The notes: generated by a model not told the origin, from the letters alone. Positions 1 to 64,000 are shown, numbered from the stretch's first letter. The stretch is DNA of 64,000 bases from Octopus sinensis (GCF_006345805.1 NC_043001.1:68448001-68512000); one strand, 5' to 3'. Program-made: numbers and translations.

Positions 1-689
1 ATAATGTTTAAATTTACCGTAAATGGTCCTTTTACATACTGAACACTGCTTGGCAAAATTATTAATTACTAATTAATTAATTTTACCCTTATTATTATTG
101 ACAATATATATATATATATATGTATATGTACATGTATGTGTGTATATATGTATATATGTGTATGCATATGCATAATTGTGTGTGCACACTTGTTACTTAA
201 TTCTCTCCCTCTACTATATTACTAGTTATATTTTTCTCCCAACAACTATCTAAAGAACTCCTGATAACGAACTATAGATAAACGCTCCATCCAAATGGAA
301 ATTTTGCCTTATTAGGTTCTCTGTCTAAAGAATTTCTAATAGGAAATATCTTACATGTTTTCTACTTCACGTACAATTTTACAACTGCTTTTTGCAAACA
401 AAACACGTGTAATGCTGAATAAATAATACCCAAAATTTTCCAATCTTCCGTTTTCATATATATACGAGGTAGTGCAAAAGTAGGTATACAGTCATGAAAA
501 AAGAAAACATGTACAATACTCATTTATTTTTATCAAAAAAATTAAAAGTTAGGATAAAAGTATTATAGTTATGACAAATATATTATTATGATTATTGACT
601 ATGAACATATCAAAAATGAAGCTAACAAATTAAATGTTCTAATAATTTTAATGAATTAAGTATTATAACATTGATGTGATACTTACTGT

Positions 690-1010
690 GTAGGCTTAAA
701 ACCACGGTTAGACAGCGCTGGAGTCTTCTCTCCAGGGTACAGGCATGGGCATTTTTCGTGGAAGATCGGCAGTTTCCCATGCGACACGTCTCCCTTCTTC
801 ACTGCCATCAGTGTTATCCAAGGAAAGGGCAGGGACCAGTACGATCTGGCACCAGTGGGGTTGTACGAGTTGTCTGAACGAGGTTGTCTGCAACCTCAAA
901 CTGCCTTAGGAACTCCGGCTCCTGATTTATCCTTGGGATTTACTCCCAAGGCCTTCCTCTTAAGTGGGTATTGCCGCAAGGCAGCAGAGTTACTACTTAT
1001 CGTTGCTGTC
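690..1010 (+). mobile_element. RTE/BovB-type LINE 5' UTR fragment
   Basis: Contains ACTGCCTTAGGAACTCCGGCTCCTGATTTATCCTTGGGATTTACTCCCAAGGCCTTCC...GGGTATTGCCGCAAGGCAGCAGAG, resembling RTE-clade 5' UTRs as recalled. An RTE coding remnant follows at 1611. Confidence 0.5.
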
Positions 1011-1065
1011 TTTAGCGAGTAAGGGCTTAATAAGCTGCATAACTAGTAAAGACAATTGGTTATAT

Positions 1066-1197
1066 GGATGGCCGTTGGCTCTACGGAGTTCATCCGCCCT
1101 TTGACAGGTCTTGTATTTAATCCTGCAAGGTGACCAAATAGCAAGAAAAGACACCTTCCTCACAGAGCAAGCTCAATCGGGTTGTCGGTGAACGGGA
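1066..1197 (-). mobile_element. Diverged fragment of the RTE-related element at 60240-60758
   Basis: Reverse complement (CTTGCTCTGTGAGGAAGGTGT...CCTGTCAAAGGGCGGATGAACTCCGTAGAGCCAACGGCCATC) aligns by eye with 60300-60398 (CTTGCGTGGTGAGGAGGGTGT...CCCGTCAAAGGGTGGAGGAACTCTTGAGAGTCAATGGCCATC). Confidence 0.65.
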
Positions 1198-1604
1198 TCA
1201 ATTTGGAAGTTAAGTATCTAGATAGTAAGTTAAAGAAAAGAAGAGAAAACAGCATGATTTCTTCAAAATGAAGTCACGCAAAGCTAGCAGAGGTTAGCTT
1301 TTGTCGTTTATGCATATAGTGATAAATATCTATGTTAGAAACAGAAACAATCTAGCGGAGAAAAAAAAAACAGATGTCCATCTAGCTGTTTGAAGATCGT
1401 CAGAGATAGTGACATAAGAACGAAGGAGAAGAGGCGAGAAAGAGAGTGAGAGGGAGAAATAGAAGGGATAAAGAAGGAGAGAAAGAGGGAGAGAGAGTGA
1501 GAGAGAGAGGAGGAGGATATTGCTCCTAACAGAAGCAAGCTGGAAGTTATAGGTATCTAGATAATGAGTTAGGGAAAAGAAGAGAAAACAGTATAATTTC
1601 TTAG

Positions 1605-2192
1605 CACATCGTGGACAAACTCTCAAAGGCCTATCAGGAATTCAGCCTGACAATCAGTTTGAAGAAGACCCAAGTAATGGGTCAAAGTGTCAAGCACGCC
1701 TCCACTATCACCATCAACAACTACAAACTGGGGGTAGTCCATCAATTCACCTATCTCGGCTCTACCATCGCTGATGACCTCTCCCAGGACCCTGAGCCGA
1801 TCAGAAAAGCATCCTCCACATTTGCTAGGCTCACAAAGAGAGTCTGGGAAAACGAAAATCTGGCTGCAAGCACCAGTTATGAAGTCAGTTGAGGTGGACG
1901 TCCTGAGGTGGGAGGAGGTAGCAAATGATCGCCCATACTGGAAGCAATTACTGCGAAAGGGAATAAAGAGTGGAAGAAAAACAGGTACTCGCCATCACAG
2001 AAGAACTCATTCGACGGAAGGAAAAAGTCACCAGCACCGGCAGAGTTCCTTCAAATGCAGTCGCTGTATGCGTGACTTCCACTCCGTGTGGACCTGTACA
2101 TCCACAACAGACGCTGCACCTCCAGCAGCAGCTGACACGATTTGTTTGGGCGTAAATCCATGGCCTCTCGAGACCGACGGTCCCTACTACTA
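1605..2192 (+). mobile_element. RTE-clade LINE 3' fragment (RT C-terminus, internally deleted, frameshifted)
   Basis: ORF 1611-1892: FSLTISLKKTQVMGQ...VVHQFTYLGSTI...KASSTFARLTKRVWEN. ORF 1774-2193: WEEVANDRPYWK and CSRC. Typical RTE 3' end CCATGGCCTCTCGAGACCGACGG..CTACTACT. Confidence 0.9.
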
Positions 2193-2224
2193 AATGATAG
2201 TGTATATATACTTTGCACACGCTG

Positions 2225-2308
<84 letters not shown>

Positions 2309-2329
2309 ACTGCCTCCGGTATTCGAATA

Positions 2330-2527
2330 CTATGTCTTCCACCTTTGCAAAAGTTCTGGCTAGAGGCTAGCTTTCCAAGTTCTTTTTCAGGATTTAGAAA
2401 AACTGAAGGACTGCTGCAATAAGTGTGTGAGTCTGAGATGGGGAATATGTTGAATAAAATCATAATCAACTGATCATCTTGTATTTTCTTTTACTGAAAG
2501 CCAAGCACTCTTCAATACCCTTTCGTA
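2330..2527 (+). mobile_element. Mariner-derived MITE/right end
   Basis: Ends in GGAATATGTTGAATAA (GEYVE*-like mariner C-terminus) and TIR-like AAAGCCAAGCACTCTTCAATACCCTTTCGTA. Reverse-complement similar to 35448-35580. Confidence 0.6.
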
Positions 2528-3379
2528 AATACAAAAATATATATGTGACGAAAAATGCTATTGCACTGATTGGGGAATTCGAACTCCTTTGCTGCTGTAA
2601 ACCGTAAACCTATATTAACCTCTACAATAAAATAACGCCACGACTCTTAACCGTCCAAGTTATTAAGATTAAATTACGTAGCAAATCATTACCATAAACA
2701 AAAAATATCTCTTGCATGTTGTATAGTGAAATATCAATTTATACTATTAGAGATAACTAATTGTCAAGTTCCTTGTATTGAAGAACATATACATATATAC
2801 ATTGTGATACTCAAAAATATATGGAAAGAAATTCCTCCATCAATGACGAATATGTGTTTTGGTTTTATGTATACACACATTGCAAGGCATGTGCAAGGTA
2901 CATTCATTGCAATGTGGTATAATACTTTGTTTCTATGAGATAGATTCCCTCCGCTATGAAATCAAATCCCTCTGGTTGATGAGATGAGTAATTGTCTGAT
3001 CATAATAATGCATTTAACTTAGTAAGATTAGCCTCAGAGGAAATGCTGATAGAAGGGAGGCGCGTCATGATGTATTTGGTTTTATCTATTTTTTTATTTC
3101 ATTTACTGAAAAAAGCTTTACATAATCAACTGCGTGTATTGAAAAAGTCTGATATAATATATTTGATTAAAGTTTTTTTATATTTCAGATTGTCTACTCC
3201 AAATACATAGCCTAAATTTCTTTTGTTCCGTATTATAACTTTTTTCTAACTCTAGAATATTGTAAATGATATATAATATATTTTAATCTTCAGAAATAAT
3301 TGGTAAATTTAAAACAATTTTTATTAACAGCTATGTAATAGTATTACCCCAAATTACAGAAAAATTAACTAAAATACAA

Positions 3380-3770
3380 CACTATCAGCAGTGAGCCTAA
3401 ATTTGTAGCAGCCAAATATTAAACGCGTACAATAGATTAAAATACATATATCATACTCTCAATGACCAGAAAGGAAAATTAGACGCTAGTCCAAACATTA
3501 TATTAATCAGCTCACAATGGGCGACACTGGATTAATTAGTAAACACATTTTAAACAAGATTAATTGCAGATTTAATAAAATCACAATTGGAACAATAGAA
3601 ACAGCGTAATTAACATTAGTGGTAACGGTGATTGCAAGTTTTAAGAAATCGACTTTGTTATATTCTATCTATCAGTTTCTAATTCTTTACACAGCGATGT
3701 AAAATTTGCTTAGACATATTGAACCATTAATAACACTGATATCAAAATCCTCATTATAATTATAAGGAAT
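3380..3770 (+). pseudogene. Highly degenerate Penelope-like RT remnant
   Basis: Partial translations GLISKHILNKIN and IDFVIFYLSVS resemble the PLE RT motifs GKISKHILDKIN and FDIVDFYPSIS. Many stops. Confidence 0.4.
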
Positions 3771-3899
3771 ACGCCCAGATCAAAGAAACAAAAATGCATT
3801 CCATCCAAATGTATCTTGCAACACTGAGGCATTTATTCACGAAGGCCGTCTGTCTACAAAAGAAAAAGTTACATATTTTGTATAAACGTTCTGTTAGAC

Positions 3900-4135
3900 T
3901 GTCATGGGGTATAGTCAAGCAAGTTAGTTCAATCCACGGCAGCAGGATTTAAACGACATGCAAAGATACATGAAGCCCAGTTACAACTACAGCCGGCTAT
4001 TACCGGTAAAGGTTTTAGCTGCCAATTCTGTACACATTGTAGATCTTTAGCTGGGCTAAAAAGACACATTCGATCACAGCACCAATAACAGTTAAGCTTC
4101 GTGCAATGGCCATACTCAATAACGAGGGGACCAAA
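3900..4135 (+). mobile_element. RTE-like LINE 3' end with C2H2-like fingers
   Basis: Translates GFKRHAKIH...FSCQFCTHCRSLAGLKRHIRSQHQ*. The tail 4092-4129 is shared with 60712-60749. Confidence 0.7.
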
Positions 4136-4179
4136 ACCGTAACAGGTATTTTGTGACATATGGACATGACACCAAAAGT

Positions 4180-4945
4180 TCAGTTCTTGAATTTAAACAT
4201 GTAGCAGTGCCCAAGAAACTTTTCCATATTACAAATACCGCATTTGCCACAACCGTTGGTATACGGTTTACACTTGGCTAAGATCTTCCAGTAAATCTTG
4301 TAGTTGACACCTTGTTCTTTTAAGAACCATACATAACTAGATAATTTGGTAGTTTTTCGTTTATTCCAGTATCTGAAGCTTAAGGTGTGATTGTTGAATC
4401 TTGCTTTGAGATTTTCTTCTGTGAGACCCACATATCTCTTAGATGAAACTGCATTATTAGCGTTCGTGGAATTTACAGTGACTTTATATATAATGGCCTC
4501 GGTGATACATGCATCATTTAGTGGGCACAAGTCTTTATCCCTGCAGGAATAGCCGGAGTAATTATGGTTTTAAAGTTTGGGGTGGAACTAAAACTAATTT
4601 TTAAAGAGTTTTCTATATTTAGGAAATATTTACCTATATTAAAAGTCACTCGGTAGTGTAGGGAATGTGAACCAGATAATTTTCCTGAGTCTATGGTTTT
4701 TCTTTATTTCTAGTTTAATAGTAGGTGTATAAGCTAGTTCCTCTTTAAATCCACTGGCTTTAAGGGCGTTGTTATATAGTGGGGCAGCATTATTAAATAT
4801 GTTTATATTGGAGGAGAGGCTAGAAATTCTTCTACTAATATTCTTAACTAAATTCTTAAACACTATGGGTGGAGATGGCAAGAACCTACATTAATATAAC
4901 TTAGTCTATCGGTGGGCTTTCTATAGGTTTTGTAAATATTCATTT
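4180..4945 (-). mobile_element. Penelope-like element fragment (RT thumb + GIY-YIG endonuclease)
   Basis: YRKPTDRLSYINVGSCH; ISRRISSLSS...AAPLYNNALKASGF; CPLNDAC..EAIIYKVTV...RYVGLTEENLKARFNNHTLSFR...TKLSSYVW...WKIL...CGICNMEKF (GIY-YIG with the PLE Cys motif). Confidence 0.9.
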
Positions 4946-4973
4946 GTATATATATATGTATATATATATATAC

Positions 4974-5007
<34 letters not shown>

Positions 5008-5073
5008 CATACACACACAAACACACACACACACATACATACATACACACACACACAACCACACACACACACA

Positions 5074-5111
<38 letters not shown>

Positions 5112-5295
5112 TATATATGAATATGCATATACACATACGCAAACATATTTACAAGAATACAAGCAAATCACAACTGTGTGAAGAACGGTCGACTGAAACT
5201 CGTATGAAATTTGTGGATGTTTTCGGTTGTAATAAATAGTGTATGCACACACATAGATGCGTACACACACACACAAACAAGCAGACACGGACACA

Positions 5296-5360
<65 letters not shown>

Positions 5361-5595
5361 TATTTGGAAAAAGCATTATTGAAAATAGCGATATGCATAC
5401 TATTCATACACCACGAGCTGTAATTCCGTATCCCAAAGACACTTCTCCTAAAAGCAACTAGCTAAGAATGACGTCATAGATCGTCAGGCACCTGGGTTTC
5501 AACTGGATTTTGATTCCTCGGTGACGGACGCTATTTCTCATTCTGTGCTAAGTCTGAGAGTTCGTTCCAATATAAAAATTAACAAACAGCTTCTT

Positions 5596-5666
<71 letters not shown>

Positions 5667-5855
5667 TGTGTATGTGTGTCTGTCTGTCTGTCTTTCTGTC
5701 TGTCGGTATATCTAGCTATCTATATTATATTTTGTATGTGTGGATCCAGAGTTGGTAGGAGTGGGGAATTGAAAGGGGCTACATACATGCATGCATACAT
5801 ACATACATACATACATAAATACATACATATACATACATGCATATATACACAAAGA

Positions 5856-7100
5856 TAGGGTGCGGTGTGTATAAATTGTCGTCTAAATTACGCAAAAATG
5901 AAAATAATACTGACTTCTTATTTTAACAGATATATTTACCAAAATTACATAAAAATATCTTGAAATACCAAAGAGTAAATTTATTCAGTAAACTCATCAT
6001 TGGCTGCAACTACGGCCTCCACGACTTCGGAATCTCTTGCAACACATCTGGACAGTCTGTTGGTGAATTCTGCCATAATACTTGCCTTCAGTTCATCTTT
6101 GGTGTTACATAGTTTTGTTGATCTCTCGCCCAACTGCACCCAACACACAGTAATCGAGGGGTTGCAATCTGGGGAGTTAGATGGTCAGATCTTAGGGGTG
6201 ATGTGGTTGCAGAAATTGTCTGACAGCCATAGCTGGATTCTTCTGCTTGTGTGGCATAGTGCAAAGTCATGTTGCCAGACACAGGGTCTTCCGACAGCCA
6301 CCCTCTTGACCTCGGGCAGCATTACCTCTTCCAGGAACTTGATGTAGGCCTCCGTGTTCAGTATGAAGCCATGCGAAAAGATGAATGGAGGCATAACGTC
6401 ACCATCACTAGTGATCACTCCAAACAACATGATGTTGATTGGTTGTTTGATTTTTATAACTCTTAGTAAATGTTTTGGGGACTGGGAAAGCCAACGGTTG
6501 TTCTGTGCGTTCAGCATCGGATCCTGGCAGAAAGTTTTCCCGTCTGAGAAAAACCAAAGCATGTTCGGTTGGAGGGGATGCTTGAGTTTGTTCAAAAAAT
6601 TCGTAGGGTGGTCTTTCGTCTTGTCCTTAAATACTTGGGGATTAAAATTGACCCTTTCTCATCTTGAATGAGGAATACCGAATGTCTTCATGCACTACCT
6701 ACCTGATAAGAAACTCAGACACTCACATGTTCCTGGCGATGGAACTGATTCTTGAATCTCACCAGTAAATTCCGAAGATATTTTCTTATCAAAACAATCA
6801 GAGTGACTTTTCCGATCTTCGTAATCACCATTAGACTCATCCAACTCTTTACGAATCCTCGGCCCTGTCCTCAGATTGACACCCAAACGCTCTGAAATGT
6901 TCGTATTGGAGCTTCCGGCGCGAATGCCAAGCAATACAGTATATCATTTTCAAATTTCTGCCAGCGTGAATTGCGTCATAGTGGTGTTTTTCTCAAAGAC
7001 GGTGCTCAAATGTTCCTACTATACTGTGTAGTCAACAACAAAATATAAAAACAATGCGCATGCGCGAAATAAAATATATAGAATGGCGACAATTTACCCA
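5856..7100 (-). mobile_element. maT (DD37D) Tc1/mariner-superfamily transposon, defective
   Basis: ORF 6185-6595: FFSDGKTF...NNRWL...IMLFGVITSDG...VWQHD, continuing past a stop and a 1-bp deletion to SPDCNP(L)DY; reconstructed D-to-D spacing is 37. N-terminal HTH in ORF 6695-6934. TIR core AAATTGTCG/CGACAATTT, with the right TIR truncated by a SINE. Confidence 0.85.
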
Positions 7101-7452
7101 ATATGGTTCCGTATTCATTCCCACTGTGTGGCACCTTGGGCAAGAGTTTTCTACTATAACCTCGGGTCGACCAAAGCCTTGCGAGTAGAATTGGTAAACG
7201 GAAACTGAAAGAATCCTGTCGTATATATACATATTTATATATGTATGTGTTTGTGCTTATCCCCCCAACATCGCTTGGCTAACAATGCTGGTGAGTTTAT
7301 GTCCCCGTACCCTATTGGTTCGGCAATACAGACCAATCGAATAACTAAAAAGCTTACAAAAAATAAGTGCTGGAGTCGAATTGGTCAACTACAATCCTTT
7401 AAGAAGGTGCCCTAGCATGGCCGAAGTCAAATAACTGAAGCAAATAAAAGAA
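7101..7452 (+). mobile_element. tRNA-derived SINE family A, 5'-truncated
   Basis: Aligns with the full copies at 19358-19764 and 41521-41925. Confidence 0.85.
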
Positions 7453-7468
7453 TTATATATATATATAT

Positions 7469-7804
7469 CAATAATATTTATACTCCCAATTTGTTTTGTG
7501 CGTACCCGACGCGTGTGTCACGCTTAGGAAAAAGAAATTGTTGAAAGAAATTTTGTTGTTTAACTAAGAATTTTTCATTGAATCTCTTGTGAATTACTAC
7601 TTCTCAACACCCATGCCTACTGGGCCACCGAAGCAGCAACGAAGTGAATGAGAAAATTCAGATGCTTAAATTTAAGGCGTGTGTCGAGTAAGGGAGAGAG
7701 GAAGTAAGAGAGGAAGAGAGAAAGTGAGAGGTAGTGGCTGATAGATATTTGAATTCCTATCTACGACTGAACTGAAATTAACTCCTGGTTATTAAAGGCC
7801 CAAC

Positions 7805-7852
<48 letters not shown>

Positions 7853-8291
7853 CACACACACACATTTGTTTTACGTCTTCTACCCATTTGAATTCGGCCA
7901 TACACCAGATAGCATGTTAAGTCTTATGTTCCGAAATTAAAATTTTGAATTTGTTTTAATTATAAAATTACACCTCAGATAAAAACATCTTTTGGCTTTC
8001 GAATACAACCTTTTCTTTCTCTTTCTATATTTTTTGTTAAGTAAGAATTTCTGTTTTGGTCAGGATCTTTCTAATTTCTTTTTTCTGGTATCAAGTAATG
8101 GACGAAAGCATTAAAAATTAAATACATAGAACTGAACAAAATAAGAAATATTAACTCTATTTTCTCACTTTCCTTAATCTTAACAAGAGCATAGTATGAG
8201 AGAAATTTGTCTGTTACTTCTAGCAAACTGAACAACAGCACAGAGTTGTTCAATTGGCTTATTTGTTGATGCTTATAAGTAAATAAAAACT

Positions 8292-8336
<45 letters not shown>

Positions 8337-9070
8337 ACACACACACACACACATGAATATATGTGCGTGTGCGATAATAAGTGTCGCGTGGTGGAAATAA
8401 ACGCAACTTTCCATTTCTATATTTTTTGTTAATTTAGAATTTCTGTTTTGGTCAGGATTTTTCCAATTTCTTTTTTCTTGTATCAAGCAATTGACGAAAG
8501 CATTAAAAAAAAGTAAATTCATAGAGCCGAACAAAATAAAAAAAAATTAATTCTATTTTTTCCCTTTACTTTTCAGCTTACAATATAATTAATTACTGTA
8601 TCCTATATACTGCTTCCTTGCATATAAGGTGAGTATTTCAGAAATATTTTCACTTTTTAAACAAAAACTGTCTAATACATTCGTATATATTTTTCAATTG
8701 AAACATTCAGAATCATAATGAAGATTTATTGTTTTAATAACAAGTTTTAAAATATGGATAATCGCATGAGGGACGCAGCACGAGAGCGTCTGCATTGAAG
8801 GAGAGAACGGTTGCGCGAGGAACAGCGATTGAGACAGAGAAGAAACGAAATAAGCAAAGAAGAGAGTGAGCGTATCCTACGGCATGGGAGGGAAAGAAAT
8901 CAGCAAAGGATGGAACAAATGAGCCAGGACCAAGGAGAAGTGTATTTTCAAAATAGGAGAGATAAATATCAACAGAATCGAGAACACATGAGTCAAGACC
9001 AAAGACAGCTGTACTTAGAAAGTGAGAAACAGTGCTATATTTCTTTCGGCGTATCAGCAAATCACAAAAT
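7469..9070 (+). mobile_element. Possible Helitron 5' portion (RepHel N-terminal coiled repeat remnant)
   Basis: Starts A|TC after (TA)n. Internal duplication 8020-8170 vs 8415-8565. ORF 8811-9140 has R/E/Q-rich repeats (MSQDQ twice) like Helitron RepHel N-termini. No Rep or helicase motif is visible. Confidence 0.3.
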
Positions 9071-9139
9071 CGCACCAGCCATCATCACCACCACCTCCAA
9101 ACCCGTCATATATATATATATAATGAGGGTGATAAATTG

Positions 9140-9628
9140 AATATTAATTTACTTAACATCAATTTAAAACCAGTAGCCAAGCATATAGAAAAATCTGAAA
9201 AATTCAAAAAAATTTTATTACATGCGTATAAGAAGGGATGACCACTAAGTGGATATCCAATATGCTAGAAGTAGATCACCTACGATCTGGCCACAAAGAA
9301 AAGATTGTTCTGTAGCAAAATTCAGCAAGCGCCCTAATATAAGCTGGTAAGACAGACGAAAATATATAAAATAAAGAATTAATCGTAGACCGATTTCGCC
9401 ATTAACGACTTTACTTACGTAACACCGTCCATGGACTCTTCAGTACGACCGTTCTAATTCAATATAATTCGCAGAACTGTATACGGATTGTCCTCATAAA
9501 ATTAGACGTGTGTACAATTCTACCGATTACATTGGGTTATTTTCAAATGTCTTAGCTCTGGCGGTTAGATCATAGGTGATCTACTTTTAGCATATTGGAT
9601 GTCCACTTAGTGGTCATCCCCCCTTATA
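9140..9628. mobile_element. PLE-type terminal element with inverted repeats and a hammerhead
   Basis: Inverted arms ~9233-9288 and ~9567-9625 (GATGACCACTAAGTGGATATCCAATATGCTAGAAGTAGATCACCTA), flanked by (TA)n. Confidence 0.65.
9383..9448 (-). ncRNA. Type I hammerhead ribozyme motif (minimal stem III)
   Basis: Minus strand reads UCGUA-CUGAAGA-GUCCAU...AUGGC-GAAA-UCGG-UC-UACGA. Stem I is UCGUA/UACGA; stem III is imperfect. Confidence 0.6.
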
Positions 9629-9691
<63 letters not shown>

Positions 9692-9704
9692 CAAAATGTA
9701 TATA

Positions 9705-9928
9705 TTTATGTGTGTGTGTTTGTGTTTTCTGTCCCGCCACCACAATTGCTTGACAACCAATATTGGGGTGTTTGCGTCCTTGTAACTTAGCTGTTCAGTA
9801 TATGTGACTGATAGAATAAGCACCAACCTTATCGGGAATACATCCAGGGTTCAATTGTTCAACTAAAGGGTGGTGCTCCAGCATTGCTACCGTCAAATGA
9901 CTGAAATAAGTAAAAGAATAAAAGAATA
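9705..9928 (+). mobile_element. SINE family A, 3' half
   Basis: GCTTGACAACC...GGTGCTCCAGCAT...GTCAAATGACTGAAATAAGTAAAAGAATAAAAGAATA tail. Confidence 0.8.
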
Positions 9929-10095
9929 CGAGAGAAACGTTCCGTACCACTAAACCAAGAGGGTTCTATGAATATTTACGATGTATTTTAAGTCTAAATA
10001 ATAATTCTGTTTACCTTTGCGTAACTGAAATATTTTGGTTGGATTATATAGTTATCAGTTTTACACTTTTTCTGTATTCTGTAACAGTCGCAATA

Positions 10096-10474
10096 TACTA
10101 TTCTACTATAGGCACAAGTCCTGAAATTTTTGGCGGGAGGAGGCCAGTCGATTAGATCGACCCCAGTACGCAACTGGTACTTAATTTAACAACTCGAAAG
10201 GATGAAAGGCAAATTTGAACTTAGAACGTAAAGACAGTCGAAATACCTATTTAACTGCCAACAAGGGGCTACACAGAGAGAGGACAAACAAGGACAGACA
10301 AACGGATTAAGTCGATTATATCGACCCCAGTGCGTAATTGCTACTTATTTTATCGACCCCGAAAGGATGAAAGGCAAAGTTGATCTCGGCAGAACTTGAA
10401 CTCAGAACGTAGCGGCAGACGAAATACCGCTAAGCATTTCGCCCGGCGTGCTAACGATTCTGCCAGCTCGACGT
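10096..10474 (-). mobile_element. tRNA-derived SINE family B (Nin-domain type), dimeric
   Basis: Minus-strand head GAGCTGGCAGAATCGTTAGCACG...GAGTTCAAGTTC (A/B boxes), then CCTTTCATCCTTTCGGGGTCGATAAAATAAGTA (Nin-like core). The core is present twice with two different tails. Confidence 0.85.
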
Positions 10475-11674
10475 CTTTAACTGTGACAATATAGAAGCAT
10501 TTCTCATGGCACCAGCACACAATTTACAGATGCTTTTTTATATTTTCCGTGAATTTTTCACGGGTTCAGCTAGTATATATATATATATATATATATGTAT
10601 ACATACATATTTGAAAGGATATATCCATATATATATATACACACACACACACCACACACACACATATTTGTATGAAGTATGTATACATGTGTATATATAT
10701 ATTTATATGTATATCTATATACATCTATTTATATCTATATATCTGTCTGTCTGTCTGTCTGTCTGTCTCTATCTATCTATCTATCTATCTATCTATCAAA
10801 CATTTAAAAAGAATATGGAGACTTGTGTACCATCAGCTTTTTTCTTATAATTTACCATTGGTTTGCTCGTACCAAGTTTTCATTGATGTTTATTGATGCG
10901 GTTAGTCTTAACATAGGATATATATGAGAGCTACCCTATGGTACTCACCTGGATAATTTATCCCTATATACTCACCTCATTATATATATCTTCTATCTAC
11001 CGTCTCTTATTAATCAAATACCCAACGAACACTGAGAAAGGGAATCGTGCTTTACTGGTAAACTACCAGATCTACATCTTGCGATTTATATATATATATA
11101 TATATATATATATGCATGCATGCATATATATATACCTATACATATTTATAAATGCATATACGTACATCCATACAGTAGATGCTCACTTCTTTCCGGTCAC
11201 ATCATTCTCCATCAACGTTTTGTTCTTCAAATATAACAGAATTTCTTGAAGATCTCATGTGTATTGAGAGGAAACTAGTTCCAAACTAATTATATTTGGC
11301 GTTTTATGACGACAGAAGTACATTTATCATTTCTTGTCCATCACTTATTAACATGAAACATACCTATCACTCTAACTGTGTGTCTCCAACATAATCAACC
11401 GTAGTTACTCTCCTTAAACCAATCTATCCAAACCATTGCTATTAGCGTTACTGAAATTTTTTTTTTTTACGTGTGAATGTCATTAAACTGCAAAATTTAA
11501 TTATTTTCTTGTAGTCCAGGCAAGGTTTAATTGGGTTGATTTACATTTTCGTTTCCCAGAACATATGTTTAGAGGCACTGAATATATAAATTATGGGTAG
11601 AGAAAGAATCAGCGAACTATTTATGTATATGCATATATATATATATAATACATGATATATAATATATGATATAT

Positions 11675-11708
<34 letters not shown>

Positions 11709-11712
11709 CATG

Positions 11713-11822
<110 letters not shown>

Positions 11823-12082
11823 TATATATATAATATTATATGATATATATATTATATATATATTATATATATATATATACATATACAGACTCACACATAT
11901 ATATGTATATACACTTACACATATACATCTACACACATTCACACACACATTATATTTTGTGTGTGCATGTGTGCTTGTGCTTTTAATTGAAAATAAATGA
12001 CATTTGCTTTGTTATGTTGATAGTTTAGGTTTTTAGCCCTCAGACCTTAGAGGTATAATGAGAAAAATAAACATCTCTGTTA

Positions 12083-12135
<53 letters not shown>

Positions 12136-12532
12136 GCACATCTCTCTTTCTCTCTCTCTCTATATATATACATATATAATACATATATATACAAATGTAC
12201 ATATATATATATGTATATATACATATACATATATATATGCTTATATATACGAATACGTGTATATGTGTGTGTGTGTGAGCGTGAGTGTGCCTGTCTGTCT
12301 GTGTCTGTGTATGTGTCTGTGTGTATGTCTGTATGTAGATGATGCACGATGTACTTCAGGATACATAATTACTAGTATATTACTTTCACCAAACGAATTA
12401 AAAGGTTTTGGTGTCTTTCGGAAACCTCATGATAGACAATATTTCACCAAAAGAAATGAAATGACATAGACTTAGATATTACCAGATATATCCTTCATTT
12501 GCTTTTCGCACCCCGTGCGTGCGTGTGTTGAT

Positions 12533-12563
<31 letters not shown>

Positions 12564-12637
12564 CATACATACATACATACAAACAGACACCCCCACACAC
12601 ACATATACATATGTGTCTGTACTTGTGTATGTATGTA

Positions 12638-13754
12638 CAGTGTGTCCCAAAATTAAGGCAATCAATTTTTTTCAATTTTGCAAAAGAGAAATATTGCTAT
12701 ATTTCGAGTCCAAGGACTGCAATGCTATGGTAAAGGAAACACAATTATAACATTACTGAATTAATTAGACATGACCATCTCTGTTTCGAATCACAGCCTT
12801 AAGTTTAGGTGCGAATGCTTCACATGTTGAGATCGGGGTTTCTTGAGGGCCATACATCCTTGCTTATGAACGACGAAATATTTTGTATCTGTTTGGAGCT
12901 GCGGGATGGTGCCAAGACCTGTTGGAGGCCCCAAGATGTGCCTTGATAGTGCTCCTTCGCCTATGGAAGCAGTTTAGCTTCCAGAATGTCACTAATGTAT
13001 CGTTGAGTGTTACTTTTAACACCCGAGGGTACAAAACGAGGTAAGATCTCCCAGTGGCTGTCACATCACCCAAACAATAACTGTCAGTGGTGGGATTTTG
13101 ATGTCGATTTACGAGTCTACTCTCGACGGAACCAGATACATTCCAATGTCATTAATTCTGGTGGTTTACTGTCTGTTCGATGTCAAATTTTGTTTCATCA
13201 ATTAACACCAAGTTCAGCAGCGTGCTTTCAGCAATTTGACGCAGGATAAGACGACTTCTCTTCAATCTCATAGACTTATAAACTTACGTGAAGTCATGAC
13301 AGTGGATCATCTTGTTGCGGTGATTCTTGAGATCCTCCTTCAGCACTCGATACATCGATGTTCGGCTCACTTTTGCTGTGGCGGCCAGTTTTCTGACGCA
13401 ACGACGAAGATTTTGCCGTATATTTCCTTTGGTCCACTAACTTCTTTTTCAGCCTCATCCACGTCGATCAGCGGTGGAACCAGTCTCTTGAAATTTCTTG
13501 ACAATTTTCCAGACTGTTGTTTAGTTAATTTTAAGCTTTTTTTGCTATAGCAGTATTACTTTCATCTCCTTTGTGGAGGGCTACGATTGTATTTCAGTCT
13601 ATAGCCATTATCCAATTAATAAATCTGAATTTTGGTCTGAAACAAAAAGAAGACACAATAAGCTTTTATAATGATATAGTTTTCATATCTTGTCACATTT
13701 ATTGATAGTTATTAAAATCCGAAACTTCTGTTGCCTTAATATTAGGACACCCTG
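12638..13754 (-). mobile_element. Internally deleted Tc1/mariner element
   Basis: TIRs CAGTGTGTCCCAAAATTAAGGCAA and TTGCCTTAATATTAGGACACCCTG, each flanked by TA, inserted in (TATG)n. Degenerate interior. Confidence 0.8.
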
Positions 13755-13762
13755 TATGTATG

Positions 13763-13796
<34 letters not shown>

Positions 13797-14100
13797 TGTA
13801 TGTATGTATGTATGTATGTATATTCAAATATGCCATCTTACCCAAACTTATTTCTTTAAAAATTATATGATTACACCTCAAGTATTTCATCATGTGATCG
13901 ATATTGATGGAAACGGATTGAAACCTAATTTACATTCCTGTTCGGTCGTTCTGATCGCGTAGTCACTGTAATAATGTCACGGCAAACAAACTGTTCTAAA
14001 TATATTACAACACCGAAATCCTCGATCTATCATGCCGAAATGCATTATAGAACTGTCAATTGTCCCTCCCTCCCTCCCTCCATCCATCCATCCATCCATG

Positions 14101-14171
<71 letters not shown>

Positions 14172-14192
14172 AAGTAAAACATTCCTACAGGA

Positions 14193-14483
14193 AACTGTCA
14201 ACGGACCTTATACGACTTCACTAATTCACTGATCCTTTAATCATGGAATTACCTGATACTGATGATTACTAATATCCTCAATTAAGCCCTGTCTTTCTAT
14301 ACTGTTAATCGCTATCCCTCAGGTGACAAACATGCATATACGTAACTGCCAACGGACTTAAAACGACTTTATTAAATCTATGACTTAATTCATTAACTCT
14401 TTAATCATGAGATTACCTAATATAGTTGCCTCTCATTCTAACTAATGTCTACTAATATCCTCAATTAAGGATCTGTCTTTCTA
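14193..14483. repeat. Diverged local tandem duplication (~150-bp period)
   Basis: AACTGTCAACGGACCTTA...TACTAATATCCTCAATTAAG...CTGTCTTTCTA recurs at 14193 and 14344. Confidence 0.7.
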
Positions 14484-14737
14484 GTCAGTTTTACCTCGAT
14501 CTCTTCTATAATGGAATACTTGGGTGACGTGAATTCGTTCACATTAACATGATGCAGCTGCTCAGATATTCCAGAAATAGTTGTAAGATACCTTACTCAT
14601 CTACGCTTTATTTATGCTTTACTTGTATCCTTTATTATGAAGTAGATATCCTCAAGTGACACCAAAATGCCTTGTTAGTCTTCAATTTTGATACACACAC
14701 ACACGCGCGCATACACACACACGCACGTACACACACA

Positions 14738-14769
<32 letters not shown>

Positions 14770-14865
14770 TACGCACACGTTATAAACAAAGTTTGGAAAC
14801 ATCCAATTTAGCAGAGAAATATTTACTTTCTTTTGTGTAAAATATATATATTTATAGTAAAATAA

Positions 14866-14943
<78 letters not shown>

Positions 14944-16659
14944 ACACTGAATGATAAAAAGTGCTCAGTACATGTTGCGGAATGTATTGTTAAAAAACGG
15001 AATGTTTGTCTCGCAACTTGAGTTTCATGTCCTTTCGATCTTCAGAGGAGTACAGTTACAGTTGGTGATGTAATTAGATTTGTTGGTGTAGGTGTGGTCT
15101 CATTGGTTTGCAATTTGCTATTTTTGGTTGATTGTTTTATTTTATTTTGTGTCCTGTTGTTTACTTGCATTTTAATCTATTTTGTTATTGTATGTTTTGT
15201 CTAATTTTATTGGGTGGGTTGTGTATTTACTGACTTTATCTGTTAATGTCATTGAATCTGTTATAATATCTTTTTGGATCGCCTCGAAATAAACAGACAT
15301 AAAAGTTTTGAATAAAAACAATTTACATTAAATTTCTTCTATAAAGAAGCCATTCAATTCTTTATTCTTGACCAAACAAAACATTAATCACATTAACAAA
15401 AGCCTATCAACCATGAAATACCTTTCAGAATATGAGAAGCTTCTACAGCCCATACCTTTAATTTAATATAAATTCTCAAAGATTACACGAATACATAAAA
15501 AAGAACAAGGCTCTAATATTTCTTAAATTTAATGAATACAATGTTCTAGCAATGCATCAACATTTGCAAACACAACACGATAAACGCGAATACAAACTCA
15601 ACCCAATCAGAATGCCATGAGATGTAAGCAAATACAATATTATTCTCCACACCATTTTCCTTTATCTTTTTTAGTTTCAGTGTCTTTCCTCTCTTTAAAA
15701 CAAAACATTATTCTTCTTCGAATTCTGTTGGGAATTGATCAATTTGGAACAATTAAAATCTTTTAAAAGAGTCGACCATCGCCACTTAGGTGTCCTAGAA
15801 GTGACCTGTTTTAGACCTGTTTTCAGAGGATGATTCACAACAGTACACCGCGGCATCTGCTTAGTGACCAAAGGGAAAGGCCATCTCTTGGAGCCATTTC
15901 ATATTGCGCTCTTGATGTGTCACGTGAAACTTCTTTCCCTGTACATAATGACACTCTATTCATTGCATCAAAAGCGAGAATTGTTGAGAGGTACTCTTTT
16001 TAAACTGGGACCTAGGAGAGCTGTCTAGGAGCACACAGAAAACATAACAGTGTTGGATATTGCAGAAGTAAATTTAGTTAGAACATTTCTAAAAGTATAC
16101 AAGGTGGTAGTAAGTAGAAAATATAATCTGGAAAATACAGTCGGTTTACGATTCGGTACGTGGAGAAGGAGGCACAAGCAGCCAAAATTCTGGTTATGGC
16201 GAGTGAAACATCTTTTAGATCCAGTATTAGAAATAAATGAGGAAACTCTTCATACCCTAATAGGTAGTATTGCATGTTCATTGTGCTATGAGGAAGATAT
16301 ACAGATGAAAATTCAAGAATGAGTGGTGAAAACAGAAAAGGGGGAAAAAAAGAATGAAATCACAGAAACAAAAGACAACATAAAATAAGGAAAATAGGTG
16401 AAGAGGAACAATATTTTCCAAAAGACAATGGCATCCCTTTTCAGGCAACTGAAGAAGAAAATGAACTAAGAGTCAATGTTTGAAAATCCAAGAAGCAACT
16501 AATAGATAAAATTGCACATATCTGATACCAAGGCTTTTTCAAAAACGTTACAGTGATATAAATTCAGTTAGGCTCAGAATCTAAACAGCATGCAGGACAT
16601 AGGTTATTAGCACAAGTAAAACTTTACTTCGAACTTAAACGAGATTACCCTCATAATCC

Positions 16660-16860
16660 TCTCTACGATAGGCACAAGGCTCGAAATTTTGGTGCAAACG
16701 GGACTAATCGATTACATTGACTCCAGTACACAACCAATATATATTTTAATGACCCTGAAAGGAAAAAGGCAATTTCAACCTCTGCAGAATTTGAACTCAG
16801 AACATGAATCAGAAGAAATGCTGCTAAGCATTATTGTTCTGCATGCTAACGATTTCGCCT
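16660..16860 (-). mobile_element. SINE family B, diverged
   Basis: ATAGGCACAAGGCTCGAAATTTTGG tail and GAATTTGAACTCAGAAC...GCTAAGCATT...GCTAACGATT head, matching 10096-10474. Confidence 0.7.
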
Positions 16861-17039
16861 TGACTATCACCGTAATGGTGTTTTTTCTCAAAAAATGGAA
16901 TCAATAAAATAAAATAGCAGTAAAGAAGGTGGGTCGACTAATTTTCTCCCTTTAAAAATTGCTGGCCTCGTGTCTAAATTAGAACCGATTATTATTATTA
17001 CTTTTATTCGAGCTCAGTGAATTTGAAGTGTCTCCAGAA

Positions 17040-17330
17040 TGGCGGGGAAAAGATTTGCAGTATTTATTCATGAGCTCTACGTTCTGAATTCAAATTCTAG
17101 CGAGGCTAACATTGCTTTACGTTTGTTTGGCTTCGGTAAAATGAAGTTCAACATAAGTACAGAGTTGGACGTAATTCACTTGCCCTCTCTCTTCAAATTT
17201 GATGTCCCATATATATTTGGGTTCGATAAAGTGAGTACCAGTCAACTTCTGCATTAGATATAACCATATATGAACTTACCCTCTACGTTTAAAAATCACT
17301 GTTGCTTTGTACATCAGTTAGAAAGCAATA
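17040..17330 (+). mobile_element. SINE family B, diverged
   Basis: CTACGTTCTGAATTCAAATTC B-box and GGGTTCGATAAAGTGAGTACCAGT core. Confidence 0.55.
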
Positions 17331-18067
17331 ATGTTTTTATTTGAAATCTTGTGATTTTCATGTAATATTTTCGTTTTTTAAATTTCATTCATGAACACAT
17401 TACATATAGAAATTCTTTTAAAAAATGTATTACTTTTATTTAAACTTATGTCACTTATTTTATATTTTTAAAAAAAGATTTTTGATAGTTCAGCATTTTA
17501 TTTTAACCGTTTGACGTCGAGAAAAAAAAAAGGTAAAAACATAAGTGAACACCAACAAAATTTTAAAAAAATATATCTTAATTATATATCCTTTGTCAGA
17601 AATGTTTCGTTTGTTACAGAAAAAACAGATTTAATTTTATCAATAAATGAGGAGGTAAAAAAAAAGCCGTAAATGCAGTAAAAAATATCGTCTTACGTGC
17701 CAAGTTATGAAAAATGTAAAGTTACATATAATATCAACTAAACTTTACCATTAAAAGAAAACTTCAAACTTTCAGAAAACGTATAAAACAAAATAACATC
17801 TAACCTTATGAGAGACACAAGTGAAGAATAATAAAATATTTATTATAAAATCTTTCTATTTTTTTTGGTTAAGTCTTCATGCCATAAGGAATCAAAGAAT
17901 TGTTCCATTTGAATTTACAGACATTTATATAATATTTATAGTTATTCTATCAAAGGTGTGCATGTACTTGTCTGAAATGCTGGTGCCTGGTTTCTTTTAG
18001 CTGTATTGTGATTGGACATGAATGTGAAATACGTACGTATTAATATATTTGAACGTGCGTATAAATT

Positions 18068-18131
<64 letters not shown>

Positions 18132-18146
18132 TATATATATGCACAT

Positions 18147-18186
<40 letters not shown>

Positions 18187-18191
18187 CATAC

Positions 18192-18234
<43 letters not shown>

Positions 18235-18238
<4 letters not shown>

Positions 18239-18895
18239 GAGGGCATTATACACATAAATGCCTCACACTAAGAGGGACATAAGTCATTACTACCAAAAAA
18301 TTTCACCAATGCAGTTTTTCAAAGCAACACATTTAAAAAATGAATTTAGTCCTATATCACCTGTGATTTCGCACTCACCGCATAAAAAATGCGTCCATGC
18401 TCATCGGTAGAACTGATTCTGACACATCATGAATAAACGACCAACACCGTCGAAGCCGAACAGGCAACTGCTCTCTCCAACGAAGCACATGGAGATGTTT
18501 ATAAATCATATATTCGGTAAATGGCGGGCTTCGACGGTGTTGGTCGTTTATTCATGATGTGTTCAGAATCAATTCTACCGATGAGCATGGACGCATTTTT
18601 TATGCGGTGAGTGCGAAATCACAGGTGATATAGGACTAAATTCATTTTTTAAATGTGTTGCTTTGAAAAACTGCATTGGGTATGATTAGTGAAATTTTTT
18701 GGTCGTAATGACTTATGTCCCTCTTAGTGTGAGGCATTTATGTGTAATAATGCCCTCTATATAATATAAATTAATATGTTCAAAAGAAAAAAATTATTTT
18801 CGAATTTTTTCTCTTATGAGGTTTTTCACGCTAACTACCTGATAATTTCTTTTTAAGATTCCTTATTAAGAAGTTATCCTTAATTGCTAAATATA
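18235..18895. mobile_element. Fold-back PLE-type non-coding element with two opposed hammerheads
   Basis: Near-perfect ~225-bp inverted arms (~18235-18457 and ~18528-18762). The tail 18720-18895 is shared with 42465-42595, 42925-43080 and 59995-60160(-). Flanked by (TA)n on both sides. Confidence 0.8.
18573..18635 (+). ncRNA. Type I hammerhead motif (C4 core variant); mirror copy at 18350-18412(-)
   Basis: UUCUA-CCGAUGA-GCAU..GCAU(U5)AUGC..GUGC-GAAA-UCACAGGUGA-UA-UAGGA. All three stems can pair; cleavage triplet AUA. Confidence 0.7.
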
Positions 18896-18900
18896 TATAT

Positions 18901-18960
<60 letters not shown>

Positions 18961-19016
18961 TATATACACACATATATATATGTATGTGCATATATGTAAT
19001 TATTTATGTGTATAGT

Positions 19017-19225
19017 ATCGGTTTCAAATTTTGGCAGAAGATCAGAAAATTTGAGGGAAGGGGAAGTCGACTACATCGTCTCCAGTGCTCAAATGGTGCT
19101 TATTTTATCGACCCCAAAAGGCAAAATCGATCCCGGTGGATTTTTGAGCTCAGAACATAAAGACGAGCGAAATGGCGCTAAGTATTTTGCCCAGAGTTCT
19201 AACAACTTTGTCGGTTTGCTGCTCC
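19017..19225 (-). mobile_element. SINE family B, diverged
   Basis: AAATTTTGG...GTCGACTACATCG...CTTATTTTATCGACCCC...GAGCTCAGAAC...CGCTAAGTATTTTGCCC, matching 10096-10474. Confidence 0.75.
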
Positions 19226-19357
19226 ATTTATGGATTTAATATTAGTTCTTCATATACAGATTACCATTCGTTTTATACTAGGAGCTGATCTTAAGCAGGT
19301 CTGTATAGAAAAGTCTTACAACATTCGGATGACTCTAAATAAGAAATTATACATATA

Positions 19358-19764
19358 GGCGCAGGAGTGGCTGTGTGGTAAGTAGCTTGCTAACCAACCA
19401 CATGGTTCTGGGTTCAATCCCACTGCGTGGCATCTTGGGCAAGTGTCTTCTGCTATAGCCCCGGGCCGACCAATGCCTTGTGAGTGGATTTGGTAGACGG
19501 AAACTGAAAGAAGCCTGTCGTATATATGTATATATATATATGTATGTGTGTGTTTGTGTGTCTGTGTTTGTCCCCCTAGCATTGCTTGACAACCAATGCT
19601 GGTGTGTTTACGTCCCCGTCACTTAGCGGTTTGGCAAAAAGAGACCGATAGAATAAGTACTGGGCTTACAAAGAATAAGTCCCGGGGTCGATTTGCTCGA
19701 CTAAAGGCGGTGCTCCAGCATGGCCGCAGTCAAATGACTGAAACAAATAAAAGAGTAAAAGAGT
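19358..19764 (+). mobile_element. tRNA-derived SINE family A, full length (octopus-type)
   Basis: A box TGGCTGTGTGG, B box GGTTCAATCCC, central (TA/TG)n and (AAAAGAGT)n tail. Many copies in the window. Confidence 0.92.
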
Positions 19765-19971
19765 ATATGCTATATGACTTACACTGAAATTTTGTTTAAT
19801 GTGAGAAAGTCTGTGACATAGCCAAGTCGAAATTAATTTCCATGTAGTGAAGAACTGGCCGAGTCAAAAATGTAACTCTGTTATGAACTTAGTTATAAAA
19901 TTTTCTATTGCATTTTGCGTAATAAAAAAAGCAAAGTGATTACAAAATTAATCAAAAAGTGGTCTCTAATA

Positions 19972-20276
19972 GAAATATTAATATTTCTAAATCTCTCTAA
20001 AGGAGACTACGGCAGCGGTACTGGATATTAATAGTTATCGCCAAGCTAACATGGCAGTCCAGGAAAATAGGACGAATGCTGCCGTTGATTAGCTCCAAGA
20101 CGCCATCGCCTCTAGCTAGCTATGTAACACACTACCTCCCCTGTTCGAAGGTTGTAATGGACACAGGTTCGTGTGTCACATAGCTAGCTAAAGGCGATGG
20201 CTTCTTGGAGCTATCAACGGCAGCATTCGTCCTATTTTCCTGGACTGCCATATTAACTTGGCAATAACTATTAATA
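19972..20276. mobile_element. Fold-back PLE-type element with 12-bp target-site duplication
   Basis: Inverted arms ~20025-20131 and ~20170-20276. Direct repeat TGGTCTCTAATA at 19960-19971 and 20277-20288. Homologous to 59361-59953. Confidence 0.8.
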
Positions 20277-21559
20277 TGGTCTCTAATATTTTTCTTAAGA
20301 TGTTCTAAATTTGGTTCTACATGTAATGTAATACTATTCAGAAAGGGAAAAATGGTTAGAAGGGATTTGAGGAACCAGAAAACTTGGGTAAAATGAAATC
20401 GAAGCAGTGAAAAGACAGAACGAAAGAAAGTTGACAATTGATTTACGTCGACATGCGCGGGTGAAATCAATCTTTTGGGGGACTGGCGGTTGTCCATGTA
20501 TTCATGGCTCCTTTTAAACGCCATTGACGTTGTCCATGAAAAGGGTGCAAACTTGGGCTAATGCAACGTAGCACCTGATCAATCTCAGGCGTTCTTGCCG
20601 GAACACAAATGGTCGAATCAGTTATTTTTCTAAATATTCTGACAGTCTTTATTAGCTCCGAGACGATGAGAGGCAACGCTGATCTCGGCCGTACTTGAAC
20701 TTACAGTGCTGAGAATAGCAACATATATCACGATATTTTATATGAAACACCGTAAAACTCTCTCAATTTGCCATGTTAAACGTATAGATACTTACTGAAA
20801 TATAAGGCTATACGAAGGCAAACGTGCGCACACACACCGATACACACATATACACAAATATATCCATATCTCATACAATGTATTTATATCTCATAATAAA
20901 ATGTAAAACATATTTAATCATCAACACATTTTAGTGAAATCCTTTCATTATGTATATGTAATAGTATATTGAATGTACGTGTGCATGTACATATAGATAC
21001 AAGCATAGTTATATAGCTGTAATCATGTATATAGTTTATGCAACCCTATACGTGTGTATGTATTTGAATGTATATATATATATAATATCTAGATATGTAC
21101 ATATAAACATATGCATATATACATGTATATGTATTTACACACACACACATACACATAATGTGTTAAATATACATTATTGACTGTCGTTTTACGCCGCAGT
21201 TACTCATTTTAAATAGCAAAAAATTATATTTCCATTTTACTTTTCTTACTATATTTATTAAATTCACTTTTACCGTATCTTTTTAAAAATTCTACTTCTA
21301 TAGATTTGAATAAATGTTTTTCGGCAGCGAACAGTTTGCATAGGAAAAAAAATTACTACTCGGTTTAATTTAAACATATTGAGACGAGATCTGAGGTCAG
21401 TAGTGAACAGTGATTTTTGGATGTTAGGTACAAATACGTAAGTCTGGTGTAATAAATAGAATGATGCAGTAACTGATATTATGTAACATGTATAGTTACG
21501 TAATAGTAATGCGATATAATACGTGTGTACTTGTTATAATCACTTTGAAGTTATATGTA

Positions 21560-21590
<31 letters not shown>

Positions 21591-21790
21591 CAAACATATC
21601 CGCTTCCAACCACAGGCAAACACTCAGATACAGACACACAGACATTTAGCCACAAAAATGCATATATGTGTACTAGTGTGAGTATGTGTGTGTATTTTGT
21701 GGTATCTCAAAAGGGTCCGGATGCCAATAATAAATACATGCACTGGTTGTATTTCATTTCTTTCATTATCATCATCATCATCATCATTAT

Positions 21791-21828
<38 letters not shown>

Positions 21829-21831
21829 TTA

Positions 21832-21896
<65 letters not shown>

Positions 21897-22387
21897 GAGT
21901 GAAAGAGCAGTTCATGCCATCAAAGTGACACTGGGGTAAAATATACGAAGCCCAATATACCCATCATGACTACCCGTCTGATAAGGGTACACCAGGCACA
22001 TGCATCACAGCCATATGTGCGCGACATGGTGATCCCATATCAAGATAAACAGCACATGACCTTGCAGGTGGGGCCCAGTTAGAAATTTCTTCTAGTCGAG
22101 TAGCCCGTCCCGCTCAAAAGGTCCCTGAATAAGGGTTGTTTAAGGATGTTGAAAGAACCACCCATGTTTCCAGAGGTGAATTATTCAAACCCCAAAGAAT
22201 CCCTCTCAACACATGGCTATGATGCTCCCCCACTACTTCTGCTCGTGATCAGAGATGCACATATCGTCAGCCACTAAGGGACATGCTCAACTGGTTAAGG
22301 TCAAACAACTGACAAGCAAATATGTGGTATTGAGCAGAGACTGGGGTAAAATATGCGAAGCCCAGTATACCCATCATGACTACCCGC
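21897..22387 (-). mobile_element. Non-coding retroposon with (AAT)n 3' tail
   Basis: Minus strand ends ...GCTCTTTCACTC-(AAT)n. Segment 21930-21977 recurs at 22340-22387. No ORF. Confidence 0.55.
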
Positions 22388-22434
22388 AAACGATCAGCGT
22401 TAAAAACTTTAATATCTGGGGATACCTGACCTTT

Positions 22435-22750
22435 CGAAAATGTAAACATCCATTATATTCTAAGAACACTGCAGTTTTCTCTAATCGGACATACAAAAGA
22501 TCATCTTTAGTGAATTTTAAAACTTTAATATCTACAATTTTGTGTGAAAATTTTACCCGCCTCTTCTTTCCTTTCCTTTCTCCCTGAGTATTCAAAAATG
22601 TAAACATCCTTTTTATTGCAAAAACACAACAGTCTTTTCTGATCGGACATACAAACGAACATCTCTAGAAAATTTAAAAATCTATATTATCTACAATTTT
22701 GTCTGAAAGTTTCATCTTTCTTTTCTCCCTGTCTGCCCGAATATGTAAAC
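22435..22750. repeat. Diverged tandem repeat (~157-bp unit, ~2 copies)
   Basis: AAAATGTAAACATCC...ATCGGACATACAAA...ATATCTACAATTTTGT recurs. Confidence 0.7.
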
Positions 22751-23140
22751 ATACTTTTATGTATATTTTTTGTGCATATGTATGTAGGCAAAAGGATATG
22801 AAAGTAAACAGGTAGACATACAGACGGATAGGTACATAGGTAATATGAACAGACAAGCACACATACACACATACGTACGCCAATGAAGACTTAAACACAT
22901 GATCATATATATACACTCTTCGCTTCATACACGGACACATATGGAGACACATATCCACACATATGGAGATACGCATTCATACAAACGTATACATATATAT
23001 ACATATATGCATACACACACATACATACATGAATACACACATGTATGCATAGATACATACATCATACATACATGCATACATATGTATGCGCACATACACT
23101 GACTCACACACATGTATATATATATATATATATATATATA

Positions 23141-23526
23141 GGAGTGGGTGTGTGGTAAGTAACTTGATTACCAGCCACATAGTTCCGGGTACAGTGCCAC
23201 TGCTTGGCACCTTGGCCAAGTGTCTTCTACTATAGCCTCGGGCCGAATAAAGCCTTGTGAGTAGATTTGGTAGACGGAAAACTGAAAGAAGCTCGTCGTA
23301 TATACATATATGTGTGTTTGTGTGTCTGTGTTTGTCTAACCACCATCGCTTGACAACCGATGTTGGTGTCTTTACGTCCCCGTAACTTGGCGGTTCGGCA
23401 AAAATACCCGATAGAATAAGTACAAGGGTTACAAAGAATAAGTCCTGGGGTCAATTTCTTCGACTAAAGGCGGTGCTCCAGCATGGACGCAGTCAAAATG
23501 ACTGAAGCAGATAAAAGAATAAAGGA

Positions 23527-23528
<2 letters not shown>
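23141..23528 (+). mobile_element. SINE family A
   Basis: Aligns with 19358-19764. Confidence 0.9.
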
Positions 23529-23611
<83 letters not shown>

Positions 23612-24753
23612 TATATATATATATATATATATATATATGGATATATATGTGTATATATGAATAAAATCAAAATAAGCAACAGGATATCAAGAGGTGATAC
23701 AGTACGACCGTTTCAAGCGGCTCTATATTTAATTGTACGTTACATGAATTTAAATGCAGTGCTATCCCATCTGCATAAATAGAGTTTATAATCAGTTGGA
23801 CACATAAATATAATTTTACTCAAATTCTCTAGTAGAGCAAGAAGAGGGAAATACATTTTTAATATCCTTTGCCGCCACTACAACTTTGCTTTGTCTAAGG
23901 CAGGATACGACAGAGGAGATATTTTTCTTACTCCTGAAAGTATAACACCTAATTATAGTGAAAATAATGAGATTTTAATTGATAGGTGGAATTTAAACTT
24001 TCTTAGTCGGGAAAACCTATCGACTTGAAAAGCATCCAGCAAACCCATGAATTTAAATAAAAAATATGCAACAACAGGAAATTAGATGCTATAACAAGTA
24101 GGAATTTTAGTTTAGAAAATAAGGGTAGTGAAGGGAATCGACAGGTTGCTCTACCCTATAAGGATAAGAAAAATACTGGTAATAGAGACATTCCTAATAA
24201 TCAAGTCACGATTTTGAGAGGCGTTGAGAGATCAGGTAGATTCCGCCCTTACATGCGTCGTAAGTCTGAAATATAAGGTCTTGATTTGGTATAATGTTCT
24301 CTTCAACTGCGCCATATTCATAAACATATATAGGAAATTTATGACAATTTTAGAAAAAAATTCCCTGCTTCCCATAGAGATTACAGAATTTTTTCCACTA
24401 AGACAGTTAGAATCTCATATTCTACTCTCCCCAATATGGGTACCATCATAGCAAGGTTAAATAGAAGGAATATTAAATTAGCAAGAGTTGGTAATAATAA
24501 TAATAGTGTTACTGTCAACGCTAACTTAAACCCCCTACAATATGAATAATAATATTAATGGTGTGACGTAGAAAATAGAAACAGTGGTACTAACGCTTCT
24601 AATATATACAATATAGACTGTAGCTCTGTGGTCTATACTAGCACAGAGACTACTGATACACCTGATGATGCTGAGATGAATGTGAATGATAATACAATTG
24701 AAGGATGGAGAGGTAATATCAGAAATGAAAATAACACATAGAATAGTAGTAGG

Positions 24754-24814
<61 letters not shown>

Positions 24815-24820
<6 letters not shown>

Positions 24821-24960
24821 ATTCACTAGTACAACACAAAAACCCCCAAATATATGGCATACTAGGCATAACAACATGAACTTCCAACCTGTTGTCTCTT
24901 GAGGTATCTGGGTGAGACTTGGAGTCAACTTGTACAAATATAAAGCAAAAGTCTAACAAA
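24815..24960 (+). mobile_element. Probable R4/Dong-type LINE 3' tail in (TAA)n
   Basis: Short unique segment (GTCTCTTGAGGTATCTGGGTGAGACTTGGA...AAAGCAAAAGTC) embedded between (TAA)n and (TAC/TAA)n. Confidence 0.35.
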
Positions 24961-25058
<98 letters not shown>

Positions 25059-25258
25059 ATAATAATAATAATATAATAATAATAATAATAATATTGATAA
25101 TAATAATAATAATGGCATGAATATCAATAACATCAATCGTAGTAATTCTCCTAGTTGCAACTGTAGAGTTAAATCCCAAGGTTTGTTATTAGGCCGATGT
25201 CTAATCTAAAACGTAATCTATAAGTGTACAATCACAACTTATCTAGTAACTTTGTATA

Positions 25259-26887
25259 CAGTGGCGGCCAAAATGTTCAGAACAGCATTGTTTTCGTCAG
25301 AAAAGTAGATATAATTTTTTATCACAGTTGTTTTATATTCTATAATTTTCACAGACAATAAATACGATATTATTCGTTATTGCCTGAGATTTTGGTGTAA
25401 TTTGAGAGGATAATACAAAAGTTATGGATGATTTAGTGATTTACTGCAAAACCCATGGCGGCCAAAATGATCAGAACGGTTGCTTTTACTCCGTGTTTTA
25501 GTATATTTAACCGGCGAACTCTAATGTTTTGAATTTGTTTACGTGACGGTTCGTTTACTAAACATTAGTAAGAATATTTGAAGTGTACTTTGTTAATATA
25601 ATGCCACTTACTCCGTTACCAATTCGTCAGCAGATTATTAAGCTTCGAAGGAAGGATAATTTAAGTATTGGATCTATTGCAAAGATTGTTAACAAGTCAA
25701 ATGTGTTGTACACGGTATTCTTAAGGTCTACGATGATTGTGGTTCATGTGAATCAAGAAAGTTTACAGGTAGGCCAAGAAAAACGACCAAGAGAGTAGAT
25801 CGTGCTATGGTAAAGTTGATTAAAAAGGACAGATTTAAAACTGCTTCTGCTGTTTCTCGGAAAATGAGCATTGTATTGAAGAAAACTTTCTCTCGAAAAA
25901 CTGTGTCTCGTCGTTTAGTTGAACATGACCTACAAGCAAGAGCACCTGCAGTGAAGCCACTGATCAGCTCCAAGAATAAAAAAGTGTCGTCTTACCTTTG
26001 CAACCGAACATGTGTTGTGGTCTCAAGAAAAATGGCAAACGGTACATTTCAGTGATGAATCTAAGTTTATGTTATTTGGCTCAGATGGGAAAAGGTACGT
26101 TCGTAGAAAAGTAGGTGAAAAATTGTCGCCTAAATGCCTTAAGACTAGTGTTAAATTCGGTGGAGGAAGTGTCATGGTTTGGGGGATGATATCTGGAGAT
26201 GGTGTGGGCCCTTTGGTGCGATTACATGGAAAGGTAAATGCAGGAGTTTATAAACAACTTGTAAAAGATCATGTCTTGCCTGTGCTGAGAAATTCAACTA
26301 AGCGACCACCCATATTCATGCAGGACAATGCTCCATGTCACAAGGCTAAGGTGGTCATGAACTTCCTCAAGGCTGAAAAGGTTATTGTTATGGATTGGCT
26401 TGCTCAAAGCCCAGATCTCAATCCTATTGAAAATGTATGGAATATTCTAGGAGAGCGTTCGAAAGCCAGAAATACTAAAACAACTGAGCAATTATGGAAT
26501 GCCTTTCAGGAAGAATGGAATAAGATCACCCAGCAAGAAATTGAAAATTTAATTTCCTCGTGCAGTCAAAGATGTCAGAGTGTGATTGAAGCTAAAGGGC
26601 TTCACACTAAATATTAAATAATTCCAGTATTCTCTGTCATTTTTGATTATTTTGTTATTTTTTCAACCATTCTGATCATTTTGGCCGCCATGGGTTTTGC
26701 AGTAAATCACTAAATCATCCATAACGTTTGTATTATCCTCTTAAAAGACACCAAAATCTCAGACAATAACAATTAACATTGTATTTATTGTCTGTGAAAA
26801 TTATAGAATATAAAACTACTTTGATAAAAACTTATACTTACTTTTCTGACGAAAACAATGCCGTTCTGAACATTTTGGCCGCAACTG
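25259..26887 (+). mobile_element. Full-length Tc1-like transposon, IR/DR type, TA TSD
   Basis: ~224-bp TIRs (25259-25482 and 26663-26887), each with a direct repeat TGGCGGCCAAAATG(T/A)TCAGAAC at both ends. TA at 25257-58 and 26888-89. Confidence 0.95.
25601..26617 (+). pseudogene. Tc1 DD34E transposase, two frameshifts
   Basis: HTH N-terminus in ORFs 25583 and 25807. Catalytic domain is open in 26012-26617: VHFSDESKF, GGGSVMVWG, FMQDNAPCH, then 34 residues to E in SPDLNPIENVW. Confidence 0.93.
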
Positions 26888-27302
26888 TATATAGGATGTT
26901 CAATAAATATGAAAAAAACGTATTAATAGCCATTTTTCATATTTTAGGCTCAAACATAAAGCTAATTGTGTATCCCTATCTAGGAAGATTTAGGAACTAA
27001 TGGAACGCAGAATCGAATTTAGCCTTAAATGGGATATTATAAGGAAAGCGCAGCCTTAGAGAGATAGTCGATACGGGTGCGAGCTGTACTCTATGGAAAC
27101 TTATGAAATTTTTAAATATAGGGACAAGAACAACCTGATTAATAATAGATTAGACCTAAGGATTCATGCGTACATAGGGTCACCCGAACATTTAAATATT
27201 TTCGAAATTAGCGCTTAAATGTGCTACACTTGAACTTGGATATGGGAAATTAATTTTTAGTGCCATATCTGATGTGAACTTACCCCCTAGTATTATATAT
27301 AA

Positions 27303-28935
27303 CTGGCAGTATCGCCCGGCGTTGCTCGGGTTTGTAAGGGAAATAACTATATAAGCATTTTTAGAGAGTTATAGCAAAAAAATAGCAAAAAAATGCATTA
27401 AATATGGAATAAAAAATGATGGTGATTTTTTTTTAAATCGTTGACTCATCGTAGACATTTTTAGAGAGTTACTTCCCTTATACAATAGCGAAAAATGCAT
27501 TAAAATGGAAAAAATGATGGTAAATTTTCTTAAAAATTGTAGACTCATCGTAGGCGCGCGCTAATACCCAGAAGGGCTCGATATCAATCACAACTATAAG
27601 ATACCCGGTTTTGGTTAAACTGCACCGCAAAATGTGGGAGTAGTTAGGAATCTAAATCGTAGGAGACAGACACACAACTTCACTTTTATATATAAAGATT
27701 TGTGCAACAACTAAAACATTCGGTTGTGCAAATTATTTGCACAGGAAACCTGCCCCGTGTGGCGGTTTTTGCCGTTTTTGTGGATCTGTTTCAGCTTTTT
27801 TAGCGATTTCTGTTTTGGCGACTTCAAGCCATGAAGTCGTTGTTCTAAAAGAACGCTGGTCTCCTTGACAACGCTTTACGACGTTGATTTCCCTACCCTG
27901 CCTTCCCCACAGTTTCACGAGGGAGGGAAGAAGGGGAGGAGCTACACAGGTGCAGGTGCGAGCATGAACGCCAACGCTGCCACCGACACACGAAAAAATT
28001 GGAAGAACCCAGACGACAGCTTCAGCAACCACCACCACCACGACCAACACCATCACCACTACCACCATGACCACCACCACCACCATCACGAAGACCACGA
28101 CGACGACCACCACCACCACCATCATCACCACGACCACGACCACCACCATCATCACCACCCCCACCCCCACGACCACCGCCACCACCACCACCAACAACAA
28201 CACCACCACCACCACAAACACGACGACCACGACGACCACCATCACCACTACCAGCACCACCGCCACCACCGCTGCCACTACCACCGCCTCCACCACCATC
28301 ATACTATGCCTCTGCTCTCTCCTTTTGGCTACTAAACCCATTACCATATTTCACAAGTACCATCGCCATACAATATTGCCTTGAAAAGTTTGTGTTTGGA
28401 TAATATTTTTTAAGTAAAAGTTGTGCAACAACTATAACATTCGGTTGTGCAAATTATTTGCACGGGAAACCTTCCCTGTGTGGCGTGTTTCCCGATTTTG
28501 TAGAATTTGCTTTCGGGCTTTCTTAGCCATTTCTGATTTGGTATCTTCAAGCCATGAAGTCGTTGTTCTAAAAGAACGCTGGTCTCCTTGACAACGCTTT
28601 ACGATGTTGATTTCCTTATACTCCCTTCCCCACAGCTTCACGAGGGAGGGAAGAAGGGGGAGAAGCAACACAGGTGCAGGTGTGAGCATGGACGCCAACT
28701 CCGCCGCCATCGACACACGAAAAAATATGCGTTAAAATGGAAAAAAATTATGGTAAATTATTTTTAAAATCGTAGACTCATTGTAGACGCGCGCTAATAC
28801 CCAGACGGGCTCGATATGAATCACGACTATAAGATACCCGAATTTGGTTAAACTGCACCGCAAAATGTGGGAGTAGTTGGGAATCTAAATCGTAGGAGAC
28901 AAACACTCACACAACTTCACTTTTATATATAAAGA
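27303..28935 (-). mobile_element. Composite non-autonomous Helitron (Lep1-like), two 5' ends and one 3' end
   Basis: Minus-strand 5' A|TCTTTATATATAAAAG at 28935 and again at 27698. 3' hairpin CCCGAGCAACGCCGGG + CCAG|T at 27303. Internal duplication 27700-28000 vs 28420-28725. Same family as 40833-41338. Confidence 0.8.
28025..28300. repeat. Degenerate (CAC/CCA)n trinucleotide tract within the Helitron
   Basis: Directly visible; the source of the spurious poly-H/T/V ORFs. Confidence 0.9.
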
Positions 28936-30267
28936 TAAGTTATATACATTTTCTTAGTATTCTCTATAATTTCTTATTATTTTGTTTTCTTATTTTGATA
29001 CCTTTACCTATTAACCTCTTATCTCTTATAAGTTATTAATGTTCTTAAAGAGAGATATAAACTTTCTAATTACTTAAATCTATGAGAGTTGATTATAACA
29101 TATCCATAATAAAGTACAAATATTTGCGTATGCTTGCATGTATGCACATAATTAGATATATGTATGTATCTGTGCACAACATATTTTTTCCGATTTTTTT
29201 CTGATTCTTAGCTTATAAAATATATAAAGATAGCATGATTTATCGCCCCAATTTCCACAAGTAGATACCCAGAGCAATCTTTATAGAAACCACGTAAGGA
29301 AATAATTAAGTACAGGAATGAATATTAAACTAATTCAATGTAATCTTCCCTTTCTAATATTGAAAATTGGTATATATATACAGTTTATCTATTCTGTTTA
29401 TAATATCATTTTTAGTAATCTTAAATTTTATTTTTATATATATAACAATATTGTTTATATACTACTATCCATTGTACCCCATGATAATTTCCTCTGTTTT
29501 AACATCATATGTTTTATTAGCGTCTTGCCCCTTTAACTGATAATTAGCATCTTCATTTGGGGTCTTCCCCTACCCAGCCTCTTTTATAGACAATTACTTA
29601 TACAAATGCTAAAATCCTGATAATATTTATGGCCATCCCCAACTATAAACCGTCAACTCACTCCTGCCCACCATTCTAAACACAAACTGTCCTTTAGCCT
29701 TAGATTTATTAGTTGATAAAAGTAGACTAATAAATTAAAAATGAACCACAATCCTTTACAAGCTATGACCCTGACAAGTTTATTAGGGTCATAGGTGCAG
29801 TCAACGTATCTCGCCTCTAAATCCACTTTCTTCTGGAGAAAGGGGGCAAGGATTCTGGGGATCTCGGAATTTCCCGGAGTTTCCCACCAACGGAGTTTTG
29901 TTATGTGAGTTTTTTTTTCTTTTCCAGGTTATTTCGCATGCCTTCTTTTGTTCCATTTGTATTTACATGAGCATCCGATTCATATTGTTTCTTGCTTTTG
30001 TCTCTTTCCCTTTGTTTCGCCAGACGTTCAGCTCTCCTAGTGTTCGATTCCTGATCTCTCCTGCTTCTGTCTCTTTCTCTCTTCTCCACTAGACACTCAG
30101 CCATTGCTTTATCAGTCACACTGACCCTTCTATTTGCATGTTCTCTCTGCTAATGGTCAATAGGTGGGATACAAACTAGGCAGAAACACGCTGCATGTTG
30201 AATCCAGAGGTTGGGATTACATACAAAGACATATAACAGACCAACAAATCAGATACATATCGTTAAT

Positions 30268-30715
30268 TGTCCTCCAATGATCCTCATACACAAACTTTGA
30301 AATTTTTCCACACTTCCGAGGGTGACGCTTGTGGCAGGTCTTCCAGATTGCTCATCGTCTTCCAAGGACGTTCTTCCACTTTTGATGCGCCCGAGCCACT
30401 CGAAACATTGCATCCGACCCATTGCCTCATCGCCGTAAACTTACCGAAGCATGGTCAATGTCTCTGTAGCAGACTTCCCAAGTTTAACGCAAAATTTTCA
30501 CGTTGGCTCATTGTTCTAATTTTCAGTCCACGACAAAATCGCAGATACGTCATCATAAAAATTCAAATTTCACAAATTGCGAAGTAAAGACAGCGATGTC
30601 ACTCGGCACGCTGCTTCATGAAGATCACTGCAAGGTCACATTGCGCACGCAACCGTGTGCTGCCATCTGTTGTTTCGCTACAGAACTCTTCCGGGAACAT
30701 TTTGATACCACCTCG
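30268..30715 (-). mobile_element. Mariner 5' fragment (TIR + N-terminal HTH)
   Basis: KFCVKLGKSATETLTML..VYGDEAMGRMQCFEW..RIKSGRTSLEDDEQSGRP. TIR TA|CGAGGTGGTATCAAAATGTTCCCGGAA. Confidence 0.85.
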
Positions 30716-30819
30716 TATGTATGTATGTATGTATGTATGTATGTATGTATGTATGTATGTATGTATGTATGTATGTATGTATGAATGTATGTATGTATGT
30801 ATATATTGGCACAATATAT

Positions 30820-31245
30820 ATATCAACTTCATCAATAGCACAGTTTTACCTGCAATGTTATATGATAGAAAAAGATGGACTAAATAAAAAAGAACAGAGA
30901 TTGGTAACGTCTCAAGGAACCATGGAGAGGTCAATGTTTGGAATCTCGTTGAGAGAGCACATCAGTAGCGAGGTCATCAGAGAGAAGTCCGGCGTGAGGG
31001 ATGTCATCGCAGAATATACACATAGCAACTTTAGATGGGCTGGACACTTCGCTCGACTCACCGATAATCGGTAGACCCGGGCAGTTGTCGACTGGTACCC
31101 GCGCGAGGGAAAACGACGGTGGAGTTACGATTTCAGGAGGGCGATTGAGATCACGTGGATGAGAAAGGTGCGATCCAGAGAGGAGTGGACAGCGTGCTGA
31201 CAAGCGGTGTCAATGGACGTCCGACGGACTCGTCAGTCAAGGTCA
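30820..31245 (+). mobile_element. RTE-clade LINE 3' fragment
   Basis: NSTVLPAMLY...QGTMERSMFGISLREHISSEVIREKSGVRDVI...FRWAGHFARLTDNR*TRAVVDWYPREGKR. Confidence 0.85.
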
Positions 31246-31388
31246 TATATATATATATATATATATCAACAATCAAGGAACGGCCATAATAGGCCATTCA
31301 CCCACTAGAAATAACAGCCAAAGCTTCAACCGCAAATAAAAATCAATTCCGTAAACAGGAGAAAATTAAAAAAAACATTTACCCTGTA

Positions 31389-31509
31389 ATTTCTTATACG
31401 ATGCACCGTTTCATCTGCTGTTTAATGGTAAACTAACCTGATTAAATTAACCTGATTAAATTAAATCAGGCCAATCTTCCATAGGCCCTCAGATTCTTCA
31501 GTAAGAAAT
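31389..31509 (-). ncRNA. Type I hammerhead ribozyme
   Basis: Reverse complement of the motif at 32577-32682, with a 14-nt duplication in stem II. Confidence 0.85.
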
Positions 31510-31895
31510 AGCCACAAGTCGGAACAGATATTTTCACGAGGCATTTCCGACCCTGCCAAGGTAATATCTGACCTAAAATTTTCAAATCATCGCACTCGCG
31601 CCAAATTTATCGGCAGCAAATAAATATAAGCCGTCGATTCCATTACGGAATTAACCAGAAAATTCATAATTAATCAATATAGGGTGGCAAAAAAAATTTT
31701 GTAGAATTTTTTTGCCACCAGCGGCCTAGTGGGAAAAAATTAAATAGTCATAGACCATTTTTAAGTTCAACATCAACAATCAAGGAACGGCCATAATAGG
31801 CCATTCACCCACTAGAAATAACAGCCAAAGCTTCAACCGCAAATAAAAATCAATTCCGTAAACAGGAGAAAATTTAAAAAAACATTTACCCTGTA

Positions 31896-32002
31896 ATTTC
31901 TTATACGATGCACCGTTTCATCTGCTGTTTAATGGTAAACTAACCTGATTAAATTAAATCAGGCCAATCTTCCATAGGTCCTCAGATTCTTCAGTAAGAA
32001 AT
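31896..32002 (-). ncRNA. Type I hammerhead ribozyme
   Basis: Reverse complement of the motif at 32577-32682; core intact. Confidence 0.85.
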
Positions 32003-32576
32003 AGCCACAAGTCGGAACAGATATTTTCACGAGGCATTTCCGACCCTGCCAAGGTAATATCTGACCTAAAATTTTAAAATCATCGCACTCGCGCCAAATT
32101 TATCGGCAGCAAATAAATATAAGCCGTCGATTCCATTACGGAATTAACCAGAAAATTCATAATTAATCAATATAGGGTGGCAAAAAAAAAATTTTGTAGA
32201 ATTTTTTTGCCACCAGCGGCCTAGTGGGAAAAAATTAAATAGTCATAGACCATTTTTAAGTTCAACATCAACAATCAAGGAACGGCCATAATAGGCCATT
32301 CACCCACTAGAAATAACAGCCAAAGCTTCAACCGCAAATAAAAATCAATTCCGTAAACAGGAGAAAATTTAAAAAAACATTTACCATTTACCATTTTGCC
32401 ACCCTATATTGATTAATTATGAATTTTCTGGTTAATTCCGTAATGGAATCGACGGCTTATATTTATTTGCTGCCGATAAATTTGGCGCGAGTGCGATGAT
32501 TTGAAAATTTTAGGTCAGATATTACCTTGGCAGGGTCGGAAATGCCTCGTGAAAATATCTGTTCCGACTTGTGGCT

Positions 32577-32682
32577 ATTTCTTACTGAAGAATCTGAGGG
32601 CCTATGGAAGATTGGCCTGATTAATTTAATCAGGTTAGTTTACCATTAAACAGCAGATGAAACGGTGCATCGTATAAGAAAT
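32577..32682 (+). ncRNA. Type I hammerhead ribozyme
   Basis: Stem I AUUUCUUA/UAAGAAAU; core CUGAAGA (32585-91); stem II AUCUG...CAGAU with long hairpin extension; GAAA (32659-62); stem III CGGUGCAUCG; GUA cleavage after 32674. Confidence 0.9.
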
Positions 32683-33072
32683 TACAGGGTAAATGTTTTT
32701 TTAAATTTTCTCCTGTTTACGGAATTGATTTTTATTTGCGGTTGAAGCTTTGGCTGTTATTTCTAGTGGGTGAATGGCCTATTATGGCCGTTCCTTGATT
32801 GTTGATGTTGAACTTAAAAATGGTCTATGACTATTTAATTTTTTCCCACTAGGCCGCTGGTGGCAAAAAAATTCTACAAAATTTTTTTTTTTTGCCACCC
32901 TATATTGATTAATTATGAATTTTCTGGTTAATTCCGTAATGGAATCGACGGCTTATATTTATTTGCTGCCGATAAATTTGGCGCGAGTGCGATGATTTTA
33001 AAATTTTAGGTCAGATATTACCTTGGCAGGGTCGGAAATGCCTCGTGAAAATATCTGTTCCGACTTGTGGCT

Positions 33073-33193
33073 ATTTCTTACTGAAGAATCTGAGGGCCTA
33101 TGGAAGATTGGCCTGATTTAATTTAATCAGGTTAATTTAATCAGGTTAGTTTACCATTAAACAGCAGATGAAACGGTGCATCGTATAAGAAAT
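33073..33193 (+). ncRNA. Type I hammerhead ribozyme
   Basis: Same motif with a 14-nt duplication in stem II; predicted cleavage after 33185. Confidence 0.88.
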
Positions 33194-33582
33194 TACAGGG
33201 TAAATGTTTTTTTAAATTTTCTCCTGTTTACGGAATTGATTTTTATTTGCGTTGAAGCTTTGGCTGTTATTTCTAGTGGGTGAATGGCCTATTATGGCCG
33301 TTCCTTGATTGTTGATGTTGAACTTAAAAATGGTCTATGACTATTTAATTTTTTCCCACTAGGCCGCTGGTGGCAAAAAAATTCTACAAAATTTTTTTTT
33401 TTTGCCACCCTATATTGATTAATTATGAATTTTCTTGTTAATTCCGTAATGGAATCGACGGCTTATATTTATTTGCTGCCGATAAATTTGGCGCGAGTGC
33501 GATGATTTGAAAATTTTAGGTCAGATATTACCTTGGCAGGGTCGGAAATGCCTCGTGAAAATATCTGTTCCGACTTGTGGCT

Positions 33583-33688
33583 ATTTCTTACTGAAGAATC
33601 TGAGGGCCTATGGAAGATTGGCCTGATTTATTTAATCAGGTTAGTTTACCATTAAACAGCAGATGAAACGGTGCATCGTATAAAAAAT
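33583..33688 (+). ncRNA. Type I hammerhead ribozyme (one stem I mismatch)
   Basis: Same motif; the 3' stem I strand is UAAAAAAU; predicted cleavage after 33680. Confidence 0.8.
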
Positions 33689-33915
33689 TACAGGTAAATG
33701 TTTTTTTAAATTTTCTCCTGTTTACGGAATTGATTTTTATTTGCGGTTGAAGCTTTGGCTGTTATTTCTAGTGGGTGAATGGCCTATTATGGCCGTTCCT
33801 TGATTGTTGATGTTGAACTTAAAAATGGTCTATGACTATTTAATTTTTTCCCACTAGGCCGCTGGTGGCAAAAAAATTCTACAAAATTTTTTTTTGCCAC
33901 CCTATATTGATTAAT

Positions 33916-33955
<40 letters not shown>

Positions 33956-33964
33956 ATATATATA

Positions 33965-34043
<79 letters not shown>

Positions 34044-34145
34044 AATAAGTCCTAGGGTGGATTTGTTCGACTGAAGGCGGTGCTCCAGCATGAGCGCAGT
34101 CAAATGACTGAAACAATTAAAACAATAAAAGAGTAAAAGAGAATA
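34044..34145 (+). mobile_element. SINE family A 3' end, duplicated together with its flank
   Basis: Tail plus the downstream CAATCCCACCCATATTCATA recurs at 34645-34780. Confidence 0.85.
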
Positions 34146-34195
34146 TATATACAATCCCACCCATATTCATATATATATGTATATATATATAATAT

Positions 34196-34328
<133 letters not shown>

Positions 34329-34364
34329 ATGTGTATATATATACATACATAGAAAAACACTGTA

Positions 34365-34747
34365 GGCGCGGGAGTAGCTGTATGGTAAGTAGCTTGGTTA
34401 CCAACCACATGGTTCCGTGTTCAGTCCCACTGCGTGACACCTTGGGTAAGTGTCTTCTACTATAGCCTCGGGCCGACCAAAGCCTTGTGAGTGGATTTGG
34501 TAGATATATATGTATATATGTGTGTTTGTGTGTCTGTGTTTGTTCCACCCCAACATCGCTTGACAACCGATCGTGGTGCGTTTACGTCGCCGTAACTTAG
34601 CGGTTCGGCAAAAGAGACCGATAGAATAAATACTAGGCTTACAAAAAATAAGTCCTAGAGTCGATTTGTTCGACTAAAGGCGGTGCTCCAGCATGGGCGC
34701 AGTCAAATGACTGAAACAATTAAAACAATAAAAGAGTAAAGGAGAAT
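34365..34747 (+). mobile_element. SINE family A
   Basis: Aligns with 19358-19764, with a small internal deletion. Confidence 0.9.
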
Positions 34748-34792
34748 ATATATACAATCCCACCCATATTCATATATATGTATGTATATATG

Positions 34793-34826
<34 letters not shown>

Positions 34827-35378
34827 CATATGTATGTTAAATATACACTATCCCATTAAGCCCTCCATTACCACAACCATCATCATTATCATCAACATCA
34901 TTAACAACACCAACCATAATAATTTTATAAGAAGCAATGTTATTAAATATTCAATTACGAAAGAACGGAAAATAAATTTAAAAAATGTTAGAAAAGCTAC
35001 TTCATTGCGCTTGGTTGTCATTAAAATATAATCTTTGAAATGAAGTCAGAAAACATACATTTTGAATAAGTTTGACACCGCGGCTGGGGAGTCGGAAGTA
35101 TTGAGGGCGAAATCTTTTTGAAATATAAGTTGTTTCACGTGGCAAAATGTTTATGTCTACATCACAATCATGTTGTTGAGGTTTACGTTAACCTCTGTTT
35201 ATTTATTTATTTATTTATTTATTTATTCATTCATTCAATCATTTATTTGTTTCTTTGTTTATGTATCTAGTTTTGTATCTTCAATTATTTATTTGAGAGA
35301 CGAAAGAATAAGAAATATTTTGGAAAATCCTTCTTATCTGTCCCTTTGTTCCATACATTCGTACATACATCGATACAT

Positions 35379-35438
<60 letters not shown>

Positions 35439-35447
35439 TCATGTATT

Positions 35448-35666
35448 TACGAGGGTTTGCTGAAAAGTTCCTGGCTTTGAGAAAAGAAAATACAGGAAGA
35501 TCAGCCAATTATCAATTCACTCAACATGTTTCCCTTTCCGATCCACACGATTATTGCAGTGCTTCTTCAGCTTTTCTAAGCTCTACAAAAGAACGCGAGA
35601 TGTTAGGACTCGAACCAGACATTTTGCGATGCCCTTAAAGCCAGGAAATTTTCTGCACACCTTGGT
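35448..35666. mobile_element. Mariner-derived MITE (~220 bp)
   Basis: Imperfect TIRs TACGAGGGTTTGCTGAAAAGTTCCTGGCTTT and AAAGCCAGGAAATTTTCTGCACACCTTGGTA. Related to 2330-2527. Confidence 0.7.
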
Positions 35667-35715
35667 ATGTATATCTGCATGTATGCAGGAATGTACGTAT
35701 GCATGTGTGTGTGTG

Positions 35716-35807
<92 letters not shown>

Positions 35808-35899
35808 TTGTGTGTTTGTATATATATGTATGTATATATATGCATAGACACACACACATTATTTAATAAACACAATATATACTTTTATGTGTTGAGAAC

Positions 35900-37719
35900 A
35901 TACAAGACAGTATTTTATAACATGTCGGGTGTCCTGACAGAATCATCCGGTACTAATAGTAGCGCATAGGAAATCTCAATAAGATATGAATACCCAAAGT
36001 CAGTTACGTAATAACATGAAATTAGCCACCCGATTATAGAATTCAAATAAAAGGGCTTTAATGCGTTTCCAGAGAATATAGAACTAAGGAGGAAATACCA
36101 ATAAGGTGTGTATACCCAAATCGTGCAGCGTGTTACGTAATAACAGGCTAATCAGAAATGAGATAATAACAATTCAAACTAACTAACTCTGAAAAGGGCT
36201 TTTGTGCATTCCCAGAGAATATTACCCTCAAGGGCGCTAGTGTTGAAACATATTTACAATGAATGTAGAAGACTGACATTTAGTTTTACAGTAGACATAC
36301 AAATAAATTTGCATATAGATTTTAAAATAAAATAACATGTAGGTTATCAATACATTTACAACACTTACGGAAACATCAACACGCCTATCAATATGAATTA
36401 AGAGAATGTTCCTACATGTAAACAGCGTGTGAATTGTATGTATACAGTGCCGATTGCTATGTTATTGCTAGATAAATGGCAATTTCTGTCTGCTTGTGTG
36501 GCTGGTTGTTGCATAGAGTACATCGTTACAAAACATTAACACAGCTATCAATATAAATTAAGAAGGTGTTCTTACATGTAAACGGTGTAACATTTGCATT
36601 TATCTAAAAGCAGACCAGTTCTTCATGCAGCGCCTCTCTATTGGCCGAAGTGACATGAAAGGCGTCGTCATTCATGGTATATTAGGGAATAAGTCACTAA
36701 GCGAAATAGATGGATCTATTGTTGAATGCATTTGCCTCAATTTTCGTGTGCGCACAAGTCGAGAACTCAGACTTGATCTTATTTAAGGAAATATTCCTAC
36801 TCGTAAACAGCGTGTAACCTTTAATATAGTGCAGACGACCAGTGGGCAGCAAGGAAAATTGAGGGATTTTAAATAGGTTATTTCCCCTTGGCCGTTAAAG
36901 AAAAGTAAAGTGCACCCGTTAAGAAAACATCAACACCACTATCAATATGAATTAAGAAAATGTTCCTACATTTAAACAGCGTGTGGATGTATGAGGATAG
37001 TTCAAATTGCAATATTATTGAAAGACAAATGGCAATTTCTTTCTGCTTGTGTGGTTGGTTGTTACATAGAGTACATCGTTACAAACCATTAACACATCTA
37101 TCATTATAAATTAAGTTGTTCCTACTTGCAAACAGGTTGTGACCTTTGTGTTGACGCGCATTTGACTAAAAGCAGAACAGTTCTTCATGTAGTACCTGTC
37201 AATTGGCTGAAGTGACATGAAAGGCATCGTCATTCAAAGTATTTTCGGGAATAAGTCACAAACTGAAATGAGTGGTGATATTGTTTAGGAAAATACTATT
37301 TACTTACTTAAGGGTTGTACTGGGTAAATTGCGAAAATAACTTTAACAGTTCAAATACTAAGAAATAAATATACTCAACTGAATTTATACCAAATAAAAT
37401 CACTAACCTTGTCTGACAATTTCTTGTAAAAAAGTTCACATAGTGTAGAATGCTTGTTTAATAAATCGAGAAGTATTTATTATGCATTTTTTTATTTATA
37501 GGAAAATGAATGGGTTACTACCCTTGGCGGGTAAAGGTTATATACGTGGATCCCTTTTAGGGGCCCTAGCCATCCAGTTATAGATTTTTATGCAACTTCA
37601 ATGAGCCTAGTAACAGACTAAATGCTACTTTAACATGTCTGCAAAGTTTCACCAAACTTCATTACCGGATGTAGTCGGCGACTTAATATAGACAACTTGC
37701 TTTTATATATGTAAAAGAT
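35900..37719 (-). mobile_element. Probable Helitron/Helentron-like non-autonomous element with internal repeats
   Basis: Right end TTTTATATATGTAAAAGAT resembles the Helitron 5' ends elsewhere in the window. A ~350-bp internal duplication 36370-36722 vs 36923-37285 contains sub-repeats (TATCAATATGAATTAAG..GTTCCTACATGTAAACAG). Confidence 0.45.
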
Positions 37720-38554
37720 AAGATATATATATATATATATATGTATAGTGTACTGGTAAAATCAACAGAAAAGTACTCCATCTGGTGAGAGATAAATATT
37801 ATTTAATAGTCACAATATGTTTTATACACACACACATCTATATGTAGAGATATAGTATGTTTATTGAAAAAGTTTCTCATTTCTTTTTCTGAAGAGATAA
37901 GATGAAAATGAAATCTCTTTATTGTCTGGTACCGGTTCTTTAGCAGTTGTATTACATATTGAAATGATGGCGCCGACATCAACGACGATGACAAATATGA
38001 TGATGATGATGATGATGATGATAATAATGATAATGGAGGTGGTGGTGGTGGTGATGGTGAAAATGCTGCTGGTGATGGCAGCGATGTGGATGATAAGAAC
38101 GACGACGTCGAAGGAAACGGTTGTGGTGATCATAATTGATTACGATGACAGCAACTTTGATGATGTTGATGAGAATAATTATGATGATGACGATAATGAT
38201 GACGATGATGTTGGCGTTGGTGGTTGTTGTTGTGGTGGAAGTATTAGCGGTGACGCTGATGAATGGAAATAATGATAATTATGAGGACAGTATTAATGAT
38301 GATGACGATGACGATGACGATGACAAAATGATGATTATGATCATAATATAATATTGATGATGATGACGACGACGATATTGATGATGATGGTGTTAGGATC
38401 CATCTACTGCAGATGGTGGTGGTGGTGGAAGTGCTGCTGCTGCTGATCAACGTCATAGTTAGTTGCACCATCAATATTATATTTTGTCATAAATCATAAT
38501 CATTTTAAACTGCCGGCACCGACGTCTCCAATAGTAGTAGTAGAAGTAGTAGTG

Positions 38555-38611
<57 letters not shown>

Positions 38612-38649
38612 ATAGTTGTTGTTGTTGTTATAGTTGTAGAAGTGTTATT

Positions 38650-38748
38650 TGAGGTTGACATTGACTTTTATCATTTTGGGGTCGATAAAATAAGTACCAG
38701 TTGATACTCCCCACAAATTTCTGCCCCTGTGGCAAAATTTGAAACCAT
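38650..38748 (+). mobile_element. SINE family B fragment
   Basis: GGGGTCGATAAAATAAGTACCAGTTG core and AAAATTTGAAACC tail. Confidence 0.7.
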
Positions 38749-38781
38749 TATTACTATTACTACTATTATTATTATTATTAC

Positions 38782-39193
38782 CTTTTTTTTTTTTTCTTCT
38801 TTCAAATTTTCTTCCATTTCTTGCCGAGTGTCTTCCCGACTCCTAGGGCAAAGAAACTCATAGTGTATATTGGTAGGCCATTAAACCAAACTCAGAAGTT
38901 CGTTCATTTTTTTTTTTTTTTTTTTTTTAAGTTAGATTAAAATACATGAGCAGCAACAGTTCTCACATCGACAATGCTCTTCTCAATACGTGTGATGTAC
39001 CAGTTAAGACAATCTTTTGCACTTCTTGCAGGGATGGTAAGCCAGGGATCATTCTCATATAATTTTCGGTTCCCTTCTTGATCATTCCTAGTGCTCCTAC
39101 GATCACTGGTATTGTAACCGCCTTGAGATGCCACATTTTCTCAATTTCAATGAGTAGGTCTTTATATTTTCTGAGCTTGTCAAACTCTTTCGC
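38782..39193 (-). mobile_element. R4/Dong-clade LINE 3' fragment (restriction-like endonuclease C-terminus) in (TAA)n
   Basis: KEFDKLRKYKDLLIEIEKMWHLKAVTIPVIVGALGMIKK...LQEVQKIVLTGTSHVLRRALSM*. (TAA)n on both sides. Confidence 0.88.
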
Positions 39194-39224
<31 letters not shown>

Positions 39225-39225
39225 G

Positions 39226-39328
<103 letters not shown>

Positions 39329-40557
39329 ATTTCACAGTAGTGCACAAAGTCAGAAATCTACGTCGCAATGGTTAATCGGTTAGTGTACTTGTCTTAGATT
39401 TATCGCGCGCAGAAGACTAAAAGGTACGCACTCACACACAAACGTAGGAAAACAGAATACAAAAAGAAAATAAACAAACTACCCTGGCAGAACATATTTA
39501 GTCGGACACAAATCAACGGCCATTTTATCGAGCGTTCTTGGAGTCCGCCTGTTTACGTGTTTTTAGATTTTTAGCTAGCCATAATTTGTAGCATGAGTAA
39601 TACTGCACAAATTCTTTGTGATGATGAGCTAATTTATGAAATTTACAGTCTCAGCACTTAACAGGTAATTATCTTATTGTCGCTTCCTACAAATCGAGAA
39701 ATATAATGTTAATCTTATTTGGTTTCGACCTCAGGACATAAACGTCCATAAATGAATTACTGCGAGTAATTTTGTCATACACTTTACTCTGATTCTGCCT
39801 GCTTACATCATTTGACTTTTTTTTAGAAAATCTTCGTATTTCCGGTAAGAGACACCAACAAAACTCTCCTCAGCAAGATTTGAATATAAATCTTAAAAAG
39901 CGTAACTGAATATCAAATCAGTACTTCTACAGAGTTTTCCATGCTCGAAACAACAACAACAACAACAGCAACAGCAGCAGCAGCAGCAGCAGCAATACTA
40001 ACGGAGAAAGACAAGTCGTAAAATTGGTTAGAAACGCAGGTCTGAAGGCTGACAATGAAATGTATTGATAGCGGCACAGGATCAAAGCCTCCTAATCGAG
40101 AACCACAATAAGCATATAATAAAGCAGCACACAGTAAACGCTGAATATGTGCAGTTGATTCCATTATCTTTGATTGCTCTCTTTGCTAAGGAAATATGCA
40201 TTCAAAGGTATGGCACAGTTGGGACTAATAGAAACTGGAAATTACGTCAGAATTAAGAATTATAAGAAGTAAGATGGTATAAGTATACACGAAAAAGGTT
40301 TCCGGGAATTACAAAGCAAACATACTTGGGCATATGTCACAATACACACAGACAGTGAAATCAAGGTTAACTGGCCGGATACATATATGTGTATGTATAC
40401 ATATATATATATTATATTAAATTAGAGATAAAACCACTATTAGGCAAATCAAACAGTGAAAAACATAAGCCTATACATAAAATTAATTTAAAAATATAAA
40501 GTTAAAATTTTAAAATTATTTAAATAATTTAAACTTATAAATTTGAAATATATATAT

Positions 40558-40654
<97 letters not shown>

Positions 40655-40832
40655 ATTTTTACATTTATATATTATTTTGTTTATTAATTAATTAATTAAT
40701 TAATTAATTTTTTTATTATATAAATATCAAAAGTATTAAAAGTTTAATAAAAGATATATATATATATATATATATATATGCATATATATATATATATGCA
40801 TATATATATATATATATATATGCATATATATA

Positions 40833-41493
<661 letters not shown>

Positions 41494-41520
41494 TATATAT
41501 ATATTATATATATATATATA

Positions 41521-41922
41521 GGCGCAGGAGTGGCTGTGTGGTAAGTAGCTTGTTTACCAGCCACATGGTTCCGGGTTCAGTCCCACTGCGTGGCACCTTG
41601 GGCAAGTGCCTTCTACTATAGCATCGGGCCGACCAAAACCTTGTGAGTGGATTTGGTAGACAGAAACTGAAAGAAGCCCGTCGTATATATGTATATATAT
41701 GTATGTGCGTGTATGTTTGTGTGTCTGTGTTTGTCCCCCTAGCATTGCTTGACAACCGATGCTGGTGTGTTTACGTCCCCGTCACTTAGCGGTTCGGCAT
41801 AAGAGACCGATAGAATAAGTACTGGGCTTACAAAGAATAAGTCCCGGGGTCGATCTCCTTGACTAAAGGCGGTGCTCCAGCATGGCCGCAGTCAAATGAG
41901 TGAAACAAGTAAAAGAGTAAAG

Positions 41923-41925
<3 letters not shown>
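41521..41925 (+). mobile_element. SINE family A, full length
   Basis: A/B boxes and tail as in 19358-19764. Confidence 0.92.
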
Positions 41926-41953
<28 letters not shown>

Positions 41954-41954
<1 letters not shown>

Positions 41955-42353
41955 CTCTTTTACTCTTTTACTTGTTTCAGTCATTTGACTGCGGCCATGC
42001 TGGAACACCGCCTTTAGTCGAGCAAATCGACCCCGGGACTTATTCTTTGTAAGCCCAGTACTTATTCTCTTTTGCCGAACCGCTAAGTGACGGGGACGTA
42101 AACACACCAGCATCAGTTATCAAGCAATGCTAGAGGGACAAACACAGACACACAAACATATACACACACATACATATATATACATATATACGACAGGCTT
42201 CTTTCAGTTTTCGTCTATCAAATCCACTCACAAGGCTTTGGTCGGCCCGAGGCTATAGCAGAAGACATTTGCCTAAGATGCCACGCAGTGGGACTGAACC
42301 CGGAACCATGTGGTTGGTTAGCAAGCTACTTACCACACAGCCACTCCTGCGCC
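41954..42353 (-). mobile_element. SINE family A, full length, tail-to-tail with the previous copy
   Basis: Reverse complement of the family consensus. Confidence 0.92.
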
Positions 42354-42464
42354 TATATATATATATATATATGTATATATGTGTGTGTATGTATATATAT
42401 AATACACTCACATATACACACAGGCACGCAGTCACACACACACACACACACATATATATATACA

Positions 42465-43119
42465 TGCCCTTAATATAAACAAATATATTTAAAGGGAATA
42501 ATTAATAAATTTTTTCCCTTATGAGATTTTTCACGCTAACTACTTGATAATTTCTTATAAACATTGTATCCTATTTTTAAATTGTAAATTTAACCGGAAT
42601 ATATTCAGTGCTGAATTTTATTCTAAATAAACACGTGTACCGAGATGCAATTCGAAAAGCCCGACTCTTACATAGATGTAGAAGTGTGAACAATTCTATG
42701 TACTATGCTGGATACATTTGGTGTTCGTCTGATATGTTGATTTTTTGTTCATTTTTATGTGTCTTGATTATGCATGCACTGACGATTAATTAGTGCATTT
42801 TGTGCACTAAGTATAAAATCATATGATCTGCCGCTGAATCTGTTTTTAAAAGGCTCGCTTCGAGAGATGCATTCCCTCGCGTTCGGTACAATGTGTTTAA
42901 TATGGTAGTTTTGACTTTAAGACACCCTCCTAGCGTGAGGCATTTATGTATAGTAATGCACTTAATATAAATAAATATATTTAAAGGGAATAATTAATAA
43001 ATTTTACCCTTATGAGACATTTCACGCTAACTACTTGATAATTTCTTATAGAGATTTCATCCTATTTTAAAAATGTACATTAAATGTACATTTTTAAAAT
43101 AGGATGAAATCTCTATAAG
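42465..43119 (+). mobile_element. PLE-type unit (~1.25 tandem copies) with decayed hammerhead and terminal perfect hairpin
   Basis: 42465-42595 recurs at 42957-43080. HHR remnant 42776-42831: GCA-CUGACGA...AAAA(for GAAA)-UCAUAUGA-UC-UGC. Perfect 37-bp inverted arms 43045-43081 and 43083-43119. Confidence 0.7.
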
Positions 43120-43308
43120 TAGGAATACGTTTATATATATTCATAAATGCATACATACATGTGTTCGTGCGTGTATATATATATATATATAAAGTTAATC
43201 CAAACAAGAAAACACAGAAAAAAAGAGAAAAAAAAGGGGGGGAGCACAGCAACGCAGGACGTGGAACAATTAAAGTATTATTGACGCTCAGGAAAGAAGG
43301 GAAGGAGG

Positions 43309-43343
43309 GTTTAACGTTTCGAGCGAAGCTCTTCGTCGGAAAC
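43309..43343 (-). ncRNA. Minimal type I hammerhead in a ~240-bp element (43190-43425) between (TA)n tracts
   Basis: GUUU-CCGACGA-A-GAGCUUCGCUC-GAAA-CG-UU-AAAC. Palindromic AACGUU stem III, typical of PLE minimal hammerheads. Confidence 0.7.
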
Positions 43344-43422
43344 AAAGAGAAGGAAAGATCCCAAACAGGGAAGACAGAGGAGACAATATTTGAGCTGGTG
43401 GTGCTTAAGAGATCACATGTTG

Positions 43423-43463
<41 letters not shown>

Positions 43464-43495
43464 ATATATATGAAATATATATATATATATATATA

Positions 43496-43531
<36 letters not shown>

Positions 43532-43799
43532 TGAGAGAGAGAGAGAGAGAGTGAGGTGTGTATATACATGAATGTGTGTGTGTGTGACTTCAAACAGAAA
43601 AAAAAACAACGAATAAAAGAAATACTGAAACAATAGTTTTAATAACGTAAAAAAATTTAAAAAAAGGAAATAAAAAAAAATCTGAGGAAAATTTAATTGA
43701 AATTTTCAATTAAACCATGAAATGGATTTATGGGGAAATTATTATTATGAGAAGAAGAAAAAACTATACAAAACTGAAAGAATGAATGTCTCAAATCTA

Positions 43800-44450
43800 C
43801 ACTTACTACATCTATCGAGTGTGCATATAGCCTAGACTTATTGAGCTCCTTCTAAAATATGAATCTATTGAGTGTATATATATACAAATCTGTTTAGTGC
43901 GTATGTAGCATGATCTTTTTGATGTGTTCACAATGTGAACATATTTCGTGTGTGTATACACACGAAATATTGATGTGTGTTTAAAATAGAAATCTATAGA
44001 GTGTTATGATATGCTTCTATTTCCTATTTATTGAGGTGTGTGTACTATAACTCTATCCAATGTGTATTATTGAAGTGTATATGATACAAGTGCATTGGGT
44101 TTGTATATATATTCAGGATTACTGAGTGTATAATATGAATCTATTGAGTGTGTGTATATAGTTTAGAGTTTTCGATATATGCATAATATGAATGTACTGA
44201 ATGTGTATATTGTATAGATTTATTGGCTGTGTGTATATTACAAGTAGACTGAATGTGTATAAAATCTAGACATGTTCATGTGTATATATAGTCTGGGTTT
44301 ACCAAGGTGTGTATATGAAACTACTGAGGCAGTGTATATAATATGAATTTGATGAGTGCGATTTTAAGAGATATTTATTTTGTGTTATATATGAGTATTG
44401 AGTGAGCTTATGATAAGAATGTGGTAAGTGAACGGTATGAACTTATTGGA
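43800..44450. repeat. Degenerate minisatellite (~30-35-bp unit)
   Basis: Recurrent TATGAATCTATTGAGTGTGTATA-like motif. Confidence 0.6.
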
Positions 44451-45420
44451 TGAGTAAGGATCAAAGCAGAAGCGTTGAAGTCGCTATCTCTGCCAAATGA
44501 TATTAGGTATTATCCGCGAATGCTACCAAACATTTCGAAGCCGAGTTGAAAGGTAACGATATCCAGAATCTCAACAGATACCAGCCGATCCTCAACCTGG
44601 AGACAGAAAAAGAGGCGAATGCCTGCCTCTAAGGACAACACTGACTATCACTGAACTCTGAAGGATTTTCTTCAACTAAAGAACTTACTGAAAAATTATG
44701 AAAAAGTTTATTATTTTCATATTCTTTTCCTACAAAACACTGACCATGGGCCAAAAAACCCTCACCCATGTATGGAAGGTGCGAATGAGTACGTTTATAG
44801 AGAGACCACTCGAGAAATATGTAAGCATCGTTCTAGAAACATGGGATAATCACCATATCAACACCAAAGAGCGAGAAGTAACAAAATATCTCTCAGATAA
44901 CATCCTATTACCTAAAATAAAAATAAGGATGACTGGAGGATATGATTTCCAGATGTAATGTGTTTAAAATAAAACATGGAATGGTCATTGTTAGAATGTT
45001 CATTGTTGATAATAGGGTTGAGTCCATCAATCCATGCTGCGACTATAACTAATGCTAGTTAGCAATAAAAGCACAAGGGAGGACCACATAGAATTTTACA
45101 GAAAGCGTAAAGTAATTTAAACACTTCTAGAACTGGTCAGCTACCATTTTATTGAATCCGAATACTGAACGTTAATAGCTGCAACCATCGCAAGGCAATT
45201 TCTCTGTCATTGCCTTTCTAGAGAAATAACCTATTTCATTATGCTAGGACTTGTTGGGGATGTAAAATACGAAATAAAAATGATGCTTTAAGTGTTAAAT
45301 TTTTCTCCTTTTTCGTATAAAATTTTACCGGATTGGTATTCACTGGTAATTATATAAAGATAATCCTAACGGAGTTTCCTATGAGAAAGACTATAGAATC
45401 TTATATAGAAAGGTTTATAT

Positions 45421-45555
45421 AGGCACAGGCGTGCTTGTGCTGTAAGAAGCTTGTTTCCCAACCACATAGCTCCGGTTTCCGTGCCACTGGGTAATACTTT
45501 GGGCAATTACCTTGGCCGCAGTCTTATGATTGAAACAAGTAAAATATGAAAGATA
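45421..45555 (+). mobile_element. SINE family A, internally deleted and diverged
   Basis: Head GGCACAGGCGTGCTTGTGCTGTAAGAAGCTTG joined to tail TGGCCGCAGTC..ATGATTGAAACAAGTAAAA. Confidence 0.6.
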
Positions 45556-45579
45556 GAAGAAAGGGTCAAAGCATAAATT

Positions 45580-45995
45580 ACCAAAACAGAATTGCAGATA
45601 CGAAGGTTCTCTGGTATATCAGTGCACTTAGCTTGTTTGCTTCACTCAAGCAAATCCACCTACCTTGGGTTGGACATGTGAGAATTCCTAGATTTTGACA
45701 ACCAAGAACATTCATCTATGAAATGGAGGGCGCAGTGTTGGCATACTATGTAAAAGATCCAATGATGCTTTGAAATCAGCAATAAAAGACTACCGGATTA
45801 ATCCAAACACATGGAAGTAAATTTATCGATGCACCTACTGGCTTCAGGACGTTTGGTTCTTTCAGAATCTCTGTCTAGCAGAGTATGCAAAATAGAAGCT
45901 GGTAAATCATACCTTAACGATCTCGATAGAAGTGAACACCAATGTAACGCCTGCGAGAAATACTTCTCTAATACAATAGGCCTTCTCAGACATTT
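45580..45995 (+). mobile_element. Degenerate RTE LINE 3' fragment
   Basis: DALKSAIKDYRINPNTWK and C-terminal finger HQCNACEKYFSNTIGLLRH. Confidence 0.6.
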
Positions 45996-48030
45996 TTGCC
46001 TTTCTTTCTTTCTTTCTTCCTTTCTTCTTTTCCTTTTTTCTTTCTTTTTATTCTTCCTTTCTTCCTTTCTTCTTTCTTTTTTCTTCTTTCTTTCTTTCCC
46101 TTATTTCTTCTTCCTTCTTACTCCATTTTCACGTTCTTTTTACTTTGTTCCTTCCTTCTTTGCTTTCATTTTCTTCCTTCTTACCTTTCTTGCTTTTCTT
46201 CCTTTCTAAATGTTCTTTTTTGTTTGTTTGTTTTCTTTCTCTTTTTCTTTCGGTAGCTTGATGAATTGACTTAGCACTCACTTTCTTCTCCTCAAATATT
46301 TTGGAATTCTAAATTTCTAATACAGTACAACCTGATCCGTTTATTTTCTAAAATTTATTGCATGAAATGTCCAAATTTTCGTGGCGTAACTGTAACTTGG
46401 ACACTGATTCGTTTCCATAGCTTCTCAAAATTGTTTAAAGGAAAGTGGAAAATATATGGCGGATATCTGTTAAGTTAGATATCTTCTTATTTCTGTCAAT
46501 GGAACTGTACGAAATATTGTGCACATAGAGCAAAGCAACGTAAGGGAAAAGAAGTTGTTACGGTACTCCGCAGAAAATATACAATAATTGTTAATCTCAT
46601 ACAATGTTTGTCAGAATTTCATTGATTTTTTCAATCTTGAACGGTTTGAAATCTGCTTAAAGATAGCAAGTTGAACTAACTCTTCCTAAAGATAGAGATT
46701 TGAGATCTTCCTAAAGACAGTGTAGGAAAAATGAATCAATATACATAACTTATGCCTGCTTTTTCAAATATAACTCTACGGGATTTCGTGAGTACATGAA
46801 ATCTAATATGAAAAGTCATGCATAATTTTAGAGGCTATTAGTGAAGTTAAAGCTTCTGTACATAAGACGGATTCAAGTTAGGGTGTATTATTAAGAAAAG
46901 CATCGTGTAGCTTAGATCTGCAAGCAGAGAGTGTTATTGTCGAAAACTGACAAATTATTAATGTCATCTCACGGTTGGCAATAGCAAGTTTTAGCAATAT
47001 TTTGTTGGTAATATAAAGATATGCTTTTAAAAAATAAAAGTAACAAAACATAAATGCATAGCCACAAGTTTATGTGATATATGGAGGTGTCTTTTGATGC
47101 ATAATTTATTACCGGGAAATCATAGCACAAGAAAATGTATTTTAATGATAAATAAAGTGTTCCAAGAGGACACGACATTCGACAGTAGGCTATTCATTCC
47201 TACACAACATACATGTACATATATTTTTTGATACAGGCATATATAAGTAATAACTTTACGCGTGCGTTTTATATATATATATATATATATGTTTGTGTGT
47301 ATGTGTGTGTGTATAAAGTCATAAATGATAGAGAAATAGTTTGATGACGTTTCATTTAACAATAACAAAATTCTAATATCACAACAAATTATTTCGTAAC
47401 TTAAAAACATATAAATAATTTATATGATTATATTTAATAATAAATAAATTACATACAAGCCTGCATTTATGCAAAATGCAAAAATTCATTCAAAATAATG
47501 CAGAATTTAAGCTACGTTCTCAGGTCATTTATGGCTTTATACACTCCTTATTGTTTTTTCTTGTATCGTACTCTGTATTCTATAAGTATGTATGTATGTA
47601 TGTATGTATGTATGTATGTATGTATGTATGTATGTATGCATGCATGCATTAATGTATGTATGTATGTATGCATGTATGGATGTATGTATGTATGTACGTA
47701 TGCATGCATAAACATATTTTCCTTTATACTCTTGTTCTTTTATGCGTTTCAGCAAGAAGGCCGCGGCCGTGCTGGGGCACATATTTACCTACAAATAATA
47801 CCCGATATAAATGTTGGCTGGCTGGGTGGCTGGCTGGGTGGCTGGCTGGTTGCTTTATTACTTTTGTCACGTTTTAAGTCGTATATAAAGAATGAAAATG
47901 AGAAAAGTAAAAGAGAGTATAGAGGTAAGGGAAGCGTGTTTACACTACGCTTGGTGGCAGGCAATGAGTAAAAGAACGCAATACGTAAACAGAAGCAGAA
48001 AGAGAGAGAGAGAGAGAGAGAGAGGGAGGA

Positions 48031-48064
<34 letters not shown>

Positions 48065-48559
48065 AGAGAGAGAGAGAGAGAGAAATGACAGATTAGCAAT
48101 GGAAGAAGTTATACATATAATAAATTTCTTGTATTTGATTTCATTTTAAATTGATAACTAGTTTTATTATAAAATCAGTATTCACTTCACCATGTTTGTA
48201 TAAGCACCGAGCTAAATTCTCTCAGATAGAGTACAGTGCTGGGTAGTTGCTAGATCATGTGATTTCAGTTTACAATACACAGAATTTAAATATCTCTAAT
48301 ATACAATAGTCAAACAAGCTTGTATAGCTTCCCGTGCATTATCAGAAAATTATTCAGGTTCAAAATAGAATATAACAGCTCTGTCAGCCTGAATGATTGC
48401 CGATGCTACACAACATACCATACAAGTTCGTCCGACTATTGTATTGCCAGAGACATGAACTCTATTGTGGCTCGTTTACAAGTCCTATTTATATCAAATG
48501 ACATCTTTCACTGGATATATATATATTTATATGGGTTTGTAACGGGGTGATTGTTCCAC

Positions 48560-48960
48560 GACGGCAATTACAATTAGGTGAATTTTGCAGAAGATTTAAC
48601 GCAATTTAAAAATGCATTGTCCTTAATCTATTACATAACTCTACAGCCATATACATAGGATCAACCAAAAGTTTTAAGCAACGATATGCCGCTCACCTCC
48701 ATTATTTTAGATACGATAAACATAGTAAATCTACAACACTCGCCAACCACATACATCATCTCAAAAATACAAATATACCTTATACTCTATCACGGTCCAT
48801 ACTGGACTCTGGGTTTCCCTACCGAGGTCAACGCACAACCTGCCAACCTCGCCTGAAGGAGGCACTTCACGTATTAAAGCACAACTCTCCAGCACTGCTA
48901 AATAAACATAACGAGGCAATAAGCACATGCAACCACTGCTTTTTCACACGTTCAAATTCT
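48560..48960 (+). mobile_element. Penelope-like GIY-YIG endonuclease remnant
   Basis: AIYIGSTKSFKQRYAAHLHYFRYDKHSKSTTLANHIHHLK...CQPRLKEALHVL...LLNKHNEAISTCNH. Confidence 0.8.
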
Positions 48961-49326
48961 AGCACAAATCCAAATGCCTAAACAACCATACAGTACATTT
49001 CCACAATACCCCTTAGGTAATCCCAATAACCTTATAAACCTACATTTTAACTCCCAATCCCTATCTAATTCCTCACTTATACTCGAATATCACAATCATC
49101 TAATTATATTCGTGTGTATGTGCATCCATGCATATGTGCGTATATATGTATATGTGTGTGTGCGTGTATGTACGTGTCTATGTGTGAATGTACGTATGTA
49201 TGCAAGGTATATACACTGCGTGTACAGGGGCGATAATACATGCAGATGCACGTATATATGGATGCGCATGTGTGCATATGCATACGAATAAGAGTTGTAT
49301 ATGTAGATATTGATATGTATATATAA

Positions 49327-49376
<50 letters not shown>

Positions 49377-49964
49377 GTCTAATATATGCATATGTATACA
49401 TCTTCACATATATATATTATTCTACTACTAAGCACTGACCTGTCCTACCACCCAAATTCCTAAATTCTTCATTCCATACTACTACCCCCTCTCCTCCCCA
49501 TTACTTAGACTCTATCTCTGCACAATTGACACTCCTTTACTTTTTATACCTCTCTCTCTCTATCACCCCCATTCCTTCTATCCCTTTGTTAGCCTTATCT
49601 TCCCATTCCTACTTTGAAATTATCTCGACTGACCACTAACTGGTACACTTCTCCCTTACTATCTCTTCCTTGTTTTTCCTTTTTCTTTTTCCTTTCTTTT
49701 CTTTATTCCTCTCTTCCTGTTTTTGTCGTCTTTTTTTATTTTTTATTATTTTATAATTTTTCATATTTTCTTCTCGTTCATTTCTCTTTTTTCGCTTTCT
49801 TTATTCCTCTTTTCTTGTTTCGATTTGACCTTACTAATACATTCCTTACTTTTAGGTCTCTTTAAATAACACTGGAGTTTAACTATAGTCTATTCATAGC
49901 ACTTATTCAGCATTACCTGACACCTTTGGGTCTCACTGACACCACTACCTCTCATAACCTCTCA

Positions 49965-50048
<84 letters not shown>

Positions 50049-50077
50049 CATATATGCATCATGCAAAAATACATAGT

Positions 50078-50909
50078 AACGAAGCTAAAAGACGCAGAGT
50101 GAATCTGCTTGGCACACATTGACCTTAAACTCTGTTTTGCGTGCCACTGAGGCTTTACGTTCTAGCTTACTTCCGCTGTTTACAGCAGTGCTTGGAAGGT
50201 GTTTAGTGTGTGACCGTCGCATTGACCATGACAAAAAGTTGAGCAGAGAATCTGGATCAAATTTTGCCAAAATTTTGGCGATGCCTGCTCGGAGGCCTAC
50301 GCAAAGTTTCCAAAAAGTTTTGACTGTTCTCGACAAAATCAAGGAGTTCTTGTGGGACTGAAACCCCAGTGTCTTTTTGATCAACTAAAAGCAGTGTTGA
50401 CACAAACTTGGCAGACATTTGTCTTATACCCAAATCTGCAGTGATAATGGACTGAGCTGAACTGTAACTAATCTGCACATCCTCTGATAACTCACGGATG
50501 GTGATTTGACGATTTCCCCTCACAGCTGCACGCGCATCTGCGATGTTTTTTCAGCTCTGCTGGTTGTGGGTTTTCCAGAACGTTAGTCAATATCGACCTT
50601 TTTTCGGGCAGCTTGGAATCGTCTGAACTACTCGTGCACTTGTGTGCGGCTCATACACACCTCTCCATCCACTTACTGCAACTTCGTTTAGGCTTCGCCA
50701 TGACAAATTTCTCTGTCATGGTATGCAACGATCACAGGCTACACATCTTCCTTCCAAGCACTGCTGTAAACAGCGGAAGTGAGTAAAATGTTAAAACTTA
50801 ATGTGCATGTACAGCAGTCTTCAAGGCCAAGTTTTGCTAAGCGGGTTTACTCTGAGTGCTTTAGCTTCGTTGCTTGGCAATGATCTAGATATTTATTGAT
50901 CAGACCTCG
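50078..50909. mobile_element. Palindromic mariner derivative built from two 5' ends
   Basis: Inverted subterminal arms 50078-50200 and 50748-50872. Plus strand EQRIWIKFCQNFGD..SEAYAK at ~50240; minus strand NRQITIRELSEDVQIS..SAQSIITADLG..SAKFV. TIR ...TTGATCAGACCTCG|TA at the right end. Confidence 0.75.
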
Positions 50910-50947
<38 letters not shown>

Positions 50948-50962
50948 ATTATATATATATGT

Positions 50963-51255
50963 GTGAATTGAAGAAATGGAGCTGAACGCAGATTGAACAG
51001 AAATCGTTTATTTCATTCTACACGTGTTTCGGTAGAATGAAATAAACGATTTCTGTTCAATCTGCGTTCAGCTCCATTTCTTCAATTCACCAATAATGTT
51101 TTAATTTCAATTATCCGCACCAACGCACGGTTGCAACGCCAGATGGTTGTACCTCCAACCGTGCTGTTTACTGCTGTGATTTTTGCTACTAAGGTATCGG
51201 TTAAACTTTTGATTAATCTACTACAAGATTATTCATCTCTCTATTTCACATAAAT
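50963..51255. mobile_element. PLE-type fragment with perfect 59-bp fold-back and hammerhead 3' half
   Basis: Arms 50963-51021 and 51032-51090 are perfect. Minus strand across the loop reads CCGAAACACGUGUA-GAAUG. (TA)n on both flanks. Confidence 0.7.
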
Positions 51256-51263
51256 TATATATA

Positions 51264-51327
<64 letters not shown>

Positions 51328-51407
51328 GCGTACACACATGTATATATGTATATACACACATGAATATATAAATACTTATATGTTTTATACATACGCATAT
51401 ATTTATA

Positions 51408-51445
<38 letters not shown>

Positions 51446-51843
51446 TGTATATACTCACACACATACCTGTATAAATATACATATATATATATAAACACAC
51501 ACATATGTGTGTGTGTGCGTGTATGTGTATATAAATATATATGCTTTTGTATGTATATATGCAAATCATGTAAATCCTAGTGAAAATGTATAAATGTAAA
51601 CCTAATTTTCTTAAATTAATGTAAGGTAAAATATTATATCGTCTTTTAATCAGGAAGGAAAAAAATACTCATGATGGTTTACAAGGCTTCTGAGACTGGT
51701 GGGAGAGAAATTCGAAAGGAAAAAATAGCTTTAACCGAAACATGGCCCCAACATTTGCAGCAGGGCAGATCAATGTTGACTCCACTCAAATGAGCCAAGA
51801 TGACAAGCATCATGTATCATGTATATATATATATATATATATA

Positions 51844-51898
<55 letters not shown>

Positions 51899-52067
51899 CC
51901 TGAAATATATGTGACACTTAAATGTGGCTAACCCTTAAGGGTGGATGCTTCTGTAGCTTGTAGCCCCAGGAGGACACCTTCTCCATCTGGCTATTGACAC
52001 ACTTTCTGTTCCCTACCAGTTTTTGCAAAGGGAAGCCATCCTTCCCATCTTCAACCTATATGATACA

Positions 52068-52108
52068 CACGGACACGAGTTTCTGGGTATTGACCCGTCA
52101 TCAGCGTG
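52068..52108 (-). ncRNA. Type I hammerhead motif in a ~357-bp tandem unit (51915-52123 + 53821-54000)
   Basis: CACG-CUGAUGA-CGGGUCAAUACCCA-GAAA-CUCGUG-UC-CGUG, with one mismatch each in stems II and III. The unit start CACTTAAATGTG.CTAACCCTTAAG recurs at 51915 and 53969. Confidence 0.75.
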
Positions 52109-52123
52109 GGACAATCACCGGTT

Positions 52124-53806
52124 TCTCTTTACTATAGGCACAATACAGAGGGGACATACAACTGATATGCGGGGAGAGAAAGACGAATGAAAAAAGATAA
52201 ATGAAAAGAAGATAATTATGATGCAAATGAGACGGCCATCCCGCCCCCGCTGCGAGACGAACCGTGAATACCTTTACAATTAAACTTTTGATTAACTTTA
52301 CAATTAACTTTACGATTAAACTTTACAATTATCTTTACAAATACACTTTACAATTAAACTTAAAACCACCTCTAGTTTCGCTACAATGCGAAACCGTGAC
52401 CTTTCCTTTCGTTTCCTGCCTTTAAACTGAACGTTCATATGTGTCCTTTTTTTACAACAGAAAAGTGACTTTTTTAAAAACATTTTAAATACTTGTTTGC
52501 CCATTTTACATTATTTCTTCTTTTTGTTTACAATTATTTATAATGTTCATGTGCTTTCTTTCAGTTGTAGTTTTTTCCACAATTTTATATACTTACCGTT
52601 CTTCAACCTATCTCGTTATGTTTTATTTCGTGTTTTTGTTTTCCTCCTTGTTTCTTCCTTTTCCCATTTCCATACGGTTCCAGTACTTCTCTCCGCTGTG
52701 GATCTTTCGTCTGTATGCTTTCGCACTTCTGCAACTTCTGATCCTCCTTCTGTGTATCTTTATCATGCAACTCTAGGCTCTTTCTTTCAACCTCCTCGTC
52801 GCTCTGTAATTCCATCTCTCCTCCTGGTATCTTTGTTGACGGTTCCTCTACATTTTCTGTTCTTTGTTGCATTTCCTCCTCCATTCCCCTACTCTTCTTT
52901 ATTTCTGCTGTTGTTGGAGACTTCTTACACTATCGTTTTCTGCTTTTTATCTCTACCAGTTTTTCTTTTTGTGTCTTTAAAGCTATATCTGCGTATCTTT
53001 ATAACTCCTCTATTGGTATACAATCTTTTATTTTATGCCCTCTCATGCCGCATTTGTAACATTTGGGTGGTCTTCCTCTCAGTATTATCTCCAACTTCTC
53101 TCCTGTTGGCAATTCTATTGTTTCTGGCACTTTCTCATAATATTCTGGGGTTCCGACTTTTTCAATACCAAATCCCCCAAATTTCAGCATTCGGTCTTGC
53201 TCACTAACTGAATCTCCAGTTCTGGGTTTTTCCTCTGCAGTCTGGGGTAAAAAATGGCCACTAATACTCACTCAGGCTCTATCATTGGTGGTATCCTTCC
53301 AACTCTGATTTTTACTAATCTCTTTCCTGGTGTGCATGGTAATAGCGTCCATTTGCCTCCTTCTATCACCTGTTTAGCATTCCGTGCTGCCTCGTCTTCA
53401 GTTTCAAATGTTACTGCAACTGTCCCGTAATCTTTTCCTTTTGTGGGGAATATTATTTCCTCGTCAATACAGTTCATTATTAGATCTTCTATTTCTGGAG
53501 CTCTCTCTACTTTTCTGTTCTCGTTAGAAAATGTTCTAAAAATTACATTTTTTTTTTCTTTTTGTTTTCTGTTCTTCTGGGATGACTAGTTTTATGTTCG
53601 TCCCTTCTATTTTCACCATACTGCTGTACTTCCTCAGTTTCTTCATATCACACTCCATGTTCACTTGCTTTATCTTGTATGTGTTCTCGGTTTCCCACAT
53701 TTCAGCGACCTCTGCATACGTCTTCATTTCTTCAGCTGCTCTCGTTCCGCCCAACATGGCAGCTTCGTATCAAATCAACCTCACTTTTCAAAAAATACGG
53801 AAGAGT
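52124..53806 (-). mobile_element. ORF1-only non-LTR retroelement (zinc-knuckle ORF1, L1/Tx1-like) with 14-bp TSD
   Basis: TSD GACAATCACCGGTT at 52110-52123 and 53807-53820. GCTGCCATG start at 53757. Frameshifted ORF with an RRM-like GTVAVTFETEDEA and CX2CX4HX4C (CYKCGMRGHKIKDC), then a K/E-rich tail. No RT. Confidence 0.85.
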
Positions 53807-54236
53807 GACAATCACCGGTTGTCAATGAAAAGTAGGCCTCCCCTTGCAAATACATATCCGTTTTTCAGTGACGAAAAGTCACGGATATCGAAAAGGTGTA
53901 AACAAGCAATTATAAATCTCTGAGCGAAGTATAAACAGCAGCTGCACGACATGGTGAAGTATATTTACCACTTAAATGTGACTAACCCTTAAGAGTTGAT
54001 CCAAAGTAAATTCAATATGTTTCATCCGATTTCGGTCAAGTTTGGCAAATATATCAATTCTGTTCCACAGAAGGTTCTACACTCTTTGGAGTTGTCACTT
54101 ATGGAGTAATATTGAGTAATGGTGCGTCTATGGTCAGAAGCTCAGAAAAATCTTCCATAGCGACTATTGTGGACAAGGAAGGTAATGCTTTGGAGGTAAT
54201 GGTCAGAAATTGATTGTCTCCCCTAGAATGGAAGGG

Positions 54237-54285
<49 letters not shown>

Positions 54286-54286
54286 T

Positions 54287-54318
<32 letters not shown>

Positions 54319-54502
54319 ATCGCCTCATTCTCAGAGAAACATCCATCATCCACAGTACAAACAGTACGTTGCTGATATTTATTTCTGTAGTTGGAAATGT
54401 ACATTTCGTTTTTTGTCAGCATAAAGTAAAAGAGAGATTGACAGTGATGTGTGTATGTGTTGATGAGGAGTGCGAGAAAGAGTGTGTGTGTGGAGAGAGA
54501 GC

Positions 54503-54548
<46 letters not shown>

Positions 54549-54585
54549 GTGTATTGCTGTATATGTGAGTGTGTGTGAACAACGT

Positions 54586-54666
54586 GCATTTCTTTATTTG
54601 TTTTTCCTCGCATCTTTTTTTGAACGAGTATGCGAGTGATTGACTGCGAGAGAGGTGTGTGTTGTT

Positions 54667-54726
<60 letters not shown>

Positions 54727-55300
54727 AGAGAGAGATAACGTAAATTATATTTATTTACTTTTTCTCGCATCTTTTTTAGTGTGTTTGACTGAAAGAGAGA
54801 GATAGAGAGAGATAGAGAGAAGGTGTCTTTCTCTGTGTGTGTGTGTGTATCGCTGTGTGTGTGAGACATCATTTTAAAATCTAAAAATGCTCATTCGCCT
54901 GAGAAACATGTATGCATATGTGCTTATGTATGTACGTGACGTGCATATGCCAGATAATGGGTGTACGTATGTGTTTGTGTGCGTGTGTGACTGATCCTAC
55001 CCATTTTAAACATCCATGACGACACCACTCTCTCTCTCTCTCTCTCTCTCTTAGTCAATCACTCACACACTCACTCACTAAAAAGGGATGCGAAAATTTA
55101 CGCTATCACTCTCTCTCTTTCTTCCCACTTCTCTCTCTCTCTCTTCCCACTTCTCTCTCTCTCTCTCTGTCTCACACACACAGTGACACACACTTTATGT
55201 CTCTCTCTCTTTCCAACAGCACACTTCTCTCTTTCAGTCAATCATTCACACGCTCACTGAAAAAGGATGCGAGGAAAAATAAATAAAAAAATATACGCAC
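54586..55300. repeat. Nested inverted minisatellite/microsatellite fold-back
   Basis: 54586-54680 is inverted vs 55200-55300, and 54735-54800 vs 55040-55110. (GA)n/(GT)n mirrored by (TC)n/(AC)n. Confidence 0.7.
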
Positions 55301-55366
55301 TTACTCTCTCCCTCTCTCACACACACAGAGCATCACACATCTCTCTTTCTCTTTCTCCTTCTCTCA

Positions 55367-55400
<34 letters not shown>

Positions 55401-55599
55401 TACATACAACACTCTCTTTTAGTCTCGCAACCCCATTAACACTTACACACCTCCATGTCAATTTTCTCTCTTTCACTTTATCCTGACACCAAACTTAAAT
55501 GTTTTACGGATTTTACCGAACGCTATATCTTAACAGCTTTTGGATCAAATGTTTACTTGGACATTTTGCGAGCCATATCGAAAGATCGCCTAATTTCGT

Positions 55600-56915
55600 C
55601 CTCGGAAACACCTACAGACACACTGGCGGAATCATCTTCTTAGACGCACCCGGTGGAACTGGAAAAACATACCTCCTTCTTCTTGTGAAGTTACGGCATA
55701 ACCGTGACCTTGCTATTGTTGTTGCCTCTTCAGAAATAGCCTCGACTCTTCTCGATGGCAGACGAACAGCAAACTCTGCCTTCAGATTGCCTTTCAATGT
55801 AGCACATCAAGAAAACCCAATGTACCACATAATGCATTCCTCGGACGAAGCGACAATTGTGAAAAAGTGCAAACTCATTGTTTGGGATGAAGCAACTATG
55901 TCCCATAAATGTTCCCTACAACATACTACAGTTAGAGTCCTTATATCCAACAACAACATCCTAGGACATGCGATTCTACTTCTTGCAGGAGACTCTACTT
56001 TCTTGCGACTCCTTGCAGGAGATTTTCGACAAAGGAACATCCGCTGATGAACATAATACCTACCTTCAAAAATCCCTTCTTTGGTCGTATATCCAATCGA
56101 AACAATTCACTATTAACATGAGATCTCTCCTATAGACTGGTCAGCCAATAACCCAGTTTCGGAAATGCTCCTTAAAATCGGCAATGGACAAATTATATCC
56201 GATGACAACGGATACATTGACGCTACCACCATTGGCCACACTGAATCTAGCCCTGATGATTTACGTTCTGTCGTTTACCAAAATCTTACAACGGAATGCA
56301 TAAAACCAGATTAGCTTCGTGACAGGGCTGTTCTTGCACCTACAAATGCAGCTGTCAACACTCTTAACTTACTGAGTCAGCTATCTTCTCAAGAATGTTG
56401 TTACAGATCAGTTGACACCGTTACAGACCTCGATGAGTTTACACAATTTCTACCAGAATTTCTCAACTTCCAAGATCCTCCAGAACTCCCTCCCCATGAA
56501 CTCCACTTAAAAGTCGGTTGCTCTGTCATCCTCCTACGCAATCTAAACGCACCCACACCATTCAATGGCACTCGCCTTGTGGTCAAACAAAAGATGAACC
56601 ACGCCATTGAAGCCCAAATTATCACGGGACAGCAATAAGGATACCAATTTTATTCTGAAAATTCTGCTAACCCCAATAGAATGCTCCTACCCTATGTAGA
56701 GACTTCAATTCCATCTGAAACTCACCTTCACCATAGCAATTAACAAAGCACAAAGTCACTCGCTGAAATTTGTCGGATTAGACCTTCGAACATCGTGCTT
56801 TTCACATGGACAGTTCTACGTCGGTTGTTCCAGAGTTGGTCATCCAGATAACTTATTCATCTATGCTCCTGAAGGAAAAACAAAGAATGCCGTCTTCAAA
56901 GCAGCCCTACATCAG
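55600..56915 (+). pseudogene. Helitron PIF1-like SF1 helicase, degenerate
   Basis: FLDAPGGTGKTY (Walker A), LIVWDEATM (Walker B), LAGDFRQ, RAVLAPTN, PPHELHLKVGCSVILLRNL..NGTRL, INKAQ, FSHGQFYVGCSRV, KTKNAVF. Confidence 0.93.
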
Positions 56916-57559
56916 TTGTTCCTCTACTGCATTCTTCACATCTACGCTAAACAGTTGTCGTTAGCAATCAGATTTCCTGCAAGCATTTCATTGATATTTT
57001 GCTTCATTTCCCTGATTGCTGTTAACAGTACATTACCTTTAATGACGCTTCTGACTTCACACACGCTGTTCGCTCATAAGCATGCTCTGGCATTTATTTT
57101 TGTACATGCCATTATTCTATTTGTGTTATTGCTATAAATGTTTGCTTTTTCTTTATCATACATGATTTTCATTGAAAAAAAAAAGCTTCAATGCAGTTGT
57201 ATCAGGTATTACGAGAAAAATAAGTACATGATACACGACGCTTTTAGTAAGATATAGGATCTCTAATGCCTACTGCAATTGCGATCCCATTTCATGGACA
57301 TTCATTTATTATTAACTGCCAAAGGTGTATTAAAAAATATCCATTACCTAAGTTTTTTGATACCATATCATAAGCTGCTAACGAAAATGGTAATTATTCA
57401 TTTTACGCTTATCAACTTGAAACGACTTCTAACTACGGACAAATTCGACACAAACCGTCCACAGGAATGCACATTTATAATAATTATACCGTCCATAGGA
57501 CGGGTGCATTTGCTAGTGTGTATATATATATATATATATCCTGCACAAACTTAAATCTT

Positions 57560-58400
57560 AAATGTGTGGAAGATGGTATTTTTGAATATTTGAATTTTTT
57601 AATAAAAGATATAAATGTATATCTTTAAAAACTGGTAGAGGCTTCTTGTCTTATTGTTGTTATCAAGGACATATTAATATAAGTAAAAGAAAGATGAAAG
57701 AAATGATTAGTTTTATTATTAATAATTCGTTTGTAATGTTTGCAGGTACGGTGTTTCAGCAGGTGAATTCCAATGGGTAGCAATTGTAGCTCTCTGTTGA
57801 CCCACTTTCCTCATGCAAGTTCCTTTTTCTTAAAGACCTATGTGCGAGGAAAATGATGGATTTGCTTAAACTACTTGACGGATGCTGCTGATACATAGAT
57901 GATATATTTATGCCTAATTATGGTTTCTTCGAATTTTTACTCGGAAAAATATACCCTACTGAGATTATAGCCGCCAGAAATGGTAACAATGTAAGAAGTA
58001 TTAATTATGTATATGACAATTTAGTAGTTAAGGATACTATGTGCTGGCATTTATTAAAAAGCTGAAGATTTTGTTATGCAAGTGGATTCAATGTCATGGT
58101 CCAGTTGTAGAATACCTTCTTTTATTGGTTATGGTGTTTTTGCAGGGCAGATTGTCAGATATATTACTATTATTAATAATGCTAATAAATTTTCGTATAG
58201 AGTAAATAAACTGTTAAGACATTTAATAAAACAAGGATATAGATACGGTAAATTGGTTAAAACTTTTAATCGCTGTTTGGGTAGGAGACTTGAAATCCAA
58301 TCGTGCTTTGTTTTGGAGAGAATTGAAATAAAGCTTTCACATTTTTTTTATTATAGTAGTAACTATGGAAGACTGGTGGGGTTATTATTTGTATGGACAT
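57560..58400 (+). mobile_element. Degenerate Penelope-like RT (palm/thumb)
   Basis: IPMGSNCS-like motif, YIDDIF, GKIYP, GYGVFAGQIVRY...LIKQGY..KLVKTF. Confidence 0.7.
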
Positions 58401-58896
58401 AAATATTGGTCGCAATTTAGTATGTAATTTAGTTATTGTAGGTTTACTATTAATATCGATACAGACGTACATTGATTTATGTGTTTCTTTGTTGTAGTTT
58501 AATTTTAACGCTAGTATTTAATCTTACCTACATTTAGATTGAATGAATGTGGTTATTAAGCTTTCACTTTTATTATACTATGGTAGACTGAAGGGAATAA
58601 AATGTATGACTTAAAGGTTTAGTCACTGTTTAGTTGTATATTTAGGAGTTGGTTATTGATTTACTTATTGAATGTATTTTCCGATACTGTTGCACATAGG
58701 GTAAATGTTTTTGAAAGTTGTGGTTTATTTGGTATATTTGCTCCGAAACAACACTTATTTTAGTGCCATTGACACCACTGGATTGAATGGTAATACCCAA
58801 GTGTCGAAACCATAATGATACCCATAGGGCAGCTGATGATGGCGGTATGTTGGATTGTTGGTATGACTGCTTTTGTATATGTGAAATAGTGTTTTA

Positions 58897-58936
<40 letters not shown>

Positions 58937-58967
58937 GTCTGTGTGTGTATATATATGTATATATCAT

Positions 58968-59315
58968 TCCCAACAAAGCACGCGGAGTTCTGCTTTTGAT
59001 TCGACGGTCATTCGGAATGCTCACAGCTGCCATATTCCTACCCCTCTATGTCACGCTGGTGAGACCCATATTGGAGTACGGGATTCAAGCCTCTTCTCCT
59101 TATCTCCTGAAAGACATACATCATCTCGAAAGAGTCCAGAAGCTGGCTACCCGCATGGTTCTTGGTCTCAAGCATTTGTCTTATGAAGAAAGGCTGAAGA
59201 CGCTCGACCTTTATTCTTTCGAAAAACGACGTTGTGATCTCATTCTCGCTCACAACATCATAAGCGGAAAGTGTAACCTCTCGAAAGAGCTGTTCTTCAC
59301 TCCTGCTCCAGAGCG
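58968..59315 (+). mobile_element. CR1-clade LINE RT C-terminal fragment
   Basis: KARGVLLLIRRSF...LYVTLVRPILEYG..SSPYLLKDIHHLERVQKLATRMV.GLKHLSYEERLKTLDLYSFEKRR.DLI. Confidence 0.9.
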
Positions 59316-59322
59316 TGTATGC

Positions 59323-59360
<38 letters not shown>

Positions 59361-59364
<4 letters not shown>

Positions 59365-59953
59365 GAAATATTAAAATAACTAAGTCTCTCTAAAAGAGAA
59401 CAGCGGCAGCGTTCCCGGAAAATAATAGTTATCGCCATACTAATATGGCATTCTTATAAAAATAAGAAAAAAGCTGTCCGCTTATTAGCTCCATGAGGCC
59501 ATCGCCTTAAGTTAGCTATTTGATACACAAACTGTATCCATATAACCTTCGAACAAGGGAGGTCAGTCGCTCCACACTACTTGACCGGCAGCTACAGACG
59601 CGTTTCGGAGTATTGCCCCTTTTAGAGAGACTTAGTTATTTTAATATTTCTATTATTGAAAACAAGTGGATGTATTCCACCGAAACTAGGTAAATAAAAC
59701 CATCGAACAGAGATTGTCGGAAGCGACACCTACTGGCTGGCTACGCTGCATTGAAAAGGGGCAATACTCCGAAACGCGTCTGTAGCTGCCGGTCAAGTAG
59801 TGTGGAGCGACTGACCTCCCTTGTTCGAAGGTTATATGGATACAGTTTGTGTATCAAATAGCTAACTTAAGGCGATGGCCTCATGGAGCTAATAAGCGGA
59901 CAGCTTTTTTCTTATTTTTATAAGAATGCCATATTAGTATGGCGATAACTATT
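59361..59953. mobile_element. Doubly inverted PLE-type element with hammerhead
   Basis: ~200-bp perfect inverted arms 59422-59621 and 59754-59953. Second inversion 59361-59396 vs 59619-59655. (TA)n flanks. Homologous to 19972-20276. Confidence 0.85.
59731..59799 (+). ncRNA. Type I hammerhead with U3:A8 core
   Basis: GCUGCA-UUGAAAA-GGGGCAAUACUCC-GAAA-CGCG-UC-UGUAGC, plus an extended stem I (UACUGGCUGGC/GCCGGUCAAGUA). Cleavage predicted after 59780. Confidence 0.75.
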
Positions 59954-59994
59954 ATATATATATATATAGTAGTAACCGACGGAGTGCTTCAATA

Positions 59995-60160
59995 TATACA
60001 CAATTTAAAAATAGGATAAAATCTTTATAAATAGTCAGCATGAAAAACCTCATAAGGGAAAAATTCATTAATTAATACCTTTAAATATATGTATTTATTT
60101 TAAGAGCTTTACTATACATAAATGTCTCACGCTAGGAGGGACTCTTAAAGTCAAAACAAC
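59995..60160 (-). mobile_element. Fragment of the PLE-type family at 18720-18895 and 42925-43080
   Basis: Reverse complement GTTTTGACTTTAAGAGTCCCTCCTAGCGTGAGACATTTATGTATAG...CCCTTATGAGGTTTTTCATGCTGACTA. Confidence 0.75.
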
Positions 60161-60190
60161 CATCTGCATGCATGTATGCATGTATGTATG

Positions 60191-60224
<34 letters not shown>

Positions 60225-60239
60225 TGTATGTATGTACGT

Positions 60240-60758
60240 TAACCCAGTACAACCTGTTGCATGGTCGGGTCGTCGGCGACTAAACCGGCAACACCACCAA
60301 TCTTGCGTGGTGAGGAGGGTGTTTATTGGACACCCTGCGGGATGAAAAACAAAACCCGTCAAAGGGTGGAGGAACTCTTGAGAGTCAATGGCCATCCAAT
60401 TATTCTCTTAAGGTTGTATCATGCGCGGGGACAGAAATAATCGGACTGAATACCCGATCGCGCGGTTAAACCATTGGGAGTGAAGGACTTCTAGCCTTTG
60501 TTAGGGCATCCTTCTAGGAGAAGGTAACTCAGGTAACTGGGATAACTCCGACATAAAACCTGCGGCTCAGTGGTTACCGATGATGTTGACTTGTTCTTCT
60601 TTTCGGATTATGGCTGCTGTGGCTTAGTGAGTGGGATTGACTCAGTGCACAGCCTTTCCTCACTTTTAAAAAAAATCTTCTTGCACAGGCATTGCACGAT
60701 AACAACATTGATTAAGCTTCGTGCAATGGCCATACTCGATAACGAGGGGCAGCCACCA
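60240..60758 (+). mobile_element. Non-autonomous bipartite RTE derivative (5' UTR joined to 3' tail)
   Basis: RTE-like 5' UTR motif GGGCATCCTTCTAGGAGAAGGTAACTC. The terminal 38 bp match the RTE tail at 4092-4129 (1 mismatch). Inserted in (TATG)n. Confidence 0.7.
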
Positions 60759-60804
60759 TGTATGTATGTATGTATGTATGTATGTATGTATGTATGTATG
60801 TATG

Positions 60805-60860
<56 letters not shown>

Positions 60861-60870
60861 ATATATATAT

Positions 60871-61680
60871 CGTTTTATAAAAGATTATTGGAGGGAAAGT
60901 GCGACGAGGTTCTCGGAGAAAGTCTGGGCGTCGACGAAGATCAACTGACCAGTCTGTTCCGGAGGACTTTCGGGCCGGGCCTAAGGATAACTTTAAGAAA
61001 TCCTCACCTGGCAGCGCTACCGAGGGGCGCTGCCTGTTCGCGATAAACTTTACAGGCACGGAAATGCCGTCAGCCGGGCCTGCCCGGGGTGCGCTCAGAA
61101 CGATGAAACCGTTCTGCATGCCCTCGTCCAGTGCCCAAGCATTGCTGACATGTGGGTTTATGTCGAACATCTGCTGTCACATGTAGGACGGATCCGGCTA
61201 TCAGCTGAATCCATAATAGAAATTGCCAGCCCCGCCGCTTTCCTTTGACTGGGAGGGACAGGCAATTTTTATTTGTTTGATGGCTGTATCAAAAAAGGTA
61301 GTATCTTTCCCTTATGGCCAAGCCCTCGTCAACTTTTTGTAGTTTCACTTGAAAAGGAAAGTGAGGGTGGAGAGGGAACTGTTGTCTTCTAGCGAATTTG
61401 TTGAATGGTGGATGGGTATTTGAAAAACAGTGAGAAAGGACCGATTCTGAGCATAGACATGTAAGAGTAAAAGAAGGGCAATTGAGCTGTTGATCTGGCA
61501 CCCGTGACTTCTGTGGTTTTCACCGCAATAGCTTTTAAAGCGCCTCCCCCTATGGGGAGTTTTACTTGCTTAATTTTTTATTGTCAAAATCCATTATTAC
61601 GTACGGTTTTTGTCCTTTAATGTAATTTCATGTGTTTAATGTTTATTTATATTAGCCCTTGTGGCCAATAAATGAATGAA
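60871..61680 (+). mobile_element. L1/Tx1-clade LINE ORF2 C-terminus and 3' UTR
   Basis: RGALPVRDKLYRHG...RACPGCAQNDETVLHALVQCP...MW (zf-RVT-type finger). 3' end AGCCCTTGTGGCCAATAAATGAATGAA. Confidence 0.85.
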
Positions 61681-62559
61681 TTATTATTGTTGTTATCGTT
61701 GTTGTTGTTGTTGTTATTATTATTATTATTGTTATTATTATTCTCATCATCATCATCATTATTCCTAAGAGGAAACACTCTTATTGTCATTAATTATTAT
61801 TATACACGATTTTCATCTTATTAGGAACGACATTAAATGTATGAACACATGGATCTACAAACACAAATATATCATCATAACTAGACAAACATACCTCATA
61901 TATATTTGTTAAAAGACATATAATCATGTATGACATTTGTAAATATTACATTGATATTCTATAGTAGAGACGGCGCGGCCAACCTTAACCACTGTCATCG
62001 TTATATGCTGCAGGCTACGACTTCACATAAACACTTCTACATTTCAATAGGTCTACTTGATAATCATTTGAAGTTGTGTATTTAAAGAACTTTCCTCTCT
62101 CTGTTAATTAAGCCTTGAATCTTCTTTGAATCGTGGTAGCCGTCAACTTCAAGTCGTTCAAATTTTCTAGTTAATTCCAAGAACAAGGAATTATATATTG
62201 ACATTAACTTTTAAGTTATTGCTATTGAAATTCCGTTATATCTCTTATACAGCAGTAGCACACTCACCGCCACCGCCGCCACCGCCACCACCACCACCAC
62301 AACCACCACCACCACCACCACAACCACCACCACCACCACCACCACTGTCACTCTGCAGCTACTATCACCACTGTCGCTCCACTGCCACCTCTATCTCCGT
62401 CGACACCACTACCGCCACCGCCACCGTCGCCACCGTCATCGCCGCCACCACCGACACCATCGCCGCTGCCACAGCCACCGCTGCTGCTGCTGCCGCCGCC
62501 ACCTTCTTCTTCTTGTCAGTATCATCGTGACAAGAATAATGTTAAGATAATGTTAATGC

Positions 62560-62630
62560 AGCGAATCGTTAGCACATGTGACGAAATGTTACGCAGGATT
62601 TCTTCCGGGTACTTTATGAGTTCAAATTCC
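62560..62630 (+). mobile_element. SINE family B head fragment
   Basis: GAATCGTTAGCAC..GACGAAATG...TGAGTTCAAATTCC. Confidence 0.5.
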
Positions 62631-62732
62631 ATCGTATGTATGCTAGTGAATGAAGAAACGAACGACAGCAGCACCCAACAAATATATCTCGCTGGAGATA
62701 TATTAATTGACACATTTGCTCTTCGTGTAACG

Positions 62733-62781
<49 letters not shown>

Positions 62782-62825
62782 ACACACGCACGCACACACA
62801 CATACGTACACACACACGCACACAC

Positions 62826-62856
<31 letters not shown>

Positions 62857-64000
62857 TATGTAAAAGAGAATTTGTATGTGTGTGTATGTGTGTGTGCGTA
62901 GAGTCCTTAAGCATTCGGAAACTGAGTTGCCGGTGTTGACGTATGTGGTATAAAAAATTCAGTAATATTTCGGGTACCAAATAAACTTTATTTTAATTCA
63001 CATATTTTCTACGTTACCTAAACAACCAACTATATTTATTTGAAATACACTTCTCTGCAATGATCAGGTTTCATTAGAAAGGGAAAATAGTTTCACACTT
63101 TCAATTTAAACCAAAATTACAGTATTGCATTACGAGACTAACGATGTATGACTAATGAAAGTAATGTTTCTACGAATTAGTCACAGCTGCACTGTAATAA
63201 AGAAAGCTGCTTATCATCTATCTACCAAATAAACTATATTTTTGGTACAACCCCTTTTTACTACTATAATAACCTCGGAAACGAGGTCGGGTCGCACAAT
63301 TCTGATGTCATTTCAAGCAATATTTCGATTTGTTTCTAATGTTTCACTTTCGTTCAATGTTTCACGTATGCCAGTCAAACATTTATGAAAATGTATCCAT
63401 AAATATTGTATTAAAATAAGTCACAACCAAAATCATTTCATTAAAAGACATCCATTTCTCTAATATGTTATGAGGAAATACAGTCACCCACTCTCTCTCC
63501 CTCTCTCACATGCATACGCACACGCAAACATGCATGCAAAAAGATTTATGCATATGTATTTATGTACGTGCATATGAACGATAATGTGTGTTTGTGTGTG
63601 AGAGAGAGAGAGAGAATGTGTGTGCGTGCGCGCGTGTGTGAGGAGTGCCACTTACACATACGTACAAAAATACATACATAACAAAACATACCTTCACTCA
63701 CTCTCTATCTCTCTCTCTCACACACACACATGTGTCCATTTCATATACACGTACATACATCTTTCACTTTCTCCTCTCTTTCACTTCTGCTCTCACTTCA
63801 AAGCAAATGTCACCTTTTCACTTTCTCCCCTCTTTCGATTTCTTCTCTCTTCAAACCATAAAGAAATAATTTCTGTGTTTTTTGTAGGAATTAACGAACA
63901 ATCATATGATCCCATATGATCGATCATATGATCAAGTTGACAACTTCGCTGCTTCAAACGATAGAATGCGAGAAGATAAATTCCTTTGACACACACACTC

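Follow-up and report, generated by a model that had tools for sequence, protein, structure and literature searches.

A head-to-head array of hammerhead ribozymes in Octopus sinensis as a probable single insertion of a non-LTR retrozyme

Background

Near the middle of a 64,000-nucleotide stretch of the Octopus sinensis genome [GCF_006345805.1 NC_043001.1:68448001-68512000], which as a whole is called the window here, hammerhead ribozymes are found on both strands of an array that is close to palindromic. Is this a special bidirectional locus, as an initial annotation of the window proposed, or is it an assembly error, or the ordinary product of a mobile element? And, if an element inserted here, what kind of RNA served as its template?

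Non-LTR retrozymes have been argued to be non-autonomous Penelope-like elements (PLEs) (Li 2026, bioRxiv 10.64898/2026.07.22.740005), and opposite-strand hammerhead pairs have already been recorded (Cervera 2014). PLE insertions, as part of Craig 2021 (PMC8557442) describes them, include partial tandems, an inverted 5'-truncated copy, a tail of 30–40 bp that is often at one end only, and microsatellite targets with a (TA)n bias; a linker is described there for Neptune, Nematis and Naiad. One PLE protein, a predicted dimer, has been shown to cut both strands and extend them; it begins reverse transcription at two positions inside the RNA, and these set the limits of the tail. In vitro the start site was alike on both strands, with no difference seen, and insertion proceeded without a hammerhead (Frangieh 2024, PMC11167929). 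Here we investigate the array, the family to which it belongs and the manner in which the family may be mobilized.

Results

Structure of the array

The array is made of units of about 495 bp in two head-to-head arms, and (TA)n is found on both outer sides. Its parts are as follows, with unit coordinates obtained as the window position minus 32393.

31245..31264, no strand: left (TA)n target tract, read from sequence
31265..32385, minus strand: left arm of 2.26 tandem units, with its 5' end (unit position 295) central and its 3' end at the fixed site E1 (unit position 413)
32386..32393, no strand: head-to-head junction, an 8-nt insert that is a repeat of 32379-32385 plus A
32394..33918, plus strand: right arm of 3.08 tandem units, with its 5' end central (unit position ~1, the T-run of hairpin B) and its 3' end at the fixed site E2 (unit position 27)
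32715..32943, plus strand: predicted 3' module of the unit (one copy), with an enclosing helix, hairpin A and hairpin B, from fold prediction and conservation in sister families
33812..33918, plus strand: PLE-type 'tail' between both fixed 3' ends, 107 bp here and ~110 nt in the unit, present on a single arm only
33919..34047, no strand: right (TA)n target tract, read from sequence

Read from 32385 to 31265, the minus arm runs through unit positions 295-496, then 1-496, then 1-413; the plus arm, from 32394 to 33918, has three units followed by unit positions 1-27. The coordinates and the copy numbers (2.26 and 3.08) agree with the two arms, central junction, small duplication and flanking (TA)n that had been annotated. 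The insert at 32386..32393 is probably of the templated-insertion type of end joining. The arms are 96–100% complementary and there is no ORF of at least 60 aa inside the array. E1 lies at 32806, ~16 nt downstream of hairpin A, and E2 at 32916, ~17 nt downstream of hairpin B, so that each is preceded by a predicted hairpin at about 12–17 nt. From this modelled fold the 3' module is a candidate region for reverse transcriptase (RT) recognition and start.

A dispersed family

The exact 29-nt ribozyme core has 654 copies in the genome, and its reversed control has none. This genome-wide count, one of the checks proposed with the initial annotation, makes the array a member of a dispersed family, here called F1. 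The best F1 copies are 95–99% identical, the GC content of the unit is 35%, and head-to-tail runs of the unit reach 17.6 copies and contain no ORF. Fifty stretches were examined: 35 loci came from an initial search and 14 stretches from a second one, for which the query was shortened, and the window is the fiftieth. Loci were chosen for their high scores (39 of 835 and 40 of 1228 candidates scored), which biases the sample towards young, long copies. On C16, unit copies span about 18 kb, and both of the 5-kb ends examined consist of array. This apparently continuous array of ~18 kb or more (L173 and L174; C16:42580166 to beyond 42598500) is a candidate source array.

Two sister families share the layout. 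F2, first met in the flank of another locus, has a unit of 470 bp that is 68% identical to F1 over the unit, a tail of ~98 nt and the same two ends (L118-L142; L048:1-345). It is older, with 88–97% identity among copies and 70 exact core copies. F3 is more distant, with a 535-bp unit and a tail of 130 nt, and one insertion of it was seen (L088/L094, one duplicated locus).

As had been proposed, F1 is on its sequence a metazoan non-LTR retrozyme with a type I hammerhead, being non-coding, tandem and dispersed, with a hammerhead in consecutive units and GC below 50%. Its unit had been thought unusually large; retrozyme consensus lengths of 51–972 bp (Li, Clavereau and Pollet 2026, bioRxiv 10.64898/2026.07.22.740005) do not bear this out. 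The locus itself is ordinary, one among hundreds of copies of a known kind of element, and the family is of moderate interest. In a literature search that lay outside Repbase/Dfam, subscription papers and supplements, no paper was found on the F1 family, on cephalopod retrozymes or on head-to-head retrozyme insertions.

Hammerhead ribozymes

Five type I hammerheads are present in the array, three on the plus strand and two on the minus strand.

32577..32682, plus strand: type I hammerhead, intact; predicted cut after 32674
33073..33193, plus strand: type I hammerhead, intact, with a 14-bp duplication in the stem II insert; predicted cut after 33185
33583..33688, plus strand: type I hammerhead with a C.A mismatch in stem I; predicted cut after 33680
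31896..32002, minus strand: type I hammerhead, intact; H17 at 31904
31389..31509, minus strand: type I hammerhead, intact, with the 14-bp duplication; H17 at 31397

All five had been annotated as intact, which is true of four; the copy at 33680 has the stem I mismatch and was missed by our descriptor. The cleavage-site spacings that had been given (511, 495 and 507) are correct, as are the new 5' ends at 32675, 33186 and 33681. Each ribozyme has the core CUGANGA, GAAA and UH, three flanking helices and an open-ended stem I, which places it in type I. Stem I, as described before and as read from the sequence, is of 8 bp with a 4-bp extension beyond a GCU bulge. Stem II is of 5 bp and bears a structured insert of 57–72 nt. 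Stem III is indeed quasi-palindromic, being formed by the near-palindrome CGGUGCAUCG; it is weakly predicted in the monomer (pair probability ≤0.15), and the cleavage site is GUA. The 10.1-11.1 pair, usually G-C in the canonical hammerhead, is A10.1-U11.1.

As a control for chance, the descriptor was applied to 2000 dinucleotide shuffles of the unit, none of which matched at any of three thresholds; the fold z-scores are -4.3 and -4.4. One intact hammerhead pattern is common to 119 of the 209 copies scanned, and the antisense strand of the unit has no hammerhead core. The Rfam search that had been suggested returned no hammerhead at gathering score and, at E≤10, chance-level matches only. The Rfam models thus overlook this family, probably because of the long stem II insert. 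Between F1 and F2, 7 of the 15 ribozyme base pairs are changed on both sides while the catalytic core is kept; slid controls gave 0–1. This supports selection on the hammerhead fold, as far as a comparison of two lineages can, and we attach no probability to it.

An A.C mismatch at the base of stem II is present in the hammerheads of 7 of the 50 stretches (L044, L048, L053, L054, L056, L058 and L061), where it marks a recently spread sub-lineage. These stretches are young nonetheless, so efficient cleavage may not be needed. Among Xenopus retrozyme dimers, 1 of 9 was cleaved in vitro (Li 2026).

Insertion ends and head-to-head junctions

If the array is the product of insertion, other copies should show where insertion starts and stops. 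The 3' ends of 83 arms could be read: 43 are at E1 (unit position ~413), 38 at E2 (~27 of the next unit) and 2 elsewhere, one of which (L034) was read as 27 in a separate end reading. A TA-rich flank adjoins 81 of the 83. Head-to-head insertions number 34 among the 50 stretches, and 32 of these (17+15) pair an E1 arm with an E2 arm; no same-end pair occurs, and the other two are off-site or cut by a contig edge. In the second set, found with the shorter query, the pairing is one of each in 7/7. Arms are 60–8709 bp long, and 77 of 85 traverse at least one cleavage site. The inner ends vary. At the 34 junctions the arms overlap by 1–27 nt in 22 cases, are joined bluntly in 1 and are separated by 2–12 extra nt in 11. 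The L055 insertion is duplicated, and only one of its copies was used; L173 and L174 were left out of the 5'-end counts. BLAST pieces of <40 nt or <88% identity were discarded, so that very short second arms are invisible.

With 34 head-to-head insertions and varying inner ends, the palindrome is the family's usual shape, and what had been presented as a special bidirectional locus has the routine head-to-head form of a PLE insertion. From geometry alone, transcription of either strand is predicted to release the monomer, and read-through to give >1 kb of dsRNA. Could the array have been selected for this, as a device whose two strands both give rise to the same circle, or as a trigger in the form of long dsRNA? 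Its three hammerheads on the plus strand, two on the minus strand and highly complementary arms would suit such a role. That the same geometry occurs in 34 insertions with random inner ends speaks against it; moreover, no host exon was found, and Pfam matches, present in 4 of the 97 ORFs scanned (119 listed), are all transposon-type. We consider this barely credible.

Even less probability, next to none, is left for an inversion created by assembly or by long-read fold-back. In its favour, none of the contigs examined covers the entire stretch or bridges the window's own junction, and homopolymer errors are common among the copies. The two arms, however, differ in their fixed end site and in their start, which a fold-back read cannot yield, and the initial annotation was right to set this explanation aside. 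In addition, many other minus-to-plus joints are present, at a depth of ~33, in contigs of run X15, possibly the sample that was assembled; one of these joints also occurs in X16.

The mirror arm might instead have arisen within the cell, if a monomer inserted and was amplified locally as a satellite, with the second arm made when the first cDNA folded back and primed itself, or in a rearrangement at a later time. Self-priming has been proposed for PLE inverted repeats (Arkhipova 2013, PMC3846280), local amplification has been proposed for retrozymes (Li 2026), and one junction, in L035, is palindromic. Fold-back should leave the short arm starting close to the start of the long arm, yet the short arm starts ≤40 nt downstream of the long arm's start in 1 of 32 insertions (2.6 expected by chance), and the offsets are compatible with a uniform distribution (KS P 0.19). 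Nor is one arm consistently the first, the E1 arm being the longer in 14 of 32, and the outer ends are both at fixed priming-type sites adjoining (TA)n. The arm-start offsets largely refute a fold-back origin of the mirror arm, and we regard this history as very unlikely. The data agree better with priming that occurred twice, independently, once on either side of a cut.

The insertions have 5' truncation, an inverted head-to-head copy, a one-sided tail and a microsatellite target. This is the signature of PLE insertion, and the link to PLEs made in the initial annotation stands. By analogy, E1 and E2 would correspond to the two internal RT start sites known for the PLE protein. The 5' ends are not all dispersed: 13 of 83 are at the T-run of hairpin B, and 11 of 83 are within positions 278-295, around the cut at 281/282, against 3 expected (scan-corrected P 0.03, for a window picked post hoc). 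This second cluster may have formed because the RT ran off a cleaved end or stalled at stem I.

Variants within and between insertions

What was the template? Across 164 pieces from 36 loci, with four alignment-ambiguous columns excluded, opposite arms of one locus differ at 1.38 variable sites on average, against 3.90 between loci. For the 19 two-armed loci, such similarity was reached in 0 of 2000 permutations. Variants private to one locus are fixed in every covering unit of both arms in L045 (10/10), L051, L052, L059 and L060. Most arms pass through the cleavage site, and the longest has 17.6 units; a linear monomer released by cleavage and copied a single time cannot give rise to such arms. 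The homogeneity of the arms within a locus is what repeated copying of one monomer, hypothesised earlier (Cervera and de la Pena 2020, PMC7229834), would predict; it would also be compatible with an unsampled homogeneous source array.

The window array is an exception. Its non-mirror variants, reported in the initial annotation, were confirmed: two of its five units bear the 14-bp duplication and two bear the position-110 change, and the two pairs of units are not the same. One monomer template does not explain this mosaic, and the array of L043 is likewise mixed. A heterodimer circle was considered as the template of the window array and does not fit, since the two variant sites show all four combinations.

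Mosaic units would fit a mixed multimer as template, and this favours an alternative in which the same element, with the same PLE machinery, was copied from linear, uncut RNA made by read-through transcription of an existing homogeneous array, the hammerhead being inherited and unneeded for spread. Long source arrays exist, the stem II mismatch variant has spread, the hammerhead was dispensable for PLE insertion in vitro (PMC11167929), and non-autonomous PLEs of Chlamys that lack a ribozyme also insert as head-to-tail multicopies (PMC8557442). Against this, there are many haplotypes, each fixed over both arms of its locus, which implies repeated bottlenecks of one monomer. Hammerhead stems are maintained by compensatory changes between families, and there is the excess of 5' ends near the cut, with the post hoc reservation given above. 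We judge a linear template rather unlikely.

Relationship to Penelope-like elements

Is there a PLE in this genome that could mobilize F1? Candidates were found by GIY-YIG and single-protein searches, with the best 150 of 5029 and the best 120 of 18500 scored. Two young autonomous families, each with many near-identical intact copies, were observed: L088/L091/L093/L095, and L089/L157-L160 (family B). Both have an upstream ORF of ~450–480 aa, an RT + GIY-YIG ORF of 775–781 aa, (TA)n at their ends, and two ends whose separation is 40 nt in one family and 45 nt in the other. An insertion of family B, L157, has one of each end. By eye only, the distal end of family B and E2 of F1-F3 have a short CACCC-then-AT motif in common.

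When 70 PLE stretches (67 distinct loci) were compared with the unit, the only matches were of ≤36 nt at E≥0.025, and no similar pLTR was found. Smith-Waterman comparison of the 3' regions gave no sense-strand score over the shuffle maximum among the 17 listed of 23. The array also lacks the RT + GIY-YIG ORF between pLTRs by which an autonomous PLE is recognized, and in the 49 non-window stretches scanned none of the arms is contiguous with a PLE ORF. PLE fragments near L055, L166 and L171 are set apart from the arrays by (TA)n and other DNA. L175, which has irregular spacing, proved to be a duplicated insertion broken up by other repeats, with no PLE ORF.

These comparisons bear on whether the units are mere pLTR remnants left by 5' truncation of an autonomous PLE. 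The pLTRs of PLEs do bear type I hammerheads, and Xenopus retrozymes resemble pLTRs (Li 2026; Cervera 2014, in part). Head-to-tail repeats of up to 17.6 units without an ORF are not what such truncation would leave, however, and neither a joined ORF nor 3' similarity to the screened PLEs was found; as the initial annotation had supposed, these are not the pLTRs of an adjacent ORF. A remnant origin is thus highly improbable.

Transcripts and other elements

In the presumed-RNA runs X1 and X5, contigs cover parts of the unit or one whole unit (521 nt, depth 6, X5); these are uninformative on strand, ends, circles and expression. The octamer TTGGCGCG, which we take to resemble an E2F-type site, is kept in F1 (window 32451-32486 region, unit position ~85-95), F2 (L120) and F3 (L088), 49–61 nt after E2. 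It occurs only five times in the window, matching the five unit copies, and is a candidate internal promoter.

A second hammerhead-like motif is located on the minus strand at window 9100-9720, with stems of 7, 3 and 2 bp, CUGA at 9443 and H17 at 9388. It sits in an element of ~530 bp between (TA)n tracts with a 70-bp inverted repeat, which is probably another small PLE-derived family. Further small hammerhead elements near (TA)n were seen at L088:6650-8070, L089:6900-8300, L094:1350, L104:1484, L143:5228 and L155:1815, many with stem II inserts of 50–60 nt, and the genome seems rich in retrozyme families. Elsewhere in the window (25693-26614, 30706-31245 and 55499-56635) are pieces of Tc1/mariner-type transposase and of PIF1 helicase, the latter presumably Helitron-like. 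Immediately left of the array ends a LINE-like C-terminal fragment that has no Pfam match and that resembles the RTE type.

Discussion

Proposed insertion mechanism

The reading that best accounts for the sequence comparisons, to which we give a probability of roughly 0.7, is that the array arose by one insertion event of a young non-LTR retrozyme. This non-coding element of ~495 bp would have been moved in trans by an endonuclease-bearing PLE, from a circular or end-joined monomer template. Tandem copies would first be transcribed and their hammerheads would release monomers of ~495 nt, which would be circularized by ligation or kept in end-to-end contact through stem I. The PLE protein would then cut both strands of a (TA)n tract and prime reverse transcription from both DNA ends; the end patterns and the published PLE biochemistry suggest this step. 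The starts, E1 and E2, would lie inside the RNA, ~110 nt apart, with one DNA end taking E1 and the other E2. How often each RT goes around the monomer may vary, and the resulting arms would be tandem and homogeneous. Finally, the independently truncated 5' ends are joined with microhomology or short inserts, a pattern seen directly at the junctions, presumably by the corresponding end-joining enzymes. With insertion of this two-sided kind, the palindrome and the hammerheads on both strands are products of insertion.

How is the strict use of one E1 and one E2 brought about? One tentative answer, for which we would offer somewhat less than even odds, is that a single PLE RT/endonuclease dimer binds one circular retrozyme RNA asymmetrically, its subunits starting at E1 and E2 from opposite ends of the double-strand cut in (TA)n and copying by rolling circle. 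If this dimer reading is true, F1-F3 would be a retrozyme superfamily with long tails (98–130 nt), whose DNA preserves a record of the circular RNA from which animal retrozymes are copied and of how the tail and inverted repeat of PLEs come about.

The family has a bearing on two questions. Do PLE proteins move animal retrozymes via circular templates, as has so far been proposed (Li 2026; PMC7229834)? And how do the inverted arms and one-sided tails of PLEs arise (PMC11167929, PMC8557442)? The RNA is of 495 nt, its two start sites are mapped, their pairing is strict, and the same genome encodes intact candidate helper proteins, which makes both questions directly testable in the existing in vitro PLE assay.

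Comparison with known systems

Like the metazoan non-LTR retrozymes (PMC7229834; Li 2026), F1 is non-coding and tandem, has one type I hammerhead per unit and low GC, is dispersed as dimers to multimers, and co-occurs with PLEs. Unlike those elements as described, it has resolved ends, with head-to-head arms, two fixed 3' ends and a (TA)n target, its stem II insert is long, and its hammerhead goes unrecognized by the Rfam models. A term search of the main text of PMC7229834 and Li 2026 found no description of inverted arms or tails.

With the non-autonomous PLEs of Chlamys, such as MRC1, F1 shares non-autonomy and multicopy head-to-tail insertions. In the parts of PMC8557442 that treat them, those elements resemble autonomous partners at the 3' end and most are without hammerheads; no such partner was found for F1.

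The likeness to EN+ PLEs of the Neptune/Naiad type (PMC8557442, PMC3846280, PMC11167929) extends to partial tandems, the inverted truncated copy, the one-sided tail, the microsatellite target and two RT starts, and a hammerhead upstream of the 3' end is common to both. Unlike EN+ PLEs, F1-F3 have no ORF, their arms are concatemers of whole units, and E1 and E2 are strictly paired (32/32 readable). Their tails are of ~110 nt in F1, ~98 in F2 and 130 in F3, in contrast to the 30–40 bp described for PLEs in part of PMC8557442 and the 40–45 nt of the autonomous families in the same genome.
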